From a virus: a stretch of DNA of 64,000 nt. The position numbers and the translations under genes are program-made. Below are positions 1 to 64,000 of this stretch, piece by piece. The notes under the pieces were generated by a model. It saw nothing but the letters and a program-made list of their open reading frames with translations. It searched no databases and had not been told where the DNA came from. The DNA lies in IMG/VR virus record IMGVR_UViG_3300021956_000001. The stretch is one strand, 5' to 3'. The stretch's first letter is position 1, and each line of letters starts with the position of its first letter.

Positions 1-2
1 CA

Positions 3-44
3 TTAGATAGTGAGAACGCATATTATGGACTTGTAGCATTTTAG
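3..44 (+). CDS. 3' end of an ORF truncated by the window edge
   Basis: Only frame open from the edge; ..LDSENAYYGLVAF then TAG 42-44, 2 nt before the next ATG. Confidence 0.25.
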   Translation, partial: LDSENAYYGLVAF

Positions 45-46
45 TT

Positions 47-307
47 ATGAAGTATATAGTTAGAACATTGGTCGGTGTATTATATATGCTGACCAAATAT
101 ATAATTCTTGCAATAGCAACTATTGTATTAGTTATATGGGACTTAAGCTTTGAGAATCTAGAAGAGCTTTGGCAAGATCATCGTACATATTATATCAAGA
201 CTATATTTTGTACAATAGAAGAATATAGATATGATACACTCATGGATTTTATTCTTAATAGAAAGAACTATCAATACGCAGATACAAATAACAGATATAC
301 CAAATAA
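47..307 (+). CDS. hypothetical small membrane protein (86 aa)
   Basis: ATG ORF co-oriented with neighbours; hydrophobic helix YIILAIATIVLVIW. Confidence 0.5.
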   Translation: MKYIVRTLVGVLYMLTKYIILAIATIVLVIWDLSFENLEELWQDHRTYYIKTIFCTIEEYRYDTLMDFILNRKNYQYADTNNRYTK

Positions 308-309
308 TC

Positions 310-528
310 ATGCAGAAAGAAATCAACAAGAAAATAACAATACTTATAGTAATATTTACACTAGCAGCATTAGTTGTTAGTGTAGGTTTACTACAATCAG
401 AGTATAAAACAACTAAATGGACACAACAAAAGCCTATATCATATCCAGAGGAAATATATATGGCTGAACCAGGTGATACATTAGTTGTAGAGAAAGTTAG
501 TGATAGTATTTACATTCAATTTAAATAA
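310..528 (+). CDS. hypothetical protein with N-terminal TM anchor (72 aa)
   Basis: Starts 2 nt after previous stop; ITILIVIFTLAALVVSVGLL. Confidence 0.55.
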   Translation: MQKEINKKITILIVIFTLAALVVSVGLLQSEYKTTKWTQQKPISYPEEIYMAEPGDTLVVEKVSDSIYIQFK

Positions 529-538
529 CAAATAAGAT

Positions 539-685
539 ATGGACCAATATGTTATACATTTAGATACTCATTTTTTATATTGGGATCTAAAAAGGCTTTA
601 TGATTTAATAAATAAATCTGACGACGATGATTTAAAAGACTATTTGCCTTACATACAACAGAAATTAGATGAAGCAGAAAATTAA
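539..685 (+). CDS. hypothetical acidic protein (48 aa, below ORF-track cutoff)
   Basis: Hand translation MDQYVIHLDTHFLYWDLKRLYDLINKSDDDDLKDYLPYIQQKLDEAEN; preceded by junction motif ACAAATAAGATATG; replaces antisense ORF 552..761. Confidence 0.4.
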   Translation: MDQYVIHLDTHFLYWDLKRLYDLINKSDDDDLKDYLPYIQQKLDEAEN

Positions 686-714
686 TATTTAAAAATAAAT
701 AATAATGAATAATA

Positions 715-912
715 ATGAATAATCTTATGAAAGAATCAATAATAACATTCGTGAGCTTCATGATATTGTTTTATCTAATAGGAGCATTTATAGCAGCATC
801 ATTTGACATTAGTCAATGGGATATACATCTTAGAGGAGCTATTGCTTTTTTTGGATTTTCAGTATCTATGCTTTTTGCAGCAACAATTCATGATGATAAA
901 CAGAACTACTAA
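715..912 (+). CDS. hypothetical membrane protein (65 aa, 2 TM)
   Basis: Two hydrophobic helices (FVSFMILFYLIGAFIAA, AIAFFGFSVSMLFAA). Confidence 0.5.
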   Translation: MNNLMKESIITFVSFMILFYLIGAFIAASFDISQWDIHLRGAIAFFGFSVSMLFAATIHDDKQNY

Positions 913-1079
913 TGACAATGGAAGTAGTAAGAAACAGGATGTCAGAGATTGATGTCCTGTATTCTAAGCTTGATGCAATTGAGCTTAGATATGGAGCCAA
1001 CATGATATCATATATGGACTATATGATTGAGAAAACAAAACTAGAAGAGAAACTTAATAAGCTATTTAATATAGCATAA
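912..1079 (+). CDS. hypothetical protein (55 aa, below cutoff)
   Basis: TAATG overlap with previous stop; hand translation MTMEVVRNRMSEIDVLYSKLDAIELRYG...KLFNIA. Confidence 0.4.
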   Translation: MTMEVVRNRMSEIDVLYSKLDAIELRYGANMISYMDYMIEKTKLEEKLNKLFNIA

Positions 1080-1090
1080 ACTTAAACATT

Positions 1091-1306
1091 ATGAGAAAAC
1101 CAATCCTTGTGTTAGTATTTTCTATAGCAACAGCTTTGCTATTAATAGGTCCATTTTTTCTTCCTGAGGAATGGATATACATTAAACACAACAAATCAAT
1201 AGTTCATCCAATAGCTGAAACATTGCTGTCAGTATCAATGATTATTCTTGGATTATTTGCAGGAAGTGGAATAGCATCATTCTTTGAAAAAATATTAAAC
1301 GATTAA
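1091..1306 (+). CDS. hypothetical membrane protein (71 aa)
   Basis: Two hydrophobic segments (ILVLVFSIATALLLIGPFF; LLSVSMIILGLFAGSGIASFF). Confidence 0.5.
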   Translation: MRKPILVLVFSIATALLLIGPFFLPEEWIYIKHNKSIVHPIAETLLSVSMIILGLFAGSGIASFFEKILND

Positions 1307-1318
1307 TATTAACTAAGC

Positions 1319-1549
1319 ATGGCAAATACAAGTACATTCTATGTTTCTTCTAAAGATAATAAGATTAGAGAAACAACAGAACCAAGTAGAGAGTATTTCG
1401 TTCCTGGTGGAAAGAAAGAAGGACAGGCAAAGTACATTATTGAAGTGTTTGGTAATAATAATAAAAATTTTGCTAAACAAGTAAGAGATATGTTAGATGA
1501 TTATTGTATGTCAGATGATATTTTCGAGATTAAAATAGAAACCCGTTAA
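1319..1549 (+). CDS. hypothetical protein (76 aa)
   Basis: ATG ORF, co-oriented, compact spacing. Confidence 0.55.
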   Translation: MANTSTFYVSSKDNKIRETTEPSREYFVPGGKKEGQAKYIIEVFGNNNKNFAKQVRDMLDDYCMSDDIFEIKIETR

Positions 1550-1560
1550 ATTAAATAAAC

Positions 1561-1821
1561 ATGGCAGAGCAAGAACAAGAACCAACTGTAGAACAGTTAA
1601 CAGAAAAGCTTGATACACTAATCAAGAAACAAAAATCTCTTGATGAACTAAGAAGTTCAATCATTAAATTGCAAGAAGATTTGATTGGTGAACTAAGAGA
1701 TGAATTAGAAATAGAGAAAAGAAGAGGACATCTATCATTCAAAGCAGGAACATTCTTTGGTCTTGTAGTTGGTACAGTGATATGTATTGTTGCTGATCTC
1801 ATAATAGCTGCAATACGATGA
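1561..1821 (+). CDS. coiled-coil protein with C-terminal TM anchor (86 aa)
   Basis: Charged heptad-like N-terminus, C-terminal FFGLVVGTVICIVADLIIAAI; antisense ORF 1551..1844 rejected. Confidence 0.55.
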   Translation: MAEQEQEPTVEQLTEKLDTLIKKQKSLDELRSSIIKLQEDLIGELRDELEIEKRRGHLSFKAGTFFGLVVGTVICIVADLIIAAIR

Positions 1822-1988
1822 TTCTTTATTGTATAGTAAGCCAATTAATCATGCTAGGCATGATATTGGAAAATAATAGTCAAGACAATGAATCTTTTTC
1901 ATTAAGACAACTTGTAGGACTATTTATTGCTCCAGTGATATTACCAATCATTGTTGGTATAACATTAGCAGAAAAACAAAAGAAATAA
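1818..1988 (+). CDS. hypothetical small membrane protein (56 aa, below cutoff)
   Basis: ATGA overlap with previous stop; hand translation MILYCIVSQLIMLGMILENNSQ...GLFIAPVILPIIVGITLAEKQKK. Confidence 0.35.
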   Translation: MILYCIVSQLIMLGMILENNSQDNESFSLRQLVGLFIAPVILPIIVGITLAEKQKK

Positions 1989-2011
1989 TAACCAATTAAA
2001 TCCTTAATAAC

Positions 2012-2509
2012 ATGAGTACAATCAAATTTGATCACAGTAAAAATCATTTCCATGAAGCATTAGGAATGGATAACGATGATCACCAATTATTAGTTAAATC
2101 ATTAGCAGATATGTCAACATATTTACTTAAGAAAGAACCAACTAAAAGTGAAATGGCTGAACTATTAGCTAACACATTGAGTTACAGAGAGTTGTTATAT
2201 TTAGCAACAGAAGGTCTTGAAATGAAAACTAAAGATGCATTAGATGTATACGGTGATTTTCAAAAGATGGTAGATGAAAGAGGTCTTGAAAGAGATAGTG
2301 ATGAATTTACAGAAGCAATGCATGAAGCTGTAAAGAAAAGTAAATCTGCCTCACCATTTTCATCATCATCTATCAAATCAATTGCCATTGATCCAACAGA
2401 TATAGATGGATCTTTAGACAAATATGATCTTCCAGATGAAATTAAATCTGAGTTAAAGAAACGCATCTTGCAAGAGATGAAAGATAGACTTAGTGACCAA
2501 GAAGATTAA
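2012..2509 (+). CDS. hypothetical protein, paralogue of 2706..2966
   Basis: N-terminus FDHSKNHFHEALGMDNDD resembles FNYNHDSKNLDEALGLEQD of 2706..2966; preceded by AATCCTTAATAAC motif. Confidence 0.6.
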   Translation: MSTIKFDHSKNHFHEALGMDNDDHQLLVKSLADMSTYLLKKEPTKSEMAELLANTLSYRELLYLATEGLEMKTKDALDVYGDFQKMVDERGLERDSDEFTEAMHEAVKKSKSASPFSSSSIKSIAIDPTDIDGSLDKYDLPDEIKSELKKRILQEMKDRLSDQED

Positions 2510-2511
2510 TT

Positions 2512-2688
2512 ATGAAGACTATATCTAAACCTAGAAGGAGAATACTCAAAGGGACATTAGTAGCATCTACTAATGTTCACAAGAGTATTATCTCTAAGAG
2601 GCTGATAGTCAAAGTGATATATTCAGCTTTAAATTATAAAGTGTTATCTCAACAAGTGGGTGAGGTAAGAACATCGTATGAACAATAA
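2512..2688 (+). CDS. hypothetical basic protein (58 aa, below cutoff)
   Basis: Hand translation MKTISKPRRRILKGTLVASTNVHKSIISKRL...; starts 2 nt after previous stop. Confidence 0.3.
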   Translation: MKTISKPRRRILKGTLVASTNVHKSIISKRLIVKVIYSALNYKVLSQQVGEVRTSYEQ

Positions 2689-2705
2689 TCCTTAATACAA
2701 AAATT

Positions 2706-2966
2706 ATGAATCCAGATTTCAATTACAATCATGACAGTAAAAACTTAGATGAAGCTCTAGGTTTAGAACAAGACTTTTCAGAAAAGTTGACTAAGAAGAT
2801 AGTGTTGATCACTAGTACACTAGCTGAAAAAGAAACTTTATCAATTAGTACAATTGTTGAAGATATGGTAGCTATTTGTTCAGATGAACAAATTGCATTA
2901 TTAGCAGGATTTTACATCAAGGGACAATTTGATGGCTTTATGAAACACATTGAAAGCGAGGAATAA
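2706..2966 (+). CDS. hypothetical protein, paralogue of 2012..2509
   Basis: Shared N-terminal motif; preceded by AATCCTTAATAC motif. Confidence 0.55.
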   Translation: MNPDFNYNHDSKNLDEALGLEQDFSEKLTKKIVLITSTLAEKETLSISTIVEDMVAICSDEQIALLAGFYIKGQFDGFMKHIESEE

Positions 2967-3169
2967 TGAAACTAATACAAGAACTATTTAAGTTTCTTGA
3001 TATAGACCAGCATGATGAAGAGATAAACAGAGCATTTACTATGTTTATTAAGGTGCTTGTAGTGATTATAATGCTAGTAGCAATACTAGCATTTTCACTA
3101 CTTGTGTACAACATCATTGTACATGGTATATCAAAGAATGCAACATTTGGTCTAATTGATTATGTATAG
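2966..3169 (+). CDS. hypothetical TM protein (67 aa)
   Basis: TAATG overlap; helix VLVVIIMLVAILAFSLLVYNIIV. Confidence 0.5.
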   Translation: MKLIQELFKFLDIDQHDEEINRAFTMFIKVLVVIIMLVAILAFSLLVYNIIVHGISKNATFGLIDYV

Positions 3170-3171
3170 AC

Positions 3172-3465
3172 ATGGAAAAGAAACTATTACCTATAGGAAC
3201 TAAAGTTTATATCAGAGATGATTCAGAATATTATGAACAAGGTGTAAGTGGTGGTAAAAAAATTATTGGTGAAGTAACATGTCATTTAAGTTCTAAATAC
3301 ACATATGACGATTCTTATGTATATGAAGTAACTTGGAGCCAATATGACAATAATACATATAAACCTATTGATATTGAACCAGTAGAACCTATAGAAAGAG
3401 AAAAAAGCGAAGAAGAAATTAACAACGAATTAAAACAATTATTTAATAAAATCCTTAATAACTAG
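3172..3465 (+). CDS. hypothetical protein (97 aa)
   Basis: ATG ORF, compact spacing. Confidence 0.55.
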   Translation: MEKKLLPIGTKVYIRDDSEYYEQGVSGGKKIIGEVTCHLSSKYTYDDSYVYEVTWSQYDNNTYKPIDIEPVEPIEREKSEEEINNELKQLFNKILNN

Positions 3466-3469
3466 AAAA

Positions 3470-4489
3470 ATGAACACAGAAAGAACAACAACAATCGGAG
3501 AGAAATTTGTATTTATGGATAAGACTATGTCTATCCTTAATGTAGGTATGGCTACAAACAAGAATGTAGTGTTATATGGTCCAGGTGGACATGGTAAATC
3601 AGAAATCACATTAGATTTCTTGAAAGAGAAGGGAATTGATCCATATATCATCACTATGGGTACAGGTATGACAACAGACAGATTGTTTGGTGGTCTTAAC
3701 ATACCAACATTTGAAGCATCAGGTAAGATTGAATACTTGGTTGAGAATAGTTTCATGAACCATGAGTATGTTATCTTCGAGGAGATGTTTGATGCACCAG
3801 ATTTTATCTTGGAGCAATTGAAAGATATCATCTCAAGTGGTGTATTCAGAAATGGTACACAGAAGTTTCCTATCAAAACTAAGTTCATTGTATGTTGTAC
3901 AAATAGAACTCGTGAGGAATTCTCTAAGAATATGTCATTGAAAGCATTAATGGAGCGTTTTCCTCTTGAACTTAATGTTGTATGGGATAATTATACAGAG
4001 ATTGCTTACAACAAGTTGTTAGAAACTAAGTTTGGTGAAGGTAACATTGATCCAATCATTCCATTCTTGTTACAAGAGTATGCTAAGAATGGTATTGTTA
4101 TTTCACCTCGTGTAGCTGTAACAGCTTACCAAGTGTTTGAGCAATGTGGACCAGATTCATTAACATTTATTGCTGAGTTTGCTAAGAAACCATCATTAAT
4201 TGCTGATGCTATCAAGAAATTTGAATCAACCATCAAGTTTAGAGAGATGTCTGCAGAGATTTCTGAATTGATTGATCTATTGGAAGCTAATAGTATGTCA
4301 ACTAGTGATGCTACAAAACAGTTCAAGAAAGATCTTACAGAGCTTCAAAACAAATTAGCAGCTGTTAAGAAATTAACTGTTAATGATGATATTGCACACA
4401 TGCTTGCATCATTGACTAAAGCTGTTGGTGAGAAAGTGAAAGCTTTTGATAAGAAACAACAAGTAGCACAAATAGTAGTAGAACTATAA
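3470..4489 (+). CDS. AAA+ ATPase, MoxR/CobS-like
   Basis: Walker A LYGPGGHGKSE, Walker B-like YVIFEEMFDAP; ~340 aa; followed after 2 nt by a vWA protein as in CobS-CobT / MoxR-vWA pairs. Confidence 0.8.
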   Translation: MNTERTTTIGEKFVFMDKTMSILNVGMATNKNVVLYGPGGHGKSEITLDFLKEKGIDPYIITMGTGMTTDRLFGGLNIPTFEASGKIEYLVENSFMNHEYVIFEEMFDAPDFILEQLKDIISSGVFRNGTQKFPIKTKFIVCCTNRTREEFSKNMSLKALMERFPLELNVVWDNYTEIAYNKLLETKFGEGNIDPIIPFLLQEYAKNGIVISPRVAVTAYQVFEQCGPDSLTFIAEFAKKPSLIADAIKKFESTIKFREMSAEISELIDLLEANSMSTSDATKQFKKDLTELQNKLAAVKKLTVNDDIAHMLASLTKAVGEKVKAFDKKQQVAQIVVEL

Positions 4490-4491
4490 TT

Positions 4492-5862
4492 ATGTGGGAA
4501 GATGAATTTGATTATGGATATGGGTCTTCAAAGGCCCATAATCCATATAGCTACACATATGGTGGTGGCTACAAAAGTAAAGGCAGAACTAGTTGGTCTA
4601 GAACTAGTTGGTCAGGTTTTTCATTTGCAACAGCATTTGAAGATGATGATGCTGATTTGATGGTGAAAGACCCTGTGTCTTATATTACACCAACAAAGGT
4701 TGAGATCAAAAGAAAAGCAAGTGTTTGGAAAGATGAGGCTATTGATACTATCAAAGAGTTAGCACGTGTGTGTTATTTCAAAATGTTAGATGAGAAAGAC
4801 TATCTAAGAGAAGATCTTGCAGACTGGGAAAATATAGATGATGAATTGAAAGGACAATATAGTCAAAAGAAAGAACTATATGATAGCATTTATGATCAAT
4901 TTATTCCAGGATTTACACCATTAGAGCAAGCAATTGCTATATTTCTTCAATTACAAAGTAGTAATGCTGAAAGAGATGGAGGTGAGAAGTCAGATGAACT
5001 AGATATGCAGAAGACATTAGGATTTGATAGAGAATTATATTCTGATCCAACAATCAACGAACAACTAAACTATAATGAGTTAAGTAAAGAGAGAAAGATG
5101 GAGATCATGAATAAGATTTCTATCATTGGTGATCTTGGTACTCAGTTTAAAGTGGAGAAAGAAGTTGAGGAGAAGATTGTAGCAAACTCTGATCAGTATG
5201 CTAAGAAGATTATGAGAGACTATTCACAGTTTCACATGATTGATCTATATCAAAAGATGTTTCCTAACTTTAGAAGTAAGTTCTTAACTAAAGACTTAAC
5301 AGTTAATGTTCCTGTTGATAGAAAAGAACAAAAGCAGAAGATTATTATTCTTTTGGATTACTCTGGATCTATGGATTATGATGAGAAACAAATCTGGGTT
5401 AATGCTATTCTTATAGATAGATTCAGATATGTTATGAAAGGAGAAGCTGAAGTGTTCTTTAGTTATTTTGTTGAACACACAGGAGAACTTCAATTTCATC
5501 ATGTTACTAATAGAGAGGAAGTTATTCAATTCTGGCAAATGTTCTCTAATGAACCTGATGGTGGTACAACAGCAATTGGTGACATTGTAAACTATGTAGC
5601 TGATCAAGTTGTTAATCATCATAAGTTACACAATCTTGATATTGATTTGTCAGAAGAGAAACCAGAAATCTTAATCATCAATGATGGTCAAGATAGAGTG
5701 CATTCAGAGAAGTTCCCTTATAAAGTGAATGCTATATCATTAATGCAATTTAGCGATCAATTAAAAAATCTTTGTGTTGCAACAGATGGTAAGCAAGTGA
5801 AGGTGGAAGAAAATGATGTTGTTACAGCATATTCTAAACAAGGAGAACAAATCATCTCTTAA
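4492..5862 (+). CDS. von Willebrand factor A (vWA) domain protein, CobT-like partner of the AAA+ ATPase
   Basis: C-terminal MIDAS DxSxS (IILLDYSGSMDYD), GGTTAIGD, IINDGQD; low-complexity/acidic N-terminal half. Confidence 0.75.
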   Translation: MWEDEFDYGYGSSKAHNPYSYTYGGGYKSKGRTSWSRTSWSGFSFATAFEDDDADLMVKDPVSYITPTKVEIKRKASVWKDEAIDTIKELARVCYFKMLDEKDYLREDLADWENIDDELKGQYSQKKELYDSIYDQFIPGFTPLEQAIAIFLQLQSSNAERDGGEKSDELDMQKTLGFDRELYSDPTINEQLNYNELSKERKMEIMNKISIIGDLGTQFKVEKEVEEKIVANSDQYAKKIMRDYSQFHMIDLYQKMFPNFRSKFLTKDLTVNVPVDRKEQKQKIIILLDYSGSMDYDEKQIWVNAILIDRFRYVMKGEAEVFFSYFVEHTGELQFHHVTNREEVIQFWQMFSNEPDGGTTAIGDIVNYVADQVVNHHKLHNLDIDLSEEKPEILIINDGQDRVHSEKFPYKVNAISLMQFSDQLKNLCVATDGKQVKVEENDVVTAYSKQGEQIIS

Positions 5863-5877
5863 TAATTTTGTTAATTA

Positions 5878-5904
5878 AGCCCTGTAATGTATATTTGCAG
5901 GGCT
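5878..5904 (+). terminator. hairpin after the vWA gene
   Basis: AGCCCTG (5878-84) pairs with CAGGGCT (5898-5904); no long T-run. Confidence 0.4.
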
Positions 5905-5919
5905 ATTAAACTAAAGCTT

Positions 5920-6000
5920 ATGAAGAAGAAAACAGCAGGTGTTGTATTACTATTTACGTTCTTTTTATTATTAATGATAACAAAGGTAACAAACCCATGA
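5920..6000 (+). CDS. micro-ORF, 26-aa hydrophobic peptide
   Basis: Hand translation MKKKTAGVVLLFTFFLLLMITKVTNP; ATGA-coupled to the next ORF. Confidence 0.3.
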   Translation: MKKKTAGVVLLFTFFLLLMITKVTNP

Positions 6001-6116
6001 TAGATACATATAATGAACCACCAGAAGAGTTCGAAAGAGAATGTGCTTTTTGTGGAGAGCCTACAAACAAAGAATTTTGTAGTAAGGAATGTAAGAAAGC
6101 TAATGATAATGATTAA
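5997..6116 (+). CDS. 39-aa Cys4 zinc-ribbon protein
   Basis: Hand translation MIDTYNEPPEEFERECAFCGEPTNKEFCSKECKKANDND (CxxC-x8-CxxxC); replaces antisense ORF 5871..6137. Confidence 0.4.
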   Translation: MIDTYNEPPEEFERECAFCGEPTNKEFCSKECKKANDND

Positions 6117-6661
6117 AAACCACACATAGAAAGACAAACAAGTAAGTTAAAAATATTTGTGAGTGCAAATTATGAAAACTCTCACTTATAACACTATCAA
6201 GAGGTGTTATGTTTGTTGAGTATGATAATAGTTAAAGCGTACACCTGACTTTTTGCGTTAGCTCTACTTTAATGATTTATCCCAATCTTGATGGATGTGT
6301 GGTTTTATAATAAAATAGCTAAGCTGTGTAAAGTGTCAGAACTGATAATCTGTTAGAAGCTATAGGTTAAACATTGAATACCTTTGTAATAACTAAAGAA
6401 CGATAATCGTGAAACCAAGTAAGGGTAGAGGTGTTCATATAAGTTTTACATAAAGATACTATCAGTAATGGTAGATGTGTTGTTCCCTTGAGAAAGGAAT
6501 TGGAGAAATGTGGCAATGGGTTTCCAACTCCCACACAACACAAATGAGTTCTCAGCTTGACCCTACTCTTATATGGGCGTAAATATAAAGAAACAGTCAT
6601 ATAAGAAAGAGGGTGCTAGATTTAAAAAAGTAATGATAAGTGTCCTCACATGAGGAATATT

Positions 6662-6984
6662 GGGGGCGACTGGTTTTGACAGGTTACCACTAATTAATAC
6701 AATCAGCCAGAGAGATAACTGTAAACTAAGGTGAATTTAATTAATTGGCAACAAAACAACTCGTGTAGTAGCTCTAGGAGCAAACGCACAAATCGAAGCT
6801 AACATGAACAAAGTATTCTCTCTATTGGGAGAAGAAGTTGCTGTAGCAGCCTAAATTGAATAAGGATTTCTCTGTTAGATTAAACAGAGTGGTGGATCGT
6901 TAAGCCTAGCTTGACCCTAAATAAGCTGTATAAATTGTATTAATGAAAGTAGTTTGGACGTGGGTTCGATTCCCACCGCCTCCA
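6662..6984 (+). ncRNA. ssrA: tmRNA (SsrA), full length, phage-encoded
   Basis: 5' GGGGGCGACTGGTTTTGACAGG and 3' GGACGTGGGTTCGATTCCCACCGCCTCCA match tmRNA ends; 7-bp acceptor (6662-68 / 6977-83) with G3:U70; T-arm GTGGG/CCCAC; internal tag frame 6747-6851 ending ..EEVAVAA then TAA 6852-54. Confidence 0.85.
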
Positions 6985-7138
6985 CTAGAACTTGGAATTG
7001 TAGATACATTGATTCCTTACAAACCTTGTAATGTTGGCCGTTATTATGAAGTGCTAATCTGCAATTCTGTTACATTACGTGTACATTTATTAAATAGCGA
7101 ATAATAACATAGGTGACTAATAGGAAAGACTATTAAAT

Positions 7139-7327
7139 GATTGAGTGGCGGAATAGTTAGGAATATTAAAGGTCCTTTCATGGTAGACGCTTTATGTATT
7201 TGTGATATAAAAAAATTGCTATGGTCAGAGTCTTGGCAAAGTTACCGCATAGATGGTGTACATAACACCTAAACAATACATAAGATGGTGTACAACAATA
7301 CAGGTTCGAATCCTGTCTCAATCACAG
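7139..7327 (+). other. tRNA-like element (tRNA-Leu-like D-arm and canonical T-arm/acceptor, about 110 nt too long)
   Basis: GATTGAG (7139-45) is the exact complement of CTCAATC (7320-26). T-arm ACAGG-TTCGAAT-CCTGT. 5' part TGGCGGAAT...GGTAGACGC resembles class II tRNA-Leu D-arm with an insertion. No clean cloverleaf could be folded by eye. Confidence 0.3.
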
Positions 7328-7458
7328 CAGTTGCTTGATGTCAAATATGTACAGCAACAGACATTGGAGAAATTTGGCTTCTCATGAATGTTAAGTCCTA
7401 TCCACACAGAGAAGGAGTTGAGTACTTACGGAGGAAGTAGAGTCCAATCTCAACAACA

Positions 7459-7486
7459 AGGCTATCAGAAATGGTAGCCTTTTTTA
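7459..7486 (+). terminator. rho-independent terminator closing the RNA island
   Basis: AGGCTA (7459-64) / TAGCCT (7475-80) followed by TTTTTTATTTT. Confidence 0.65.
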
Positions 7487-7517
7487 TTTTATATTAATCC
7501 TTAATAACTATAAAAAC

Positions 7518-7664
7518 ATGAAAACAATTAAAATGAAACCAACTGAGTTTTATCAGTTCAGACAATTAGCATTTGCAATGAGTGTTGCATTTGTATGTAC
7601 AATAGCACATGGTGTGTATATTGTAGAGGCCAATATAAATCAACTTGAGAAGTTGGGTTATTAA
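7518..7664 (+). CDS. hypothetical protein (48 aa, below cutoff)
   Basis: Hand translation MKTIKMKPTEFYQFRQLAFAMSVAFVCTIAHGVYIVEANINQLEKLGY; preceded by AATCCTTAATAAC motif; replaces antisense ORF 7558..7764. Confidence 0.4.
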   Translation: MKTIKMKPTEFYQFRQLAFAMSVAFVCTIAHGVYIVEANINQLEKLGY

Positions 7665-7677
7665 GGAGGGGAATGAT

Positions 7678-7707
7678 GGGCTCTGTAACAGGAGCCCTTA
7701 TTCTTTT
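7678..7707 (+). terminator. hairpin plus T-rich tail
   Basis: GGGCTC (7678-83) / GAGCCC (7692-97) then TTATTCTTTT. Confidence 0.45.
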
Positions 7708-7729
7708 AATCAATAAATAAATTATTATT

Positions 7730-7942
7730 ATGTCAGTCATTAAACGAAAAATAACACAAAACATGATGCTTGATCATAATGGTGAGCAATATGATTTAGG
7801 AAAATTAGTTACAACAACATTAGGTTATTGTACAGCAAGTAAAAAACGTATCCCATCATTCAAGTGTATAAAAACAGGAAAAACATTTACAGATGTAAAT
7901 AAGTTATCACGACATTTAGCAATATTACTAAAAAACAAATAA
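7730..7942 (+). CDS. hypothetical protein (70 aa)
   Basis: ATG ORF; ends ..LLKNK* inside the AAAAACAAATAAGATATG junction motif. Confidence 0.5.
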   Translation: MSVIKRKITQNMMLDHNGEQYDLGKLVTTTLGYCTASKKRIPSFKCIKTGKTFTDVNKLSRHLAILLKNK

Positions 7943-7945
7943 GAT

Positions 7946-8680
7946 ATGAAAACATTTGTAATGGGAGATATCCATGGTAATCATAGAGCAATGTTACAAT
8001 GCTTTGAGAGAAGTGGATTTGACAAACAGAAAGACACACTTATACAATTAGGTGATGTAGCAGATGGATGGAGTGAAACTGCAGAATGTGTAGAAGAACT
8101 ATTATCCATCAAGAATCTAATTAGTATTAGAGGTAATCATGATGTATGGGTTAATGATTGGTTCCAAATGGGCCAAACACCTATATTATGGACAGAACAA
8201 GGTGGTAAAGCAACTATGGCTTCCTATGTAAGAACAGGATTGTTAGTAGATCAACATCATAAAGACTTCTGGAAAGACCAACAAGATTGGTATATAGATG
8301 ATCAGAATAGATTGTTTATACATGCTGGTTGGGATTATCATTATGAAGGACCATGGGAGAAACAAGCTGGTTTAAGAGTGAATGCTGGTACAACAGCAAG
8401 AGAATGTCATTGGGATAGAAGCCTTATACTTGGTGCTAGATCAGCATTTGGTAAGAAGAATAATCCTGCTGGTAAGTTTAAACCTCTTGAACAGTTTCAT
8501 GAAATCTATGTTGGACACACTGCTGATAACACAGGACCTCATCAATATGGTAATCTATGGAATCTTGATAGTGGAGCTGGTTGGACTGGTAAACTTACCA
8601 TCATGAACATAGATAGTAAAGAATATTGGCAAAGTGATTTCGCAACCTTATTATACCCAGAAGAAAATGGAAGACGATAA
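7946..8680 (+). CDS. calcineurin-like metallophosphoesterase (lambda-PPase/ApaH-type Ser/Thr phosphatase)
   Basis: Motifs GDIHGN, GDVADG, RGNHD, later HAG and GH. Confidence 0.85.
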   Translation: MKTFVMGDIHGNHRAMLQCFERSGFDKQKDTLIQLGDVADGWSETAECVEELLSIKNLISIRGNHDVWVNDWFQMGQTPILWTEQGGKATMASYVRTGLLVDQHHKDFWKDQQDWYIDDQNRLFIHAGWDYHYEGPWEKQAGLRVNAGTTARECHWDRSLILGARSAFGKKNNPAGKFKPLEQFHEIYVGHTADNTGPHQYGNLWNLDSGAGWTGKLTIMNIDSKEYWQSDFATLLYPEENGRR

Positions 8681-9080
8681 ACCAGAATACTTAGGATTCT
8701 TTAGTAAGTGGATTAAGCCAGTACATGAATCAAAGAAAAAAGCACAAGCTCAAGAAGAAGAAGAAGAAGAGCTAGCAGATAGAACTGATGAGTTAGCTGT
8801 GCGAATGGAACAAGATGAAATAAGACGTAAACTAAAATTATCTATATCACAAAGTATGTTTATGTTCAACTCTACACCACCAACTCCTAATGGATATATT
8901 TATGGAGCAGATGCAATTTCTGAAGAAGTAAGACCTGAACCAATTGATATGACTCAATACATCCATAAAGATGAAATGGTTCAGATATTATTAGATTCAA
9001 GACATGCTATGTTTAATGATAGAATTCCATCAGTATTAGAAGTGTTGGAATGGATAGATCAACGTGAAAGAAAAAAATGA
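8667..9080 (+). CDS. hypothetical acidic protein
   Basis: Start moved to internal ATG 8667 (MEDDKPEYLG..), 14-nt overlap with phosphatase; the track start 8634 would overlap 47 nt. Confidence 0.5.
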   Translation: MEDDKPEYLGFFSKWIKPVHESKKKAQAQEEEEEELADRTDELAVRMEQDEIRRKLKLSISQSMFMFNSTPPTPNGYIYGADAISEEVRPEPIDMTQYIHKDEMVQILLDSRHAMFNDRIPSVLEVLEWIDQRERKK

Positions 9081-9364
9081 ATACGCAAAGAGAACTAGAG
9101 ATTAGAGCTATACACATTATATATACCAAATTATACAAGAATGCATATCCTTCAGCTGATTATGAAAGATTAGTTCAGAATGCAATTGTAAAAGATGGTA
9201 AAAAGCTCATTAAAAGTAAAGCATATACAATATCGGAAGCAAAATTTAACAAGATTGTTGATCAAGAACTCGATTGGGGGAACTTCAGCAATCTATCAAG
9301 AACAATTATTAAACAGACAATCATCGAAGGGTGTTGTCCTAAAATCGAAGAGACATGCAAATAG
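9077..9364 (+). CDS. hypothetical protein (95 aa)
   Basis: ATGA overlap with upstream stop. Confidence 0.55.
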   Translation: MNTQRELEIRAIHIIYTKLYKNAYPSADYERLVQNAIVKDGKKLIKSKAYTISEAKFNKIVDQELDWGNFSNLSRTIIKQTIIEGCCPKIEETCK

Positions 9365-9588
9365 TAAACGGAAAATGGGTAGACAAATTTGAAAACCCAG
9401 TAGATCATTTTAATGTAAGTGAATTAGTTGAGATTTCAGACCATGTAACAGCGTTATATGGTAAAGACATCACCTATGAGAGAATTAAGCTTGTAGGATC
9501 ATTAAAATCACTTAATTCAAAGCAAGAAAGCATTATTGCTGACTTGTTACAAGACCATTCACTAATTTCTAAACTAGCAGGATATTAA
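9355..9588 (+). CDS. hypothetical protein (77 aa)
   Basis: ATG ORF, short overlap with upstream gene. Confidence 0.5.
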   Translation: MQIVNGKWVDKFENPVDHFNVSELVEISDHVTALYGKDITYERIKLVGSLKSLNSKQESIIADLLQDHSLISKLAGY

Positions 9589-9590
9589 TC

Positions 9591-9752
9591 ATGAGAAATA
9601 TTAAATCATTAACAAGATTATTACAAATATGCTTGTTAGCATACGGATGTTATTTATTAGACCAAGGATCAATAGGATTTGGTCTATTCCAGGTATTATT
9701 AAACGGAATGAGTTTACATGCTCAATTCATAAATATTTATAAAGATGAGTAA
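9591..9752 (+). CDS. hypothetical small membrane protein (53 aa, below cutoff)
   Basis: Hand translation MRNIKSLTRLLQICLLAYGCYLLDQGSIGFGLFQVLLNGMSLHAQFINIYKDE. Confidence 0.35.
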   Translation: MRNIKSLTRLLQICLLAYGCYLLDQGSIGFGLFQVLLNGMSLHAQFINIYKDE

Positions 9753-10077
9753 GTATTATATACTAGAGGATAAAACACCTGTCCAAGTGGCAGGTGTTAA
9801 AGAATGGGCTGAGAAATTTCAAGGTACTAGATCTGTAGATAGAGATACATTTGGTAAAGTGTTAGTATCTACAGTGTTTTTAGGGATAGATCATTCTTGG
9901 GATGGTGGTAAACCATTATTGTTTGAGACAATGATATTTGGTGGTAAACATGATGAATATCAAATGAGATGTTCTACATGGGATGAAGCTATTGAGCAAC
10001 ATGAAGAAGCTTGTAAACTTGTAAGTAATAAATTTGTATTATGGTTAAGAAGAAAATTAAAGACTATGAAGATCTAA
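9745..10077 (+). CDS. hypothetical protein (110 aa)
   Basis: ATG ORF; motif VSTVFLGIDHSW..PLLFETMIFGG recalls a widespread phage family of unknown function (from memory only). Confidence 0.6.
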   Translation: MSKYYILEDKTPVQVAGVKEWAEKFQGTRSVDRDTFGKVLVSTVFLGIDHSWDGGKPLLFETMIFGGKHDEYQMRCSTWDEAIEQHEEACKLVSNKFVLWLRRKLKTMKI

Positions 10078-10325
10078 TAGGGAAAGAAGCTTATGGATTT
10101 AAGTTTACAAGTGTTACTGGTCCTAATTTTGTTCCTGAGATGAAAAATTATATAGGTAAAGTGGGAACCATTGAAGATGTAAGTAAAGGTTCTCTAAATT
10201 TACTTGCAAAACTTCGTTTTGATGATGGTGAATATTGGCATTATCCAGCTTCTCAAGTGAAACATCATTTAGTTCCTCCTATAGACATTAATGAATTGTT
10301 TAATGAAATTAGTAAGATATGTTAA
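10041..10325 (+). CDS. tandem family member 1
   Basis: ..YEDLIGKEAYGFKF..NYIGKVGTIEDV..YWHYPASQV..IDINELFNEISKIC. Confidence 0.65.
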   Translation: MVKKKIKDYEDLIGKEAYGFKFTSVTGPNFVPEMKNYIGKVGTIEDVSKGSLNLLAKLRFDDGEYWHYPASQVKHHLVPPIDINELFNEISKIC

Positions 10326-10597
10326 AGTATAAAGAACTTATAGGTCAAACTATTGAAGGATTTAAGTTTGATGGAAAAAAATATAATTGTGGATATGGTG
10401 TTAATATGGATAATTATATTGGTAAAGAAGGAGTTATTGAAAGTTTTACTGATGGTTCTAGTGATAGAGAGACACATTTCACTATCCGATTTCTTAATGG
10501 TAATACTTATTTATATCCAGCACATCTTGTATTAGAATATCATATACCAGATATTCCATTAGAAGAATTATTTTATAAAATCAGTAAGATATGTTAG
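10319..10597 (+). CDS. tandem family member 2
   Basis: ..YKELIGQTIEGFKF..NYIGKEGVIESF..YLYPAHLV..LEELFYKISKIC; ATGTTAA overlap. Confidence 0.65.
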   Translation: MLKYKELIGQTIEGFKFDGKKYNCGYGVNMDNYIGKEGVIESFTDGSSDRETHFTIRFLNGNTYLYPAHLVLEYHIPDIPLEELFYKISKIC

Positions 10598-10854
10598 CAA
10601 AAGAAGAATATATAGGAGTGACTGTAGAAGGATTTTACTTTGATCGTAATGAAAATGTTTCTCATACTCCTGGTATGAATAGACATATAGGTAAGCCAGG
10701 TGAAATTGTAGGAATTGGTCCATCAAAAAAAACATATAGCCTGAGATTTCAAGATCGTTCACAGTATAATTATCCAGCTGATAAAATTCATGAAATGTTT
10801 CCTCAAACATCTATAGATTTAAAATCATTGTTTAACCAAATACAGAAATTATGA
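10591..10854 (+). CDS. tandem family member 3
   Basis: ..EEYIGVTVEGFYF..RHIGKPGEIVGI..YNYPADKI..IDLKSLFNQIQKL. Confidence 0.65.
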   Translation: MLAKEEYIGVTVEGFYFDRNENVSHTPGMNRHIGKPGEIVGIGPSKKTYSLRFQDRSQYNYPADKIHEMFPQTSIDLKSLFNQIQKL

Positions 10855-11126
10855 AAGACATGCAAGAATATGTAGGACAAGAAATTATAGGATTTGAGTT
10901 TAAGGATACAACATATATAGATTATGGTTGTGAACATGAAAATTATGTTGGTGTTCTTGGTACAATAGTAGAAGTTGAAGAAGATAATGATGATGGAGAT
11001 TATTCTTGTAGAGTTCAATTTCCTAATAATGAAGAAGGTGAATGGTATCCAATGGATAATATAGATAATCATATTGTTAACCCTGTAGATTTAAATCAAT
11101 TATTTAAAGACATTAGTAGGATATGA
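10851..11126 (+). CDS. tandem family member 4
   Basis: ..QEYVGQEIIGFEF..NYVGVLGTIVEV..EWYPMDNI..VDLNQLFKDISRI; ATGA overlap. Confidence 0.65.
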   Translation: MKDMQEYVGQEIIGFEFKDTTYIDYGCEHENYVGVLGTIVEVEEDNDDGDYSCRVQFPNNEEGEWYPMDNIDNHIVNPVDLNQLFKDISRI

Positions 11127-11410
11127 AATACGCAAAAATCGATTACGAAAAAATCAATAAAGAACTAAAAGCTAAAAAAGTTTATGGTTTTGAATTTAAA
11201 GGTTTTGGTGCTACAGATGACATGAAGAAATATGTTGGAAAAATAGGTGAGATACGTGAGCTTCATGGTACACATCCTGAATATACAAAAGTTGTTTTTC
11301 ATGAAGAAGCAAGACAATACTACTATCCAACCAAAGAACTTGAAGACCATTTAGTAGATGTAGAGCCTGTAGATCTCGATAAGTTGTTTAATGAAATTAG
11401 TAGATTATGA
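11123..11410 (+). CDS. tandem family member 5
   Basis: ..KKVYGFEFKG..KYVGKIGEIREL..YYYPTKEL..VDLDKLFNEISRL; ATGA overlap. Confidence 0.65.
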   Translation: MKYAKIDYEKINKELKAKKVYGFEFKGFGATDDMKKYVGKIGEIRELHGTHPEYTKVVFHEEARQYYYPTKELEDHLVDVEPVDLDKLFNEISRL

Positions 11411-11682
11411 AAGATGAAGATATCATAGGAGAAGAGTTTGAAGGTGTCATGTTTAAAGATCTTGGTATATTATATTATAGTAGTCATCATTGTGAATTTT
11501 TAGGAAAGATTGGTATTGTAGAAAAACTACATTATAAATTACCATACTGTAAAGTAATATTTAAAGTAAGTGATGATGTTTCAACAGAACTTTGGTATCC
11601 AACAGAAGTAGTAAGAGAACAAATACAAAATAAAGTACCTATAGATCTAAACGAATTATTAACACAAATTAAATCCTTATAA
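11407..11682 (+). CDS. tandem family member 6
   Basis: ..EDIIGEEFEGVMF..EFLGKIGIVEKL..LWYPTEVV..IDLNELLTQIKSL; ATGA overlap. Confidence 0.65.
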   Translation: MKDEDIIGEEFEGVMFKDLGILYYSSHHCEFLGKIGIVEKLHYKLPYCKVIFKVSDDVSTELWYPTEVVREQIQNKVPIDLNELLTQIKSL

Positions 11683-11684
11683 CC

Positions 11685-12056
11685 ATGGAAAAAGAATTTA
11701 TACCATACGAACAAGCATTAAAACTTAAAGAATTAGGATTTGATGAAGAATGTTTTGGAATTTATGGAAAGAATGGAGAGGAATTATATAAGGTTGTAAA
11801 AGATAAATTTGATTCTATAGATGATTTACATTTCATAAAAGCACCACTTTACCAACAAGCATTTAGATGGTTTAGAGAGAAGTACGGTTATGATGTGACA
11901 ATTAAAAAATGTACACCAAGTGAATATAAGTTTGAAATCGAACAATTATTTGTCAAGGGGGATAGTTACTATTTTATCGATTTCCCGTTCACATCCTACG
12001 AAGAAGCAGAACTTGAATGTCTTAAAAAACTAATAGAATTATGCAAGAACAACTAA
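11685..12056 (+). CDS. hypothetical protein, paralogue of 12041..12355
   Basis: N-terminus IPYEQALKLKELGFDE resembles ITFETAKLASEKGYS; both end in E-A-x-x-x-x-L-x-x-L-I-E. Confidence 0.6.
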   Translation: MEKEFIPYEQALKLKELGFDEECFGIYGKNGEELYKVVKDKFDSIDDLHFIKAPLYQQAFRWFREKYGYDVTIKKCTPSEYKFEIEQLFVKGDSYYFIDFPFTSYEEAELECLKKLIELCKNN

Positions 12057-12355
12057 TAACATTTGAAACAGCTAAGTTAGCTAGTGAAAAAGGGTATTCA
12101 CCTATTTTATTAGGTGAAGTATTTAGAAAAAGCCTACCAACTCAATCACTTCTTCAAAAATGGTTAAGAGAAGTTCATAATATTCATATTGACATCCCTT
12201 ATATGGATGAAGTGCTAATATTTGGATATAAAATAACTACAATAGCCAATAATACAGAAGTTGTTGAAATATATAAATACAACTTGTATGAAGAAGCATT
12301 GGAGATTGGATTACAAGAAGCACTTAAACTAATAGAAATTGTTAAAAACAAATAA
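12041..12355 (+). CDS. hypothetical protein, paralogue of 11685..12056
   Basis: See 11685..12056; ends ..VKNK* in AAAAACAAATAA motif. Confidence 0.55.
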   Translation: MQEQLITFETAKLASEKGYSPILLGEVFRKSLPTQSLLQKWLREVHNIHIDIPYMDEVLIFGYKITTIANNTEVVEIYKYNLYEEALEIGLQEALKLIEIVKNK

Positions 12356-12357
12356 CC

Positions 12358-12675
12358 ATGGAAGAACAAGAAAACATGATATTCATCAATGGAATGCATG
12401 AATACGATTATGAAAAGACATCAAATGGTCTGATCACAACACACAGTCTTTATTATGCTAACGCTGAAGTTTGGAATTCAGAGATTAGAGGAACACTAGC
12501 TGCTACAATAAAAGATGATGGTGATGGATATGAGCTCACAGGTAATGCTAAACCTAGTAAGAAAGGTGAGATCGATTATCATTATGCTCAACAGTTAGAA
12601 ATCTTATTAAGACTTGCTGATCTCAAAACACCAAATGTTTATGAGATGTCACAACAGTCAAAAATAGAATTCTAA
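12358..12675 (+). CDS. hypothetical protein (105 aa)
   Basis: ATG ORF, compact spacing. Confidence 0.55.
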   Translation: MEEQENMIFINGMHEYDYEKTSNGLITTHSLYYANAEVWNSEIRGTLAATIKDDGDGYELTGNAKPSKKGEIDYHYAQQLEILLRLADLKTPNVYEMSQQSKIEF

Positions 12676-13154
12676 TGTATTATCCAGCAGAACTTGTATA
12701 CAAAAACTACATGCCAGATGAATTAACTTCTGGCATGTTGTTTATGAAGATTCTTCATCCAGGAACTGTAAAAGAACTTGTAGAGCTATGGACACTAGAC
12801 AGAGTGCCACAAGATAAGGATAAGTTCTTATCAGAAAATGGTGCACCAGTAGAACTATTCATCATAGATGAAGAAGGTGATGTACTAGCTGAACCAGAAG
12901 AGATAGCTTGGTTTGATCTTGGAGAAGCATTTATGACATTAACAGACATTAGTCTTAAAGAACTAAACATAATTCTTAACGAACATGATGGATTAGTTGA
13001 AATAGAGATTAATGATGAAGACTATGAAGAGGGATATGTAAGCCCTACATTACAAATGAACAAGGTGACACTTAGGTTTCTTACAGATTATGATGAGGAA
13101 GAAGATGACCTTAGTGATTGGAATGTAACACTTAACGATGGATTAGAAGAATAA
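12675..13154 (+). CDS. hypothetical strongly acidic protein (159 aa)
   Basis: TAATG overlap; long D/E runs (DEEGDVLAEPEE, NDEDYEE, DYDEEEDDLSD). Confidence 0.6.
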   Translation: MYYPAELVYKNYMPDELTSGMLFMKILHPGTVKELVELWTLDRVPQDKDKFLSENGAPVELFIIDEEGDVLAEPEEIAWFDLGEAFMTLTDISLKELNIILNEHDGLVEIEINDEDYEEGYVSPTLQMNKVTLRFLTDYDEEEDDLSDWNVTLNDGLEE

Positions 13155-13181
13155 AATAATAAAATAATTAAATAATTAATT

Positions 13182-13517
13182 ATGGCTACAGTAAAAAAAT
13201 ATAAATATAAAGGTATTGATATAAAAATAGAAGTGTATGATGATGGATTCTTTCATGGTTATGCCTTAGATATTTTATCTACATCAAATAAAGATAAAGA
13301 TGCAAATCTTTCTAATGGTTATCCAACAATGGACAGAGCTATGGTAGATATTGAGTATAAAGTAGACAAGTTCTTATGTACAACTCCCAAAACATATGCA
13401 GAACTAGCTGATGCAATCACTGGATCTTTAGTATGGACAGGTTATGAAGAAGCACATGCTGATGAATTCATTATCAAGACATTAGTAGAGAACTTTGTAA
13501 AAGCAAATAGCTTATGA
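13182..13517 (+). CDS. hypothetical protein (111 aa)
   Basis: ATG ORF. Confidence 0.55.
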   Translation: MATVKKYKYKGIDIKIEVYDDGFFHGYALDILSTSNKDKDANLSNGYPTMDRAMVDIEYKVDKFLCTTPKTYAELADAITGSLVWTGYEEAHADEFIIKTLVENFVKANSL

Positions 13518-13840
13518 ATAGAACAACTGAAATAACATTAGCTATGCAGCTGGTGTTAGAGCTTATGGATGACATAGGACTCAAAGGAAGAACAAAGCAA
13601 CTTGGTAACATGTTTGTCAAAGAGTTAGAAAAGACTGTTGAAGACAACTATAATAAGATGTACCAGAATGACCCACAAGCTGCTATCAATGTAATGAATT
13701 CAAAACATAGATTGATAAGCCAGATATCAGAGATGAATGAACCAGATGCAATTATGCTATCTGATCTAATTAATCATTACGTTGAAAACATAGAAGAATT
13801 TAGAGAAAAGAAAGTTACATATTTTACAGAGCTCCTATAA
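13514..13840 (+). CDS. hypothetical protein (108 aa)
   Basis: ATGA overlap. Confidence 0.55.
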   Translation: MNRTTEITLAMQLVLELMDDIGLKGRTKQLGNMFVKELEKTVEDNYNKMYQNDPQAAINVMNSKHRLISQISEMNEPDAIMLSDLINHYVENIEEFREKKVTYFTELL

Positions 13841-13852
13841 AACTAGAAAGAC

Positions 13853-14398
13853 ATGGCTGAAAGAAAGAAAACATACGTTGATTCATACAACAAGAAAATA
13901 GTGAGAGAGTTTATTCTCCAAAGATTTCAATTTGAATCAATTGTTGGACTTGCTGGTCCAGATATTAATGACTATTTACATCACTTAGAAACAAAAGGAT
14001 GTAAAGAGTTTGAGATATATGAGAACAATTCGATGGTTGCATTACAGCAACTAGCTAAAGTTAAAACAAAGTCCAAATTATCTATTGTCTGTGGAGACAT
14101 TCTTGATGCAAATCCTTATAAGCCTAATACATTATTCGATCTTGATTTTTGTGCTTCTGTAAGATTTTTACAAGAGCACATTGCAAAATTTAAAGACAAT
14201 TTCATAATGACCTTTAGCACAAGAATAGGCCTACAGGAAACAATAGATACATTTTTTAAAGCAAGAAAAGAAACTGTGTTGAAAGAGGAGAATATTAATT
14301 ATCCTCTTCCACATACAGTGTATACAACAGAAAATGGAAACTATTTATTTATCAAGTATTTCGACACATCAGCAATGTGTTGTTTTGCTAAAATCTAG
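13853..14398 (+). CDS. hypothetical protein; weak Rossmann/SAM-methyltransferase-like pattern
   Basis: IVGLAGPD (motif I-like), FEIYEN, CGDILD, LFDLDFC; weak pattern match only. Confidence 0.5.
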   Translation: MAERKKTYVDSYNKKIVREFILQRFQFESIVGLAGPDINDYLHHLETKGCKEFEIYENNSMVALQQLAKVKTKSKLSIVCGDILDANPYKPNTLFDLDFCASVRFLQEHIAKFKDNFIMTFSTRIGLQETIDTFFKARKETVLKEENINYPLPHTVYTTENGNYLFIKYFDTSAMCCFAKI

Positions 14399-14403
14399 AA
14401 AAC

Positions 14404-15060
14404 ATGGAAATTTTAACATTAGAACAATCAGATTATTATAAAGCTTGTATTTTTAGATCAAAACTTAATAAAAAATTATTTTTTGAAGAATTACCAGACT
14501 TATTTACTTTAAAAGAAGCTCTTGCTATAGGTGAAAAATTTTACATGAAAGCAAGAACAGTTAGTGAATTATTAAGTACATGCACACCTTATTTATTAAT
14601 GCAACCAGCTTTTGGATTATACGAAAAAATAAAAGTGTCTTCATATAGTGAAACTAATGAATCTTTTGATATACCAGAAACACGTAGAATGAAAAAAACA
14701 AACCGTATGCACCAAATAAAGTTTTATACAAAAAAGGAAATTGATGAAATGGTATCATTAATTAAAGATCCAACAGTTAATATACATAATGTTAGTTTAG
14801 AATTAGCAAAAAAACATGAAAGAAGTCATGAAGCAGTTAAACTTAAAATGTATCAATTAAAAAGAAAACTAGAAACTGGAAAAGAATTAAAAACAAAATC
14901 AACTACTGAACCAAAGAAAAATGTTAAACCAGAACCTGTAGTAAAAAAAGAGCAACAACAACCTGCAGATATAGGTGTAGATGTTCCACATGGTATGACA
15001 TTTGAAGGTAAACCAAAACGTATCACATTACATTCTGATCACTTCAGAATTTATTTTTAA
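14404..15060 (+). CDS. hypothetical protein (218 aa), Lys-rich C-terminal half
   Basis: ATG ORF followed by terminator at 15071. Confidence 0.55.
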   Translation: MEILTLEQSDYYKACIFRSKLNKKLFFEELPDLFTLKEALAIGEKFYMKARTVSELLSTCTPYLLMQPAFGLYEKIKVSSYSETNESFDIPETRRMKKTNRMHQIKFYTKKEIDEMVSLIKDPTVNIHNVSLELAKKHERSHEAVKLKMYQLKRKLETGKELKTKSTTEPKKNVKPEPVVKKEQQQPADIGVDVPHGMTFEGKPKRITLHSDHFRIYF

Positions 15061-15070
15061 CAAAAATAAT

Positions 15071-15100
15071 TAGAGGCACTTATTGTGTCTCTAATTTTTT
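15071..15100 (+). terminator. rho-independent terminator
   Basis: TAGAGGCAC / GTGTCTCTA stem (one G:U), loop TTATT, then TTTTTT. Confidence 0.65.
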
Positions 15101-15104
15101 AGAT

Positions 15105-15112
15105 TATCTTTG
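15105..15112 (+). promoter_or_regulatory. Bacteroidota-type -7 box TATCTTTG
   Basis: Matches TAnnTTTG, 22 nt upstream of the polymerase ATG and just after a terminator. Confidence 0.45.
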
Positions 15113-15133
15113 TAAGTTCAAACCACAACGCAT

Positions 15134-17098
15134 ATGGAAGAAGAAGTAATTATATATGATATTGAAACCATGCAAGAACTATTTCTTGTTGTTTGTATGG
15201 AACCAGGTAAAGCAGGTAAGAGCTTTCAGGTATCTAAATGGAAGAATCAACTAGATGCTTTTGTTAGATATACAGAGAAGCACCCTGATGCTTATTGGGT
15301 AGGTTATAATAATCTACGCTTTGATAGCCAAGTTGTTGAGTGGATATTGAGAAACTATGATAATTGGCATGAGTTAAGTAATTTAGAGATCACTGCTAAG
15401 ATAGCACAGAAAGCTGCAGATGTTATACATGATGCAAACTTTGATGTGTTTCCTGAGTATAGAGAACATGAATTAACACTCAAACAATTAGATCTGTTCA
15501 AGATACATCATTATGACAACAAGAACAGAAGAGTTAGCTTAAAGAGGCTTGAGTTTGAAATGGACCTAGAGAACATTGAAGAGATGCCCATACATCACAC
15601 CAAAACTAACATGACTAAAGAAGAGGTAGAACTCACTATTGATTATTGTTATAATGATGTGGATGCAACTTATGAATTCTATAAAATAACCCTGGGTGAT
15701 ACAGATCATCCACTTTACAAAGGAGATAACCGAATAGAACTGAGAAGAGATATCGAGGAAGAATTTGGTATTCCATGTTTAAACTATTCTGATAGTAAGA
15801 TAGGGGATGAAATGATCAAGAAGTACTATTGTCAAGAGAAAGGTATTGAGTATAGAGAACTTCCAAGAAAAGGATTTTTCAGAAAGAACATAGAAGTTAA
15901 GAATTGCATTGCAAAGTATGTGTGCTTTGAGACAGATCAGTTACATGAATTTCTTAAGAAGATTAAAAAGCTAAATCTCGGTCTTCAGGATGATTTCAAA
16001 GAGCATATAAATTTCCATGGAAATGTATATTCATTTATGAAGGGTGGTCTCCATACAGAGAACAAACCTGAAATCTTTGAAGCTGATGAAGAATACGAGA
16101 TAATCGATTGGGATGTTAGTTCTTACTACCCAGCAATCATTATTAATAACGGTAGATTTCCTGCTCACTTAGGTAAAGAATTCCTTCTTGGATACAAACA
16201 GATGTTTGAGAAGAGATTGGAGCTTAAACCTCAAGCAAAGAAGGATAAACGTATTAAAGGGATTGTTGGAGCACTTAAACTTGCAGTTAACTCTGTATAT
16301 GGTAAGTCATCTGATATGCAAAACTGGATTTATGATAGGCAGTTAACTATGTTCACCACTATAACTGGTGAGCTTAGCTTAATGATGCTTATTGAACAAT
16401 ACGAGTTAAATGGCATACACGTGATCTCTGCAAATACGGATGGTGTAACTATCAAGATTAAGAAAGATCTTATTCCACTCATGCACAGACTTAATGATTG
16501 GTGGTCTGAGTTAACTCAATATGAGTTAGAGCGTACGGATTACAGTAAAATTATCTTTAGTACAGTTAATGATTATTTAGCAATTAAAACCGATGGAGAG
16601 ATTAAAAAGAAAGGTGATTTCCTTACTGACTTTGAGCTTCATAAGAACAAATCAGCGAGAATTGTTCCTATTGCTCTTGAGCGTTATTTTGTTGATGGTG
16701 TGCCTGTGGAGGATACGATATGTAATCATGATAATCTATATGATTTCTGCATAAGACAGAAAGCATCTAGAGACTTTCATTACGAGGGCATTGATAGATC
16801 CACAGGAGAAACAATTGTATTTGATAAACTAATACGTTACTATGTATCTGATGAGGGAGTGAAACTGCTTAAAATCAAGAACGAGAGCTGTCAGACTAAA
16901 GCTGCAAAGATTAGTCAGGTGGAAGCTGGTGAATGGTTAGCAACAGTTTGTAACTTCTTACCAAAGAATACAAAAGTAGAAGGTGTAAACTATAAGTATT
17001 ACATTGAAAAAGCTGAAAGAATAATCAATAAGATTAAAACTGGAGGTAGCAGACGTATGGTTATTGTAGATCCTAATCAATTAAATTTATTTGGATAA
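15134..17098 (+). CDS. family B DNA polymerase with 3'-5' exonuclease
   Basis: ExoI YDIET, ExoII NNLRFD, ExoIII YCYNDVDATY; motif A DVSSYYPAII, motif B KLAVNSVYGK, motif C SANTDGV. Confidence 0.85.
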   Translation: MEEEVIIYDIETMQELFLVVCMEPGKAGKSFQVSKWKNQLDAFVRYTEKHPDAYWVGYNNLRFDSQVVEWILRNYDNWHELSNLEITAKIAQKAADVIHDANFDVFPEYREHELTLKQLDLFKIHHYDNKNRRVSLKRLEFEMDLENIEEMPIHHTKTNMTKEEVELTIDYCYNDVDATYEFYKITLGDTDHPLYKGDNRIELRRDIEEEFGIPCLNYSDSKIGDEMIKKYYCQEKGIEYRELPRKGFFRKNIEVKNCIAKYVCFETDQLHEFLKKIKKLNLGLQDDFKEHINFHGNVYSFMKGGLHTENKPEIFEADEEYEIIDWDVSSYYPAIIINNGRFPAHLGKEFLLGYKQMFEKRLELKPQAKKDKRIKGIVGALKLAVNSVYGKSSDMQNWIYDRQLTMFTTITGELSLMMLIEQYELNGIHVISANTDGVTIKIKKDLIPLMHRLNDWWSELTQYELERTDYSKIIFSTVNDYLAIKTDGEIKKKGDFLTDFELHKNKSARIVPIALERYFVDGVPVEDTICNHDNLYDFCIRQKASRDFHYEGIDRSTGETIVFDKLIRYYVSDEGVKLLKIKNESCQTKAAKISQVEAGEWLATVCNFLPKNTKVEGVNYKYYIEKAERIINKIKTGGSRRMVIVDPNQLNLFG

Positions 17099-17100
17099 AT

Positions 17101-17373
17101 ATGGAAAAAAAGAAAACAATCAATCGTAACAACATTACAAATCATCTAATCGAATACCAACTCAATATGATAGGTAAGACAGTTGATGAAATTGAAACTG
17201 ATGAACTTTGGTATTCTAATAACACCATGAGTCCAGAACAACATGAGGAATTCAAAGCTTATGCTATTCCTCTATTAAAAAAAGTATTTAAGTTTAACAA
17301 AACGAAGGCATTACAAACATTCAGTTGGTTTGATTTGTCATATGGTCTTCGTATTAATCCTGAACAATTATGA
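17101..17373 (+). CDS. hypothetical protein (90 aa)
   Basis: ATG ORF 2 nt after polymerase stop. Confidence 0.55.
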   Translation: MEKKKTINRNNITNHLIEYQLNMIGKTVDEIETDELWYSNNTMSPEQHEEFKAYAIPLLKKVFKFNKTKALQTFSWFDLSYGLRINPEQL

Positions 17374-17645
17374 ACATGTTAGAAATTTTATTTGTTGCAT
17401 TACCAGTTGTTGCATTAGTTGCAGCACTAAGTTTGTTCTTTTATCATTCGAAAGATAGAGAGTATACAATTACATTGAACATTGAGTCTGAAGAAGAACA
17501 AGCTCCCATTACATCAGAACTTGTAGCTAAGCCTAAAAGACGTTATAAAAAACGTAAAAAGAAAGCTCCAGTAGCAGCACCAGCAGCTCCTGAAGTTATT
17601 CCTGTAGCTACTAAAAGAGTAGGAAGACCTAGAAAAACTACATAA
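17370..17645 (+). CDS. membrane-anchored basic protein with AT-hook
   Basis: N-terminal TM ILFVALPVVALVAALSLFFY; basic tail KPKRRYKKRKKK..KRVGRPRKTT (GRP core AT-hook). Confidence 0.6.
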   Translation: MNMLEILFVALPVVALVAALSLFFYHSKDREYTITLNIESEEEQAPITSELVAKPKRRYKKRKKKAPVAAPAAPEVIPVATKRVGRPRKTT

Positions 17646-17839
17646 TGGATTGGTTGCTTCAAGATTGGGAGCATGAGTATCCCAAGGATGAAATCTATGC
17701 TATGGAAAGACAGCATCAGATAGAATTAGAATGGCAACAATGGGAAGAAGAAGAGGCTTCTAAAAGAAGAAAGCCTGCATTAATCAAAGTTTTAACACCA
17801 AAGAAAGATGAAGTTACACATAACACCTCAACAATTTGA
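17645..17839 (+). CDS. hypothetical protein (64 aa)
   Basis: TAATG overlap. Confidence 0.5.
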   Translation: MDWLLQDWEHEYPKDEIYAMERQHQIELEWQQWEEEEASKRRKPALIKVLTPKKDEVTHNTSTI

Positions 17840-18437
17840 GGAACTCATCAAAAGAAGTTATAACCTAGATATCATTTATTTATTAAAGCTAATAGAGGAG
17901 CAGTATGACATTGCTCCTCTTTATGCTGATAGCATGAAAATATCAGCATTATATCAGTCTTTAATAAGAAAAGGATTGATCACTGAGACAGATGAAAAGC
18001 TGACAGTGTTAGGGAAAGATCTTTTAGAGTTTGTAGGAGCAAAGGATTCCAAGAAGATAATCAAAAGAAAACCTGCAACAACAGATTTTGAAGAATGGTG
18101 GAAGACTTATCCAGGTACAGATTCCTTTGAGTATAAAGGAAAGACGTTCAAAGGTACCAGAGCTATTAGAAAGGGTAAGGATGAATGTAGATTGAAGTTT
18201 GATAAGATTATACTAGAGGGAGATTATACAGCTGCACAGCTTATAGAAGCTCTCAAGTATGAAATCTTACAAAAGAAAGAAGCTTCTGTTGCTACTAATA
18301 GTAATAGAATGACATTCATGCAAGGATCTTCTGTATATCTAAATCAAAGAGCATTCGAAGCTTACATAGAACTTATTAATGAAGGTGCTACAATAGAAGA
18401 ATCACCAGATAAACCAGAAGGAGGTACAGACATATGA
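17808..18437 (+). CDS. hypothetical protein upstream of helicase (possible loader; unsupported)
   Basis: ATG ORF, ATGA-coupled to helicase gene. Confidence 0.55.
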   Translation: MKLHITPQQFEELIKRSYNLDIIYLLKLIEEQYDIAPLYADSMKISALYQSLIRKGLITETDEKLTVLGKDLLEFVGAKDSKKIIKRKPATTDFEEWWKTYPGTDSFEYKGKTFKGTRAIRKGKDECRLKFDKIILEGDYTAAQLIEALKYEILQKKEASVATNSNRMTFMQGSSVYLNQRAFEAYIELINEGATIEESPDKPEGGTDI

Positions 18438-19498
18438 GTTTTGACTTATTAAAAGCAGAAGTAGAAAAAGGACTTGCTGATAAGAATGGTGGTATACCAA
18501 TGGGTTTTGATAGGCTTAGCCGCTATGTTGGGATCAGAAAAGGTATGTACTATCTTGTTGGTGGTAATACTGGTTCTGGTAAAACATCATTTATAGATGA
18601 TGCATTTGTTCTTAATCCAATTGATTGGGCCCTATCTAAAGAAGGAAAAGCTTCTGGTATCACTGTGAAGGTTTGGTATAGATCTATGGAAAGAAGTAGA
18701 ACTTACAAAATGGCTAAATGGGTAACCAGAAAGATTTTTATTGACCAAGGAATAATCATTCCTGTTAATAAGCTTCTTGGTTGGACAGAGAAAATGACCA
18801 AAGATGAACATGACTTATTCTTGTATTATGAAGATTACATGAAGGAGCTAGAAGAATGTGTTACAATCATCGATGGTCCAGAGAATCCTGTTGGTATAGC
18901 CAAAGAACTTAAAGCTTATGCTGAAGAGAGAGGAACTATAGAAAAGATTGACAAGTATAATAGTATTTATGTTCCCAATAATCCAAATGAAATAACTCTT
19001 GTAGTTGTAGATCATATTGGTTTGTTAAAGACAACTAAAGACCAGCCTACTAAAAAGGAAGCTATTGATAAGATGTCTGATGAATTACGTTATGCTAGAG
19101 ATTTCTATGGATATAGTCCTGTAGTGGTGAGTCAGTTCAATAGATCTATTTCTAATCCAATGAGGATTAAGAATGGTGATGTTGAGCCTCAACTAGAAGA
19201 TTTTGCAGAATCATCAAGTACACAAAATGATGCTGATGTTGTGATGGCTTTATTTGATCCTATGAGATATAAGGTACCAGATCCTTCTGGATATAACCTA
19301 GATAAGCTTAAGGATGAATATGGAGCTAAGTATTTCAGAAGTGTCAGAGTTATTAAGAATTCTTATGGTGAAGATGATCTTAGAATAGGACTAGGCTTCT
19401 TAGGCCAAGTTGGTATGTTCAAAGAGCTTCCTAGAAAGAAAGACATAACAGATGATGATTATGCAGCAGTTATTAACAAATCATATTTTCTTAGATAA
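18434..19498 (+). CDS. DnaB-like replicative helicase (RecA-fold C-terminal domain only)
   Basis: Walker A GGNTGSGKTSF, Walker B VVVDHIGLL, SQFNR, acidic ESSSTQNDADVV. Confidence 0.75.
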   Translation: MSFDLLKAEVEKGLADKNGGIPMGFDRLSRYVGIRKGMYYLVGGNTGSGKTSFIDDAFVLNPIDWALSKEGKASGITVKVWYRSMERSRTYKMAKWVTRKIFIDQGIIIPVNKLLGWTEKMTKDEHDLFLYYEDYMKELEECVTIIDGPENPVGIAKELKAYAEERGTIEKIDKYNSIYVPNNPNEITLVVVDHIGLLKTTKDQPTKKEAIDKMSDELRYARDFYGYSPVVVSQFNRSISNPMRIKNGDVEPQLEDFAESSSTQNDADVVMALFDPMRYKVPDPSGYNLDKLKDEYGAKYFRSVRVIKNSYGEDDLRIGLGFLGQVGMFKELPRKKDITDDDYAAVINKSYFLR

Positions 19499-19500
19499 AC

Positions 19501-19716
19501 ATGGAAGGAACCAAATTAGAATTTTGGAAAGATGGAGAATATACTGCTCAGGGAGGATATTTTGTCAGAAACAATTTAAAAGAGTTCATGCAAATGATAA
19601 TTGATAGTGGTAAAGAACCAGTAGGAGTTATTGTAGATCTTGAATCTTTTAATTTAGAAGTAATTGTAAAAGCAGAACTAGATGAACTTAGAGAAACTAC
19701 AGGAGATCAAGAGTGA
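19501..19716 (+). CDS. hypothetical protein (71 aa)
   Basis: ATG ORF. Confidence 0.5.
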   Translation: MEGTKLEFWKDGEYTAQGGYFVRNNLKEFMQMIIDSGKEPVGVIVDLESFNLEVIVKAELDELRETTGDQE

Positions 19717-19897
19717 AGTTAACAGATTTCAAAACACAATAGATGAAGCTATTGCTTTAGCAAAACTAACTCCTGGTCACACTATTGGAAGTGGTACATA
19801 TCTTTATGGTAAACATGACATCTCTGGAACTAGAATGTCAGGAGCTGTTAAAAGAAGAGCTCTAGATCTTAAATATTATTTAACAAAGAAACTATGA
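19682..19897 (+). CDS. hypothetical protein (71 aa)
   Basis: ATG ORF; 35-nt overlap with upstream gene lowers confidence. Confidence 0.4.
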   Translation: MNLEKLQEIKSEVNRFQNTIDEAIALAKLTPGHTIGSGTYLYGKHDISGTRMSGAVKRRALDLKYYLTKKL

Positions 19898-20148
19898 GAA
19901 AATTAATTACATTATTGGCACTGATACTATTTATAAGTTGTGACAAGATACCTGAAAAAAGACTTTTTTATAAGTACAAAAAAGGAGATATAGTTTATTT
20001 AAGACTAGATGGGACTAAAATTATGATAGAAAGCCCACTTTTATTTATTGAAGAAGAGCCTACTTATAGAGTTTATTACAAAAATAATGATGGGTCATAT
20101 TCTTCAGATATTATTCAAGAATTTTGCTTAACCAATAAACCTCAATAA
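19894..20148 (+). CDS. small lipoprotein (84 aa)
   Basis: MRKLITLLALILFISC-DK signal peptide with lipobox-like FISC. Confidence 0.55.
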   Translation: MRKLITLLALILFISCDKIPEKRLFYKYKKGDIVYLRLDGTKIMIESPLLFIEEEPTYRVYYKNNDGSYSSDIIQEFCLTNKPQ

Positions 20149-20150
20149 CT

Positions 20151-21227
20151 ATGACAATAAGAGACAAGAGGCAGAAGGAGTTTGCTGATGTGTGGCTCAA
20201 ACATGGTAAGTTTGGTATATTGAATCTATGTCCAAGATTTGGTAAGATTAGAACTAGTATACATGCTTTAAAGAAACTAAAGCCTGAAAGCATATTAATT
20301 GCTTATCCAGATAACAAGATCAAAGAGTCTTGGCAAGCTGATTTTGAAGAACTAGGATTTGATGACAGTATTGTCACATATACTACACACTTATCATTAA
20401 AGAAGCTTGCTGATCAAAGTTTTGATGTTGTAATCATTGATGAAATCCATCTATTGAGCGAGGCTCAAATAGAAGTGTGTAAGGATCTGTTTGATGTTAA
20501 TGGACAGATTCTTGGTTTAACTGGTACATTATCCAGTTGGACAGAAAGAACCCTAGAGGAAGAACTTGATCTTCATGTATTAGCACATTACCCAATTGAG
20601 AAAGCGATTGATGAAGGAGTTATTGTGGATTATGAAATACATGTAGTGAGAGTACCTTTAGATAACACTACAATGCAAGACTATAAAGGAAAGCAAAAGA
20701 CTGAAAAGAAACAGTTCGATGCTCTTACCTGGGTAGTCAATAAACTGCAGAATAGTGGAAGTGATACAATGTTTATGAGACTTGCAAGAATGCGACTTAT
20801 TCAATCCTCTTTAGCTAAAAGAAATGCTACAAAAGCATTACTTGCTAAACATGAAGATGAAAGAGTGTTAGTATTCTGTGGTACAACAAAAGTGGCAGAT
20901 GATCTTGGTATTCCTTCCTATCATAGTAAATCCAGTGAGAAACAAATGTTTGCTGATTTTGCTGAAGGGAAAGGTAATCACCTTGCTGTTGTTAAGATTG
21001 GTAACACAGGTGTAACTTATAAACCATTAAACAAAGTGATTATAAACTATTTTGATAGTAATGCAGAGAACTTAGCTCAGAAAATAAACAGATGTATGGC
21101 TATGGAGTATAACACTCCAGATAAGAAAGCACATATTTATATAGTGAGTAGTAATGAACCTGTAGAACTTAAATGGTTAAACAAAGCACTAGAATTCTTT
21201 GACAAAGACAAGATAAAATATGTATAA
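20151..21227 (+). CDS. superfamily 2 DEXH-box helicase
   Basis: Motif I PRFGKIRT, motif II VIIDEIH, motif III LTGT; two-lobe size. Confidence 0.7.
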   Translation: MTIRDKRQKEFADVWLKHGKFGILNLCPRFGKIRTSIHALKKLKPESILIAYPDNKIKESWQADFEELGFDDSIVTYTTHLSLKKLADQSFDVVIIDEIHLLSEAQIEVCKDLFDVNGQILGLTGTLSSWTERTLEEELDLHVLAHYPIEKAIDEGVIVDYEIHVVRVPLDNTTMQDYKGKQKTEKKQFDALTWVVNKLQNSGSDTMFMRLARMRLIQSSLAKRNATKALLAKHEDERVLVFCGTTKVADDLGIPSYHSKSSEKQMFADFAEGKGNHLAVVKIGNTGVTYKPLNKVIINYFDSNAENLAQKINRCMAMEYNTPDKKAHIYIVSSNEPVELKWLNKALEFFDKDKIKYV

Positions 21228-21286
21228 TTAAAAAAATTATTCGTATCTTTATACAACAAAAATCAATAATTAATTAAAGTAAAACT

Positions 21287-21481
21287 ATGAGCACATTTTT
21301 AGAAAGATTAGAACAAGAAGAAAAAGAACTAGCTAGTAAAGCAATTAAATTAAGTGAATTTCTAACAACTGATGCCTATCAAGAATTATCTGATGGAAAT
21401 CAATATCTTCTTCAAAAACAATTAGAAGTAATGTCGGAGTATGTTAACATACTAGGAACAAGAATTGAATTAAATAAATAA
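21287..21481 (+). CDS. hypothetical coiled-coil protein (64 aa)
   Basis: ATG ORF. Confidence 0.5.
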   Translation: MSTFLERLEQEEKELASKAIKLSEFLTTDAYQELSDGNQYLLQKQLEVMSEYVNILGTRIELNK

Positions 21482-21497
21482 TTAAAGCAAGTAAACA

Positions 21498-22169
21498 ATG
21501 GCAAGCAAATTAGTAGGAATTGTAGGTGCTACAGGTACTGGAAAGTCAACAAGTATCAAGCATTTAAATCCAGATGAAACGTATATTATTAATGTTGCAA
21601 AGAAAGAACTTCCTTTCAAAGGATCTGAAAAGCTTTACAACGTAGAAAAGAAGAACTACAAAGAAGTAGATGATGCAAATGAGATTACAAGATTATTACG
21701 TGTGATTTCAGACAAAGCTCCTCACATTAAGAACATTGTAATTGAAGATTCAAATTACATCATGGGATTTAATATGGTGGCTAAAGCTACTGAAACAGGA
21801 TTTACTAAGTTTAGTGTTATGGCTAAAGATATGGTGGATCTATTCAGAACAGCTAGAATGTTACGTGATGACATCACAGTGTTCTATTTAACTCACCCAG
21901 AAACTGTTGAAGATGGTGGAGAGATTATTGGATACAAAATTAAAACAGCAGGTAAGTTGATTGATAATCAAGTGTTACTAGAAGGACTTCTAACTGTGTG
22001 TCTTTACACTAATGTAGAAGAAAACAAAGATGGATCTGCATCATATGGTTTCATTACCAATAGATACAGAAAATATCCAGCAAAGAGTCCAGATGGAATG
22101 TTTGAGGACTTAAAAATTCCAAATGATTTGCAATTTGTTGCAGATAGTCTAACAGAATATTATAACTAA
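21498..22169 (+). CDS. single-domain P-loop ATPase, Sak4/AAA_24-like recombination protein
   Basis: Walker A GATGTGKST, Walker B NIVIEDS; ~220 aa; near an SSB-like gene. Confidence 0.5.
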   Translation: MASKLVGIVGATGTGKSTSIKHLNPDETYIINVAKKELPFKGSEKLYNVEKKNYKEVDDANEITRLLRVISDKAPHIKNIVIEDSNYIMGFNMVAKATETGFTKFSVMAKDMVDLFRTARMLRDDITVFYLTHPETVEDGGEIIGYKIKTAGKLIDNQVLLEGLLTVCLYTNVEENKDGSASYGFITNRYRKYPAKSPDGMFEDLKIPNDLQFVADSLTEYYN

Positions 22170-22181
22170 AAACCAAAAATT

Positions 22182-22463
22182 ATGAATGGAGATAATGCAG
22201 GACCAATACAAAGACCTATGACAGGTAATGTGGATCAAATAGATTCACCAAAAGAATACAGACCATCTAATAAAGATGTACTTAGAGATTATTCAGTTCA
22301 AATTGAATTTTTATCAATAGGATGTCTTATTAGAGTGGGATGTAAATCAATTCCTTTTCATACAGTAAAGGAAGCAATGAAAGCATTGAATGATTATGTA
22401 GCTAATCCATATGAAACTAGAATGATATGGGAAGAAAGATTTGCTAAAGACGAAGAACTATAA
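22182..22463 (+). CDS. hypothetical protein (93 aa)
   Basis: ATG ORF. Confidence 0.55.
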   Translation: MNGDNAGPIQRPMTGNVDQIDSPKEYRPSNKDVLRDYSVQIEFLSIGCLIRVGCKSIPFHTVKEAMKALNDYVANPYETRMIWEERFAKDEEL

Positions 22464-22496
22464 TTAATAAATAAAAACTAAATTAAAATTAAAGCT

Positions 22497-23372
22497 ATGA
22501 GTGGTATTGGAGGAACAAGAAGAGAATCAACAGGTGGAGAAGGTAACTTTTCAAAGAAAGTTGGTTTATTTGAAGCAAATGTAATTGCAATTAACCCTAC
22601 AATTGAGGAGTTTAAAGATGTCATTGGTATGGAACTTAAAGAAGACAGCAAAGCTGCTGAGTATTTAGGTGATACTAAAGATGGAAACACCTATTTACGT
22701 GTAGATATGTGGTTAGAAGAAGTTAAAACTAAAGAAAAGTTCAAGACTACATTCTTCTTAGAGGACAAAGAACGTGAAAACAAAGATGGAACTAAGAAAC
22801 AATATATCAATTCTGTTGGTATGTGTTCTTGGGCAGGTGATGAGAATGATCTTGCTGATTGGTTTACAAAAGATAGAGACTATCGTGTAGCTTATACAGG
22901 TGAAGAAGATCTTTATAACTTCTTACGTACATGGTTAGGAGGATTAGATTATCGTCATGCAGAAACCACTCTTATGTTAGAATGGAAAAAGTTGATGAGA
23001 GGTAATGTTAAAGACCTGAGAGATCAAATCAATGGTGAGTGGTGTAACACAGTTGTAGCTATGGCTACAGTGATCACTAAAGAAAGAGATGGTGAACCAA
23101 AAGAATATCAAGGTGTATTTAATAAAGCTTTCATTGGTGGATATGCTATGAAGCAATTCCGTAATATTGACTACAACAACAAACGCACACAAGCAGATCT
23201 TAAGAATAAGAAACCACGTGATTTGAAAGGTCATGAGAAATTTGTTCTTAGTGTTGCTGGAGAATATGGTTGTAAAGACTATTTTATATTCTCAGACTTA
23301 CAAGAGTATAATGCTGATGACAATTTAGTTGCATCTGATGATTATTTATCAGACGATGGTGGAGACTATTAG
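22497..23372 (+). CDS. putative ssDNA-binding protein
   Basis: Acidic tail ending in an aromatic residue (..SDDYLSDDGGDY*), as in E. coli SSB and T7 gp2.5 C-termini; position between recombination ATPase and primase. Confidence 0.45.
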   Translation: MSGIGGTRRESTGGEGNFSKKVGLFEANVIAINPTIEEFKDVIGMELKEDSKAAEYLGDTKDGNTYLRVDMWLEEVKTKEKFKTTFFLEDKERENKDGTKKQYINSVGMCSWAGDENDLADWFTKDRDYRVAYTGEEDLYNFLRTWLGGLDYRHAETTLMLEWKKLMRGNVKDLRDQINGEWCNTVVAMATVITKERDGEPKEYQGVFNKAFIGGYAMKQFRNIDYNNKRTQADLKNKKPRDLKGHEKFVLSVAGEYGCKDYFIFSDLQEYNADDNLVASDDYLSDDGGDY

Positions 23373-23395
23373 TCTAATTTAAATAGATAGATAGA

Positions 23396-23422
23396 GCCCT
23401 TGCAGAAATGTAAGGGCTTTTT
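23396..23422 (+). terminator. rho-independent terminator
   Basis: GCCCTT (23396-401) / AAGGGC (23412-17) then TTTTT. Confidence 0.65.
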
Positions 23423-23440
23423 CATCTAAACTATAGAGCT

Positions 23441-24445
23441 ATGATAAAAGGAGTAAGAAGAACAAGTTTAACAGCAGAGGCTATACTTGATAAGATTTCT
23501 GATTATGACATCTTTCGTTTCTATATGCCACATCAGAATTGGAGAATTAATTCTGTAACAAACTCTCCCTTTAGAAAAGATAATCATCCTTCCTTCTTAA
23601 TAGGATATAAGTCCAAGAATCTAACATTTATAGATTTTGGTGACAGTAGTATTAAAGGAGATTGTTTTGAATTTGTGAAGAAGTTGTTCAGGTTACCAAC
23701 ATTCGATGATGCATTACGAATGATTGATAGAGATTTTGATCTCGGTATTGCAACTGGTACATCTACACAGAATTATGTAAGAATAATTTCTGATTATGCT
23801 CAACCAACAGCAACAATGAAACGTGAGTATTTTATTCAGGTAAAAGCCAGAAAGTTTACACATGAAGAACTTGCATATTGGAATGAGTATTATCAAGATA
23901 TAGATGACCTCAGAGAGAACAATGTGTACTCAATAGATACAGTTTACCTAAACAAGAAGAAGTTTCCTCTAAAGGACACAGAATTGCGTTTTGGGTATCT
24001 ATATGAAGGACATTGGAAGATTTATAGACCGTTTGCTGACAAGAAAACCAAATGGATGCCTAATAATGTTCCTATCACCATGATGGATGGCCTACAAGAC
24101 ATAAAAGATTGTGATGTAGCATTCATTAACAAGAGTAAGAAAGATTATATGGTAATGAAAAAGATCTATCCTTGTTGTTGTGCTGTCCAAAATGAAGGTA
24201 TGGGATGTTTCTCTGAAGAGAATGTTGCATATCTAAAAGAGAATTCCGATAGACAGATACTAAGCTTTGATTCTGATGAGACTGGTGTGAAGAACTCACA
24301 ACAGATTACAGATAAGTTTGGATTTGAATATTGCAATGTTCCTAGATTATATTTAGGAGAAGGAATTAAAGATTGGGCAGACTTAGCACGAGTGCATGGA
24401 TTAAAAACAATAGAAAAATATTTAACACAGAAAGACATAATATGA
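23441..24445 (+). CDS. DnaG-like primase (TOPRIM) with degenerate zinc-binding region
   Basis: SPFRKDNHPSFLI...FIDFGDSSIKGDCFEFV parallels DnaG CPFHxExTPSF...CFGCGxxGD but lacks most Cys; acidic TOPRIM motif ILSFDSDETG. Confidence 0.65.
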   Translation: MIKGVRRTSLTAEAILDKISDYDIFRFYMPHQNWRINSVTNSPFRKDNHPSFLIGYKSKNLTFIDFGDSSIKGDCFEFVKKLFRLPTFDDALRMIDRDFDLGIATGTSTQNYVRIISDYAQPTATMKREYFIQVKARKFTHEELAYWNEYYQDIDDLRENNVYSIDTVYLNKKKFPLKDTELRFGYLYEGHWKIYRPFADKKTKWMPNNVPITMMDGLQDIKDCDVAFINKSKKDYMVMKKIYPCCCAVQNEGMGCFSEENVAYLKENSDRQILSFDSDETGVKNSQQITDKFGFEYCNVPRLYLGEGIKDWADLARVHGLKTIEKYLTQKDII

Positions 24446-24615
24446 TACTAGAAATTAATGACGACAACATTTACTTCTTAGAAGAAACTATCAAAGAGAA
24501 TGTAGAATGGTTATACACAACAGAAGATGATGAGGTGGAGTGTATAGGTGTAGAAAACTTAGAAGTTATTCTTAGTAAGTTTTTAGGTAAACAAGTAACT
24601 CTTCAACAAAGATAA
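24442..24615 (+). CDS. hypothetical protein (57 aa)
   Basis: Start moved to ATG 24442 (MILEINDDN..), ATGA overlap with the primase stop; track start 24373 would overlap 73 nt. Confidence 0.45.
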   Translation: MILEINDDNIYFLEETIKENVEWLYTTEDDEVECIGVENLEVILSKFLGKQVTLQQR

Positions 24616-24617
24616 TT

Positions 24618-24854
24618 ATGGACAGAGGATTAGAAAGACAAGCAAATGATGCTGTATCAACAATTAATGAATTAGTTTCATTTGTTGAATCATTAGAATC
24701 AGAAGTTGAAACTTTTCAAGCTCAAAACGAACTTTTAGAAGATAAAAATCAAGAATTAGAAGAACGTGTATCTGAATTAGAAGCTCAAGTGGAAGAACTT
24801 GAAAAAGCATTAGTAACATTAGACATTAAACCATGGACACAAAGTATGCAGTAA
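24618..24854 (+). CDS. acidic coiled-coil protein (78 aa)
   Basis: E/L-rich heptads (ELLEDKNQELEERVSELEAQVEELEKAL). Confidence 0.55.
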   Translation: MDRGLERQANDAVSTINELVSFVESLESEVETFQAQNELLEDKNQELEERVSELEAQVEELEKALVTLDIKPWTQSMQ

Positions 24855-25014
24855 TGGTAGAAGGCAAATCTTCTCCATCAAAATTTCACGATGATTATGA
24901 TTCAGCAGTAGCTGAAGCAACTAGATTAGCTCAAATGGAAAGACGAACAGTTTATGTTCTAAAACCAGTAGCTGTTGTTGAATTAAACGATGTTAAAATA
25001 ACAACTTTATAAAA

Positions 25015-25734
25015 ATGGAATGGCAAAAATTTAAACCAATGTTTCACCCTAGTTGGCATGCAAAGATGCGTCCATTTATAGAGAGTGAAGAGTGTGATAA
25101 GATTTATGCATTTCTAAAAGCAGAGAGTAGGAGGGGTAAAAAGATTGCCCCTCAATCTATGCACCTTTGGAGATGTTTCTTAGAGACCTCATTAGATGAT
25201 ATTAAAGCTGTGATTGTAGGTATGGCACCCTATCACACATTTAAGAATGATATGCCAGTAGCTGATGGTTTATTGATGGGATGTTCTATCACTAATCAAT
25301 TACAACCTACATTAGAACAGTTTTACGGTGGTATAGAAAGAGAATTATACAATGGACTAAACCTTAGTTATATCCCTAATCCAGATGTAAGTTATTTGGC
25401 CAAACAAGGAGTGCTTATGCTTAATGCTTCTCTATCTGTAGAAGTAAATAAAGCAGGTAGTCATCTTGATATATGGGAACCATTTATGAAATATTTATTT
25501 GAAGAAGTGTTGAATGTTACAGGAGTACCAGTGCTATTCTTAGGTAAGGATGCTGGTAAGTATAAAAAGTATACAGGCATATTCTCTCATAGTTTTGTAG
25601 TGAGTCATCCAGCAGCTGCTTCTTATAAAGGAACTGATTGGGATACAGAAGGAGTGTTTGGTAAAATAGATGTATTATTAGAAGAAAGTAATGGATTTGG
25701 TGTTCAATGGTTGGACATGGATGTACCATTTTAA
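25015..25734 (+). CDS. family-1 uracil-DNA glycosylase homologue lacking the catalytic Asp
   Basis: Collinear with E. coli Ung: VIVGMAPYH (vs VILGQDPYH), QGVLMLNASLSV (vs QGVLLLNTVLTV), SHPAAAS (vs PHPSPLS). Confidence 0.75.
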   Translation: MEWQKFKPMFHPSWHAKMRPFIESEECDKIYAFLKAESRRGKKIAPQSMHLWRCFLETSLDDIKAVIVGMAPYHTFKNDMPVADGLLMGCSITNQLQPTLEQFYGGIERELYNGLNLSYIPNPDVSYLAKQGVLMLNASLSVEVNKAGSHLDIWEPFMKYLFEEVLNVTGVPVLFLGKDAGKYKKYTGIFSHSFVVSHPAAASYKGTDWDTEGVFGKIDVLLEESNGFGVQWLDMDVPF

Positions 25735-25747
25735 AAAGAAATAAAAT

Positions 25748-25918
25748 ATGAAATTCTTTTTACATAAATTAAAATATAGTTTATTTTATTGGTTTGGAAG
25801 AAAGTATAAATATTGTTTTAATTGTCTTTTTGATAGATATACATTTACTAAAGTTGAATGGAGGTATATGTTATGCTGGAAATGCTATGAAAAGCATTCG
25901 TCAGGTAGACAAGGGTAA
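25748..25918 (+). CDS. 56-aa Cys4 zinc-ribbon protein (below cutoff)
   Basis: Hand translation MKFFLHKLKYSLFYWFGRKYKYCFNCLFDRYTFTKVEWRYMLCWKCYEKHSSGRQG; replaces antisense ORF 25848..26051. Confidence 0.4.
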   Translation: MKFFLHKLKYSLFYWFGRKYKYCFNCLFDRYTFTKVEWRYMLCWKCYEKHSSGRQG

Positions 25919-25940
25919 ACATTTTAAAAACAAATAAGAT

Positions 25941-26282
25941 ATGAAACAAAGACTTGAAAAATATTCTGAAAGATTTGACAATAAGGATAATGAACTTACA
26001 GAAGGTATTTTCAATCCTGATACTTGGGGTAAAAGGGTAGTAGAAAAACACATTGATATTTTAGATATGGGTCAAATTCCTCCAAAAGAAGAACATAAAC
26101 AAGAAACGCTTGAAGAAGCTGCTGAAATATTTGATTATACATTAGGAGTTGAATATTGTGCGTTTATTGAAGGTGCTAAATGGCAACAAGAACAAATAGG
26201 TAAGTCAGAATTTCTGCAAAGATTAAGAGCAACAAAATCTGATGCAGAAGCAAGAAGATTAATATTTGAACAATTTAAATAG
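25941..26282 (+). CDS. hypothetical protein (113 aa)
   Basis: ATG ORF preceded by AAAAACAAATAAGATATG motif. Confidence 0.55.
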   Translation: MKQRLEKYSERFDNKDNELTEGIFNPDTWGKRVVEKHIDILDMGQIPPKEEHKQETLEEAAEIFDYTLGVEYCAFIEGAKWQQEQIGKSEFLQRLRATKSDAEARRLIFEQFK

Positions 26283-26291
26283 AAATAAGAT

Positions 26292-26528
26292 ATGACAGCA
26301 GAACAATTTTTAGCTAAAAAATGTAGAGAATCAAAAATTGATTATGGAATACTTCCACCTCCTACAAGTGCAGAAGAGGCTTTAGAAATATTAACAGTAC
26401 ATTTCCTTGGACATGATTGGTGCACAGCAAATCCAATGAGTGCTGAACAAGTTTATACTGAAATAGTAGTAAGTATACTTGATAAAACTCAACCAAAAAG
26501 TTTTTTGAAAAGACTGTTTAACATTTAA
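26292..26528 (+). CDS. hypothetical protein (78 aa)
   Basis: ATG ORF preceded by TAGAAATAAGATATG motif. Confidence 0.55.
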   Translation: MTAEQFLAKKCRESKIDYGILPPPTSAEEALEILTVHFLGHDWCTANPMSAEQVYTEIVVSILDKTQPKSFLKRLFNI

Positions 26529-26542
26529 AAACAAATAAGATT

Positions 26543-26872
26543 ATGGAGAATGCATTAATAAAATTAGAAGATCTTAGAATAGGAGATGAAATACTTATTT
26601 CATGTCAGTCACACATGAAATATCTCAAAGTGTTAGATGTGCCTAGACTTAGTCCTACTAAGAAACATTGGAGTACAGGTGCTCCTTTGTATAAATCAGT
26701 TAGATGTTCCACTAGGCAAGATGTAATTACAAATACCTATACACATAATGGTAATTCATACACTAGAACACACAAAGAATGGGGAGTGACTGCTGAAGAT
26801 CATAATATTAGAATATCCCAAGATTTATCAGATAGACAAATCTGGTTAGTAAAAAGAGAAAATAACGATTAA
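26543..26872 (+). CDS. hypothetical protein (109 aa)
   Basis: ATG ORF preceded by AAAAACAAATAAGATTATG motif. Confidence 0.55.
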   Translation: MENALIKLEDLRIGDEILISCQSHMKYLKVLDVPRLSPTKKHWSTGAPLYKSVRCSTRQDVITNTYTHNGNSYTRTHKEWGVTAEDHNIRISQDLSDRQIWLVKRENND

Positions 26873-26883
26873 ATTAAAGCAAG

Positions 26884-29211
26884 ATGATTTTAGAAAAACA
26901 AACAGAAGCAAACATTATTGAACAAGGAACAACACAAGAGAGTATAGGAATGTCACTAGACTTAGATTCTGCACAGATATTGATGCAGATGTTAAGTAAG
27001 AATTTATATTCTGATGACATAGGTTCGACTGTCAGAGAATGTGCATCTAATGCACTAGATAGTCATAGAAGAGCTGGAGTGCACATGCCTATCATTGTGG
27101 GATTCAAACCTGCAGCAAGTGGAAATTATGAATTCACTGTAGAAGATTTTGGTGTAGGACTTGATGCTGATGATGTAAAGAACATTATTAGTAAATATGG
27201 TAAGTCTACAAAGCGTGACTCTGCTACAGAGTTAGGTATGATGGGTCTTGGTTTCAAAGCTCCTCTAGCATATAGCTCTAGTTTCTATTTTGTATGTAGA
27301 AAGAATGGAATGGAGCGTAAGTATATGATGTATGAAGGAGAAGATGTAAACACTATCGATCTTTTATATGAAGAACCAACTGCAGAAGGTAATGGTGTAA
27401 AAATTATTATTCCAGTTAAGTATCAAGATGGTTATCAATTCAGAAGAAAGATTAAAGAGCAATTGTGTTATTTTGAAAGTGTTTATTTCGATGTACCAGA
27501 AGATGCATCTATCACTAATGGATTTGTAATTGCTAGACATGAACACTTCCAATTCTCTGAATTAGCTGATGATCCATATTTACATGTATGTCTAGATAAT
27601 GTTTATTATCCATTAGACTTTGGTAAACTTGGCATTAATTCTATTAGATTCCCTATAGCTCTTAGATTCTCATTAAGTGATGGTATTTATCCAACACCAA
27701 ATAGAGAAGCTTTGAGATATACCAAGGAAGCTAAAGACATTATTCTTGAGAAACTAAAAACTGTAGCAAACTATTATGTAGAGAAATACAACACTCAAAT
27801 AGAATCAGGAACTGATGTTAAAAGCATCATTAACTATCTTGAAAGTACAAGTAGATACGTAAATCTTGGTAATGGTAAGAGACAAGATATTTCTCAGTTT
27901 CAAAAATATGCTACAACACAATTCACTGCACCTAAGTTAGAAGGTCTTGAGTTATTTGATATAGCTCATTTACATGCTACAACTAATACATATTGGTTAG
28001 GTGAGTATGCTACACAATTTGAACTTAGAAGCGATAGAATGTATGCAACTGACAAGTCTTATTGTTGGAGCTTTAGACCAAATCGTATAGCTGAAGACAA
28101 AGTTGATGTTTATGTATATACAGGAAAACTTCCCCAAGTAAAGAAAGATTATGTTAAATCTTTATATCCATCATCTGGTGCCAAAAATGTTATACTTGTT
28201 AAACATGCTCATCCAAAGGTGTTAGGTAAGAAGGGTAGAGTTAGTGATCTAAATTATAGACACATTCTTAGTCTTGATAAATATCCAAAATCTGAATGGA
28301 GAACTAGAATCAAAGACTATCAACATGTTGTTGGATTACTTACTGAAGGATTTATTGATCTTGATGCTATTGAAATACCAGAAGCATTTATTGAATCTAG
28401 AAAGAAAGCTAAAGCTGCAATTGCTGTAACCACTACTACATCATCTAAACGTCTTAAAGTGAAAGGTGAGATTGTTGGTAAAAAAGGTATTGCATTAATG
28501 CGATATGTAGAGGGTAGAAATTGTAAATTTGACTCTACATTGTATAAACTAGAAGATCTTGAATCAGCTAAGCACTTAAAAGTGTATGCTAATCATGCTG
28601 ATTATTTGAAACTAGATGCTTTATATGCAATGAAGGGTAAACAAAAGATTGAAGTGATTACATTTTCAGAAAGAGAATTGAAGATTGTAAACTCTTTAGA
28701 TATTCACAACATAATGTCATTTGATAAATTTATGGAAGGTAACAATGCACCATTTAAGAGACTTGTAACAAGTTATTTGATTCACAACTTCATACGTAAA
28801 TATGAAGCTACATTCAATAAAAGAGAAATAGTTGGATTTGTATCAACAAACTTGAGTGAGAGAATGAAAGTGTTAGTTGATTATAGATCTGCAAACTATG
28901 GTAGCGGAGCTTATCCAAGTTCTTCAGAGAAAGAGTTGTATGAAGCAATGTTAGTTGTTGCTCAAGAGAACAATCTATTTGACATGAATGTTTATCCAGA
29001 ACTATTACAATTACAAGAACTATTTGATAAGCTTCCATTCTTAAATCCTTTGTTTAAATCTATGGGATATTTTAATCCTGAAGATCCAATGGTAAATGTT
29101 GTAAGTGACTTATTCAAATATCACAGACAGAAAGTAGATTTAAAACACTACAATGTTAAATTGAATGAAGAAGTGCTAACTGAAGAACAAGTAGAAGAAT
29201 TATTAGACTAA
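26884..29211 (+). CDS. GHKL (Hsp90/MORC-type) ATPase, 775 aa
   Basis: Bergerat-fold motifs: N-box ECASNALDS, G1 DFGVGLD, G2 GMMGLGFKA, closest by eye to Hsp90 ELISNASDA / GxFGVGFYS. Confidence 0.7.
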   Translation: MILEKQTEANIIEQGTTQESIGMSLDLDSAQILMQMLSKNLYSDDIGSTVRECASNALDSHRRAGVHMPIIVGFKPAASGNYEFTVEDFGVGLDADDVKNIISKYGKSTKRDSATELGMMGLGFKAPLAYSSSFYFVCRKNGMERKYMMYEGEDVNTIDLLYEEPTAEGNGVKIIIPVKYQDGYQFRRKIKEQLCYFESVYFDVPEDASITNGFVIARHEHFQFSELADDPYLHVCLDNVYYPLDFGKLGINSIRFPIALRFSLSDGIYPTPNREALRYTKEAKDIILEKLKTVANYYVEKYNTQIESGTDVKSIINYLESTSRYVNLGNGKRQDISQFQKYATTQFTAPKLEGLELFDIAHLHATTNTYWLGEYATQFELRSDRMYATDKSYCWSFRPNRIAEDKVDVYVYTGKLPQVKKDYVKSLYPSSGAKNVILVKHAHPKVLGKKGRVSDLNYRHILSLDKYPKSEWRTRIKDYQHVVGLLTEGFIDLDAIEIPEAFIESRKKAKAAIAVTTTTSSKRLKVKGEIVGKKGIALMRYVEGRNCKFDSTLYKLEDLESAKHLKVYANHADYLKLDALYAMKGKQKIEVITFSERELKIVNSLDIHNIMSFDKFMEGNNAPFKRLVTSYLIHNFIRKYEATFNKREIVGFVSTNLSERMKVLVDYRSANYGSGAYPSSSEKELYEAMLVVAQENNLFDMNVYPELLQLQELFDKLPFLNPLFKSMGYFNPEDPMVNVVSDLFKYHRQKVDLKHYNVKLNEEVLTEEQVEELLD

Positions 29212-29218
29212 TAACATA

Positions 29219-29239
29219 GGGGGAGAAATCCCCCTTTTT
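29219..29239 (+). terminator. rho-independent terminator
   Basis: GGGGGA-GAAA-TCCCCC then TTTTT. Confidence 0.7.
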
Positions 29240-29260
29240 AAACAATTAAATAAACAAACT

Positions 29261-30775
29261 ATGAGCAAATTTTTAAGTCTTGACTGGTTCAAGAGCAGAG
29301 TGGAAACTACAATTGAAAAAGTTGTAACAAGTAAATTAGAATCTTTAATGGAGCAAGACGACCATGAAGAAAGACTGAGCCTTATTAAGAGTATCAAGTT
29401 GGTTAATGATACACTTACAGTGGTGCTACATGATGGATCAGTGATAGGTAAGCCTAATGCTGATAAAGATGATTATGATGCTGTATTGGATGCCAGAGAT
29501 GAAGAATCTATTTACAATATTATGTCTTCTGCAGAAGTTAGACATGAAAAGCAGATGTATGCAGACATGCGTGTAAAAATGGAAGCTTTACAAGAAGGAA
29601 TTCAAATGTTAGATGGTCTTCCTGATTTTGTTATAGATGGTAATTCAGTGTCTTTATCTGGTACATCTAGAACAATGCCACAATTATTAGTGGAGAGATT
29701 CATTGAGATTGTAAACAGAGTGAAATATCAAAAAGGATTTGGATTCACTCCTGAATCATTACAAGAAGATGATGAGTATTTAGCTCATAAAAACTTCTTC
29801 ATGTGGTGTTGTTTAAATCCAAGAGCTGAAGTGGCAAATGAATTGTATAGATTCTTGAATGAGAATTCATTTAGAATTACTAAACAAGGATTCTTCGTAG
29901 CTCTTAGAAATGTTGTAACTCTTCATGGATCTCCAGAACTTGTACACTTTGTAAGTAACACTTATAATAAAGTGAAAGCTGTATGGAAAAAGAACCCAGA
30001 GCACTATTCTGTATTTTTACAAAATGGAGAATATAAACTTGTTCATGATGATAAGTTGTATGAAGAGAAGACATTCACATCTACTACATGTCAAGAGTGT
30101 GATGGTGATGGTGGATGGAATGATTATGATGGTTGGGAAGATGGTGAATGGGTAGATTGTGATAACTGTAATGGTTCAGGAGAAGTAGATGCATATGAAT
30201 ATACAGAAACTGTTCGTGTAGAACATGGTCAACTTATTGGTAGACTTCTTGAGTTGTATTTAGATCTTCCTAATAGAGAGGAAAATAGATTTACAGATGA
30301 TTGGACTAAGACATTTGATATTCGTATTGGTCAATTGACAAGTATGCCTATGGAAGAATGTAACTGGAGTACACAAGATTGTGCTGCTGCAGGATTACAC
30401 TTTACAGCAGACCAAATTCACTATGTTGGATGTGGTGATCAATCTGTTCTTGTACTTATCAATCCTATGAAGGTGGTAGGTATTGGACAACATAAAGGTA
30501 GATGTTATGAGTATCTTCCAATTATGACCGTACCAAGAGAAGAAGCTACAAGAATTCTACATGATGGTCAGTTTGATACATTACAACTTGATGAGCAATA
30601 TGCTATTTCTGAGTTAGAATCATTAGCAGAAAAAGCCCTAGCAGGGTTCGCTGCTGAAACTAAGAAATATGAGTTCAATATGCCTACTATTTCATCAAAA
30701 GAAATAGAAGCTATTGTATTGAGTCTTAGTGAGATGAAAGAGAAGATTAGTAGTCGTGTAACAACTATTGATTAA
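29261..30775 (+). CDS. 504-aa protein with DnaJ-type CxxCxGxG zinc-finger repeats
   Basis: CQECDGDG ... CDNCNGSG within an acidic W/D-rich insert. Confidence 0.6.
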   Translation: MSKFLSLDWFKSRVETTIEKVVTSKLESLMEQDDHEERLSLIKSIKLVNDTLTVVLHDGSVIGKPNADKDDYDAVLDARDEESIYNIMSSAEVRHEKQMYADMRVKMEALQEGIQMLDGLPDFVIDGNSVSLSGTSRTMPQLLVERFIEIVNRVKYQKGFGFTPESLQEDDEYLAHKNFFMWCCLNPRAEVANELYRFLNENSFRITKQGFFVALRNVVTLHGSPELVHFVSNTYNKVKAVWKKNPEHYSVFLQNGEYKLVHDDKLYEEKTFTSTTCQECDGDGGWNDYDGWEDGEWVDCDNCNGSGEVDAYEYTETVRVEHGQLIGRLLELYLDLPNREENRFTDDWTKTFDIRIGQLTSMPMEECNWSTQDCAAAGLHFTADQIHYVGCGDQSVLVLINPMKVVGIGQHKGRCYEYLPIMTVPREEATRILHDGQFDTLQLDEQYAISELESLAEKALAGFAAETKKYEFNMPTISSKEIEAIVLSLSEMKEKISSRVTTID

Positions 30776-30790
30776 GAATGTTAATTACAG

Positions 30791-30825
30791 TTATGTCGCA
30801 ATTATTTACTATTTTTGCGACATAA
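30791..30825 (+). promoter_or_regulatory. 11-bp perfect hairpin containing a TAnnTTTG box
   Basis: TTATGTCGCAA (30791-801) / TTGCGACATAA (30815-825); TATTTTTG at 30810-17, 25 nt upstream of ATG 30842. Confidence 0.45.
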
Positions 30826-30841
30826 CTTAATTTAAAAGATT

Positions 30842-31231
30842 ATGGCAAAGAGAGTGTTAGTCCCAAAGACAAGATGTAATGGAACAATGAGTGAAGCAGC
30901 CTTCTGGAGCTTCATAAGAAGTGCTTTGAGACAAAAAAGTAGATGGTGGAAGCCTATATCAGTATGTAAAGAGAATGCAAAACGTCCATATAAAGGACCA
31001 AACAAGCGTCAGAAATATGAATATCAGTGTAAGAAGTGTAAGAAGTGGTTTCCAGATAAACAGATCAATATAGATCACATACAACCTGCAGGTAGCTTAA
31101 ATACAGCTCAAGACTTACCAGGATTTGTAGAAAGATTATTCTGTGAACAAGACAACTTACAAGTGTTATGCACTGGTTGCCATGATAAGAAGACCCTTAA
31201 AGAAAAACAATCTAAAAAGAAAACAGTATGA
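30842..31231 (+). CDS. HNH endonuclease
   Basis: CKKCKK..IDHIQP..N..LCTGCHDKKT (HNH with Cys4 zinc site). Confidence 0.75.
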   Translation: MAKRVLVPKTRCNGTMSEAAFWSFIRSALRQKSRWWKPISVCKENAKRPYKGPNKRQKYEYQCKKCKKWFPDKQINIDHIQPAGSLNTAQDLPGFVERLFCEQDNLQVLCTGCHDKKTLKEKQSKKKTV

Positions 31232-31368
31232 AAACATTTAGAATAATATATCTACCACACGGTAGAGAGGACAAAGAGTGGATTGATGTACAAGCTACAT
31301 CTATACAAGATGCTATGAATAATTTCAAAGGAGGTCCAATATTAGATGTCAGAGAAGAAAATGATTAA
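31228..31368 (+). CDS. hypothetical protein (46 aa, below cutoff)
   Basis: ATGA overlap; hand translation MKTFRIIYLPHGREDKEWIDVQATSIQDAMNNFKGGPILDVREENDstop. Confidence 0.35.
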   Translation: MKTFRIIYLPHGREDKEWIDVQATSIQDAMNNFKGGPILDVREEND

Positions 31369-31522
31369 ATGGATTATAAGTAGAGTTACTATGGTTAAAC
31401 TTGGTAAATCATTTTGGGATAAAGTGGCACAAAAACCTGTATATTATTGGAGAGATTGCTACTTTGATGTATACATGGCATCATCTAGATGGGGACTTAG
31501 AGTAAAAATGAACAATTTATGA
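31361..31522 (+). CDS. hypothetical protein (53 aa, below cutoff)
   Basis: Hand translation MIKWIISRVTMVKLGKSFWDKVAQKPVYYWRDCYFDVYMASSRWGLRVKMNNL. Confidence 0.35.
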   Translation: MIKWIISRVTMVKLGKSFWDKVAQKPVYYWRDCYFDVYMASSRWGLRVKMNNL

Positions 31523-31665
31523 GTAGAACCGTAAAGAAAAAGAAGACTGGAGCTAAAGCTGTAAGTCATCAATGTAGAAACAATGGTACATGTCCATGGT
31601 GTTTTAGAGATAGAATGTACAAACATTTAAAAAGATTATTCAAATATGGGACAGATAACGATTAA
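31519..31665 (+). CDS. 48-aa basic Cys-rich protein (below cutoff)
   Basis: ATGA overlap; MSRTVKKKKTGAKAVSHQCRNNGTCPWCFRDRMYKHLKRLFKYGTDND. Confidence 0.4.
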   Translation: MSRTVKKKKTGAKAVSHQCRNNGTCPWCFRDRMYKHLKRLFKYGTDND

Positions 31666-31873
31666 TAAAACACCTTCATTTAATGAAGTGTGGTATGAAG
31701 GAAACATTGAACACATGGGTAAACAACATTTCTTCTGGTTAATACATCCGCAAGGATTAGATGTTAAAGGAGAGAATTATGAACTTGAAGTGAGATGGTT
31801 CTTTAGTAATGTGCCAAGAGAAGTGAGAGCATTGTATCCACAAATTATAGAAGCATTTAAACAAACATTATGA
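31646..31873 (+). CDS. hypothetical protein (75 aa)
   Basis: ATG ORF. Confidence 0.5.
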   Translation: MGQITINKTPSFNEVWYEGNIEHMGKQHFFWLIHPQGLDVKGENYELEVRWFFSNVPREVRALYPQIIEAFKQTL

Positions 31874-32922
31874 TAGAGGGAGTAGCAAAAACAGAAGCAG
31901 AGTACAGAGCTGTACAAATGGACTCATCGAGTTCACTAAAAGATTTCTCACAAGACAGAAGAAAGTATTACAAGAAGTATGTTCTTGGTGAGAGAGTAGA
32001 AGAAAAGGAAAACCTTGCTGCCAATATGGGTAGAATTGTAGAAACCATATTAATGGAACCAGAAACATTTGATGATAAGTTCTTTATGTCATCATGTATG
32101 TCTACACCAACAGGACTTATGCTTGAATTTGTTGAAGCATTATATCGTGTAACCAAAGAAGCTACAGATGAATTTGGTACTGTAACAAGACCATTTAGTG
32201 AATTAGCTGAAGAGGCATACAAACTGTCAGGATTCAAAATTAAATTTGAAGCTGTACTTACTAAATTCATAGGAAGTGATGCTGAGGTTTATTATAATGA
32301 AATTCGTACTGTAAGAACTAAAGGACTCACTGTTGTAAACACTGCAGAAATTTCAATTGCTGAAAAGATTGTAGAACAGCTGAAAACTAATAGTACAACA
32401 GCACCAATTGTAAACTTGGTAAATAGTGCCAGATATACAATTATGGATCAGTTACAAGTGGAAGGATATACAATTGACAATTTCCCACTTAAATCTATGC
32501 TTGATAAAGTGATAGTTGATCATGAAGAAAAAGTTATTAAACCATATGATCTTAAGTGTACATGGTCTGTAGAGAACTTCTATGAAGAATATTATTTATA
32601 CAGAAGAGCATACATTCAAGCTTATCTATATTATAATGCAATGTTACATCTTGCACAAGATGAATTAAGTGAGTATTATGGATATAGAGTGGATTATCTG
32701 CAGTTTATTGTATGTGATTCTAGTAATTATTATTCTCCATTAATCTACACTCTTGATGAAGGAGATATGGAAGATGCATATCATGGATTTGTACACAAAG
32801 GAAGAACTTATCCAGGTGTCAAAGATATCATTGAAAGTGTTAAATGGGCAATCAACACAGGTGTATGGAACACAAGCCACAAAAATTATTTAGCTAACGG
32901 TGTTGTAAATATTAAAGGATAA
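31870..32922 (+). CDS. PD-(D/E)XK nuclease (Cas4/RecB-family exonuclease-like)
   Basis: ..LDKVIVD.., YDLKC (D-x-K), RRAYIQAYLYY (QxxxY). Confidence 0.55.
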   Translation: MIEGVAKTEAEYRAVQMDSSSSLKDFSQDRRKYYKKYVLGERVEEKENLAANMGRIVETILMEPETFDDKFFMSSCMSTPTGLMLEFVEALYRVTKEATDEFGTVTRPFSELAEEAYKLSGFKIKFEAVLTKFIGSDAEVYYNEIRTVRTKGLTVVNTAEISIAEKIVEQLKTNSTTAPIVNLVNSARYTIMDQLQVEGYTIDNFPLKSMLDKVIVDHEEKVIKPYDLKCTWSVENFYEEYYLYRRAYIQAYLYYNAMLHLAQDELSEYYGYRVDYLQFIVCDSSNYYSPLIYTLDEGDMEDAYHGFVHKGRTYPGVKDIIESVKWAINTGVWNTSHKNYLANGVVNIKG

Positions 32923-32923
32923 T

Positions 32924-33475
32924 ATGGAAGTAAAAAAGACCATAACAAGTATTTTTATGGTGCCTACATTAAAGGCACCTAAAGATGCTTTGAGAAGTAA
33001 TGGATTTATCAATGGTTATATTAAAGATGAAACTGCAGAACATCATTATGAGGGATGCATCTATTTGTTATTTCGTCCAGAGAACATTGATAAGTTTAGA
33101 GAATTTCTAGATAATGAATATGAACGAACAAAAGATGTTGTAGAGGATTATGATTATGAAGGAGGATATGTTGTTGTTGTTTATAAACTGAATTCAGAAT
33201 TGAAAGATGATTATAATCTTGTTAAAGAAGGTAAATATTCTAGAACATCTAAAGAGTTCAAACTGCAATTTCCAAAAGTTATTAAAATAACTAAGAATGG
33301 ATTGAATAGAGATGAAATATCTTTACAGTATAGAATATTTAACAGAACACAAGATTTAATTGATTTCTGGGAAGAAAAGCTAGGAATTAAATTTGATGAT
33401 GGTATGGAGGTGTGGGATGGATTTGATGAACAAAAAGAAGTGTTGAACATTAATAAACTCAAAGAAAATGTATAA
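32924..33475 (+). CDS. hypothetical protein (183 aa)
   Basis: ATG ORF 1 nt after previous stop. Confidence 0.55.
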   Translation: MEVKKTITSIFMVPTLKAPKDALRSNGFINGYIKDETAEHHYEGCIYLLFRPENIDKFREFLDNEYERTKDVVEDYDYEGGYVVVVYKLNSELKDDYNLVKEGKYSRTSKEFKLQFPKVIKITKNGLNRDEISLQYRIFNRTQDLIDFWEEKLGIKFDDGMEVWDGFDEQKEVLNINKLKENV

Positions 33476-33680
33476 CGAAGAAATATACCAAAAAATGAAA
33501 GCAGAGTTTGGTGCACTACTAATGCCAGCAGTAACTGATATTATATCTAAACTGTATGACATTAAGTATGAAGCTGCTAAGAATACAGATGCTCTTACTG
33601 AATATGATTATGAGCGTGATTGGTGGATGGAAAAACATAAAGAAATAATCTCTAAATTAGAAAACACATGTCAGGACTAG
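33468..33680 (+). CDS. hypothetical protein (70 aa)
   Basis: ATG ORF, short overlaps both sides. Confidence 0.5.
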   Translation: MYNEEIYQKMKAEFGALLMPAVTDIISKLYDIKYEAAKNTDALTEYDYERDWWMEKHKEIISKLENTCQD

Positions 33681-34048
33681 ATTTATTAGAAAAATATCCA
33701 TTAGCTGCTAAAGTAGTTAGTGAGTGGGTAATGCAACAGATGTTAGAATCATTTAATGATGAATCTGTACCAGAAGATTTTAAGAACTATATGCTTCAAC
33801 AAGGAGTGGATAACGATAAGTTAGCTGTCATGATTGATGCACAACCTAGATTCTTGTTTGATGTATTTGATCACAATGATGTTATTATTGAGACTATTGT
33901 ATTTCCAGATAAAACATTCTCTTGCAAGATAGGAAATTTAGCAACAACAAACTTTTGGAAAACACGAAGAGAGTCTGAGAAACATGCTATTGAAGGAGCT
34001 TTTGAAATCTTGAATAACAAACTAACACCAGAACCAGTAGAAGAATAA
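33668..34048 (+). CDS. hypothetical protein (126 aa)
   Basis: ATG ORF. Confidence 0.55.
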   Translation: MSGLDLLEKYPLAAKVVSEWVMQQMLESFNDESVPEDFKNYMLQQGVDNDKLAVMIDAQPRFLFDVFDHNDVIIETIVFPDKTFSCKIGNLATTNFWKTRRESEKHAIEGAFEILNNKLTPEPVEE

Positions 34049-34084
34049 TTCTATTGGTTTCTTGTGTATTAAATAACGATAGAT

Positions 34085-34092
34085 TATATTTG
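34085..34092 (+). promoter_or_regulatory. Bacteroidota-type -7 box TATATTTG
   Basis: Matches TAnnTTTG, 19 nt upstream of ATG 34111. Confidence 0.4.
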
Positions 34093-34110
34093 TCAAAACA
34101 AACAGAAATT

Positions 34111-34449
34111 ATGAGAACCAACCAAGAATTTAATGAGAAGTACAAAGACTACATAGATGGAGATCATTACGGAATAGATATTAATATTCCTGCAGTTCTT
34201 GTATATGTAGATCAAATATTCCAAGATCTTATAAAGATAGAAGGATTTAAGTACCAGCAGATCAAAACTAAGTTTGGATTAGCCAGAGTGTACACAAATC
34301 TAGATGAACTTCTTCCATTTGTTGGAAGAATTATTAATCAGGAATTAGAAGAGAAGATCAACTTCATATTGAAAGTGGAATACGAAATAGAACGTAGATT
34401 AGCAAGCATTAATTTAGACAAAGATGGAAAGAGTATTCAACCAGTTTAA
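34111..34449 (+). CDS. hypothetical protein (112 aa)
   Basis: Track start 34054 is TTG; first ATG 34111 (MRTNQEF..) lies just downstream of a -7 box. Confidence 0.5.
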   Translation: MRTNQEFNEKYKDYIDGDHYGIDINIPAVLVYVDQIFQDLIKIEGFKYQQIKTKFGLARVYTNLDELLPFVGRIINQELEEKINFILKVEYEIERRLASINLDKDGKSIQPV

Positions 34450-34675
34450 AGGACTCAAGGTAGTTCATAAGAACTATGAAGGAGTGCTATGTGGATATAA
34501 TGATGAACATTTCATTCTCGCTGTAGAAGGTAATAATCCATTATCCTTTAGAAAGCTTCCTAAGACATCTGTCATACCAATGGAAGAATATAAAGATGTC
34601 AAGTATAGATATATCTATGAGAACGAGAGTGAGCTAATTAAGCAAGCTAATGATAACAAAAACAAGGGAACATAA
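34424..34675 (+). CDS. hypothetical protein (83 aa)
   Basis: ATG ORF. Confidence 0.5.
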   Translation: MERVFNQFKGLKVVHKNYEGVLCGYNDEHFILAVEGNNPLSFRKLPKTSVIPMEEYKDVKYRYIYENESELIKQANDNKNKGT

Positions 34676-34682
34676 AATAAGA

Positions 34683-34847
34683 ATGTCTCCAAAGACTAAA
34701 CTATTAATATGTGAGTATAAGGAGAAGTTTCCTAGTCTTTCACCAGAAGAAATATGTATGGCATTCTCAACTGAACTTAAAAGCGTAGAACGTTTGTTCA
34801 AAGAAGAATACATAACAGTTGCTTCTAAAATGAATAGAAAAAGATGA
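34683..34847 (+). CDS. hypothetical protein (54 aa)
   Basis: Start moved to ATG 34683 (MSPKTKLL..) to avoid 26-nt overlap. Confidence 0.4.
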   Translation: MSPKTKLLICEYKEKFPSLSPEEICMAFSTELKSVERLFKEEYITVASKMNRKR

Positions 34848-35026
34848 GTAGTAAAGAGTATATATTAGGTGTAGATTACACAATAGAAGAAGGGCGAGTT
34901 GTTTGGTCAAGTGAATATCTTGCTAAAAAAGGCACTTGTTGTGGGAATGCATGTAACAATTGCCCTTATACAAAACCATTTAAAGGAAACACAAAGCTTA
35001 GAAAAAAGTATAAAAATATTGAATAA
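34844..35026 (+). CDS. small Cys-rich protein (60 aa)
   Basis: ATGA overlap; GTCCGNACNNCPY motif. Confidence 0.5.
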   Translation: MSSKEYILGVDYTIEEGRVVWSSEYLAKKGTCCGNACNNCPYTKPFKGNTKLRKKYKNIE

Positions 35027-35058
35027 TTGTTCATATTTCTGTTTTTAATTGTTGGAAT

Positions 35059-35084
35059 AGCCTCTGAGAAATCAGGGGCTTTTT
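35059..35084 (+). terminator. rho-independent terminator
   Basis: AGCCTCTGA-GAAA-TCAGGGGCT (one G:U) then TTTT. Confidence 0.65.
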
Positions 35085-35119
35085 CGACTAAAACACTAGG
35101 AAAATAGGACAATATTTCG

Positions 35120-35127
35120 TAAATTTG
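35120..35127 (+). promoter_or_regulatory. Bacteroidota-type -7 box TAAATTTG
   Basis: Matches TAnnTTTG, 24 nt upstream of recA ATG, after a terminator. Confidence 0.45.
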
Positions 35128-35150
35128 AAAGACAATTAAAACAATTAAAT

Positions 35151-36233
35151 ATGGCTAAGAAAGCACAAACAGAGAGTGGAAATAAGTTCCAAGATGCATT
35201 AGACAGGTTAAACAAACAATATGGTGTAGGTACCATATTAGGATTAGACAGTAAGACTAATGTTGAGTATGATCTCATCAGTACAGGTAGTGTTGGATTT
35301 GATTATCTAACATTAGGTATTGGTGGATTTGCTAAAGGTAAAATGTATGAACTTATGGGCTGGGAGGGCACAGGTAAATCTACAATATGTGGACATGCTG
35401 TTGCTAACTGTCAGGCTAAAGGAGGAAAAGTTGTTTATATCGATGGTGAGAATGCTGTTGATAGAAACTATTTTAGACAACTAGGAGTGAATACAGAAGA
35501 TATGTTGATTGCTCAACCATCATGTGGTGAGGAAGGTTTCAACATTGCTTTACAAATGATTGAGACAGGAGAAGTTGATCTTGTAATTGTAGATAGTGAC
35601 AGTTCATTAATTCCTAAAGCTGTATTAGATGGTGATGTAGGAGAACATGCTATTGGTAAGAAAGCTAAACTTAATAGTTCTGCTTATCCAAAACTAAAAA
35701 GTGCTATCAATAAGAACAATGTATGTCTTATTGTCATCTCTCAATATAGAGAAAAGATTGGTGTAATGTTTGGTAATCCAACAACAACACAAGGTGGACA
35801 TGCATTGAAGTTTTATTCAGATTGTAGAATAGAAGTTTCTAAATCATTAGCTAAAGATGGAGATGTAACTTATGGTAATATCACTAAAGTGAAAGCTACT
35901 AAGAATAAAATGTCTCCTCCATATAGACTAGCTCAATTTGAGATTGTTTATGGTCAAGGGATTGATATTCTTGATGAGATGATGGAGTTGATTAATGAAT
36001 TTGAGATAGGTCGTAAGTATGGTAAAACAATGACAATTGATGGAACCAAATATGATCTTGAAGAATTCAAACAACTTGTTGTAGATAATCCAGAGTTTTA
36101 TGATGAATTAAAACAAAAGATTATTGCTAAGATTCAACAAAGTGATATTGAAGTGGAAGAACCTGAAGTAGAAGAAGAAGATGATGTAAAATTACCATCT
36201 CCAGATCTATTCGCAACATCAGAAGAACTATGA
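35151..36233 (+). CDS. recA: RecA recombinase
   Basis: Walker A [51 protein letters not shown] is near-identical in pattern to RecA L2 region [27 protein letters not shown]. Confidence 0.9.
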   Translation: [360 protein letters not shown]

Positions 36234-36958
36234 TAATCGGTATAAACGGTAAGATTGGATCTGGTAAAGACACTGTAGGTAGCATTATTCAATACTTAAC
36301 TTCTGAAGATAGTTCAGAGAACTGTATAAAAAGAGTTAGAGGAGGATTACCTATTGATGGATATCATAACAGTGTTTGGGAAATTAAAAAGTTTGCAGGG
36401 AAGCTAAAACAAACAGCTTCCCTTCTTACTGGAATTCCTGTAGAGAAGTTTGAAGATCAAGAGTTCAAGAAGACATATTTAGGTGAAGAGTGGAACTCTC
36501 CTTATAATATACCTTTCTCTGGTCCAGACTTTGTAGAACATGATGGAGGAATGACTGTTAGAACTCTTCTCCAAAGACTTGGTACAGAAGCAATGCGTGA
36601 TGGATTACATGAGAATGTATGGGTTAATGCTTTGTTTGCTGATTACAACCCTCGTTTGCAATTTGAAAAATCATTTCATGGAATGAAAGAAGGTGTGCCA
36701 TTACTACATCCTAAATGGATCATTACAGATATGAGATTTCCTAATGAGATGGATGCTGTTTATAAAAGAGAAGGATGTACTATTAGAGTGGTAAGAGATT
36801 ATGCACTAAGAGGTGGTCCAGAAGATCCAAAAAATCTTCATCCTTCAGAAACAGCTCTTGACAATTCACATTTTGATTATGAAATTATCAATGATGGAAC
36901 AATAGAAGATCTTATAGAAAAGGTAAGAGAAATATTAATTAGAGAAGACTTATTATGA
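36230..36958 (+). CDS. deoxynucleoside monophosphate kinase
   Basis: P-loop GINGKIGSGKDT; ITDMRFPNE motif typical of phage dNMP kinases. Confidence 0.7.
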   Translation: MIIGINGKIGSGKDTVGSIIQYLTSEDSSENCIKRVRGGLPIDGYHNSVWEIKKFAGKLKQTASLLTGIPVEKFEDQEFKKTYLGEEWNSPYNIPFSGPDFVEHDGGMTVRTLLQRLGTEAMRDGLHENVWVNALFADYNPRLQFEKSFHGMKEGVPLLHPKWIITDMRFPNEMDAVYKREGCTIRVVRDYALRGGPEDPKNLHPSETALDNSHFDYEIINDGTIEDLIEKVREILIREDLL

Positions 36959-37338
36959 ATCCAAGATTTGAACCAAAACATATATTAGCAATAGACTTTG
37001 ATCTAACTATATGTATGAGTGATTATCCAGCCCTTGGCCCCATCAGAGATGAGGCTAAGGTGGCTATCACAAAACTATACAATGAAGGATTTGGTATTGT
37101 AATTAATACATGTAGAGAAGGACATGCTTTATCTGATGCTATGCATTGGTTAAAAGAGAATGATATTCCTTATCACTATGTTAATTGTAACTTTCCTCAT
37201 CTAATAGAACATTACAAAGCTGATTGTCGTAAGATATCTGCAGATATGTACATTGATGATAAAGGAGTGGAACCTCTTCCATCATGGGAAACTATTTATA
37301 ACATAATACATAAAAAATTTATAAACAATGAAAAATAG
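36955..37338 (+). CDS. HAD-superfamily phosphatase-like protein
   Basis: N-terminal DxD nucleophile motif LAIDFDLT; C-terminal YIDDK. Confidence 0.45.
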   Translation: MNPRFEPKHILAIDFDLTICMSDYPALGPIRDEAKVAITKLYNEGFGIVINTCREGHALSDAMHWLKENDIPYHYVNCNFPHLIEHYKADCRKISADMYIDDKGVEPLPSWETIYNIIHKKFINNEK

Positions 37339-37984
37339 TGTAGAACTAATTGGTCATTATGGAGATGATAAAATTCATGCAAGTTCTGCATGGACATCTA
37401 CCTCCAGAGAGATTACATTAGAGAAAGAAGCAAGAATTCCTGCTTTATTAAGTATGTTAGCTTCAGAGGGACATCATACACCGTTTGAGAAGAGTTCTTT
37501 ACACTTCTTGGTAACAGTAGACCAGGCAACTCACATTCATCTCTTAAAACATCGTATTGGTGTTTCTATTAATGGAGAGAGTGCTAGGTATAAAGAACTT
37601 AAAGAAGATAAGACATATATTCCTGAAGATTGGTCAATGGGTCATGAATCTTCTGCAGAACATGGAATATTAACTCATTGGGCAGATACATTAGTAACTC
37701 AATCATCTGTGATGAATAAACTATATCATCAATGTCTTGAAGATTTATCTCCTATTCTTGGTCGCAAAAGAGCTAAGGAATCAGCAAGATTCTTTAAATC
37801 AATGAACTCTCAGATCACTATGGATGTAATGTTCAATTGGAGAAGCTTTGCTCACTTCCAAGGATTGAGAAATTCAGAACATGCACAAGTAGAAGTTAGA
37901 GAATTAGCTCAAGAAATGTTAGATCTTGTTAAGAACATACCAGGTAATCCATTTGAACATACATTAAAAGCTTTTAATCTATGA
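37328..37984 (+). CDS. thyX: flavin-dependent thymidylate synthase ThyX
   Basis: ThyX signature KHRIGVSINGESARY (RHRxxSxxxxSxRY-like), HTPFE; ~220 aa. Confidence 0.8.
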   Translation: MKNSVELIGHYGDDKIHASSAWTSTSREITLEKEARIPALLSMLASEGHHTPFEKSSLHFLVTVDQATHIHLLKHRIGVSINGESARYKELKEDKTYIPEDWSMGHESSAEHGILTHWADTLVTQSSVMNKLYHQCLEDLSPILGRKRAKESARFFKSMNSQITMDVMFNWRSFAHFQGLRNSEHAQVEVRELAQEMLDLVKNIPGNPFEHTLKAFNL

Positions 37985-38307
37985 GAGAAACAACTATTGA
38001 TATACCAATATATCAATGTAAATTAACCATAATAGTAGATAAGGATTTGTCTTATGTTGAAGAAAAATATAAGACAAAATCTTTAAAAAATTATGGAGCA
38101 ATTACAATGAGAATTCCAGATACATTTAGTGAATATGTAATAGCTTTTGAATATTCAGAAAGTAGTATAATAGCTCACGAAGTTACTCATCTAAAGAACT
38201 ACATATATGATGACTTGGGTATAGAACTAGATAGATTTAATGATGAACCAGAAGCATATCTTGTTGGTTGGTTAGTTAAACAGATTGATGAATTTTTAAA
38301 CAATTAA
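37981..38307 (+). CDS. small HExxH protein (putative metallopeptidase-like)
   Basis: IIAHEVTHL motif; ATGA overlap with thyX. Confidence 0.4.
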   Translation: MRETTIDIPIYQCKLTIIVDKDLSYVEEKYKTKSLKNYGAITMRIPDTFSEYVIAFEYSESSIIAHEVTHLKNYIYDDLGIELDRFNDEPEAYLVGWLVKQIDEFLNN

Positions 38308-38309
38308 TT

Positions 38310-38615
38310 ATGAAATATCAAGAATTAGAAGCCCTTGTAATAGCTTGGGCAACACAAAAAGGAATCTTAGAAAAAGGAACTCCAAAAGGACAAGCTTTAA
38401 AGACTTGGGAAGAAACAGATGAATTAATCCAAGCAATTAATGATGAGAATCAAGCAGAGATTGTTGATGCATTAGGAGATATTCTAGTAACAATCATCAT
38501 TCAAGCTGAGATGCAAGGATTAAGTCTTACAGAATGTTTAGAGAGTGCATACAATGTAATTGCTAAACGTACAGGTAAAATGGTTGATGGACAATTTGTG
38601 AAAGATGGCAATTAG
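38310..38615 (+). CDS. MazG-like nucleotide pyrophosphohydrolase
   Basis: WEETDEL ... VDALGDILV (ExxE/ExxD metal motifs), ~100-aa all-helical. Confidence 0.65.
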   Translation: MKYQELEALVIAWATQKGILEKGTPKGQALKTWEETDELIQAINDENQAEIVDALGDILVTIIIQAEMQGLSLTECLESAYNVIAKRTGKMVDGQFVKDGN

Positions 38616-38898
38616 TGATTTCCCTCAGAGATGTGGTAAGTGCTTAGGTTATTTAACTATGCCTTACAATTGGAGTAGTACAGCACAACCAATTATGTGT
38701 AGTTGTCCTAAACCAGTTAATGTATTAGGAACACTTGCTTGGGAATGTCCTAGATGTAGAAAGATTAATGCTCCATGGAAAGACTCTTGTGATTGTACAC
38801 CTTCTCCGTTAAGTAGTAATCCTACATGTAATACACAACCGTACACTGCAGGAATTAATCCTTTTAATCATTTTTTTAAGAAAGAAGATGAAGTGTAA
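38605..38898 (+). CDS. Cys-rich zinc-ribbon protein (97 aa)
   Basis: CGKC..CSCP..CPRC..CDC. Confidence 0.5.
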   Translation: MAISDFPQRCGKCLGYLTMPYNWSSTAQPIMCSCPKPVNVLGTLAWECPRCRKINAPWKDSCDCTPSPLSSNPTCNTQPYTAGINPFNHFFKKEDEV

Positions 38899-39286
38899 AA
38901 CATGTGGAAAATCATGTGAAAAAGAATATTGCTTCAAGCACAAACCAAGAACACAACTAAAACAAGGTGAGAGAAAGTCCAGTTTATTATCGAAAAAACT
39001 GGACAAATCTCCTGATAATTCGTTGAAAATGAAGATGTTCTTTATGGATTGCTGGAAGGCAAGACCACATAGGTCAGAAGTGAGTGGTGTGTATTTAGGT
39101 AGTGAACCTATGAGTACATATTTTCATCACATCCTTCCTAAAAGTAAATATCCTGAAGCTTGTTTTGATGAAGAAAATATTATACTTTTGACACTTGATG
39201 AACATACTAATGTTGAAGCTGACATTTATAAGTATGAAGAAGTAAATAAAAGACGTGAACAATTAAAAATTAAATACAACTTATGA
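38888..39286 (+). CDS. HNH-family nuclease-like protein
   Basis: N-terminal CKTCGKSC..C..H; YFHHILPKSKYPE ... LLTLDEHTNVE. Confidence 0.55.
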   Translation: MKCKTCGKSCEKEYCFKHKPRTQLKQGERKSSLLSKKLDKSPDNSLKMKMFFMDCWKARPHRSEVSGVYLGSEPMSTYFHHILPKSKYPEACFDEENIILLTLDEHTNVEADIYKYEEVNKRREQLKIKYNL

Positions 39287-39543
39287 ACATTAAAGTGATG
39301 AAATTTAGCGCTAAGTGGTGTGGACCATGTAGAGTGCTTGCTCAAACTCTAGAAGGAGTTGAGGGTATTGAAAACATTGACATTGATGAGAATATGGAAT
39401 TAGCCAGATCTTACAATGTTAGAAATGTACCATTATTAATCTTCTTTAAGAATGATAAAGAAGTACATAGACAAACTGGAGCCATCTCTAAACAGAAGTA
39501 CGAAGATCTTATCATGGAGATTAATGATTCAAAAGAAATATAA
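39283..39543 (+). CDS. thioredoxin
   Basis: Active site WCGPC; ~86 aa; NVRNVPLLIFF cis-Pro region. Confidence 0.85.
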   Translation: MNIKVMKFSAKWCGPCRVLAQTLEGVEGIENIDIDENMELARSYNVRNVPLLIFFKNDKEVHRQTGAISKQKYEDLIMEINDSKEI

Positions 39544-39557
39544 TTAAAACAACCAAT

Positions 39558-39836
39558 ATGAAAAACCAATTTTTTTACAAAGTGAAGATGAATGATAAGG
39601 AGTATACAGCTTCTTTAAACATCAACAAAGTGATTCGATCATTAGCTAATGACGAAGGAGGACTTATTGTTATTCTAGATGATTTCAATGAACGAGTGTC
39701 TAAACAACCAGACATTGATTTGAAGACTAACAAAATGAAAGGATTCAAAACTGTACGTGAAACTGTACAATCAGAAATTGAATTGACTCCAGAAGACGCA
39801 CAAAGATTTATTAAACTAACTGAATACCAAGGATAA
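39558..39836 (+). CDS. hypothetical protein (92 aa)
   Basis: ATG ORF. Confidence 0.55.
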   Translation: MKNQFFYKVKMNDKEYTASLNINKVIRSLANDEGGLIVILDDFNERVSKQPDIDLKTNKMKGFKTVRETVQSEIELTPEDAQRFIKLTEYQG

Positions 39837-40117
39837 TGAAACTATTAGGAAATCGTATCTATTTAGAGATACCAAAGAAAGAAGAAAGTAAACTTGTTGT
39901 AGATGAGAATACTAAAGAAGCATTAGAGAAAGAGATGCTTAAGAAAATGTCTAAGTTGACAGTACATAGTGTTGGTACATCAATTATGGACATTAAAGTG
40001 GGAGATGTTGTATTGATTGATCCTGCAGCTTTACAAAAAGCACCATTAATTCCATTGTCTGATGATCAGAATGTATTATTGGTATCACCATTTGATGTAA
40101 TCATGATCTGGGAATGA
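39836..40117 (+). CDS. GroES/Cpn10-like co-chaperonin
   Basis: MKLLGNRIYLEI.. (cf. GroES I-x-P-L-x-D-R-V-L-V), VGDVVLID, C-terminal DVIMIWE; 93 aa. Confidence 0.5.
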   Translation: MKLLGNRIYLEIPKKEESKLVVDENTKEALEKEMLKKMSKLTVHSVGTSIMDIKVGDVVLIDPAALQKAPLIPLSDDQNVLLVSPFDVIMIWE

Positions 40118-40776
40118 AAGCATTAATCTTTACATGTTCGTATAACAGACCTCATATGTTGAGACAATGCATGTTAAATGCAAAGAATCAATCGTATGAG
40201 AATTGTATACACACAGTAAACATTGTATCTGATGGAGGGAAGGATCAAAACTTCCTTCCTCTATACGATGATTTGTTAGATGACAAGCTTATTGTTACAA
40301 AAGGAAACAATAATCAAATTCATATTAATGAAGTGATTGCTATTAAAAGTGTTCCTGATTATAATGATTATGATGTATTTGTTAAGATGGATGATGATGA
40401 TATATACAAGAAGGATTATGTAAAGAACATCATTGAGTTGTTCCAAGCTAATTCAGATGTAGACATTGTGTCATCTAGAATTAATCATCAGCTTAACGGA
40501 ATACAAATGTTTTCTAATGATCTTGGATATGATAATCTAGGAGGTAATCCAAATAATAGTCTTTATCATATGCCTATGACATTTGCTTTCAATAAAAAAG
40601 CACTTGACGCTATTATTAACATTCCACTTCATGAAGTTGGATGGAATGATGATATGCTGTGGAGATATAAGTGGGAAGAGAATAATCTAAAACATATGGC
40701 TGTAGATAATCGAGAAGATTGTATATGGCATATACATGGAAAAAACATCTCTACTGGTAATTTCTTAAGACAATAA
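40114..40776 (+). CDS. family 2 (GT-A) glycosyltransferase
   Basis: ALIFTCSYNRPHML N-terminus; acidic VKMDDDDIY (DxD). Confidence 0.65.
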   Translation: MKALIFTCSYNRPHMLRQCMLNAKNQSYENCIHTVNIVSDGGKDQNFLPLYDDLLDDKLIVTKGNNNQIHINEVIAIKSVPDYNDYDVFVKMDDDDIYKKDYVKNIIELFQANSDVDIVSSRINHQLNGIQMFSNDLGYDNLGGNPNNSLYHMPMTFAFNKKALDAIINIPLHEVGWNDDMLWRYKWEENNLKHMAVDNREDCIWHIHGKNISTGNFLRQ

Positions 40777-40780
40777 AAAA

Positions 40781-40800
40781 AGCCTCTTTAATTAGAGGCT
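40781..40800. terminator. bidirectional terminator between convergent transcription units
   Basis: AAAAAAGCCTCT-TTAATT-AGAGGCTTTATTATTT; overlaps the stop of the minus-strand gene. Confidence 0.65.
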
Positions 40801-41417
40801 TTATTATTTATAAAAAGACAATCATATTGATTACCCCATGCATCGTACTTACTTAAGAGTGTGAATCCTTTTGATTCCATAAACTCTACAATATCATCAT
40901 GAATCTTTTGACCTTTCCACATCTCACTCTTTTCAGTTTCAACTTGAATAGCTTTAATGTTCTGAAGCTTATCTTCAAATCCATGTAGCACTTCTTGTGT
41001 AAACCCTTCAACATCTATTTTAATAAGATCTACTCCAGGTAAACCTAAGTAATCTAGAAAGTTTGATATGGTGTTTGTCTCTACAGTTATCTTATTAGAT
41101 GGAACATCATAAGCAACACATTCTAATATAGAAGATATACCTATGTTATTATCATGATCTGTAAGTGGTACAGCATTGAATTCAACTGTTCCTATTTTAT
41201 TAGAAGCAGCAAATCCAAATGTATTGAACTGTGGATACATAGCTTTGATTCTATCACATAGAGCTGGATAAGCTTCTATGATATAACAATCTTCAGGATT
41301 TAGTTTCCAGTAGTCTGCTACATACTTTGTATCATGTCCATCTCTACTACCTATTTCCATAAATGTAATAGGAGTAAAAGAAAGTTCTGTAGTTAGTTGG
41401 TTTAATTCATTTCTCAT
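40788..41417 (-). CDS. FkbM-family SAM-dependent methyltransferase
   Basis: FMEIGSRDGHDT (motif I), IIEAYP, DLIKIDVEGFTQEVL, AIQVETE. Confidence 0.8.
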   Translation of the reverse strand: MRNELNQLTTELSFTPITFMEIGSRDGHDTKYVADYWKLNPEDCYIIEAYPALCDRIKAMYPQFNTFGFAASNKIGTVEFNAVPLTDHDNNIGISSILECVAYDVPSNKITVETNTISNFLDYLGLPGVDLIKIDVEGFTQEVLHGFEDKLQNIKAIQVETEKSEMWKGQKIHDDIVEFMESKGFTLLSKYDAWGNQYDCLFINNKASN

Positions 41418-41554
41418 TTTGATAATCTCTTAGATTTCATTGGAGTCATAGGACTTTTTAATCTACTTGGTGTATCAGCTTCCTTCATGAAGTTTGGCTT
41501 CTTAGGATTGGGAGCTTTCACTTTTGGTGCATTTCTAGGTTTTCCTGATTTCAT
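41414..41554 (-). CDS. 46-aa basic protein (below cutoff)
   Basis: Hand translation MKSGKPRNAPKVKAPNPKKPNFMKEADTPSRLKSPMTPMKSKRLSK; ATGA-coupled to the methyltransferase. Confidence 0.4.
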   Translation of the reverse strand: MKSGKPRNAPKVKAPNPKKPNFMKEADTPSRLKSPMTPMKSKRLSK

Positions 41555-41634
41555 TATTTATTACTTTCAATTAAACATTTAGGACACAATCCTTCAGCAC
41601 TCTTTTCAATAAGATGTGTAGGACAAGTGTTCAT
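41554..41634 (-). CDS. 26-aa Cys/His micro-protein
   Basis: Hand translation MNTCPTHLIEKSAEGLCPKCLIESNK; TAATG coupling on both sides. Confidence 0.3.
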   Translation of the reverse strand: MNTCPTHLIEKSAEGLCPKCLIESNK

Positions 41635-41960
41635 TATTTATTATTTTTAGCTTTACGCTCAGCACCCATTTTCTTAAATGTCTTAGCTAATGCTTTACGT
41701 TTAGGTGTACATGTAGCTTTTGTCATTGGTGTGCAATATCCTTTATGTTTTGGATTAACAGCTTTCTGGATCCAATTACCATCTTTAGCTTTGACAGTAG
41801 CTCCTTTTTTAGCAATTACACCACGTCCTTTAAGAACATCAGCTTTAGTAATTTTTCCATCTTTATTAAGATCAGGAAATGAACCACCAGCTTTAGCTTT
41901 TTTAGGTAAAGATCCTCTCATTCTTGGAGCATCTTGGATAAGTTTTTTAATAGTAGCCAT
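41634..41960 (-). CDS. Lys-rich basic protein, MATIKK family member 1 (108 aa)
   Basis: Starts MATIKK; about 25 Lys in 108 aa by my count; ..TPKRKALAKTFKK shared with member 3. Confidence 0.65.
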   Translation of the reverse strand: MATIKKLIQDAPRMRGSLPKKAKAGGSFPDLNKDGKITKADVLKGRGVIAKKGATVKAKDGNWIQKAVNPKHKGYCTPMTKATCTPKRKALAKTFKKMGAERKAKNNK

Positions 41961-41966
41961 GATATA

Positions 41967-42365
41967 TTATTTTTTAGACATTTTACCACCACACTTCATA
42001 CAACCACCAGTTTTCATTTTAGTTGCACCAAGTTCTTTATCTTTCGTCAAAGAAGCTTTTCCTTTAGCACCACCTAATGTTCTCTTTTGAACTTTTGTGT
42101 ATGCACCTTTAGGATCTACAGGACCAACTCTTTTAGCTTGACCTTTAGTCCCAGCGGAAACAGAACCACCATTTTTCTTTTTAGGATAGTTTTTATTAGT
42201 CTTAGGATCTAACATTTTTTTATACTTAGGAATATCATTTAAGTATTGAAAATCTTGAGGATGTTTTGCAACATCTTTATCAGAGATTTTAACACCACTC
42301 ATTTCCCCAGGTTTAGAAGTTCCATTTTGGGCTTTTTTAATGCCAGTTTTTTTAATAGTTGCCAT
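41967..42365 (-). CDS. Lys-rich basic protein, MATIKK family member 2 (132 aa)
   Basis: Starts MATIKK; K/G-rich; C-terminal GGCMKCGGK. Confidence 0.65.
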   Translation of the reverse strand: MATIKKTGIKKAQNGTSKPGEMSGVKISDKDVAKHPQDFQYLNDIPKYKKMLDPKTNKNYPKKKNGGSVSAGTKGQAKRVGPVDPKGAYTKVQKRTLGGAKGKASLTKDKELGATKMKTGGCMKCGGKMSKK

Positions 42366-42396
42366 TGTATTGTTTTATAGATTAATTGTTAATTAT

Positions 42397-42819
42397 TTAG
42401 CAGTTCCATTTACGAAGAGCAAGTGCTTTTCTTGTAGGTTTGCCATCTTTTTTCATAGGACCTTTAACACCAGACATACGAGCACAAAAACTTTTTCTTC
42501 TATTGGCAGATTTACTTCCAGGTTTAAGCTTAGAAGGAGGTGTTGTAACAGCCATTTTTAATTTACTGCCAGGATTAGCACGTCTATAACTTGCTACTCC
42601 CTTTCTATTAAGTCCTCCTTTAGGATCTTTACCTTCAGATCTGGTCCAAGCTGGTGTACTAGCACCATTCTTTGCTTGTTTTATCTTCTTTTCTTGTTGA
42701 AGCATTTCCTTAGTAGGTTGTTTGCCAGATCCTTTATTAGCACGGATGTTATCCCACAAACCACGTTGTGAAGAACTTCCATCAGCTCTTTTAATTAAAG
42801 GTTTTTTAATTGTTGCCAT
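42397..42819 (-). CDS. Lys/Arg-rich basic protein, MATIKK family member 3 (140 aa)
   Basis: Starts MATIKK; RGLWDNIRANKGSGK; ..KPTRKALALRKWNC. Confidence 0.65.
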   Translation of the reverse strand: MATIKKPLIKRADGSSSQRGLWDNIRANKGSGKQPTKEMLQQEKKIKQAKNGASTPAWTRSEGKDPKGGLNRKGVASYRRANPGSKLKMAVTTPPSKLKPGSKSANRRKSFCARMSGVKGPMKKDGKPTRKALALRKWNC

Positions 42820-43009
42820 AACGTCTAAATGTTATATTAGGTTTAACAATAATGTCTTTATGAGTGTATTGCCACAACTCACCAGTCTCATTAATAATAA
42901 TAGTGTAAATGGTATCTGTCTCATGACCATAATCAGTAATGATCCATATCACCCCACTCCCCTTTGGTGTAATAACATCTAATCTATTCTTTGGTTCATA
43001 TATTCTCAT
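42806..43009 (-). CDS. hypothetical protein (67 aa)
   Basis: ATG ORF, 14-nt overlap with downstream gene. Confidence 0.5.
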   Translation of the reverse strand: MRIYEPKNRLDVITPKGSGVIWIITDYGHETDTIYTIIINETGELWQYTHKDIIVKPNITFRRYGNN

Positions 43010-43033
43010 AGAGAAGTGCTTTTGTTTGAAAAC

Positions 43034-43058
43034 AGCTGCTATTCGTCACCCAGCAGCT
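43034..43058 (-). terminator. intergenic hairpin
   Basis: AGCTGCT (43034-40) / AGCAGCT (43052-58), 7 bp; weak T-tract on minus strand. Confidence 0.35.
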
Positions 43059-43064
43059 ATAGTG

Positions 43065-43310
43065 CTATTCTACAACTTCCATTGTAGGTTTTGGTTCTTC
43101 AACCTCTTTAACCACATCAGCTTCTACAGCTCTAGACATGACTTTTTCAATAGCTTCATTTGTTTGAACCATCAATTGAAACCTTGCAGCTTCTTCTGAA
43201 GCTAAATAAGCTCTAACTGTATTAAGAATTAGACCAAATTCTGCTCCTGATAATGTGAATGTGTCTTCAGGAGTCCATGTGTAACGTTTGTTAGCATCAT
43301 AAATTGCCAT
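43065..43310 (-). CDS. hypothetical protein (81 aa)
   Basis: ATG ORF with upstream -7 box. Confidence 0.55.
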   Translation of the reverse strand: MAIYDANKRYTWTPEDTFTLSGAEFGLILNTVRAYLASEEAARFQLMVQTNEAIEKVMSRAVEADVVKEVEEPKPTMEVVE

Positions 43311-43339
43311 AATGTAATATTTTTAATTGATTTATGTCA

Positions 43340-43347
43340 CAAATATA
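43340..43347 (-). promoter_or_regulatory. Bacteroidota-type -7 box (minus strand TATATTTG)
   Basis: Plus-strand CAAATATA; 30 nt upstream of ATG 43310. Confidence 0.4.
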
Positions 43348-43364
43348 TGCTATAATTGTGATAC

Positions 43365-43646
43365 TTACAAATCAATTTTAAACATTATAGTGCCTGTAGA
43401 CTTTATGCTTTTAGAAAGTTCTAGTCTGATACCAAATATGTTATGTAGTTTAAGAATCTCTTCTAGTAACATCCCATTATATTTAGGTAAGCTAGGTGCT
43501 AATCTAAAATCGTATGAGCCACTAGCCTTCGTTATTTGAAGACTAGATAACTCATCAACTGAATTTATTACTCCCTCTAAGTGAGCAAAATAAACTTCTT
43601 CATTGTCTAATAAAACTTTGGGAAAGAATTTTCTGCTTATTTCCAT
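43365..43646 (-). CDS. hypothetical protein (93 aa)
   Basis: ATG ORF adjacent to upstream stop. Confidence 0.55.
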   Translation of the reverse strand: MEISRKFFPKVLLDNEEVYFAHLEGVINSVDELSSLQITKASGSYDFRLAPSLPKYNGMLLEEILKLHNIFGIRLELSKSIKSTGTIMFKIDL

Positions 43647-44072
43647 TTATGAGAGTGTTAATCTATATTTAATTTTAGCAGCATCTCCACTAAGAGATTG
43701 TGCTATGTTTTCAATATCAGGCATGTTATTAGCTTCTCCAAACCCTTCAAGCTTTTTAGCAAAAAGAATAAGTTCATTAACAACAACATTAGGCATTCCT
43801 GCAGAATAGTTTTTGATCTCTTCCACTTTCATTGCTTTAGTTCTTGTACCTGTATACCCCATAATCTTTTCTACAATCTCATCTTTAACATTAAAGACAA
43901 GATCATATAGATCACCTAGGGCCAAATGCTCTGCGAGACTAGTAGTTTGCCAGTGTAACTCATGAATCTGTAATTCAAAATAGTTAAGCTTGGCTTTTAT
44001 AGAATCCAGAGAGAGGGAGGAAGCTCCTGCTCCCTCCATCATTTCTTCTGGGAATAATGATTTTAATGCCAT
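43647..44072 (-). CDS. Dps/ferritin-like four-helix-bundle protein
   Basis: IHELHWQTTSLAEHLALGDLYD..VKDEIVEKI lines up with Dps ..AHWNMRG..FIAVHEMLD..LDTMAER (His, His, Asp, Glu ferroxidase ligands present). Confidence 0.45.
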   Translation of the reverse strand: MALKSLFPEEMMEGAGASSLSLDSIKAKLNYFELQIHELHWQTTSLAEHLALGDLYDLVFNVKDEIVEKIMGYTGTRTKAMKVEEIKNYSAGMPNVVVNELILFAKKLEGFGEANNMPDIENIAQSLSGDAAKIKYRLTLS

Positions 44073-44090
44073 TTATTTTTATTTAGTTTA

Positions 44091-44588
44091 TTAACAAGGT
44101 ACTTGTGCTCCTGTAGGAACAGCAGCATCTCCAATTGAATTGATAGTAAATTGTTTAGTGTAAGTTATACCTAATTGATCAAACTTAACATAAATTGCTT
44201 CATTTGGTGTAAAATATGTAGGAGTAAAAGCAGCATATATTATACTTGCAGTGGATATATCACCATTTGGTACACCCATATTTATAACTGCTCCTGTATT
44301 TGGAGGACATAAAAATACTGTAAATCTACTAGCTTCATAATCATTATACACTAAAGGAGGAGCTGTAGTAGTTGTAGTTGTAGTGCTACTACTAGTGCTA
44401 GTAGAAGTAGATGTACTGGTAGAACTAGTAGTTGTAGTTGTAGGAGCATAATTACAACATTCTGTTGAATTGATTTCTTTCCAGTTACCTACCTTTGGTT
44501 TTGATTTTTGCAAGATCAAACTACTTGGGATTATACGACCTGAACCATCAAATCGAACAAACGCTTTTAATTTATTTTGAAGTGCCAT
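44091..44588 (-). CDS. structural-module protein with poly-Ser/Thr tract, paralogue of 44592..44864
   Basis: N-terminus LKAFVRFDGSGRIIPSSLILQKSKPKVGNWKEI..ECCN shared with neighbour; 27-residue S/T tract; extra ~90-aa C-terminal domain. Confidence 0.65.
   Translation of the reverse strand: MALQNKLKAFVRFDGSGRIIPSSLILQKSKPKVGNWKEINSTECCNYAPTTTTTSSTSTSTSTSTSSSTTTTTTTAPPLVYNDYEASRFTVFLCPPNTGAVINMGVPNGDISTASIIYAAFTPTYFTPNEAIYVKFDQLGITYTKQFTINSIGDAAVPTGAQVPC
44361..44441 (-). repeat. poly-Thr/Ser coding tract
   Basis: TTTTTSSTSTSTSTSTSSSTTTTTTT. Confidence 0.8.
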
Positions 44589-44591
44589 CTA

Positions 44592-44864
44592 TTATACTGT
44601 TGTAGTAGTTGTTGTGGTTGTAGAAGTACTAGTTGATGTAGAAGTACTTGTAGAAGTTGATGTACTAGTTGAACTACTTGTAGTAGTTGTGGTAGGAGCA
44701 GCAGTGGTTGTAGTGGTAGTTGTAGGATTACAACACTCATACGTTAAAATTTCTTGCCATCTACCTACTTTAGGTTTCTTTTTTCTCAGAACTAAGCTGC
44801 CTGCGACAACTCTTCCACTACCATCGTAGCGGACAAATGCTTTAAGATCTCTCTGATTTGCCAT
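44592..44864 (-). CDS. 90-aa protein: conserved N-domain plus terminal poly-Ser/Thr tail
   Basis: LKAFVRYDGSGRVVAGSLVLRKKKPKVGRWQEI..ECCN then 42 residues almost entirely T/S to the stop; followed by TAA TAG. Confidence 0.6.
   Translation of the reverse strand: MANQRDLKAFVRYDGSGRVVAGSLVLRKKKPKVGRWQEILTYECCNPTTTTTTTAAPTTTTTSSSTSTSTSTSTSTSTSTSTTTTTTTTV
44598..44723 (-). repeat. poly-Thr/Ser coding tract
   Basis: TTTTTTTAAPTTTTTSSSTSTSTSTSTSTSTSTSTTTTTTTT. Confidence 0.8.
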
Positions 44865-44868
44865 GTTA

Positions 44869-45885
44869 TTAGTAATTAAGGTTATATTTGTTTGATAATT
44901 TCTTTAATTCGTTGGCATAATGCCATGTACAAAATTGTTTTGATTTCTCATCATTCAACACAATGTTCAAATGATGATCTTTAGTTGGATCTTGTCCCAT
45001 ATGGTATTTACCTTTATAGAAACAAGAGTGTCCATCTTGTTGTGTGGCAGCTATTCCTGCATTATGCAGAATAGATGTTGTTTCTAATCTAGAAATTGGA
45101 TCAGTTGCCCAAGCAAAGTCTAGTTCTTTAACCACTTTAGTTTCTTGTTCTCTAGCCCAAAGGTTCCAAAGAACAGCCCACATATCAGCACACCAGCTTT
45201 GGTATCCTGAATTCTCATCTTTAAAATACTCTCTGTTTATATTCTGAAGGTATGTTCTAATGATAATGCAATCATTCATCACCTTACTCCAGAAATAAGC
45301 ATCTACATTCTTTAAAAGATATTGTGCTCCTCCTGAATTTAAATTATTAGCTTCACAGATTTCTCTGTTGATTCCAATAACACTTGTTAATTCTCCAAGA
45401 ACATCTCTGTTCTTGTAATCTTCAAGCTTCTCTGGAAGCACTTGATGCACCTTACTATCAAAGTAGGATGCGTTTATATAACTATTTGTATCTGAGAGAT
45501 AACATATTTCATCTTCTAAGAACTGATCAACATTGAAATCTTTTGTAAACAGAATATCTGAATCACAATAGAAGATAGCTTTATCTTTTAATTCTGGATG
45601 CTCTTTGAAATGTTTCCAAAGGACGTAAGGACGTAGAATAGGAATATAGATTCCTAATAGATCACTTACATTATCAACATCTTTATAGAAATGAAACTCT
45701 GCTTCTGGATACAAGTCCATTACTTGTTTCCATTTTTGATTAACTTCTCTATTCTTAGGAGTAAAGATCAAGGATATAGCCTTATCAGACTGTCCTATGT
45801 TTCTAAGACTCTCTAGCCACAAATGCACTTGCCAAGTGTAATATGCGTCATCAGGACAAGCCTGAATGAATTTTAAATCTCTCAT
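44869..45885 (-). CDS. putative GT-A-like glycosyltransferase
   Basis: IFYCDSDILF (DxD-like) after a Rossmann-like N-terminal half; weak pattern call. Confidence 0.35.
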   Translation of the reverse strand: MRDLKFIQACPDDAYYTWQVHLWLESLRNIGQSDKAISLIFTPKNREVNQKWKQVMDLYPEAEFHFYKDVDNVSDLLGIYIPILRPYVLWKHFKEHPELKDKAIFYCDSDILFTKDFNVDQFLEDEICYLSDTNSYINASYFDSKVHQVLPEKLEDYKNRDVLGELTSVIGINREICEANNLNSGGAQYLLKNVDAYFWSKVMNDCIIIRTYLQNINREYFKDENSGYQSWCADMWAVLWNLWAREQETKVVKELDFAWATDPISRLETTSILHNAGIAATQQDGHSCFYKGKYHMGQDPTKDHHLNIVLNDEKSKQFCTWHYANELKKLSNKYNLNY

Positions 45886-45920
45886 TATGTAGTTGGTTTA
45901 TTAGTTTTTAATGATGTGCA

Positions 45921-46016
45921 TTAATTAGTTTTAGCTTCTTTTACTTTTTCTAAGATAGCTTTTACTTCTTCAGATTTAGGCTCTGGAGCTTGTGTGTTAG
46001 GAAAATGATTTGCCAT
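45921..46016 (-). CDS. 31-aa micro-ORF
   Basis: Hand translation MANHFPNTQAPEPKSEEVKAILEKVKEAKTN. Confidence 0.3.
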   Translation of the reverse strand: MANHFPNTQAPEPKSEEVKAILEKVKEAKTN

Positions 46017-46018
46017 GA

Positions 46019-46627
46019 TTAGTCTTGGAATATAGTTGGTGATTGAACAAAGTTTGGTAATAAAAACTCAAAGTCATATGACATTAATGCAGATATATCT
46101 CCACTATCAGCTGTATTAGCTGATGCTACAAGAGCATACCAGTATTCTCCATTTCCTTGAGGATTTTCATATGGATATAAATATAATGCAAAGTCAGAAA
46201 TAGTAGTGGTACCACCACCAGCTAAACTCAATACAGCACCATTTGCTAATGGTGTGTTAATAATGTTATTATCAACTGTAACTTGAAAAGAACCTGTAAT
46301 ATCTCCAGGGAAATAGAAAGGTTGTTGAGTACCGAAGTTTACAGTGCATAAATATTGTCCAAATCCATTACCACTACTATTAATAGGCATAATACCTTTA
46401 ATGTGATAAGAGATTAACTCTACACCATCTGTGTAAGTAAACTTAGCACCATCATTTGTTAATCCTGCAGGTGGATACCATTCAAATGGAATTCCTGTAG
46501 GAGTAGATGGATTTCCAGATACAGAAACTTTTGATGTCACCTTAATTAAATTTTCTAATTGTTTAGATATATTCCAAAGCAGATTTGATTGTTGACTTTG
46601 TCCTATTTGTTTTGCTGGTATTGCCAT
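46019..46627 (-). CDS. structural (fibre/receptor-binding-like) protein sharing an N-terminal module with 46640..47431
   Basis: MAIPAKQIGQSQQSNLLWNISKQLENLIKVTS resembles MAIPSKQIGWGTEENLLWQISKQLETLTNVTY. Confidence 0.6.
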   Translation of the reverse strand: MAIPAKQIGQSQQSNLLWNISKQLENLIKVTSKVSVSGNPSTPTGIPFEWYPPAGLTNDGAKFTYTDGVELISYHIKGIMPINSSGNGFGQYLCTVNFGTQQPFYFPGDITGSFQVTVDNNIINTPLANGAVLSLAGGGTTTISDFALYLYPYENPQGNGEYWYALVASANTADSGDISALMSYDFEFLLPNFVQSPTIFQD

Positions 46628-46639
46628 TATATTATATTT

Positions 46640-47431
46640 TTAAATTGTTCCCATTTGTAATGATCCTTCTGTTGCTGCAAATGGATTTTCTGTAGAATAA
46701 GTTGCTCCAGAATTTGTAGCATTATGTCCATTTCCACTAAGATCAGATAATTCCATTGGTAAATTAGTTCCTTGGAAAATTAACAATACATCACCACTGA
46801 TATTAGGAAGTGTACTTGTTGGTACTGTAAATCCAGCTGGATCATATACAGCTGTATTATTCCATCTAAAGTTACTCATTAATCCATTAAATGAAGAATC
46901 AGGTTCATTACCATCTCCAATAGTTAATGGAAGTCCTTGACTAGAAATACTTCCTGAATAAGGAGAGCTTGCAACTTGGAATCCATCAATTAACATATAA
47001 GCTGTAGATCCAGATCCAATTACACATAAATGGTACCATTGTCCTACATTAGGTTCAAATGCACCATTAATTAATGCACCATTATTTGCCCAAAAATATA
47101 ACTGACCACCTTCTATTGATATTGCATTAGGAGCTGGATAAGCACCAAAGCTATATGGACGTGGAAAACCATTTAAGTTAGATAAGTTTACAAACATTTC
47201 AATAGTAAAATCTCCTACAATATCAAAATCTGTACTAGCAGCAATTCCAACATTACCTGGTCCAGGTGCTACTGTAGTTGTAGTGGTTGTTGTACTTGTA
47301 CTAGTAGAAGTAGTACTAGTTATTTTACCTATATTATATGTGACATTGGTCAAAGTCTCTAATTGCTTAGAGATTTGCCACAACAGATTTTCTTCTGTTC
47401 CCCAACCTATTTGTTTAGATGGTATTGCCAT
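46640..47431 (-). CDS. LamG / concanavalin-A-like lectin domain protein
   Basis: GDFTIEMFV..GGQLYFWAN..GQWYHLCVIG..AYMLIDG..LTIGDG..FNGLMSNFRWNN pattern of Laminin_G_3 domains; S/T linker after shared N-module. Confidence 0.7.
   Translation of the reverse strand: MAIPSKQIGWGTEENLLWQISKQLETLTNVTYNIGKITSTTSTSTSTTTTTTTVAPGPGNVGIAASTDFDIVGDFTIEMFVNLSNLNGFPRPYSFGAYPAPNAISIEGGQLYFWANNGALINGAFEPNVGQWYHLCVIGSGSTAYMLIDGFQVASSPYSGSISSQGLPLTIGDGNEPDSSFNGLMSNFRWNNTAVYDPAGFTVPTSTLPNISGDVLLIFQGTNLPMELSDLSGNGHNATNSGATYSTENPFAATEGSLQMGTI
47273..47320 (-). repeat. poly-Thr/Ser coding tract
   Basis: STTSTSTSTTTTTTTV linker. Confidence 0.75.
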
Positions 47432-47454
47432 AGTTAAAAAAATTTAATGTTCTA

Positions 47455-47462
47455 CAAAAATA
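47455..47462 (-). promoter_or_regulatory. Bacteroidota-type -7 box (minus strand TATTTTTG)
   Basis: Plus-strand CAAAAATA, 24 nt upstream of ATG 47431. Confidence 0.4.
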
Positions 47463-47517
47463 TAATAATTTTCAATAGAACTGTGTGATTATAAATAAAT
47501 TAAAATAATCAAAAAGA

Positions 47518-47661
47518 TTATTTTCCTTGTCCTCGATAAAGCTTTTTATACTTTTTTGATGATTTTAGTTGAGAGGTTTTAGTTTTAGCATGAACTCCTG
47601 GTCTTGCCACTTTAATTTTTACCTTTTTCTCTGTAGCCTGTATTGATTTTGCTTTTGCCAT
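47518..47661 (-). CDS. 47-aa very basic protein (below cutoff)
   Basis: Hand translation MAKAKSIQATEKKVKIKVARPGVHAKTKTSQLKSSKKYKKLYRGQGK. Confidence 0.4.
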   Translation of the reverse strand: MAKAKSIQATEKKVKIKVARPGVHAKTKTSQLKSSKKYKKLYRGQGK

Positions 47662-47664
47662 GGT

Positions 47665-48135
47665 TTAAAATAATTTGTATTCAATTAATAATCCCATTGT
47701 TGATGGGGTGTTTTGTTTCACTGTATAAATAGCACCTGCTATCCATTTCTTATACTCTAATACTACATTAGCATGTGCTGATGGTTGTGAGAAATCAAAG
47801 GATGCTGTCTTAATTCCAGCATACCCATGTATATGAATCTTATGTAAATTGTTTAATACAGCATTTTGTTTATCGATGATAGACATTTGCTTCACTATAA
47901 TTGTGTCTTTGATAGATAGTTGTTCTCCAAATAATTTTTCTTTCTGTTGAAAATTGTTAATTCTCTCACTCTGGAGAGCAGCTATCTGTTTCAAAGCATC
48001 ATAACTAACAAGATCTTTAGCAATAGCTCTAGCTTGTTTCTCAGTTAATACTACAACACTATCTTTCGTAACGGTCTGTGAAAAACTGCTGAAGCCCACT
48101 AATAGGCAGACTATCAATAACTTTCTTTTCAACAT
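47665..48135 (-). CDS. exported protein overlapping the upstream TM/coiled-coil gene (o-spanin-like position)
   Basis: Signal peptide MLKRKLLIVCLLVGFSSFSQ; start embedded 77 nt inside 48059..48367 in another frame. Confidence 0.55.
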   Translation of the reverse strand: MLKRKLLIVCLLVGFSSFSQTVTKDSVVVLTEKQARAIAKDLVSYDALKQIAALQSERINNFQQKEKLFGEQLSIKDTIIVKQMSIIDKQNAVLNNLHKIHIHGYAGIKTASFDFSQPSAHANVVLEYKKWIAGAIYTVKQNTPSTMGLLIEYKLF

Positions 48136-48367
48136 ATTCTTTTTCTTTAATGGTTTTTATTTTGTCCACTATAATAGTGTCCACCTTTGATAGGCTATCT
48201 ATCTGTTTTGCTTTCTGTGCTGATATATCCTGTAAGCTATCAACCTCAACCTTTAGATGATTTGCCTCATCTAGTAACTTATCATTATTGATGTTACTAT
48301 GTAATGAGGCAATGATCCAAATGATGATGATAACTCCAGCTAACCATTGGTTTTTGATGAAGTTCAT
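48059..48367 (-). CDS. N-terminal TM plus coiled-coil protein (i-spanin- or holin-like)
   Basis: WLAGVIIIIWIIASL helix then charged coiled coil; immediately downstream of endolysin. Confidence 0.55.
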   Translation of the reverse strand: MNFIKNQWLAGVIIIIWIIASLHSNINNDKLLDEANHLKVEVDSLQDISAQKAKQIDSLSKVDTIIVDKIKTIKEKEYVEKKVIDSLPISGLQQFFTDRYER

Positions 48368-48369
48368 AA

Positions 48370-48984
48370 CTATCCTTTAATTTGTTTGTAGAAATTGTTT
48401 GTTCTTGTAACACGATCTTCTAATCCAATTACACCACCGTTTACACGTTTAGTAACCTTTGTAATTGCTTCTGAATTCACCACTGTACATAATGGAAGAA
48501 TACCATTCTTTTTGAAGAAGAATACAGCACTATCTAAATAGTATTTAGAACCTACTAGTTCTGGATGAGCTACACAGTCTTCCTTAATATAATCAGAGAA
48601 TGCTTTGAAGTTATCCTTACCTGTAGTTTGAATACCACCAGCACCTCTATATTTCCATCCATCTCCAGATTTTTCATCTCCATTACCCATTCTAGATGCA
48701 TATACTTTGTTAGCAATCTTCTCTGGTTGTCTTTCATAAGCCTTAGCTAATGCTTCTGTAGGAAAATATTTCTTGAAGATAGTCATTAATCCTTTAGCTC
48801 CATAGTTTAAGTTTTCTCTTTCTGCTGTGAAGTTGTTTGATTCGTGTGAAACTTGTCCTAAGATGTGAGCCAATTGCTCATCTGTTACACCCCATAATTC
48901 TTTCATTTTTGCAAATGAACCTTTACCTAAAATACCATCAGCTGTTAATCCGTTAGCTGCTTGAAATTCTGAAATTTTACTCAT
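48370..48984 (-). CDS. endolysin, GH19 (chitinase-like) muramidase with short peptidoglycan-binding motif
   Basis: LGQVSHESNNFTAERE, GNGDEKSGDGWKYRGAGGIQTTGKDNF, DSAVFFF, RVNGGVIGLEDR; N-terminal NGLTADGILG. Confidence 0.85.
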   Translation of the reverse strand: MSKISEFQAANGLTADGILGKGSFAKMKELWGVTDEQLAHILGQVSHESNNFTAERENLNYGAKGLMTIFKKYFPTEALAKAYERQPEKIANKVYASRMGNGDEKSGDGWKYRGAGGIQTTGKDNFKAFSDYIKEDCVAHPELVGSKYYLDSAVFFFKKNGILPLCTVVNSEAITKVTKRVNGGVIGLEDRVTRTNNFYKQIKG

Positions 48985-48995
48985 TGTTTATTGTT

Positions 48996-50258
48996 TTAAA
49001 GTTTGATTTTACTACCTATTGTTATTGCATAAGTCATAGGTATGTCTTTATTTGTATTACCGATTGTATTTATTCCTAAGTTCGCTTTGAACCTTTGCGT
49101 AAGATTGAAGTCAAAATTGCTTCCCATAATGAATGTAACATATTCGCTGTATGTAAATTTATTTGTAGCTGTTGTATAACTCATAGGTGATGATGATACT
49201 GCCACCATAGGAGATATTGTATATCTTTTAAATGGAAATGGTCTTGTTATAAAGGTTGTAAGTGATGGTGACATCATTACATCTTTTTCCATATTAATGA
49301 ATGTACCTCCAAGGGCATATCCAAACACCATTCCTTTCTTTAATAGGAATACATCATTCATTCCTATAGATACCACTTTAGTATTAAACATCAACATAGC
49401 TGTTAAGCTAAGTCCTGTAATCTTATATATACTTCCTTTATGATATGTATAACCTACAACATCATTACCAAATTTTATAGGCACCTTTCTATCATAATTA
49501 AACAATAGAGTTGTTTTAGATAGAGATAAAGAGAACTGCTTAAGGTTACTCCATATCATTGTATTTGCACTATAAGATGTTGCTCCTGTCAATGAACTTC
49601 TAGACAATCCAAATGATGCTACCTGGTTAAAGGATCCATCAAGGTTTTGCATGGTCATATAATTAGCAGCAATGAGTACAGGTTGTACAGCTTGTTGCTT
49701 TTTCTTGTCTTCCTTTTTCTCTTCTTTCTTCTCTTCTTTTTTCTCTTCCTTTTTTTCTTCTTTCTTAGTCTCTTGTTTAGATTCTTCTTTCTTCTCTTCT
49801 GATTTAGTCTCTGTCTTTGTTTCAGACTTTGATTCTGTTTTAGTTTCAGAACTACTAGAAGATGAACTACTAGAAGCAGGAGGTGGTGGTGCAGCTGCTA
49901 CTGGTGCAGGTGGAGGAGGAGGAGCTGGAATATTAATAGCACTTGATGCAGCTGCTGTTGCTGCTGATGTAGCAGCTTGAGTAGCTTGTGTTGCTGTTTG
50001 TTGAACTACAGTTTGAGTAGCTTGTGCTACAGAACATGGATTATATGTAGTCCACCAAGTGTATGTTTCTTCCAACCAAATCTGTAATGCTCCTGACTGT
50101 ACATCAGCTGCTGTAAATGCTTTACTTCTATTGTAAAACATAATTACAGTGGATCCCTGAAGAGGAATAGTAAATACTTTCATCTCTCCAGTGCATTTAT
50201 CGTAATAAGTTTGTGTTACAGTTTGACTGCTAGCACTTATTCCAATAAACAAGAACAA
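48996..50258 (-). CDS. exported protein: Pro-rich and Lys/Glu-rich linkers plus beta-rich C-terminal domain (possible OM protein); non-ATG start
   Basis: Track start is TTG 50258. In-frame upstream codons read I-K-K-I-I-F-I (ATT at 50279), giving a classical signal peptide xKKIIFILFLFIGISASSQ. PPPPPAPVAAAPPPP, then S-run and (E/K)-rich tract. Confidence 0.6.
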   Translation of the reverse strand: MFLFIGISASSQTVTQTYYDKCTGEMKVFTIPLQGSTVIMFYNRSKAFTAADVQSGALQIWLEETYTWWTTYNPCSVAQATQTVVQQTATQATQAATSAATAAASSAINIPAPPPPPAPVAAAPPPPASSSSSSSSSETKTESKSETKTETKSEEKKEESKQETKKEEKKEEKKEEKKEEKKEDKKKQQAVQPVLIAANYMTMQNLDGSFNQVASFGLSRSSLTGATSYSANTMIWSNLKQFSLSLSKTTLLFNYDRKVPIKFGNDVVGYTYHKGSIYKITGLSLTAMLMFNTKVVSIGMNDVFLLKKGMVFGYALGGTFINMEKDVMMSPSLTTFITRPFPFKRYTISPMVAVSSSPMSYTTATNKFTYSEYVTFIMGSNFDFNLTQRFKANLGINTIGNTNKDIPMTYAITIGSKIKL

Positions 50259-50274
50259 TATAAATATTATCTTT

Positions 50275-50991
50275 TTAATTTGTAAAGATTTGTTTTTGTA
50301 TCATTCGCTTCACCACTTTGGCTGTAGCACTTTCTAATGCTTTCTTTGTTGATGTACCTATACTAGATTGATTAAACTTCACCTCATCAACATTATCATT
50401 ATTCATAAGTGTAAGTTCTCTAGTTGTAATAGATTTACCTAGTCCAGATCCAGTCATATAAGTTCCAGATTGTGCATCCACCATCTTAACTTGTAGTCCT
50501 AGTCTAGTTACTAGTTTATTCTTTACACCATCTTTAAGATTGATTGTTTCATCTTCTGAAATAGAGAAGTCATAAACCTCGATATAACAGAAGTATTTAG
50601 CCAATACAATGTTTCCTTTCAGTTCTATCTTTTCTGTTGATATACCCTTCTGAGATGCTTTATATTGAGTAATCATTCTTTGTTTAATATCATTCTTAGT
50701 CTCAACGAATTCAAATCTGAATGTTTCTTCTAAGTATGCTACAACAATATTAGTAAGACCAAGTCCTATTCTATAATCTCCAAGTTCTGGATACTGTTCA
50801 ATCACTTCTTTAGACACACCAATGTCAAGAAGTGCTACAGGAATAGGTTTGCCATTATATTCAGGTAGAGTGTAAACAGATTCTTTTCCTTCAAATCCTG
50901 CTTGATAATCTTCAGTGACAGTTTTACCAATCACTTGGCCACAAGCAATACTTGTTACTAAGAATAATAGACTACCAAGGCTCTTCTTCAT
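50275..50991 (-). CDS. CsgG-like lipoprotein
   Basis: MKKSLGSLLFLVTSIAC lipobox-like; blocks GLGLTNIVVAYLEETFRFEFVE, YIEVYDFSI, LGLQVKMVDAQSGT, ALESATAKVV parallel CsgG blocks (by eye). Confidence 0.45.
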   Translation of the reverse strand: MKKSLGSLLFLVTSIACGQVIGKTVTEDYQAGFEGKESVYTLPEYNGKPIPVALLDIGVSKEVIEQYPELGDYRIGLGLTNIVVAYLEETFRFEFVETKNDIKQRMITQYKASQKGISTEKIELKGNIVLAKYFCYIEVYDFSISEDETINLKDGVKNKLVTRLGLQVKMVDAQSGTYMTGSGLGKSITTRELTLMNNDNVDEVKFNQSSIGTSTKKALESATAKVVKRMIQKQIFTN

Positions 50992-51265
50992 TTTTCTTTT
51001 TTTCTGGTGCTGGTTGAGTAGCTGGTGCAGCTTTTTCTTTAATGATTACAGTTTTACCTGGAGCAGCTTGTTGTTGCTTTTGTTGGTTAGTGTTTGTAAT
51101 ATTAATTACTGGAGCAGGTGCAGGAGCTGCAACTTCTTGCTTAGCTTCTTCTTTATCTTCACCATTTAACTTAGTTGTTACAAATCCACCTACAGCCACT
51201 GTAATTGTACTTGCCAATCCTATAAGGATGTTCTTGATTGAGTTTCCTCCTTGTTCTTCGCTCAT
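50972..51265 (-). CDS. TM protein with low-complexity A/P/Q/K tail (97 aa)
   Basis: ILIGLASTITVAVGGFVTT helix. Confidence 0.5.
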   Translation of the reverse strand: MSEEQGGNSIKNILIGLASTITVAVGGFVTTKLNGEDKEEAKQEVAAPAPAPVINITNTNQQKQQQAAPGKTVIIKEKAAPATQPAPEKKKNEEEPW

Positions 51266-51633
51266 AATAAATTAATTAAGGTTTTACCTATTTGTTGATT
51301 GTTTGAGTTATATAATTGAAGCTCGTATGAACTTCTTGGTAATGCTTTTGTATATACAGATAGTAAGTTATCTCCAGCTTTAGCATCTACTGATTCTGAA
51401 GAAACTGTCTTACCAGATAAGTCAACTATTTTAATTGTCACTTTATCTGCTGCTTCTAGTCTTACATTCATCTGTGCTTCTGCAGTAACAAAGTTTGAAG
51501 CAAGTTTAATACCAACAGTGCTAAGTCCTAACTCTGCAGGAACAGAAGATGAAGGAGCAACAATTGCATTATCAACCTCTGAACAAGAAAACATAAATGT
51601 AAACAATATAATTGGGATGAGTAATCTTTTCAT
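51262..51633 (-). CDS. small lipoprotein whose mature part resembles a T9SS type-A C-terminal sorting domain
   Basis: MKRLLIPIILFTFMFSC; KVTIKIVDLSGKTVSSESVDAKAGDNLLSVYTKALPRSSYELQLYNSNNQQIGKTLINL matches the beta-sandwich pattern of por_Secre_tail domains. Confidence 0.45.
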   Translation of the reverse strand: MKRLLIPIILFTFMFSCSEVDNAIVAPSSSVPAELGLSTVGIKLASNFVTAEAQMNVRLEAADKVTIKIVDLSGKTVSSESVDAKAGDNLLSVYTKALPRSSYELQLYNSNNQQIGKTLINLL

Positions 51634-53228
51634 TATTGTATATTTAAAATTACTTTGTTAGCTTTAGTATCTACAGCTTCTGCAAAGTAGGTGAATATTA
51701 ATCCTGATGTGTTGGTTAATTGTGCTTTTGGTGTAAATATAAGTTTGTAAGGAGTTCCTTGTTTAACTGTAGAAGCTCCTGTCTTATCTATTGATCCAAA
51801 TGTTATAATGTTCTCTTTATGTGTAGAGAAGTTTGAAATTGTATTTCCTGTATCAAATGTTACATTATCAAATGTAAGTTTGCTGTCATCATATCCTATT
51901 TGATATTCAGCTCCAGCTAAACCTGTAGCATTTAATCCTACTGTTACAACCACTTTACCATTAACTAATGCTGTATTAATTGATGTATCTGTAGTTGATG
52001 TTAATTGAGCTGATATACCAGATACAGAAAGTTGCTTACCAGCTGTATTAGTTGTACCAGAAACTGATAGTGGAGAGGAGTGAGAGAAATCAAGATCTCC
52101 TGCCCATGCATACGATAGATTATAGACTTCATTATCTGCTGTAGGTGTAATATTTGTTGGACCAGTTGGGTTAGCAAAGCTAGATGTAAATCCTGATAAG
52201 AACTTAGTAGGTTTAGTCATGTCTGTTGTAGGAAGTAATAATCCTTGTACACCAGAAAGATCTACACCCATCACTGTGGCAAATAAGTAATATGCATCTT
52301 GGCTATCAAAGTTTTGGTCCTGTGTAACATTAGCAATCCTATTCTCTAATATTGTAGAGAAGTATGGATCTGTATTATTAATACCTCTATCATTAATTGC
52401 TTTGAATGCCTTATATGCATCTGTAACAGTAATAATATTACTAGGGACATTTTGCCCCCATGCAGGATTTACCATTACTAGGTATTGTTTATTCTTCTCT
52501 ACTTTATCTGTTAGGAATTCTCCAGCACTATCTAATGGTCCTACAGCAACTGGTTGTGGATTAGTAGTCCAATCAACAACTCCTTGTGCATTTGTAGCCA
52601 TCACTTGTATAGCATGTTTTGTAATGTCATACCCAGCAGGAAATGCCACTTTAAACTTAACACTAGATACAAGTCTTGATACACTGTTTAAATTCAACCA
52701 TAGTACAGTAGATCCAACATTAGATACAGCTTGACCATTTCTTAATGTTGCATAAGCTGCGTGTAGTTTATGTATTTGTTGATATGATGTATTATCTTTA
52801 ATTGTATATCTCTGTGTAGCAATCACTCCTGATATAGGAGCATCTGTTCTTTGTACAGAAATTTGTGCAACATTCCAATCAGGATTTGGAGAATAACTCA
52901 TACCATATCTATATTGACCATAAAGATCTCCTACAGCAATCGTAGAATTATAATTGTAAGTATAGTTTGCCCAGTGAGTATAGAATGTTTGTGTAGAATT
53001 CCCTTGTAAGAATGTTGTAGAGTTTGGTACCAATTCCAAATGTTTATTTGAATAATGATATCTAAACCATAAATAGTTTACATCTAATCCTTGATTATTC
53101 ACTACATATTGTAATGTAATAACATCACCCACTTTATATGGACCTGGTTCTACCACTACTTGATCAATAATAACTTGACCAAAGGATAACATAGGTAGCA
53201 ATAATAACAACGCTAATAGCTTCTTCAT
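51633..53228 (-). CDS. 531-aa secreted protein (beta-rich; weak cohesin/Ig-like C-terminal region)
   Basis: Signal peptide MKKLLALLLLLPMLSFGQ; ..VVVTVGLNATGLAGAEYQIGYDDSKLTFDNV.. Confidence 0.6.
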   Translation of the reverse strand: MKKLLALLLLLPMLSFGQVIIDQVVVEPGPYKVGDVITLQYVVNNQGLDVNYLWFRYHYSNKHLELVPNSTTFLQGNSTQTFYTHWANYTYNYNSTIAVGDLYGQYRYGMSYSPNPDWNVAQISVQRTDAPISGVIATQRYTIKDNTSYQQIHKLHAAYATLRNGQAVSNVGSTVLWLNLNSVSRLVSSVKFKVAFPAGYDITKHAIQVMATNAQGVVDWTTNPQPVAVGPLDSAGEFLTDKVEKNKQYLVMVNPAWGQNVPSNIITVTDAYKAFKAINDRGINNTDPYFSTILENRIANVTQDQNFDSQDAYYLFATVMGVDLSGVQGLLLPTTDMTKPTKFLSGFTSSFANPTGPTNITPTADNEVYNLSYAWAGDLDFSHSSPLSVSGTTNTAGKQLSVSGISAQLTSTTDTSINTALVNGKVVVTVGLNATGLAGAEYQIGYDDSKLTFDNVTFDTGNTISNFSTHKENIITFGSIDKTGASTVKQGTPYKLIFTPKAQLTNTSGLIFTYFAEAVDTKANKVILNIQ

Positions 53229-53698
53229 AATTTTAATTTATCAATTAACTGCTCACACACTTTCTTTAGTGCTGAGGAAACGTTGGTTTGTGAAAATTTG
53301 CCTCCCTTATCAATAACTAATGTAGAGGCTGATATAGATTTAGCTTCACCTTTTATTACTACAGGCTTTGATGTTTTACCATCTGTAATCAATTTAGCCT
53401 GTGCAATAATCTGTGTCACTTCTTCTGTGCTACCATAAACTGCTAGTTGCATTGTGGTAGTCTTTACATCAAAATAGAGCATCTCTAATTCGAGCACTCT
53501 ATTTGAATTAGGAACCAAATCAAGGTTCTTCTCTTGCAACACTTCTGCAAGAATATTTTTTACTCCAAAGGCTAGGTCTCTATTACCAGCTAAAGGACCC
53601 ATCTCGATATTATTCTTGATGGATCCTATAGTGATATCTTGAGCAGTAGCCACTACACTCAAAAATAAAAAAAGACTACTCGCCAGTGTCTTCATCAT
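53225..53698 (-). CDS. secreted protein, short paralogue of the CsgG-like lipoprotein
   Basis: MMKTLASSLFLFLSVVATAQ; AFGVKNILAEVLQEKNLDLV, LEMLYFDV, AQAKLITDGKT, ALKKVCEQLIDKL parallel 50275..50991. Confidence 0.5.
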   Translation of the reverse strand: MMKTLASSLFLFLSVVATAQDITIGSIKNNIEMGPLAGNRDLAFGVKNILAEVLQEKNLDLVPNSNRVLELEMLYFDVKTTTMQLAVYGSTEEVTQIIAQAKLITDGKTSKPVVIKGEAKSISASTLVIDKGGKFSQTNVSSALKKVCEQLIDKLKL

Positions 53699-53927
53699 CT
53701 TTTTTAGAGTTGATAAATTTATCTACAGAACCAAATCCAAAGGCTCCAAGGCAAAGAAACAAGAATGCATTGAAAATGAATTCATTGATTACCAAGTCTT
53801 TACCATAGTATCCTGTTACGATATCAAATGATGCAAATACCACCATCACTAGAAATGCTAAAAATCCAATAACACTTTTTTCATTGATAGTGTTATCATC
53901 GTCAAACATTGTGAAAAACTTTTTCAT
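53676..53927 (-). CDS. two-TM small membrane protein (holin-like topology)
   Basis: VIGFLAFLVMVVFASFDIV and FIFNAFLFLCLGAFGFG, charged C-terminus. Confidence 0.5.
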   Translation of the reverse strand: MKKFFTMFDDDNTINEKSVIGFLAFLVMVVFASFDIVTGYYGKDLVINEFIFNAFLFLCLGAFGFGSVDKFINSKKDDEDTGE

Positions 53928-53930
53928 TTA

Positions 53931-54251
53931 TTATTTATTAAGGTTAGTATACAAGTTAGTAAAATATTGAACAACAAGAGCTGTAGCTACAATGATACCA
54001 ATGGTCCATGTAAATCTCTTTTTGAAATCTTCTTGTTGTTGAAGTTTATCTTCTAATATTTTTATTTTGTCTTTAAGGTCGTCTATGTCTTTAACAAAGC
54101 CACCGCTTTTGGTAAGGGCATTACCAAGAATAGCATCTACTACTTGTGTTAGTTTAGTGTCTATTGAAGTCATTTTTTCCTCTAGATCGTACAATCTTTG
54201 GTCCATGCTTTTTAATTCTTTTTCTACCTGTTGTTCAAAAGGTTGTGCCAT
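53931..54251 (-). CDS. coiled-coil protein with C-terminal TM anchor (106 aa)
   Basis: First gene of the minus-strand unit; WTIGIIVATALVVQYF. Confidence 0.55.
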   Translation of the reverse strand: MAQPFEQQVEKELKSMDQRLYDLEEKMTSIDTKLTQVVDAILGNALTKSGGFVKDIDDLKDKIKILEDKLQQQEDFKKRFTWTIGIIVATALVVQYFTNLYTNLNK

Positions 54252-54333
54252 GTTAATATTCCGTAAAAGTTAATGTAACGCAAAATGCCCAGCCTGTTCT
54301 GACTGGGTGTGTTGGTTATATATAATTGAACAA

Positions 54334-54341
54334 CAAATGTA
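54334..54341 (-). promoter_or_regulatory. Bacteroidota-type -7 box (minus strand TACATTTG)
   Basis: Plus-strand CAAATGTA in the divergent intergenic region, ~83 nt upstream of ATG 54251. Confidence 0.35.
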
Positions 54342-54417
54342 ATTTATTATATTATAAATATAAAGCCCTGAAAATAACTATTATGCATAATATAGCATAA
54401 CGTAAAAATATTTTTTA

Positions 54418-54425
54418 TATCTTTG
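54418..54425 (+). promoter_or_regulatory. Bacteroidota-type -7 box TATCTTTG
   Basis: 19 nt upstream of ATG 54444. Confidence 0.45.
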
Positions 54426-54443
54426 ATTTTTAAAACCAAGCTC

Positions 54444-56531
54444 ATGAAAATACTATATCTAGCACCTCATTTATCTACAGGAGGAATGCCAGCTTTTCTA
54501 TTGAAAACAATAGAGACACTTAAAGATGATGTTGAAATATGCGTTGTAGAATATGCATGTCATAGTCTTGATTATGTAGTACAACGTAATGCCATTATGG
54601 ATCTTGTTCCTGTATATACATTACATGAAGATAAGATGGAACTATTCAATGTAATAGAAGAATTCAAACCAGATGTAATTCATATACACGAACCATCAGA
54701 AAGATTGGATAGAAGGATGATTACTAAGCTATATGATAACAATAGGACCTATCGTATTGTAGAAACATGTCATGATGTATCATTCAATCCAGATGAAGAA
54801 AAAATATTTCATCCAGACTATTATGCATTCTGTACTCCTTACCATGTAGATACATTTGGTAAGATGCCATCTATGTATAGTGTTATAGAGTTTCCTATTG
54901 ATGATTATAGATTATCTGAAGAAGATGTATATGAAACTAAGATAGCTTTAGGTATGAATCTTAAAATGAAGCATGTTGTGAATGTTGGTCTTTGGACTCC
55001 TGGTAAGAATCAAGGTGAAATGTTAGAACTAGCTAGACAAATGCCAGATGTAGCATTTCATTTTGTAGGTAATCAAGCTGGAAACTTTGAACACTATTGG
55101 GGACCATTGATGAAAGCTGGAGTTCCAGATAATGTAAAGATATGGGGAGAAAGAAGTGATGCTGATAGATTTATAGATGCAGCAGATGTGTTTATGTTCA
55201 ACAGCACATGGGAATGTAATCCTTTGGTAATAAGAGAAGCTATATCTAAGGGTAAGAAGATCTTAGCTAGAAATCTTCCTCAGTACAAGAATATGTTCAC
55301 TAGATACATTACAAATCTAGATCCAAGAAAACTAAAGAATCAATTGTCAGATCTTCTTGAAGATAAAACAACTTATGATATTCTTAAGAATAACACAACA
55401 GCTAATTTTAGAAATAAATTAATGTCACTATATAGAGTGGTAACAGAATTTGATATTATGAAAAATGATGTAAAAGATTATAAGATTACGCAACACTTTG
55501 TAGGTCAACCATTTATAGAAATTACAGGAACAAGTGATAGTAATTTTACTATCGAATTCTATGATGAAACAGATAACTTATTCCATAGAGATGTAGTGAA
55601 GATTAATCACTGGGTAAAACTTAGTAGAGAATATTACACACAATGGACAACTAAAGTGTATAAAGATGATGAGCTAGTGTATACTAACTTATTAAACTAT
55701 GCAGATCAAAGAGTGTATATTGCTTTTGATAGTTCTTCATTAGGAGATAATATTGCTTGGATGCCTTATGTAGAAGAATTCAGAAAGAAGCATCATTGTA
55801 AAATGATTGTTTCTACATTCAAAAACTTCTTGTTTGAATCTCAGTACCCAGAGATTGAATTTGTTGAACCAGGATCCATAGTTACTAACTTGTATGGGAT
55901 GTATAAAATTGGTTGGTTCTATGATTATAACAAGGAACCTACATTACCAAACACTATACCATTACAAATGGCAGCTACAAATATTTTAGGTCTTGAGTAC
56001 ACAGAAATAAAACCTGAGATTATAGATCATAAAGATGATAGTGTTAGTGGATACATTACAATAGCTACTAATAGTACAGCAGGATGTAAGTTCTGGACTA
56101 GAGAGGGCTGGCAAGAAGTAATTAACTATTTACATGGAGAAGGCTGGTTAGTAATCAATACATCTAAAGAATCTAATCCTTTTGATAACTGTCAACCACT
56201 TCTTAATACAAGTATGGATAATACGATCACAGCTATATCTAATAGCAAGTTCTTCATTGGACTATCTAGTGGATTATCATGGTTAGCCTGGGCATTAGAA
56301 ACTCCTGTTATAATGATTTCTAACTTTACAGAAGAAGGTCATGAATTCAGTTGTCATAGAGTGACTAATACCAATGTATGTTATGGATGTTGGAATGATC
56401 CTAAATATAAGTTTGATAGAGGAGATTGGGATTGGTGTCCTGTACATAAGGGTACAGACAGACAATTTGAATGTCACAAAGAAATAACACCAGAGATGGT
56501 TATTACAGAAATAAAAAAGCTCCTTAATTAG
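54444..56531 (+). CDS. two-domain glycosyltransferase: N-terminal GT4 (GT-B) plus C-terminal GT9 heptosyltransferase-like domain
   Basis: Track start 54423 is TTG; ATG 54444 gives MKILYLAPHLSTGGMP (GT4 N-terminus), ECNPLVIREA (ExxxxxxxE). C-terminal RVYIAFDSSSLGDNIAWMPYV, ITIATNSTAGCKFWTREGW, FIGLSSGLSWLAWAL (GT9 blocks). Then a Cys-rich tail. Confidence 0.7.
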   Translation: MKILYLAPHLSTGGMPAFLLKTIETLKDDVEICVVEYACHSLDYVVQRNAIMDLVPVYTLHEDKMELFNVIEEFKPDVIHIHEPSERLDRRMITKLYDNNRTYRIVETCHDVSFNPDEEKIFHPDYYAFCTPYHVDTFGKMPSMYSVIEFPIDDYRLSEEDVYETKIALGMNLKMKHVVNVGLWTPGKNQGEMLELARQMPDVAFHFVGNQAGNFEHYWGPLMKAGVPDNVKIWGERSDADRFIDAADVFMFNSTWECNPLVIREAISKGKKILARNLPQYKNMFTRYITNLDPRKLKNQLSDLLEDKTTYDILKNNTTANFRNKLMSLYRVVTEFDIMKNDVKDYKITQHFVGQPFIEITGTSDSNFTIEFYDETDNLFHRDVVKINHWVKLSREYYTQWTTKVYKDDELVYTNLLNYADQRVYIAFDSSSLGDNIAWMPYVEEFRKKHHCKMIVSTFKNFLFESQYPEIEFVEPGSIVTNLYGMYKIGWFYDYNKEPTLPNTIPLQMAATNILGLEYTEIKPEIIDHKDDSVSGYITIATNSTAGCKFWTREGWQEVINYLHGEGWLVINTSKESNPFDNCQPLLNTSMDNTITAISNSKFFIGLSSGLSWLAWALETPVIMISNFTEEGHEFSCHRVTNTNVCYGCWNDPKYKFDRGDWDWCPVHKGTDRQFECHKEITPEMVITEIKKLLN

Positions 56532-56537
56532 GAGCTT
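56517..56537. terminator. bidirectional terminator
   Basis: AAAAAGCTCC-TTAATTA-GGAGCTTTTATTTT between convergent genes. Confidence 0.65.
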
Positions 56538-56542
56538 TTATT

Positions 56543-56731
56543 TTATGCGTTTGCTTTTACAACCTTATCCTTCATAGGACCTTCTGGTCTCTGATCTAGT
56601 GGTGTTGATATCACCTCAATAGCTTTAGCAATTGCAACAGCTTGTTGTAATGTAAATGCTCCTCTTAATTGAGCATCATTAGCAGCTTGGATCAATATAC
56701 CCAACGCATCATTTACAGTCATGTTTTCCAT
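56543..56731 (-). CDS. hypothetical helical protein (62 aa)
   Basis: ATG ORF, last gene of the fibre operon. Confidence 0.5.
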   Translation of the reverse strand: MENMTVNDALGILIQAANDAQLRGAFTLQQAVAIAKAIEVISTPLDQRPEGPMKDKVVKANA

Positions 56732-56773
56732 AATATTGTTGATTTATATTACAAAGATAATATTAATTTTTTA

Positions 56774-57115
56774 TTAAAAATTAATATTTGGAATATATCC
56801 TATTAAATCAAATAATGTTCTATAATCAACAGTTATTTCTACTTCATTTGGTATATTTTTATTTGATATCATTACTATACAATCATCAATTAATTCAACA
56901 TTTGTATTTGGATTATCAGAATGATTAGTATATCTTCCTAAATCATCTGTTTCATTCCAGGGTTCCTGCATTGTTTCTTTTTGCCAAAGATATCTTGACT
57001 CTTCACTTTGAGCCTCTTTAGTTACCCATTTACCAATAATAGTATCTATATTAATATTAGATGTAGATACTATTTTAATATTATTTAAATCAGATTTATC
57101 TATTTTATAATTCAT
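56774..57115 (-). CDS. minimal SET-domain protein (putative protein lysine methyltransferase), 113 aa
   Basis: LGRYTNHSDNPNT (cf. RFxNHSCxPN) and NEVEITVDYR (cf. GEELTxDY); size like chlorovirus vSET; TAATG-coupled to the upstream gene. Confidence 0.5.
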   Translation of the reverse strand: MNYKIDKSDLNNIKIVSTSNINIDTIIGKWVTKEAQSEESRYLWQKETMQEPWNETDDLGRYTNHSDNPNTNVELIDDCIVMISNKNIPNEVEITVDYRTLFDLIGYIPNINF

Positions 57116-57951
57116 TACTTGATATTATGAGTAAGTATATTATTTGCAAAATAAGTATGTGAAGGAGATAATGATAATGGATATATTGTTTTAATTTCTT
57201 TATTAAATTTAACAGAAGTTACTTCTATTTCATTTTTATTAATATCATATAAATAATCTCCAATTTGAATAGATCCTATAGTATCAAATCTCCATAAACC
57301 ATCTCTTTTATATAATTGACTATGGAAAGGAGTTGCTTCTAATAATCCATCATTTATCATAACAGTTTGATCAGCAGTTTGTTTTTCAATTTTAATAATA
57401 GGAGAATCTATTCTTGATTCTTGTAAATTATAAGTATTCCATTTATAAAGTTCTTCTACATCATTTGTATCTGTTAATGTACTTATATTAGATGACATTA
57501 ATAACTGATCAACATAAAGATTTTCTATTGGTACCTGTTGTCCATTCACAAGTGTTATTAAAGTTCCTTCTACAAAACATATAACACAAGCACTTGCTGC
57601 TGCTAAAACAGTAGTACTACTACTCCATGATCTAGCTATACTTCCATCAGAATAAAATGCAGTAGAAGCGTATGTAGTTCCTCCTGAATTAGTATAAATC
57701 TTAGTTGCTGTACTTAAATCAGATGAATTTATATAAAAATATCCTGCTGATACTCCACTACAAGCTATAGTTTTTGTACTTCCATAATATAAATATACAT
57801 AAGTTAGTGAACTGTATCCATAAAATTCAGATATAGCATCAGGAGTAGTCTTTCCAGCTGCAACACTTAATGTGTGCAATGAATAACTAGAGCTACCTAA
57901 TGCTGTATGAATTTGAGAAATCGATAAAGGTCCTGAACTTGGTAATGCCAT
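57115..57951 (-). CDS. protein with C-terminal Hint (intein/hedgehog-type autoprocessing) domain
   Basis: Block A CFVEGTLITLVNG at Cys125, block B TPFH, blocks F/G YPLSLSPSHTYFANNILTHN followed only by IK-stop. Confidence 0.7.
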   Translation of the reverse strand: MALPSSGPLSISQIHTALGSSSYSLHTLSVAAGKTTPDAISEFYGYSSLTYVYLYYGSTKTIACSGVSAGYFYINSSDLSTATKIYTNSGGTTYASTAFYSDGSIARSWSSSTTVLAAASACVICFVEGTLITLVNGQQVPIENLYVDQLLMSSNISTLTDTNDVEELYKWNTYNLQESRIDSPIIKIEKQTADQTVMINDGLLEATPFHSQLYKRDGLWRFDTIGSIQIGDYLYDINKNEIEVTSVKFNKEIKTIYPLSLSPSHTYFANNILTHNIK

Positions 57952-57957
57952 TTGTTA

Positions 57958-58323
57958 TTAGATTAGTAAAGTGGTAGTACTAGTTGTTGTTGGTGCCCAA
58001 GGAGAAGGTACTGGTTCATACTTAGGAGCTATTTGAGCTTCAATCTGTTTTGTAATACGCTCTTGCATATGTACTTTATCAGAAACAGCCTCTAACCAAG
58101 CTACAACATTTTCTGGTTGTAAGTCTGCAAAAGGAATATAGTTTTCTGTATCTGTAGGAAGAGGCATAGGAGTTGCTCCTATAAAGACACCTTCAATACC
58201 ATCTTCGTTTATACCAACATAGTTATATCTAACTCTTGTTACTACGTCTGTTAATTCTCCCAACACTGGAGCTATCTCCAGTTTCATTGTGTCATCTGTT
58301 AAGAATGTGAATGTTATTGCCAT
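57958..58323 (-). CDS. hypothetical fibre-module protein (121 aa)
   Basis: TAATG-coupled to fibre gene; ends PTTTSTTTLLI. Confidence 0.55.
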   Translation of the reverse strand: MAITFTFLTDDTMKLEIAPVLGELTDVVTRVRYNYVGINEDGIEGVFIGATPMPLPTDTENYIPFADLQPENVVAWLEAVSDKVHMQERITKQIEAQIAPKYEPVPSPWAPTTTSTTTLLI

Positions 58324-61300
58324 TATTTATTTATTAATTGGTTAACTAATTGTTTTAATTCTTCTATTTGTGTTTGTTGTTCTTTTATTGCTTCGATAAA
58401 TAATCCAGCTAAGTTACCATATGCTACTGAGTATTTATCTTTTTCATCAATTCTAACAACCTCTGGTATTACATTTAATAATTCTTGAGCTATAACTCCC
58501 ATATATATTGTGCTATCTCCATCAGGGTTAATATCATTTCTGTTAAATGTAACTCCTCTTATAGATTGTATTTTTGATACAGCGTTTTCTATAGTCTTTA
58601 TATTTTCTTTTAATCTAGCATCTGAGTATGCTATGACATCACCAGGAGAAGTAAAATCACCATTATTATTAAATTTCCATATCTTAGGTGTTGATAATGC
58701 ACCATCTCCTGTAAGTTTAATGGCACCGTATCCATTGTCACTAGCAATAGGTCTAACATATCCAAACTGTGTAGTATTAGCATATCCTGCTGTTGTTGTA
58801 CTATATCCTTGAATAAGTGGGTAAAAGTAATCAGCATTAGCTGTTAATCCTCCATTACTATTTCCAGTAAATGGAGCTACTCCTACAGACCCACCTGTAG
58901 ATATAGAATCAGCACCTGGATTTGTAGCTGTTATTCTTCCTGAATTACTTATAGAAGCAACATTTCCATTTGTTGTATTTCTAAATATCCAACCTCTATT
59001 AGCTGTTGAATCCATAGTAAAGTATGTAGCCCAATCTGCTGATACAGCTCCAAAAGTACCAAATGTTGCTGTTCCAGCAAACATTATACCATAAGTAGGT
59101 TGACCTCCCCCATAGTTAGCTCCATACAATGATAATCCATTACCTGAAGTACTAGATGAGTTATTTACTCCTATCCATGGTGCTTGCAATCTATTTGCAA
59201 CATCTACCACATTTAAGTTACTAGTAGACGCTGGATCCAAGTAATAACCAGTATTATTATAATCGTAATAAATAGTTCCATATACAGCTCCACTAAAGTT
59301 AGAATAGCTAGAATAATTTCCAGAATGCAATATAGATACCCAACTGTTCCATGAACCAGAAGTCATTCTTCTAAGTCTCCAGTCATCACTCCAAAAAGAT
59401 CCAGTCATCTGCCATCTATATCCATCTGAACCTGACCAAGAACCTCCAGCTACAGTAAGCCAATTCCACCAATCAGTACTAGGCATTCCAGTAACACTTG
59501 TTCCAAAATAAAATCCAGAAGAGTTAGAACTATCAGATGTGTTGGCATTACCACTACTCATTCCTTTAGATCTACCATTAGCATTATCTCCAAAAACTTG
59601 TCTATCTGCTGCAATTCCACCTAAACTTGCAGCATCACCTGAAGTATCTGAATAAGCAACTTCAACTGAATCTGGAGTAGCTGGACTTGCTTTAAATCTC
59701 CATCTGTTAGCAGATGAATTATAAGTTAAATATCCATAATATGGATTAGCACTACCATATGCATAAGCTGCATCTGTTGAATATAGTTTTGATGAATTTG
59801 TTGCATAAACTGCTGTTGTAGGTGTTGTACCACTAGTACCAGAAACACCACTAGATCCACTTGTTCCATTAACTCCTGAGGTTCCATTAACTCCTGAACT
59901 ACCAGATGTTCCATTCACACCACTTGTGCCTGATACACCTGATGTACCAGAAACTCCTGAAGTTCCACTTACACCACTTGTACCATTAAAGCCACTGGTT
60001 CCATTTGATCCATTAACTCCACTTGTTCCGTTCACTCCAGAAGTACCATTGATTCCTGATGTACCATTAACACCAGAAGAACCAGACGTTCCATTAATAC
60101 CACTGGTACCATTTATTCCACTTGACCCTGAAGATCCTGAAGTACCGTTTACACCACTAGTTCCATTTACTCCTGACGTACCTGCTGTACCACTTGTACC
60201 ATTCACACCAGATGTTCCTGACGTACCATTTATTCCTGAACTTCCTGAAGATCCATTTAGACCAGAAGATCCACTAGTTCCATTAATTCCACTTGTGCCA
60301 CTTGTACCATTTATTCCTGACGTTCCACTAGTCCCATCAATACCAGAAGAGCCAGATGACCCACTAGTACCAGTTGTTCCACTGGTTCCATTAACACCAC
60401 TACTTCCTGATGTCCCATCAGATCCTGTAAATCCAGAACTTCCAGATGTACCTGTTGTACCTGACGAACCAGAGGTCCCTGTAGTACCAGAAGTACCATT
60501 AGTTCCAGCTGCAGCAGCAATAGATGTTGTTACATATGAATATTCACTATCTTCTGTATACCAAGAAACAACTTTTGATGTACTCTCATAGTTACTAAAA
60601 TAAATCTTAACAATCATTCTATCTGTAGCAGCTACAGCAGTATGAGGAAATACTACATCAAGATTAGTTTCTGATATAATTCCCATACCATTCCAACTAA
60701 TAATAGAAGGAGATGATGTTATTAAAGATCCATAAGGAGTTCCTGTTGAATTAGCTAATTGTAATGTTACGTAAACTTGTATATCATCATTAGCTTGAGG
60801 TTTCATTGCATGTAAGTGAAATCTCTGTACACCTGATGGAATAATTGTAAATCCAAATTGATCACTAATAAATGATTGGACAAGGTCATCATGTTGATTA
60901 CCAGCCATTGTAAGAGTGACAGTTTGTAATCCAGTTGTTGTAGGAGTAGTAGATAATGCTTTATATGGAGAAATAGAAGAGTTTTGACTATTATTAAAAT
61001 AATAAACTCTACCACCACTCACTCCATCTACACCACTAGTACCTCCAGTTCCACTTGTTCCTGTTGTACCGCTTGTTCCACTAGAGCCACTAGTACCACT
61101 GGTTCCAGTAGTCCCAGAAGTTCCAGAGGTACCATCAGATCCATTAGACCCACTGGTTCCTGAACTCCCACTAGTTCCACTAGTTCCATCTATTGCACTT
61201 GTACCTGACGTACCACTAGTTCCCCCAGTACCATTAGTTCCCGAAGTTCCTGAGCTACCAGAGCTTCCTCCAGTTCCATCTGTGCCTGAAGATCCACTAG

Positions 61301-61664
61301 AGCCTGAAGTACCATCAATAGCTGATGTACCAGATGTTCCAGAAGTACCTCCTGTTCCATCAGTACCACTAGTACCTGAAGTGCCAGACGTACCATTAGA
61401 ACCTCTTGTACCACTGCTACCGCTAGTACCATTAACTCCAGGAACTCCTGATAAGTTAACAGTCCAATTACAGCATTCACCACTTCCTACAAATTTATCT
61501 GGAGTGATTACTAACTCTCCAGTAGAAGGATTATATGATACAACTTGACCGTTTATGTAATTACAATTGTCACAATATAACATTAAAAAGTCCCCAGGAC
61601 CATAAGCTAGTCCTGAAGAGATAGTAATTGTTAAATCGCAATATGGAGAAGATGGACAACTCAT
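58323..61664 (-). CDS. tail fibre/spike protein with two collagen-like tracts and C-terminal peptidase S74 intramolecular chaperone domain
   Basis: Long G-X-Y runs (GTSGSSGTNG...); C-terminus YSDARLKENI..IRGVTFNR..MGVIAQEL..VAYGNLAGLFIEAIKEQQ matches the endosialidase-type chaperone domain. Confidence 0.85.
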   Translation of the reverse strand: MSCPSSPYCDLTITISSGLAYGPGDFLMLYCDNCNYINGQVVSYNPSTGELVITPDKFVGSGECCNWTVNLSGVPGVNGTSGSSGTRGSNGTSGTSGTSGTDGTGGTSGTSGTSAIDGTSGSSGSSGTDGTGGSSGSSGTSGTNGTGGTSGTSGTSAIDGTSGTSGSSGTSGSNGSDGTSGTSGTTGTSGTSGSSGTSGTTGTSGTGGTSGVDGVSGGRVYYFNNSQNSSISPYKALSTTPTTTGLQTVTLTMAGNQHDDLVQSFISDQFGFTIIPSGVQRFHLHAMKPQANDDIQVYVTLQLANSTGTPYGSLITSSPSIISWNGMGIISETNLDVVFPHTAVAATDRMIVKIYFSNYESTSKVVSWYTEDSEYSYVTTSIAAAAGTNGTSGTTGTSGSSGTTGTSGSSGFTGSDGTSGSSGVNGTSGTTGTSGSSGSSGIDGTSGTSGINGTSGTSGINGTSGSSGLNGSSGSSGINGTSGTSGVNGTSGTAGTSGVNGTSGVNGTSGSSGSSGINGTSGINGTSGSSGVNGTSGINGTSGVNGTSGVNGSNGTSGFNGTSGVSGTSGVSGTSGVSGTSGVNGTSGSSGVNGTSGVNGTSGSSGVSGTSGTTPTTAVYATNSSKLYSTDAAYAYGSANPYYGYLTYNSSANRWRFKASPATPDSVEVAYSDTSGDAASLGGIAADRQVFGDNANGRSKGMSSGNANTSDSSNSSGFYFGTSVTGMPSTDWWNWLTVAGGSWSGSDGYRWQMTGSFWSDDWRLRRMTSGSWNSWVSILHSGNYSSYSNFSGAVYGTIYYDYNNTGYYLDPASTSNLNVVDVANRLQAPWIGVNNSSSTSGNGLSLYGANYGGGQPTYGIMFAGTATFGTFGAVSADWATYFTMDSTANRGWIFRNTTNGNVASISNSGRITATNPGADSISTGGSVGVAPFTGNSNGGLTANADYFYPLIQGYSTTTAGYANTTQFGYVRPIASDNGYGAIKLTGDGALSTPKIWKFNNNGDFTSPGDVIAYSDARLKENIKTIENAVSKIQSIRGVTFNRNDINPDGDSTIYMGVIAQELLNVIPEVVRIDEKDKYSVAYGNLAGLFIEAIKEQQTQIEELKQLVNQLINK
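59826..60512 (-). repeat. collagen-like G-X-Y coding tract (approximate bounds)
   Basis: About 229 codons of G-[TSVI]-[SNTG] triplets. Confidence 0.8.
61020..61448 (-). repeat. collagen-like G-X-Y coding tract (approximate bounds)
   Basis: GVPGVNGTSG...GVDGVSGG with two GTSAIDGTSG interruptions. Confidence 0.8.
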
Positions 61665-61689
61665 TATATTTTTATTTTAGTTTTATTTA

Positions 61690-63534
61690 TTAGCTACATG
61701 GAACATAAGTGTCACCTAAGAATGCTCCACAACATAAAGATGTTGATACTATTGAATATACACAAATTTCTATTGGATACTCTCCATAAGTCAATGTTAC
61801 AGATTGTTCTATATTTGAACAATCTATATAATTTACAGTTGCTGAATCTCCAGGATTTTCAGTTGGTGCAGTGAATGTCCACTTAGTGCACGATAATGGT
61901 GCTATTGTTGTACTAGTAGTTGTAGTTGTACTAGATGTACTGGATGTAGTAGTAGTTGTACATAATGATAAAGGAAGAGTTATACAACTTGTAGAGTTTC
62001 CTCTATATGAAAATGTAGCTCCTGAAGAACCACTGGTTCCTGTTGTTCCTGAACTACCTGATGTTCCAGTTGTACCACTAGTTCCGCTTGTACCTCCAGT
62101 ACCATCTGTTGCAGATGTTCCACTAGTACCTGTAGTTCCTGATGTTCCTGTGGTACCAGATGTACCGTTTGAACCATTAGATCCTGAAGTACCTGTTGTT
62201 CCCGAAGTACCATCAGAACCATTACTTCCACTTGTACCAGAGGTAGCACTAGTTCCAGAGCTTCCTGAAGTACCATTACTTCCTCGTGTACCACTTGTTC
62301 CATTGGTACCATTAGTACCGTTAAAACCTGATGTACCTGAGGTACCATTAGAGCCATGTGTTCCAGAAGAACCATTGCTTCCACTAGTTCCATTTGATCC
62401 GTTAGATCCAGAAGTTCCAGCAGAACCATTAGTCCCTGATGAGCCACTAGTTCCATGAGAACCAGTTGTACCACTAGATCCTGTAGTTCCACTAGTACCG
62501 TTGGTACCGCTAGATCCATTACTTCCTGAAGTTCCAAATGTACCGTTTATTCCACTAGTACCTGATGTTCCATTTCTACCGTTACTACCAGAGGTACCAA
62601 ATGTACCATTTAATCCTGAAGTACCACTAGATCCGTGAGACCCTGATGTTCCACTTGATCCATTACCACCATCAGCTCCAGAGGTGCCTGATGTACCATG
62701 TGTACCACTACTACCAGAAGAACCTGAAGAACCGTTTGATCCAGAGGTACCAGTAATACCTGATGTACCACTAGACCCACTATTTCCACTAGTTCCACTT
62801 GTACCATTAATAGCAGAACTACCAGAAGTACCAGCAGTCCCTGAAGAACCAGTTAATCCACTACTTCCACTTGTACCTGTAGTTCCAGAGCTACCACTTG
62901 TTCCATGTGAACCTGTTAACCCTGAGCTTCCAGAAGTCCCAGAACTTCCATCCCCACCAGAGGCACCAGCAAGATTGATTGTCCAAGAAGAATAAGTTCC
63001 TGATCCAACACAATTAACTGGGTTTATAAATGCTAATTCTCCTGTAGATGGATTATATGATGTTACTGTAGCTTCAAATGAATTATTTTGATCATGGGCT
63101 ATAATAATAGTTTGTCCTACACTATATGCTAATTCTGAATTAACAACAATTAATGCAGGATCGCACATGTCAAATGTTGAATAGGAAGGAGTTCTATATC
63201 TATCTCCATTCTCTCCTGATGTTCCTGATGTTCCAGCACTACCAGAGGTTCCACTAGTACCAGTTGTACCAGAAGTTCCTGAACTACCACTTGTAGCAGA
63301 TGTACCAGAACTACCATGAGTCCCAGAGGTTCCAGATGTTCCTGTTAAACCACTAGTACCTGACGTACCAGATGTTCCACTAACACCACAAATAGCTTGA
63401 TCAATTTTGATCAGAGCCATTTCTAAAGTGTCATTAGTATTAATTCCAGTACATATTAAATTACCTCCTTCGTAAAATACGCAGGTGGTGCTTAATATGA
63501 TAGGACAGGGAGCAGCTTCGCAAAATGGATTCAT
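61690..63534 (-). CDS. collagen-like fibre protein (614 aa) with Cys-rich termini
   Basis: Two G-X-Y tracts flanking a domain homologous to the N-terminus of 58323..61664 (SYNPSTGEL..VGSG..W[TI][VI]NL[SA]G); S/T tract near the C-terminus. Confidence 0.8.
   Translation of the reverse strand: MNPFCEAAPCPIILSTTCVFYEGGNLICTGINTNDTLEMALIKIDQAICGVSGTSGTSGTSGLTGTSGTSGTHGSSGTSATSGSSGTSGTTGTSGTSGSAGTSGTSGENGDRYRTPSYSTFDMCDPALIVVNSELAYSVGQTIIIAHDQNNSFEATVTSYNPSTGELAFINPVNCVGSGTYSSWTINLAGASGGDGSSGTSGSSGLTGSHGTSGSSGTTGTSGSSGLTGSSGTAGTSGSSAINGTSGTSGNSGSSGTSGITGTSGSNGSSGSSGSSGTHGTSGTSGADGGNGSSGTSGSHGSSGTSGLNGTFGTSGSNGRNGTSGTSGINGTFGTSGSNGSSGTNGTSGTTGSSGTTGSHGTSGSSGTNGSAGTSGSNGSNGTSGSNGSSGTHGSNGTSGTSGFNGTNGTNGTSGTRGSNGTSGSSGTSATSGTSGSNGSDGTSGTTGTSGSNGSNGTSGTTGTSGTTGTSGTSATDGTGGTSGTSGTTGTSGSSGTTGTSGSSGATFSYRGNSTSCITLPLSLCTTTTTSSTSSTTTTTSTTIAPLSCTKWTFTAPTENPGDSATVNYIDCSNIEQSVTLTYGEYPIEICVYSIVSTSLCCGAFLGDTYVPCS
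62015..62965 (-). repeat. collagen-like G-X-Y coding tract (approximate bounds)
   Basis: More than 300 codons of GTSGSSGxxG triplets. Confidence 0.8.
63200..63387 (-). repeat. collagen-like G-X-Y coding tract (approximate bounds)
   Basis: GVSGTSGTSGTSGLTG...GTSGENG. Confidence 0.8.
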
Positions 63535-63560
63535 AATCTTGTGTATTATTAAAACAAGAT

Positions 63561-63580
63561 CTGCTACAATGAAGTAGCAG
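63561..63580 (-). terminator. hairpin downstream of the 63653 gene
   Basis: CTGCTAC / GTAGCAG 7-bp stem; on the minus strand followed by ATCTTGTTTTAAT. Confidence 0.45.
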
Positions 63581-63588
63581 TCTGTTTA

Positions 63589-63596
63589 CAAATTTA
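63589..63596 (-). promoter_or_regulatory. Bacteroidota-type -7 box (minus strand TAAATTTG)
   Basis: Plus-strand CAAATTTA, ~55 nt upstream of fibre ATG 63534. Confidence 0.4.
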
Positions 63597-63652
63597 ATTC
63601 TTATATGTCTTTAAAAAAAGCGTGTGTATCAAATACTTGGTATAATATAGCT

Positions 63653-64000
63653 TTACCTCATACCATACTGTGATTGCATTTTCAATCCAAGGTCTTTTGC
63701 TAAATTAGGATAGAACATTGGTAATAATCCTGCAGCTTGACTCGATATAGGAAATGATCTCATCCAATATTTAATTACATTATTCTTATCTTCCATTTCT
63801 TGATTACCTGTTGCTATAGCATAGTTTTCTTTCATGAAATTAACAACTGCTTTTTCATAATTTTCAATTAATCCCATTGCTGGAAATATTCCTGTAGATA
63901 CTAATCCAGTTAAGCTTGTTGGATTATAGAAGTATCCAAGCTCATCTTTAAATTTATCTGTTGCTTTCAATAAAAATTTATATTGATTTTTAACAAAAGG
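63653..64000 (-). CDS. C-terminal part of a protein whose 5' end lies beyond the window
   Basis: Track 'M' at 63970 is a TTG; the frame stays open to position 64000 (..PFVKNQYKFLLKATDKF..). Confidence 0.5.
   Translation of the reverse strand, partial: PFVKNQYKFLLKATDKFKDELGYFYNPTSLTGLVSTGIFPAMGLIENYEKAVVNFMKENYAIATGNQEMEDKNNVIKYWMRSFPISSQAAGLLPMFYPNLAKDLGLKMQSQYGMR

Follow-up and report, generated by a model that had tools for sequence, protein, structure and literature searches.

A minimal SET-domain protein, confirmed as such by fold and motifs and predicted to be a protein-lysine methyltransferase of a phage of Flavobacterium type, is encoded at 56774..57115 of the window (the entire 64,000-nt stretch of virus DNA that was analysed, IMG/VR record IMGVR_UViG_3300021956_000001), directly behind a gene whose product ends in a Hint domain of the BIL (bacterial intein-like) type. 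The obligate pairing of these two genes is the new element; phage SET proteins themselves had been annotated previously. Together, Hint and SET suggest a two-gene module that modifies virion fibre proteins and that is undescribed in the literature searched. Adjacency of the two genes is evidence of functional linkage, not of a substrate.

The SET-domain protein

The SET gene and its motifs were located as follows.

56774..57115, minus strand: SET gene, 113 aa, ATG start (ORF list, Pfam, AlphaFold, Foldseek)
57074..57082, minus strand: N12-I13-K14 at the position of motif I, canonically GxG (translation; opposite G-Y-G of vSET by hhalign)
56906..56935, minus strand: SET motif III, RYTNHSDNPN, residues 61-70, with N64 and H65 as the predicted Asn-His of the SAM pocket (translation)
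56822..56845, minus strand: SET motif IV, EVEITVDY, residues 91-98, with Y98 as the predicted catalytic Tyr (translation)

The initial annotation, made from the sequence, had described the product as a minimal SET-domain protein with two C-terminal SET motifs at the usual spacing and about the size of chlorovirus vSET (119 aa), and had proposed a Pfam profile search and a fold prediction as checks; the description was borne out by both, and by conservation within the family. The Pfam SET profile (PF00856) aligned with the protein over profile positions 4-104 of 105 and scored 37.2 bits (E 4.2e-9) against a gathering cut-off of 22.4, a resemblance far beyond chance. AlphaFold returned a SET beta-fold (pLDDT 96.4, pTM 0.86), as judged by whole-domain superposition scores. 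The top 50 Foldseek matches in the PDB were all SET/PR-domain methyltransferases or putative ones (probability 1.00), including SETD8, MLL, vSET, Suv4-20, and EZH2, and SET proteins were the top three and most of the named matches in the viral structure library (BFVD). Searching PDB sequences with a profile of the SET family recovered KMT2C/D (E 1e-12) and vSET (E 5.5e-9). Nothing meaningful was matched in NCBIfam, and in PHROGs the protein matched one unnamed family, weakly.

The translation of both C-terminal motifs was verified. By alignment, the counterparts of motif III are RYINHSCAPN in KMT2C/D and FNHSKDPN in vSET; the Cys position of NHSC is occupied by Asp in the window protein and by Lys in vSET, and Asp at this position is expected in SET proteins that have no post-SET zinc cluster. 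N64/H65 align with N69/H70 of vSET, and Y98 pairs with its Y105 (hhalign); the distance from N64 to Y98 is 34 residues, compared with 36 between N69 and Y105. The window protein does not have the canonical GxG of motif I; in the alignment with vSET, N-I-K stands at this position. Motif I touches SAM chiefly through its backbone, so N-I-K lowers confidence in SAM binding but does not exclude it.

Members of the family are 105-129 aa long and 23-53% identical to the window protein, and a PF00856 match was precomputed on nearly all relatives returned; the 105-aa members, should they prove active, would be smaller than any other SET enzyme. R61, N64, and N70 were invariant among 31 relatives, as were E93 and Y98, with H65 nearly so; across 41 relatives N64, N70, E93, and Y98 were invariant and H65 again nearly invariant. 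GxG is kept in most family members, and the closest clade has N12 and K14 without exception. One relative, annotated as a 'SET domain protein' of Flavobacterium anhuiense, is 52% identical to the window protein. Searches of the genome and metagenome collections used narrower family alignments, and distant SET members are under-sampled in them. Among 50,697 phage records, tblastn with the SET protein gave no match, and megablast of the 10-kb region against deposited phages gave a single 63-nt match only.

UniProt/BFVD already contains annotated SET proteins under the name 'uncultured Caudovirales phage' (for example, A0A6J5L8Y2), although the earlier remark that SET enzymes of tailed phages are barely characterised agrees with the literature searched, in which no publication gives the annotated phage or prokaryotic SET proteins a substrate or notes a Hint neighbour. 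The Caudovirales, bacterial, and archaeal entries are database annotations only; they belong to the same Pfam family as the window protein and are of similar length.

The Hint domain partner

The gene immediately 5' of the SET gene was delimited as follows.

57115..57951, minus strand: partner gene, 278 aa, with an N-terminal anchor motif, a poorly predicted middle domain, and a C-terminal BIL-type Hint
57118..57579, minus strand: Hint/BIL domain, residues 125-278 (translation, alignment, AlphaFold, Foldseek, hmmsearch)
57113..57117, minus strand: TAATG stop/start overlap of the Hint-protein gene and the SET gene (sequence)

Both the TAATG coupling and the naming of the upstream gene as a Hint gene, as given in the initial annotation, hold. 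The C-terminus of the partner is confirmed as a Hint/BIL domain by structure prediction, Foldseek, and profile search, despite a weak Pfam Hint match (E 0.018, below threshold); its relatives pass the threshold. AlphaFold modelled residues 125-278 with pLDDT above 90; for residues 36-121 confidence was below 50. Foldseek of the Hint model matched BIL2 (6y75) at E 8.6e-11 and the Clostridium thermocellum BIL (2lwy) at a target-normalised TM of 0.84, with BIL entries ranking ahead of mini-inteins and Hedgehog (1at0), and hmmsearch with the Hint profile recovered BIL2 at E 9e-8. Over 185 aa, the partner protein shares 51% identity with the product of the gene immediately 5' of the F. anhuiense SET gene. 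Comparison of the Hint domain with deposited phage records gave remote matches only (26-30% identity), and Pfam and PDB sequence searches with the partner N-domain, and with a related clade of tandem-Hint proteins, returned nothing.

The domain contains Cys125 (in CFVEGT), T207-x-x-H210, and a terminal T-H-N-I-K that ends in K278. C125, H210, H275, N276, and K278 were invariant and T207 nearly invariant among 32 Hint sequences, and K278 is the sole invariant lysine of the Hint region. No Cys, Ser, or Thr stands at +1, the HN of the window protein being followed by I-K and the stop codon; x-K follows HN (T-H-N-x-K) at 76 of 78 junctions of the subfamily, whereas true inteins in the same scan carry HN-C. 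Since there is no +1 nucleophile after HN, the domain is not a canonical splicing intein. The junction Lys was considered as a marker of SET-dependent Hint domains and rejected: Lys at +1/+2 after HN, including HN-K, was also found where a BIL-like domain has no SET gene in its vicinity, so K278 is not SET-specific.

The fibre operon and its neighbours

The genes around the pair were annotated as follows.

61690..63534, minus strand: second collagen-like tail fibre protein, 614 aa (Pfam, PHROG tail fibre families)
58323..61664, minus strand: collagen-like tail fibre, 1113 aa (Pfam Collagen E 8e-46; PHROG tail fibre families)
57958..58323, minus strand: DUF7936 gene, 121 aa, separating the fibre gene from the Hint-protein gene (Pfam PF25590, E 3e-12)
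56543..56731, minus strand: 62-aa gene with which the operon ends; a related phage contig has a conserved counterpart behind its SET gene
56515..56539, both strands: bidirectional terminator-like hairpin with a 10-bp stem, at which both the fibre-Hint-SET operon and the glycosyltransferase gene that converges on it end
54423..56531, plus strand: glycosyltransferase, 702 aa, two domains (GT1 and GT9; Pfam), convergent

The SET gene therefore lies downstream of tail fibre genes, as first described, and the fibre at 58323..61664 ends in a Peptidase_S74 intramolecular chaperone domain (Pfam E 1.4e-13). DUF7936 homologues occupy the same position in loci L010/L012 and L018/L050, and the 62-aa protein is 33% identical (E 3e-6) to a 60-aa ORF 3' of the L010 SET gene. 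No terminator-like site was found on the minus strand from the DUF7936 gene to the operon end (scan of 54000..58500, with the fibre genes lying upstream of it). This, together with the strong bidirectional terminator after the 62-aa gene, fits late co-expression. A sigma-70 promoter scan was at background (26 found, 29.8 expected) and is uninformative for a Bacteroidota phage.

Homologues of the glycosyltransferase (52-54% identity) adjoin the Hint and SET genes in loci L021, L069, L073, and L083, and in L010 a GT2 gene comes next after the pair. Hint domains of the Hedgehog type attach their N-domain to a small molecule, cholesterol. This chemistry, and the recurrence of glycosyltransferases and other modification enzymes beside the pair, could be taken to mean that SET methylates a non-protein amine (a polyamine, an amine of a lipid or sugar, or an adduct of a small molecule placed by Hint on its thioester). 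We regard this as very improbable: all characterised SET enzymes were protein-lysine methyltransferases in a 2011 review (PMC3239186), and no specific small molecule is indicated by the present data.

Pairing of Hint and SET genes across loci

Related loci were drawn from SET-seeded searches and, independently, from Hint-seeded searches, and a SET protein was accepted as family-level at E <= 1e-30 to the family profile. In each of the approximately 28 distinct loci with a family-level SET, which span phage contigs, metagenomes, and Flavobacterium chromosomal fibre clusters, an ORF ending in a Hint domain was present directly 5' on the same strand; owing to the shared ancestry of the loci, this count does not equal 28 independent events. 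The gap or overlap between the two genes was at most 20 nt in 27 of these loci. At least ten Flavobacterium genomes have the pair within their chromosomal fibre clusters, and the same pair is present in F. johnsoniae, which is genetically tractable (CP158862.1, L100; a 119-aa SET with a DUF5977-Hint protein). Other flanking genes vary (host genes, portal, 2OG oxygenases, fibres), and the N-domains of the partner proteins are of at least five unrelated types. With N-domains unrelated between loci, the constant partner of SET is the Hint domain. The initial annotation treated the Hint neighbour as incidental, yet no other companion of the SET family is invariant; this makes the Hint/fibre-accessory system a likelier target than host proteins or MATIKK proteins, both of them among the targets proposed there.

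The pairing holds down to about 30% SET identity. Some loci encode two or three Hint-ending proteins but a single SET, and a more distant SET clade (145 aa) sits after proteins with 2-3 tandem Hint domains, which begin with what we take, as an impression, to be an ATP-grasp-like E-x-N motif. No convincing SET was found within 4 kb at two tandem-Hint loci, L070 and L081, the latter having a marginal SET match (E 8e-4) in a partial 46-aa ORF at the end of its contig.

Production of a joined Hint-SET protein by fusion or recoding (frameshift, read-through, or trans-splicing) was considered and ruled out. The two genes overlap by as much as 20 nt or stand as much as 220 nt apart, the frames differ, and a 50-aa ORF can even lie in between; the SET N-terminus has no conserved Cys, Ser, or Thr onto which trans-splicing could occur. 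Larger proteins matched with SET as query proved to be artefacts (low complexity or T9SS) or to carry SET alone, and none was a Hint-SET fusion.

Small chaperones of the Tfa type are encoded just after tail fibre genes, and the SET gene, itself small and immediately 3' of a fibre-cluster gene, might likewise act in assembly, its product serving the fibre-accessory protein encoded just before it as a chaperone or adaptor and using the SET fold non-catalytically. The clade of the window protein, without the GxG SAM motif, would agree with this. However, the catalytic Asn-His and Tyr are invariant or nearly so in a family only 23-53% identical to the window protein, a conservation that is hard to explain without catalysis, and the N-domains, the part to be folded, are unrelated between loci while SET is conserved. 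A chaperone role is consequently judged improbable.

The pairing could also reflect linkage by descent, with Hint and SET forming a 3' cassette that is shuffled by recombination while the target of SET lies elsewhere, for example in the MATIKK proteins (18-24% Lys), which are present in the window at 41634..42819. Hint domains that are 48-62% identical (six aligned) are joined to unrelated N-domains, as is typical of fibre-module mosaicism. Against descent alone, the pairing persists to the low SET identity given above and reappears with distinct tandem-Hint and SET clades, a persistence that exceeds the usual duration of neutral linkage in phage genomes. MATIKK homologues were absent from all other SET loci compared, within the limited flanks of 3-10 kb on either side, which tells against MATIKK proteins as co-inherited substrates. 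Linkage by descent is accordingly considered quite unlikely.

Proposed function

On balance, the SET protein is probably a late-made lysine methyltransferase that is dedicated to its upstream Hint partner and methylates a lysine of the Hint/fibre-accessory system. The enzyme, predicted to be a catalytically competent, SAM-dependent, minimal protein-lysine methyltransferase, would be produced late on one transcript with the tail fibres. Its partner would combine a variable virion or fibre-accessory N-domain with an A-type BIL Hint at the end, and the Hint may turn the peptide bond preceding Cys125 into a thioester, so that the N-domain would be cleaved off or ligated. SET would methylate a lysine of this reaction system, with a phage structural protein as the presumed substrate; the junction K278 of T-H-N-x-K is a candidate target, and putative alternatives are lysines of the fibre complex, whether acceptors or bystanders. 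Methylation might in this way control or complete the maturation of a fibre-associated protein.

Proteomics published in 2026 showed that Flavobacteriaceae phages carry methylated lysines on their capsid, portal, and tail-fibre proteins, a modification that persists in free virions and for which no phage-encoded methyltransferase is known; the phages in that study belong to another Flavobacteriaceae genus than Flavobacterium (PMC13288928). The SET gene of the window is a concrete phage-encoded candidate 'writer' within a fibre operon, and it opens two questions to test, namely what methylates phage structural proteins and what role the mark has. The strict pairing also offers an experimental handle on BIL domain function, since no functional study of BIL domains in phage proteins was found in the literature searched, and it points to a possible coupling of thioester-based protein ligation with lysine methylation in virion assembly.

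Chlorovirus vSET methylates histone H3K27. This enzyme (PBCV-1 A612L; PDB 1n3j/3kma) and the window protein are both virus-encoded bare SET cores of the same size class, neither with pre- or post-SET zinc domains. They are related at a Foldseek target-normalised TM of 0.64 and an hhalign probability of 97.1% (E 6e-11), with identity of only about 21%. The window protein differs from vSET in having N-I-K for GxG and in the constant coupling of its gene to a Hint gene in a fibre operon, and its host is probably, judging from the Flavobacterium relatives, a bacterium without histones. By analogy with vSET, the SET protein might be packaged or made during infection, methylate proteins of the host (HU or other nucleoid proteins, translation factors, or gliding-motility proteins), and so reprogramme the cell. 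The closeness in size and fold, the late position next to virion genes, and the rise in methylation of host proteins in infected Cellulophaga (PMC13288928) are all in keeping with a host effector. Such a role is nevertheless unlikely, because it gives no evident reason for the obligatory place behind Hint in every family-level locus, or for the occurrence of the same pair in bacterial chromosomal fibre clusters. The best reading therefore favours a lysine methyltransferase dedicated to the Hint/fibre system over a vSET-like effector of host chromatin.

The closest solved relatives of the partner domain are BIL domains, those of Tetrahymena BUBL (BIL2, 6y75/6tmm) and C. thermocellum (2lwy). The phage Hint shares with them Cys1, TxxH, a C-terminal block of the NHxFFANG-LxHN type, and the lack of a +1 Cys, Ser, or Thr. 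It differs in being C-terminal, with a tail of 2-9 residues (x-K...), in having a fibre-accessory domain rather than a ubiquitin-like one as N-extein, and in having a SET gene next to it; no SET partner is mentioned for BIL in the literature searched. The Peptidase_S74 domains of tail fibres and endosialidases, one of which is on a fibre of the same operon, have no methyltransferase linked to them and are unrelated to Hint in fold and chemistry (Ser-Lys dyad versus Cys thioester). Like Hint, which is predicted to cleave itself, they are C-terminal and self-cleaving, and by functional analogy Hint might cleave once assembly is complete.

A summary by its authors describes BIL2 as resolving its thioester onto the epsilon-amine of lysine, which yields an isopeptide bond (PMC8616854), so that Hint and SET have lysine chemistry in common. 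It is conceivable, though unlikely, that the two form a two-component, ATP-independent ligation system for virion assembly, in which the thioester would join the fibre-accessory domain to a lysine by an isopeptide bond, in the manner of Tetrahymena BIL2 and its ubiquitin-like domains, and SET would gate the reaction by methylating K278 or competing acceptor lysines. If this were true, the site, the timing, or the very formation of the covalent link would depend on lysine methylation. The phage would then have its own counterpart of the cross-talk between methylation and ubiquitination, with a SET enzyme that ranks among the smallest known (105-119 aa) as the agent.

Gene and operon structure

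The SET gene was placed as an ATG-initiated frame of 113 aa, and translation located both motifs named in the initial annotation, RYTNHSDNPN at residues 61-70 and EVEITVDY at residues 91-98. The coupling to the Hint gene proposed there was likewise found, with the upstream stop and the SET start sharing TAATG at 57113..57117, as was the tail-fibre setting, with collagen-like fibre genes carrying a Peptidase_S74 chaperone domain upstream on the same strand. The features are listed below.

Features of the SET operon and other window genes discussed
41634..42819, minus: three MATIKK proteins in tandem (108, 132 and 140 aa), all starting MATIKK, 18-24% Lys
51262..51633, minus: 123-aa protein, weak precomputed match to the T9SS C-terminal sorting domain (Por_Secre_tail)
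54423..56531, plus: two-domain glycosyltransferase (GT1 family and GT9, heptosyltransferase-like), 702 aa, convergent with the SET operon
56515..56539: bidirectional hairpin with a 10-bp stem, after the 62-aa gene and common to the convergent glycosyltransferase gene
56543..56731, minus: 62-aa gene, follows the SET gene
56774..57115, minus: SET gene, ATG start, 113 aa
57115..57951, minus: Hint gene, 278 aa
57958..58323, minus: DUF7936 gene, precedes the Hint gene
58323..61664, minus: collagen-like fibre, 1113 aa, 19 of 1113 residues Lys
61690..63534, minus: collagen-like fibre, 614 aa, 2 of 614 residues Lys

The minus-strand order is fibre (614 aa), fibre (1113 aa), DUF7936, Hint protein, SET and 62-aa protein. 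In a scan of 54000..58500, which stopped short of the fibre genes, no coding-strand terminator-like site was found from the DUF7936 gene through the end of the 62-aa gene, and co-transcription of the SET gene with the fibre genes is predicted. The DUF7936 gene has counterparts at the equivalent position in related loci L010, L012 and L018/L050 (48-58% identity), and the 62-aa gene has one in L010 (33% identity); since their positions are kept in some related contigs, the conserved block in the phage lineage may comprise four genes. In both fibre proteins most of the sequence is collagen-like G-T/S-S triplet repeat and Lys is very scarce, so that candidate sites would be few if the fibres were the SET substrate.

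The phage genome has 33% G+C and includes a DNA polymerase and rIIA/rIIB-like genes, and a SET protein of identical sequence was found on 114-kb metagenomic contigs. The weak Por_Secre_tail match is consistent with a Bacteroidota host.

Identification of the SET domain

The SET assignment held in a HMMER comparison with the Pfam SET model (37.2 bits against a cut-off of 22.4, E 4.2e-9, nearly the full profile covered) and in an AlphaFold2 prediction made with the family alignment (pLDDT 96.4, pTM 0.86). When 1.8 billion cluster representatives were searched exhaustively with HMMER, 47 relatives were returned, mostly single-domain proteins of 105-130 aa, and a SET profile search gave 68 clusters, all except one with a Pfam SET match. 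Two alignments, of 31 and 41 members with 23-53% identity to the window protein, showed N64, N70, E93 and Y98 to be invariant and G60, R61 and H65 invariant or nearly so; by these alignments, the catalytic positions are under selection.

When the family profile was compared with solved structures, KMT2C/D (E 1e-12), SETD8 and vSET (E 5.5e-9) were matched. In hhalign against a vSET sequence checked to be identical to PDB 1n3j (97.1% probability), N64/H65 corresponded to vSET N69/H70 and Y98 to vSET Y105. The top 50 PDB matches of the model in Foldseek were exclusively solved or putative SET/PR-domain methyltransferases, with a target-normalised TM of 0.64 to vSET (3kma); in the viral library, SET proteins made up the top three and most named matches, several from 'uncultured Caudovirales phage'. 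The position of the canonical GxG SAM motif is occupied by N12-I13-K14; GxG is kept in most of the family, and N..K is invariant in the clade closest to the window protein. Profile, motifs III and IV and fold were thus present and motif I was absent; on every available test of sequence and predicted fold, the 113-aa protein is a SET domain.

The likeness to vSET is that both are bare SET cores, but the two proteins are not orthologous (21% identity) and their contexts differ.

The partner Hint domain

Pfam Hint models scored below threshold for the window Hint protein and above it for its relatives. Invariant in 32 aligned homologues were Cys125 (CFVEGT), H210 of the block-B T-x-x-H, H275-N276 and K278, with T207 nearly so. 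AlphaFold modelled residues 125-278 with pLDDT >90, the N-domain being poorly predicted. The best fold matches, BIL2 of the Tetrahymena BUBL1 locus (6y75/6tmm, E 9e-11) and a Clostridium thermocellum BIL (2lwy, TM 0.84), outranked mini-inteins and Hedgehog, and the same entries were the best sequence matches. The protein ends in HN followed by I-K-stop, with no Cys, Ser or Thr after HN, and 76 of 78 junction sites in the subfamily read T-H-N-x-K, followed by 0-7 more residues or another Hint domain. Such an ending characterises A-type BILs, and by sequence and modelled fold the C-terminal domain of the partner is of that type. As Amitai and Dassa are said to have reported in 2003 and 2004, respectively, such domains form the N-terminal thioester and can cleave, canonical splicing being impossible.

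Residues 1-47 (57811..57951, minus strand) carry the motif MALPSSGPLSISQI...ISEFYGY. Many metagenomic proteins that are otherwise unrelated, with Laminin_G_3, BNR/sortilin-type and other domains, begin with this motif at 70-83% identity; it looks like a common anchor module that docks varied accessory domains onto the virion.

Conservation of the Hint-SET pair

The closest SET relatives (46-53% identity) were found in chromosomes of F. anhuiense, F. crocinum, F. collinsii, F. olei, F. johnsoniae and several MAGs, all Flavobacterium, within phage-type fibre clusters (Phage_fiber_rpt, Peptidase_S74, Gp53-like_C, Phage_tail_APC) in which SET is often the final gene ahead of unrelated host genes. 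In each cluster, the C-terminal 154 residues of the protein encoded directly upstream of SET are homologous to the window Hint C-terminus (F. anhuiense, 51% identity across 185 C-terminal residues).

HMMs for the SET family and the Hint C-terminal domain were run on all ORFs of every locus fetched by exact-protein look-ups and scans of IMG/VR, GTDB genomes and JGI metagenomes. About 28 distinct loci carried a family-level SET (E <= 1e-30), and all of them had a Hint-ending ORF directly 5' on the same strand. Gap or overlap did not exceed 20 nt at 27; at the exception, L015, a 50-aa ORF intervenes. Conversely, a SET gene lay downstream at 4 of 4 close Hint loci from a Hint-seeded IMG/VR search and at three more that were retrieved through their Hint proteins. 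For family-level SETs, the pairing is obligate across the loci scanned. More distant phage SETs (E > 1e-25) usually had no adjoining Hint gene, a few having one about 3 kb upstream. Proteins of 760-912 aa with 2-3 tandem Hint domains form a separate clade, with a distant 145-aa SET, which passes Pfam, about 160 nt downstream. A Hint-SET fusion and a recoding event were both considered and dismissed.

The neighbourhoods were otherwise unlike (host metabolic genes, a portal gene, 2OG-Fe(II) oxygenase and radical-SAM genes, more fibres), and at least five unrelated N-terminal types precede the Hint domain.

N-terminal types of Hint proteins
Type 1: 'MAL..GP.S' anchor motif, with or without fn3
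Type 2: DUF5977 with fn3
Type 3: 1024-aa protein
Type 4: 'MGNLLS' type
Type 5: 'MKGTLFSADF' type

What stays constant beside SET is therefore the Hint domain, whatever part it is joined to. A vSET-like effector acting on the host is unlikely, as it leaves unexplained both the strict pairing and why chromosomal fibre clusters should carry the pair. Somewhat less likely still is that the two genes are linked by descent and SET has an unrelated target, for instance the Lys-rich MATIKK proteins suggested initially, a homologue of which was absent from the short flanks searched at every other locus. A non-catalytic chaperone is an even poorer candidate, given invariant catalytic residues and partners with unrelated N-domains. 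A non-protein amine as substrate is very improbable.

Proposed role

We lean towards an active methyltransferase dedicated to the Hint/fibre-accessory system and acting on phage structural proteins. The enzyme would be a lysine methyltransferase, and its substrate would be a member of that system because the Hint domain alone is constant across partners. The BIL2 thioester is resolved on a lysine epsilon-amine, giving an isopeptide bond, and conjugates a ubiquitin-like domain to targets without ATP, as stated by its authors (PMC8616854). Lysine, as nucleophile or acceptor in BIL2-type chemistry and as substrate of SET enzymes, is thus a shared currency of both partners. Methylation of a junction or acceptor lysine could steer thioester resolution towards hydrolysis, self-ligation or trans-ligation, and could also give the released domain its finished, mature C-terminus. 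The constant Hint domain has a single invariant lysine, K278 at the C-terminal junction, which is a doubtful choice as the specific target. Against the proposed role stand the missing GxG motif, gene adjacency that does not itself name a substrate, HN-K junctions in BIL-like domains without a nearby SET, and loci with several Hint-ending proteins and one SET.

Databases already contain annotated phage SET proteins, and ORF62 of Stenotrophomonas phage Ps15 was reported as a SET domain of unknown role (PMC9025141), so that phage SET as such is not new. Literature searches gave no paper characterising a SET enzyme of a tailed phage, in line with the initial annotation, and none linking SET to Hint/BIL domains; no close homologue of either gene was detectable in 50,697 deposited phage genomes. 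In Cellulophaga (Flavobacteriaceae) phages, a 2026 study reported lysine methylation of capsid, portal and tail-fibre proteins that is kept in free virions, none of these phages being known to its authors to encode a methyltransferase (PMC13288928). For a related host group, the window SET gene offers a natural candidate for an enzyme, encoded by the phage itself, that writes such marks. As an enzyme class SET is ordinary, whereas the obligate SET-BIL module is not, nor is the possible coupling of methylation and thioester ligation in fibre maturation.

Related loci and possible modification genes nearby

The tandem-Hint proteins (IMG/VR contigs L052, L057, L059, L061, L069-L074 and L083) have two to three, possibly four, back-to-back BIL-type domains with HN-(K/R)-x-C junctions and a terminal HN-K-stop, the 145-aa SET usually being next. 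Their common N-terminus, MKGTLFSADFVKDSNGNLRLLELNTDTGF, is reminiscent of the E-x-N end with which ATP-grasp enzymes bind Mg, a likeness for which profile and PDB searches gave no support. Flavobacterium chromosomal clusters L001, L006, L008, L041-L045 and L100-L102 contain phage-type fibre genes, Gp53-like and Phage_tail_APC genes, DUF5977 proteins ending in the same Hint domain and very large proteins (1900-2500 aa); in several, SET is the last island gene.

Homologues of the 702-aa glycosyltransferase (52-54% identity) adjoin Hint-SET pairs in otherwise unlike phage contigs L021, L069, L073 and L083, and a GT2 gene follows the pair in L010. Given this recurrence, glycosylation may belong to the same modification neighbourhood. 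In the single phage lineage L015/L016/L021, the pair lies among two 2OG-Fe(II) oxygenase genes, radical-SAM genes, a carbamoyltransferase, an APS-kinase-like gene and a RuBisCO-large-subunit-like gene, surroundings suggestive of an island densely packed with protein- or sugar-modifying genes.

Follow-up and report, generated by a model that had tools for sequence, protein, structure and literature searches.

What does a Hint domain do at the very end of a protein encoded among phage tail fibres? Hint and BIL (bacterial intein-like) chemistry is well understood in inteins, hedgehog proteins and a few bacterial proteins, but the biological role of BILs largely is not. The window examined here, the whole 64,000-nucleotide stretch of DNA, is phage sequence with a G+C content of 33%, and one of its genes encodes a 278-aa protein that ends in a Hint domain followed by two residues (Table 1). 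Such a domain could remove itself, join its own flanks, pass the upstream polypeptide to another molecule, or stay in place as a structural part.

Table 1. Features of the Hint gene and its neighbours in the window.
Feature	Position	Strand	Description
SET-domain gene	56774..57115	-	113 aa; translationally coupled to the Hint gene
Hint gene, whole	57115..57951	-	278 aa; N-module, tip domain, Hint domain and Ile-Lys tail
C-flank Ile277-Lys278	57118..57123	-	Hydrophobic residue then Lys after His-Asn; family hallmark
Hint domain, type-A BIL-like	57124..57579	-	aa 125-276, 152 aa
Two-cysteine 'tip' domain, ~75 aa	57580..57807	-	aa 49-124, Cys64...Cys122-Val-Ile124
N-terminal module	57808..57951	-	aa 1-48, MALPSSGPLSISQI...EFYGYSS
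DUF7936 gene	57958..58323	-	121 aa; upstream, conserved between the fibre and Hint genes; context only
Collagen-like tail fibre with C-terminal S74 intramolecular chaperone	58323..61664	-	1113 aa; context only

Fold, catalytic residues and class of the Hint domain

A preliminary description of the locus placed Hint blocks A, B and F/G within residues 125-276, and direct reading of the DNA, AlphaFold2, Foldseek and a family profile all agree with it. Block A reads CFVEGTLITLVNG, and the Cys125 codon lies at 57577-57579. Block B is T207-P-F-H210, and block F/G is YPLSLSPSH265TYFANNILTH275N276, in which His275-Asn276 spans 57124-57129 and the Asn codon 57124-57126. The sequence also bears out that only Ile277-Lys278 and the stop follow Asn276, with Ile at +1 instead of Cys, Ser or Thr. 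At 152 aa the domain is mini-sized, and it carries no homing endonuclease. Every residue that the N-S acyl shift would call for (Cys125, Thr207, His210) is there, as is every one for Asn cyclisation (His265, His275, Asn276), and relatives conserve them. In 21 close relatives Cys125, His210, His275 and Asn276 are invariant and Thr207 nearly so; among relatives down to ~30% identity, Cys1 is found in 89/89 copies and the His-Asn pair in 91/91.

AlphaFold2, run on a 114-sequence alignment, models aa 125-278 with pLDDT above 90 (92-98 over 130-270). Foldseek against the PDB returns 57 matches at E <= 1e-3, and the best 50 of the 57 are all Hint-fold proteins (BILs, inteins, hedgehog). The top match is Tetrahymena thermophila BUBL1 BIL2 (6y75/6tmm, E = 2e-10), followed by a Clostridium thermocellum BIL (2lwy, E = 6e-9) and then by some 50 mini-inteins and hedgehog 1at0. 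A 12-sequence family profile searched against the PDB gives the same two BILs at E ~2e-10 and the best true intein at 4e-5, so that BILs outscore true inteins ~100,000-fold (~5 orders of magnitude); this ranking derives from PDB chains, and neither Pfam nor NCBIfam holds a dedicated BIL model. Identity to the solved BILs is 21-23%. Pfam scores stay below threshold (Intein_splicing 15.3 bits, PT-HINT 13.2 bits), and NCBIfam gives no match for the Hint, SET or DUF7936 proteins. In PHROGs, aa 97-160 match just two families, both weakly (E = 0.0039 and 0.036) and both without an assigned function, and the N-module has no match. By model and profile alike, aa 125-276 form a genuine Hint fold, and the domain is closest to the type-A BILs in both respects.

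Type-A BILs are set apart from type B by an intein-like C-terminal His-Asn (PMC4031507) and combine Cys1, TxxH and the terminal His-Asn with the lack of a +1 nucleophile (PMC4031507, PMC7765530). Self-cleavage is their main reaction, although a free amine can also let them ligate the two flanks (PMC4031507, PMC7765530); BUBL BIL2 makes an isopeptide with a lysine (PMC8616854). The domain in the window resembles them in Cys1, the block B TxxH, the C-terminal His-Asn, the missing +1 Cys/Ser/Thr and endonuclease, and the occurrence in variable, non-housekeeping proteins. Known BILs, however, lie internally between two polypeptides (ubiquitin-like ones in BUBL, secreted hypervariable proteins in bacteria), whereas this domain is terminal. 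Its family typically has 0-10 residues after the Asn, with a conserved basic residue at +1/+2, and resides in phage fibre modules, often linked to a SET gene. Because the domain lacks a polypeptide on both sides, it is filed as a terminal variant of the type-A BIL and not as a typical member.

Of the BIL and hedgehog-type domains to which the preliminary description likened it, the BILs are the closer. Hedgehog (1at0, fold match E = 4e-6) offers a parallel in that a C-terminal Hint would activate the upstream polypeptide through a Cys thioester and then set it free. The Hog domain has a sterol-recognition region after the Hint and a Gly-Cys junction, and lacks the terminal His-Asn; the query has neither of the former, its junction is Ile-Cys, its family keeps His-Asn, and its context is bacterial or phage. 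Identity with a Hog domain was rejected on the presence of His-Asn, the end of the protein two residues later and the missing sterol-recognition region. Mini-inteins (Ssp DnaB, Npu DnaE, gp41-1) share the fold, the size of ~150 aa and blocks A, B, F and G, but the query does not interrupt a conserved host protein, its +1 residue is hydrophobic and its C-extein is two residues long. A canonical intein was rejected accordingly (C-flank of two residues, Ile at +1, no extein ligation partner), in line with the earlier view that the two-residue tail and the lack of a +1 nucleophile exclude a splicing intein. A polymorphic-toxin PT-HINT (PF07591) was also rejected, at 13.2 bits against a cut-off of 27.7, with no toxin domain and with a SET gene downstream.

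The family, its C-flank and its junction

An exhaustive phmmer search of the 154-aa Hint against 1.84 billion representatives of clusters at 50% identity matches 816 clusters at E <= 1e-3, of which 187 reach 1e-10 and 32 reach 1e-30; a word-indexed search yields 196 homologues. In IMG/VR, a scan with the single sequence finds no match, and family members are recovered by an alignment-based scan. Nine metagenome contigs carry the same Hint protein, and full-length homologues of the 278-aa protein show 45-59% identity.

The terminal position is a family trait. Among the 140 best new representatives, 111 have at most 10 residues after the Asn and 46 have at most two, and Lys or Arg occupies +1/+2 in 123. 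Across all sets, 300 distinct copies end in HN: Lys stands at +1/+2 in 260 (87%; +2 in 191, +1 in 69), Arg replaces it in nine, and Cys, Ser or Thr is at +1 in only 13. In the close copies the Lys is at +2 in 75/77 and at +1 in the remaining two. The protein had been described as having no C-extein, which understates how conserved its end is: the tail is not arbitrary, as a basic residue, nearly always Lys, is conserved at +1/+2.

The N-terminal side is far less constrained. The residue before Cys1 is not conserved (Gly, the commonest at -1 family-wide, accounts for 47/202), and the junction is usually a linker rich in G/P/S/T. The parts ahead of the Hint are diverse, comprising the N-module, fn3, DUF5977, Gly_rich_2, collagen and BACON. 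The unconserved linker thus marks the Hint as a cassette added to many N-parts. It can also be repeated. The closest phage relatives (P0002/3/5/6/7) have double Hints joined by HN-IK-PPP-C, and proteins with an ATP-grasp-like N-terminus carry 3-5 Hints in a row, spaced by two residues (HN-RA-C, HN-KF-C), with HNK* at the end. Some copies carry Cys-rich tails of ~20-40 aa after the Hint.

In the window, the Hint protein begins MALPSSGPLSISQI, and no paralogues of its three parts were found elsewhere in the stretch. The N-module consists of three short helices in the AlphaFold model (pLDDT 76-91). On its own it is present at the N-termini of ~50 metagenomic proteins, at 60-83% identity, whose C-terminal parts are lectin- or adhesin-like (Laminin_G_3, BNR/sortilin, Gly_rich_2, Lcl_C, DUF7483); genes with only this module directly follow S74-type fibre genes, and many distant Hint-ended proteins start with it. 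The N-module is presumed to be a docking module for the virion or fibre apparatus.

For the tip domain the AlphaFold confidence is low (pLDDT <50). By jackhmmer over the collected sequences, it is a recurrent unit of ~70-75 aa with two conserved cysteines, found in 1-3 copies immediately upstream of the Hint in many relatives and also at the very end of fibre-like proteins (1215-1286 aa) that lack a Hint and whose genes lie just upstream of Hint genes. These Hint-less proteins end in C-M-I*, C-I-I* or C-T-I* and align exactly to C122-V-I124|C125 of the query, so that cleavage at Ile124|Cys125 would recreate a natural C-terminus. No other new argument for removal of the Hint is as strong as this coincidence of the junction with a natural terminus.

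Fibre module, SET gene and likely host

The window belongs to a 114-kb JGI metagenome contig and contains rIIA/rIIB-like genes, a bacterial-type RecA, an endolysin and collagen-like fibres. A T9SS-type C-terminal domain is also present as a weak match. Megablast of positions 40000-64000 against 50,697 GenBank phages finds no close relative, and tblastn of the Hint protein against GenBank phages gives a sole match, to Phage NCTB. Three NCTB proteins in a tail-fibre module (LT598654; BN7874_132, _135, _136), annotated automatically as 'intein domain' proteins, represent the same phenomenon: their Hints are C-terminal and have short tails (AVMVAKK, KVD, APVDQKH). They differ in being only 26% identical to the query and in having no SET gene noted beside them. 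Public records hold several further automatically annotated entries named 'Hint domain containing protein [uncultured Caudovirales phage]'. A related phage contig carries a true split intein and a free-standing endonuclease.

The gene order, all on the minus strand, is S74 fibre, DUF7936 gene, Hint gene and SET gene. The Hint gene had been said to sit between the fibre genes and the SET gene, as it does, with the DUF7936 gene intervening on the fibre side. The strand opposite the Hint gene has no ORF of 50 aa or more. Synteny supports a tail-fibre module as the genomic setting, and the label 'fibre-associated' rests on it.

Among cellular genomes, only those of Flavobacterium species yielded members of the close clade (55-62% identity; 29/41 loci), often with two Hint genes per locus, and a Flavobacterium or close relative is therefore the likely host of the phage. 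In F. johnsoniae (CP158862, 2.39-2.41 Mb) the Hint gene lies inside a phage-tail-like cluster (Gp53-like_C, Phage_tail_APC). The Phage_tail_APC protein there occupies a position equivalent to that of DUF7936, but homology between the two was rejected as they share no similarity.

The Hint gene stops at TAA (57115-57117), whose last base is also the first of the SET ATG (TAATG). The SET protein scores above the Pfam SET cut-off (E = 4e-9), and its motifs GRYTNHSDNPN and EITVDY (GRYxNHSxxPN, E-I-x-V-D-Y) are intact. A homologous SET gene encoding ~110 aa directly follows the Hint gene in 10/10 close phage loci (seven distinct proteins) and in 10 Flavobacterium loci. The spacing from Hint stop to SET start varies from -22 to +21 nt among these relatives, and a Hint-SET fusion through frameshift or readthrough was ruled out because of this variation. 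In the reciprocal IMG/VR scan, full-length members of the small-SET subfamily follow a Hint gene in 4/4 cases, and the common phage SET proteins of 270-300 aa have no Hint nearby. Distant Hint subfamilies have no SET gene, with the exception of a weak SET-like ORF after a tandem-Hint gene (L059). Some of this linkage may simply be synteny that fibre modules have inherited. A functional tie is possible, for example if the SET protein methylates the conserved Lys or structural lysines.

Proposed self-removal and its alternatives

Taken with the modelled fold, the conserved residues point to a Hint that removes itself through a Cys125 thioester and frees the 124-aa N-terminal part; this is the most likely reading and is considered reasonably probable. 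The protein would be a small accessory adhesin of the fibre apparatus, made as a precursor with a C-terminal BIL-like Hint, and the docking module and the ~75-aa disulfide-type tip would be its mature part. After folding, Cys125 would attack the Ile124 carbonyl in an N-S acyl shift assisted by Thr207 and His210. The resulting thioester would be resolved most probably by hydrolysis; we infer both the cleavage and water as the acceptor. The released protein of 124 aa (~13 kDa) would end in ...Cys-Val-Ile, as the Hint-less tip-domain proteins do, and cyclisation of Asn276, helped by His265/His275, would clip off Ile-Lys. The Hint would thus act as a self-removing C-terminal cassette, comparable in function to the self-cleaving S74 chaperone of the neighbouring fibre but working by intein chemistry. 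The comparison with Peptidase_S74 is a functional analogy only, between two C-terminal modules on fibre-type proteins, S74 removing itself after assembly and the Hint being predicted to: S74 is a Ser-Lys dyad protease, whereas the Hint would use a Cys thioester and Asn cyclisation, and the folds are unrelated. Simple release is favoured on three counts: the junction falls where the tip domain naturally ends, no constraint is seen on the linker, and type-A BILs mainly cleave.

Several observations run counter to self-removal. Simple cleavage at the N-terminal junction needs neither His-Asn nor the later Lys, yet both are strongly conserved, which suggests that chemistry at the C-terminal junction matters, either as ligation or as coupling of the steps. 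Self-removal also offers little explanation for tandem arrays of 2-5 Hints and none for the conserved SET linkage, and the tip is a low-confidence model. For the conserved Lys and the SET gene, too, a role is inferred. Ligation within the own flanks and transfer to an external acceptor are kept alive because His-Asn and the basic residue are conserved and tandem arrays exist; a ligation outcome keeps some probability, since type-A BILs can ligate flanks and BIL2 forms a Lys isopeptide (PMC4031507, PMC8616854).

Foremost among the alternatives, although unlikely, is a BIL-type mini-splicing or lysine capture, in which an amine of the protein's own C-flank attacks the Cys125 thioester. Two amines could attack: the alpha-amine that Asn276 cyclisation frees on Ile277, which is the route published for type-A BILs, or, on the model of BUBL BIL2, the epsilon-amine of Lys278. 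The mature protein would end in a peptide- or isopeptide-linked Ile-Lys. The retention of His-Asn together with Lys at +1/+2 in 260/300 copies, including those of 30% identity and those with longer tails, favours this outcome, as do the Lys isopeptide made by the nearest solved relative, BIL2 (PMC8616854), and the ligation of flanks by type-A BILs that lack a side-chain nucleophile (PMC4031507). Against it, the Hint-less tip homologues stop at C-x-I and have no x-K extension, neither a free dipeptide nor a lone Lys makes a good ligation partner, and Arg in place of Lys in nine copies (HNDR*, HN-RA-C) fits a charge or structural role better, though such copies are few. Ranked after it, and likewise improbable, is conjugation in trans, whereby the Ile124 carbonyl would be passed to a nucleophile of another molecule in the manner of hedgehog or BUBL, fixing the adhesin covalently to a lysine of a fibre or baseplate protein, to a small amine or to a component of the host surface. 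The closest relative serves as a 'dispensing platform' from which its N-flank is conjugated to further proteins (PMC8616854), and the fibre-module location, the docking-type N-module and the prevalence of Gly at -1 agree with such a transfer. However, no conserved acceptor or partner was found, the -1 residue and the linker are unconserved, the N-module already provides a non-covalent route of attachment, and proteins with the same tip work without a Hint.

A broader proposal, placed lower again and regarded as doubtful, joins the terminal Hint, the Lys at +1/+2 and the linked mini-SET methyltransferase into a new phage protein-ligation system. By analogy with the ATP-independent 'ubiquitination' by BUBL BIL2, the tip thioester would be captured by Lys278 or by a virion or host lysine to give an isopeptide-anchored adhesin. 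Methylation of the acceptor lysine by the SET protein would gate the reaction, and tandem Hints and Cys-rich tails would be further uses of the same chemistry. The lowest probability of all is assigned to a Hint that is a selfish or relic self-removing parasite of gene ends, or an uncleaved structural or binding domain. The scatter of Hint cassettes over unrelated N-architectures and their tandem copies fit this explanation, and the split intein with its free-standing endonuclease points to intein traffic in the group. The family nevertheless lacks a homing endonuclease, its catalytic residues and C-flank are kept across 816 clusters and in Flavobacterium chromosomes, and invariance of Cys1, TxxH and HN would not be expected of a purely structural domain. 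Self-removal by the Cys125 thioester remains the preferred reading.

A literature search (Hint or BIL with phage or tail fibre, DUF5977, SET, NCTB) found no paper on these proteins, and the 'intein domain' proteins of NCTB are not analysed in a paper that mentions this phage. The identity of the Hint domain would not surprise an intein specialist, the domain type being already known; the novelty lies in the size of the family and its phage-adhesin setting, in what the junction shows, and in the conserved Lys and the paired SET gene.

In conclusion, a BIL-like Hint caps fibre-module and adhesin-like proteins of phages, and prophage-like counterparts in Flavobacterium, in a large family that offers a concrete, testable setting for BIL function. 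If the Hint removes itself, it would provide phage receptor-binding proteins with a second, chemically distinct maturation route beside S74; if the cargo is transferred, it would be a ligase for building the virion or attaching to the host. Either way, compact modules (~150 aa, minimal C-flank) with predicted thioester-making and self-cleaving activity would be of biotechnological interest, and the Hint-SET pair suggests that lysines of phage structural proteins may be methylated, a subject hardly explored so far.

Putative self-processing modules and gene order in the fibre operon

The 1113-aa collagen-like fibre protein ends in a Peptidase_S74 intramolecular-chaperone domain. Together with the Hint domain, which is predicted to cut itself off, this single fibre operon would thus encode two distinct kinds of C-terminal module that cleave themselves. 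A DUF7936 gene is conserved in position, with the fibre gene on one side and the Hint gene on the other. The related locus L003 has another DUF7936 copy after its SET gene, which places DUF7936 genes on either side of the Hint-SET pair. In the window, the Hint and SET genes overlap in TAATG, an arrangement of translational coupling, and the catalytic motifs of the SET protein are intact. The sole location found for this small-SET subfamily is directly downstream of Hint genes, both in phage contigs and in Flavobacterium loci.

Coordinates of the features in the window and in loci with relatives (L-numbers; each with its own numbering)
Feature	Location	Coordinates	Strand
SET-domain gene, lysine-methyltransferase-like, 113 aa	window	56774-57115	-
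DUF7936 gene, 121 aa	window	57958-58323	-
Collagen-like (G-T-S repeat) fibre protein, 1113 aa	window	58323-61664	-
Collagen-like (G-T-S repeat) fibre protein, 614 aa	window	61690-63534	-
Glycosyltransferase, 702 aa	window	54423-56531	+
123-aa protein	window	51262-51633	-
531-aa protein	window	51633-53228	-
DUF7936 copies	L003	9639-9998; 11777-12118	
Fractured ATP-dependent DNA ligase gene	L009	6917-9553	
295-aa ORF	L009	7779-8666	
Tandem-Hint protein, ~910 aa	L050	220-2961	
Tandem-Hint protein, ~910 aa	L059	4624-7356	
Tandem-Hint protein, ~910 aa	L061	4168-6903	
Tandem-Hint proteins, ~910 aa	L071, L073-L075, L077		
SET-like ORF	L059	7516-7953	
Hint gene with Cys-rich tail	L033/L034	3088-6537	
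Hint gene with Cys-rich tail	L038	2057-5506	
Hint gene with Cys-rich tail	L042	3190-6540	
Hint gene with Cys-rich tail	L048	2923-6558	

Hint arrangements among the relatives

In L009, the N-terminal part of a DNA ligase runs at its C-terminal end into a Hint N-half (...SRKLDG followed by CLSEDTLIEF...), and the next ORF begins with the Hint C-half (...FFANNVLVHN followed by CRC...) fused to the remainder of the ligase, with a separate 295-aa ORF between both halves. This layout is the split-intein 'fractured gene' arrangement described in PMC2677866.

The tandem-Hint proteins of viral contigs have an N-terminus that, judging from the motif ...LRLLELNTDTGF..., looks ATP-grasp-like, followed by three to five Hint domains separated by two-residue spacers only (HN-RA-C, HN-KF-C) and a C-terminal end in HNK. 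In L059, a weak SET-like ORF (E = 2.5e-4) lies 160 nt downstream of the tandem-Hint gene.

In a further subclass of terminal Hints (the genes in L033/L034, L038, L042 and L048 and the proteins P0160, P0169, P0195, P0218, P0238, P0241 and P0245), HN-x-K is followed by a cysteine-rich tail of 23-42 aa (e.g. KKDALCSPEDYCTRGH...). This tail could represent a short peptide, rich in disulfides, that the Hint domain either sets free or ligates. P0076 and P0091, members of the N-module family without Hint, have cysteine as their C-terminal residue (...GPTPC, ...SILPC), which could be accidental or could reflect another kind of terminal chemistry.

Glycosyltransferase and host indications

The 702-aa glycosyltransferase, with GT1/GT4-type and GT9 (heptosyltransferase-like) domains, is encoded convergently with the fibre operon, and a Glycos_transf_2 protein occupies its position in relatives (L003). 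It may glycosylate structural proteins. The weak T9SS Por_Secre_tail match of the 123-aa protein and the cohesin-like domain of the 531-aa protein are hints that point to a Bacteroidota host and to unusual virion or surface proteins.
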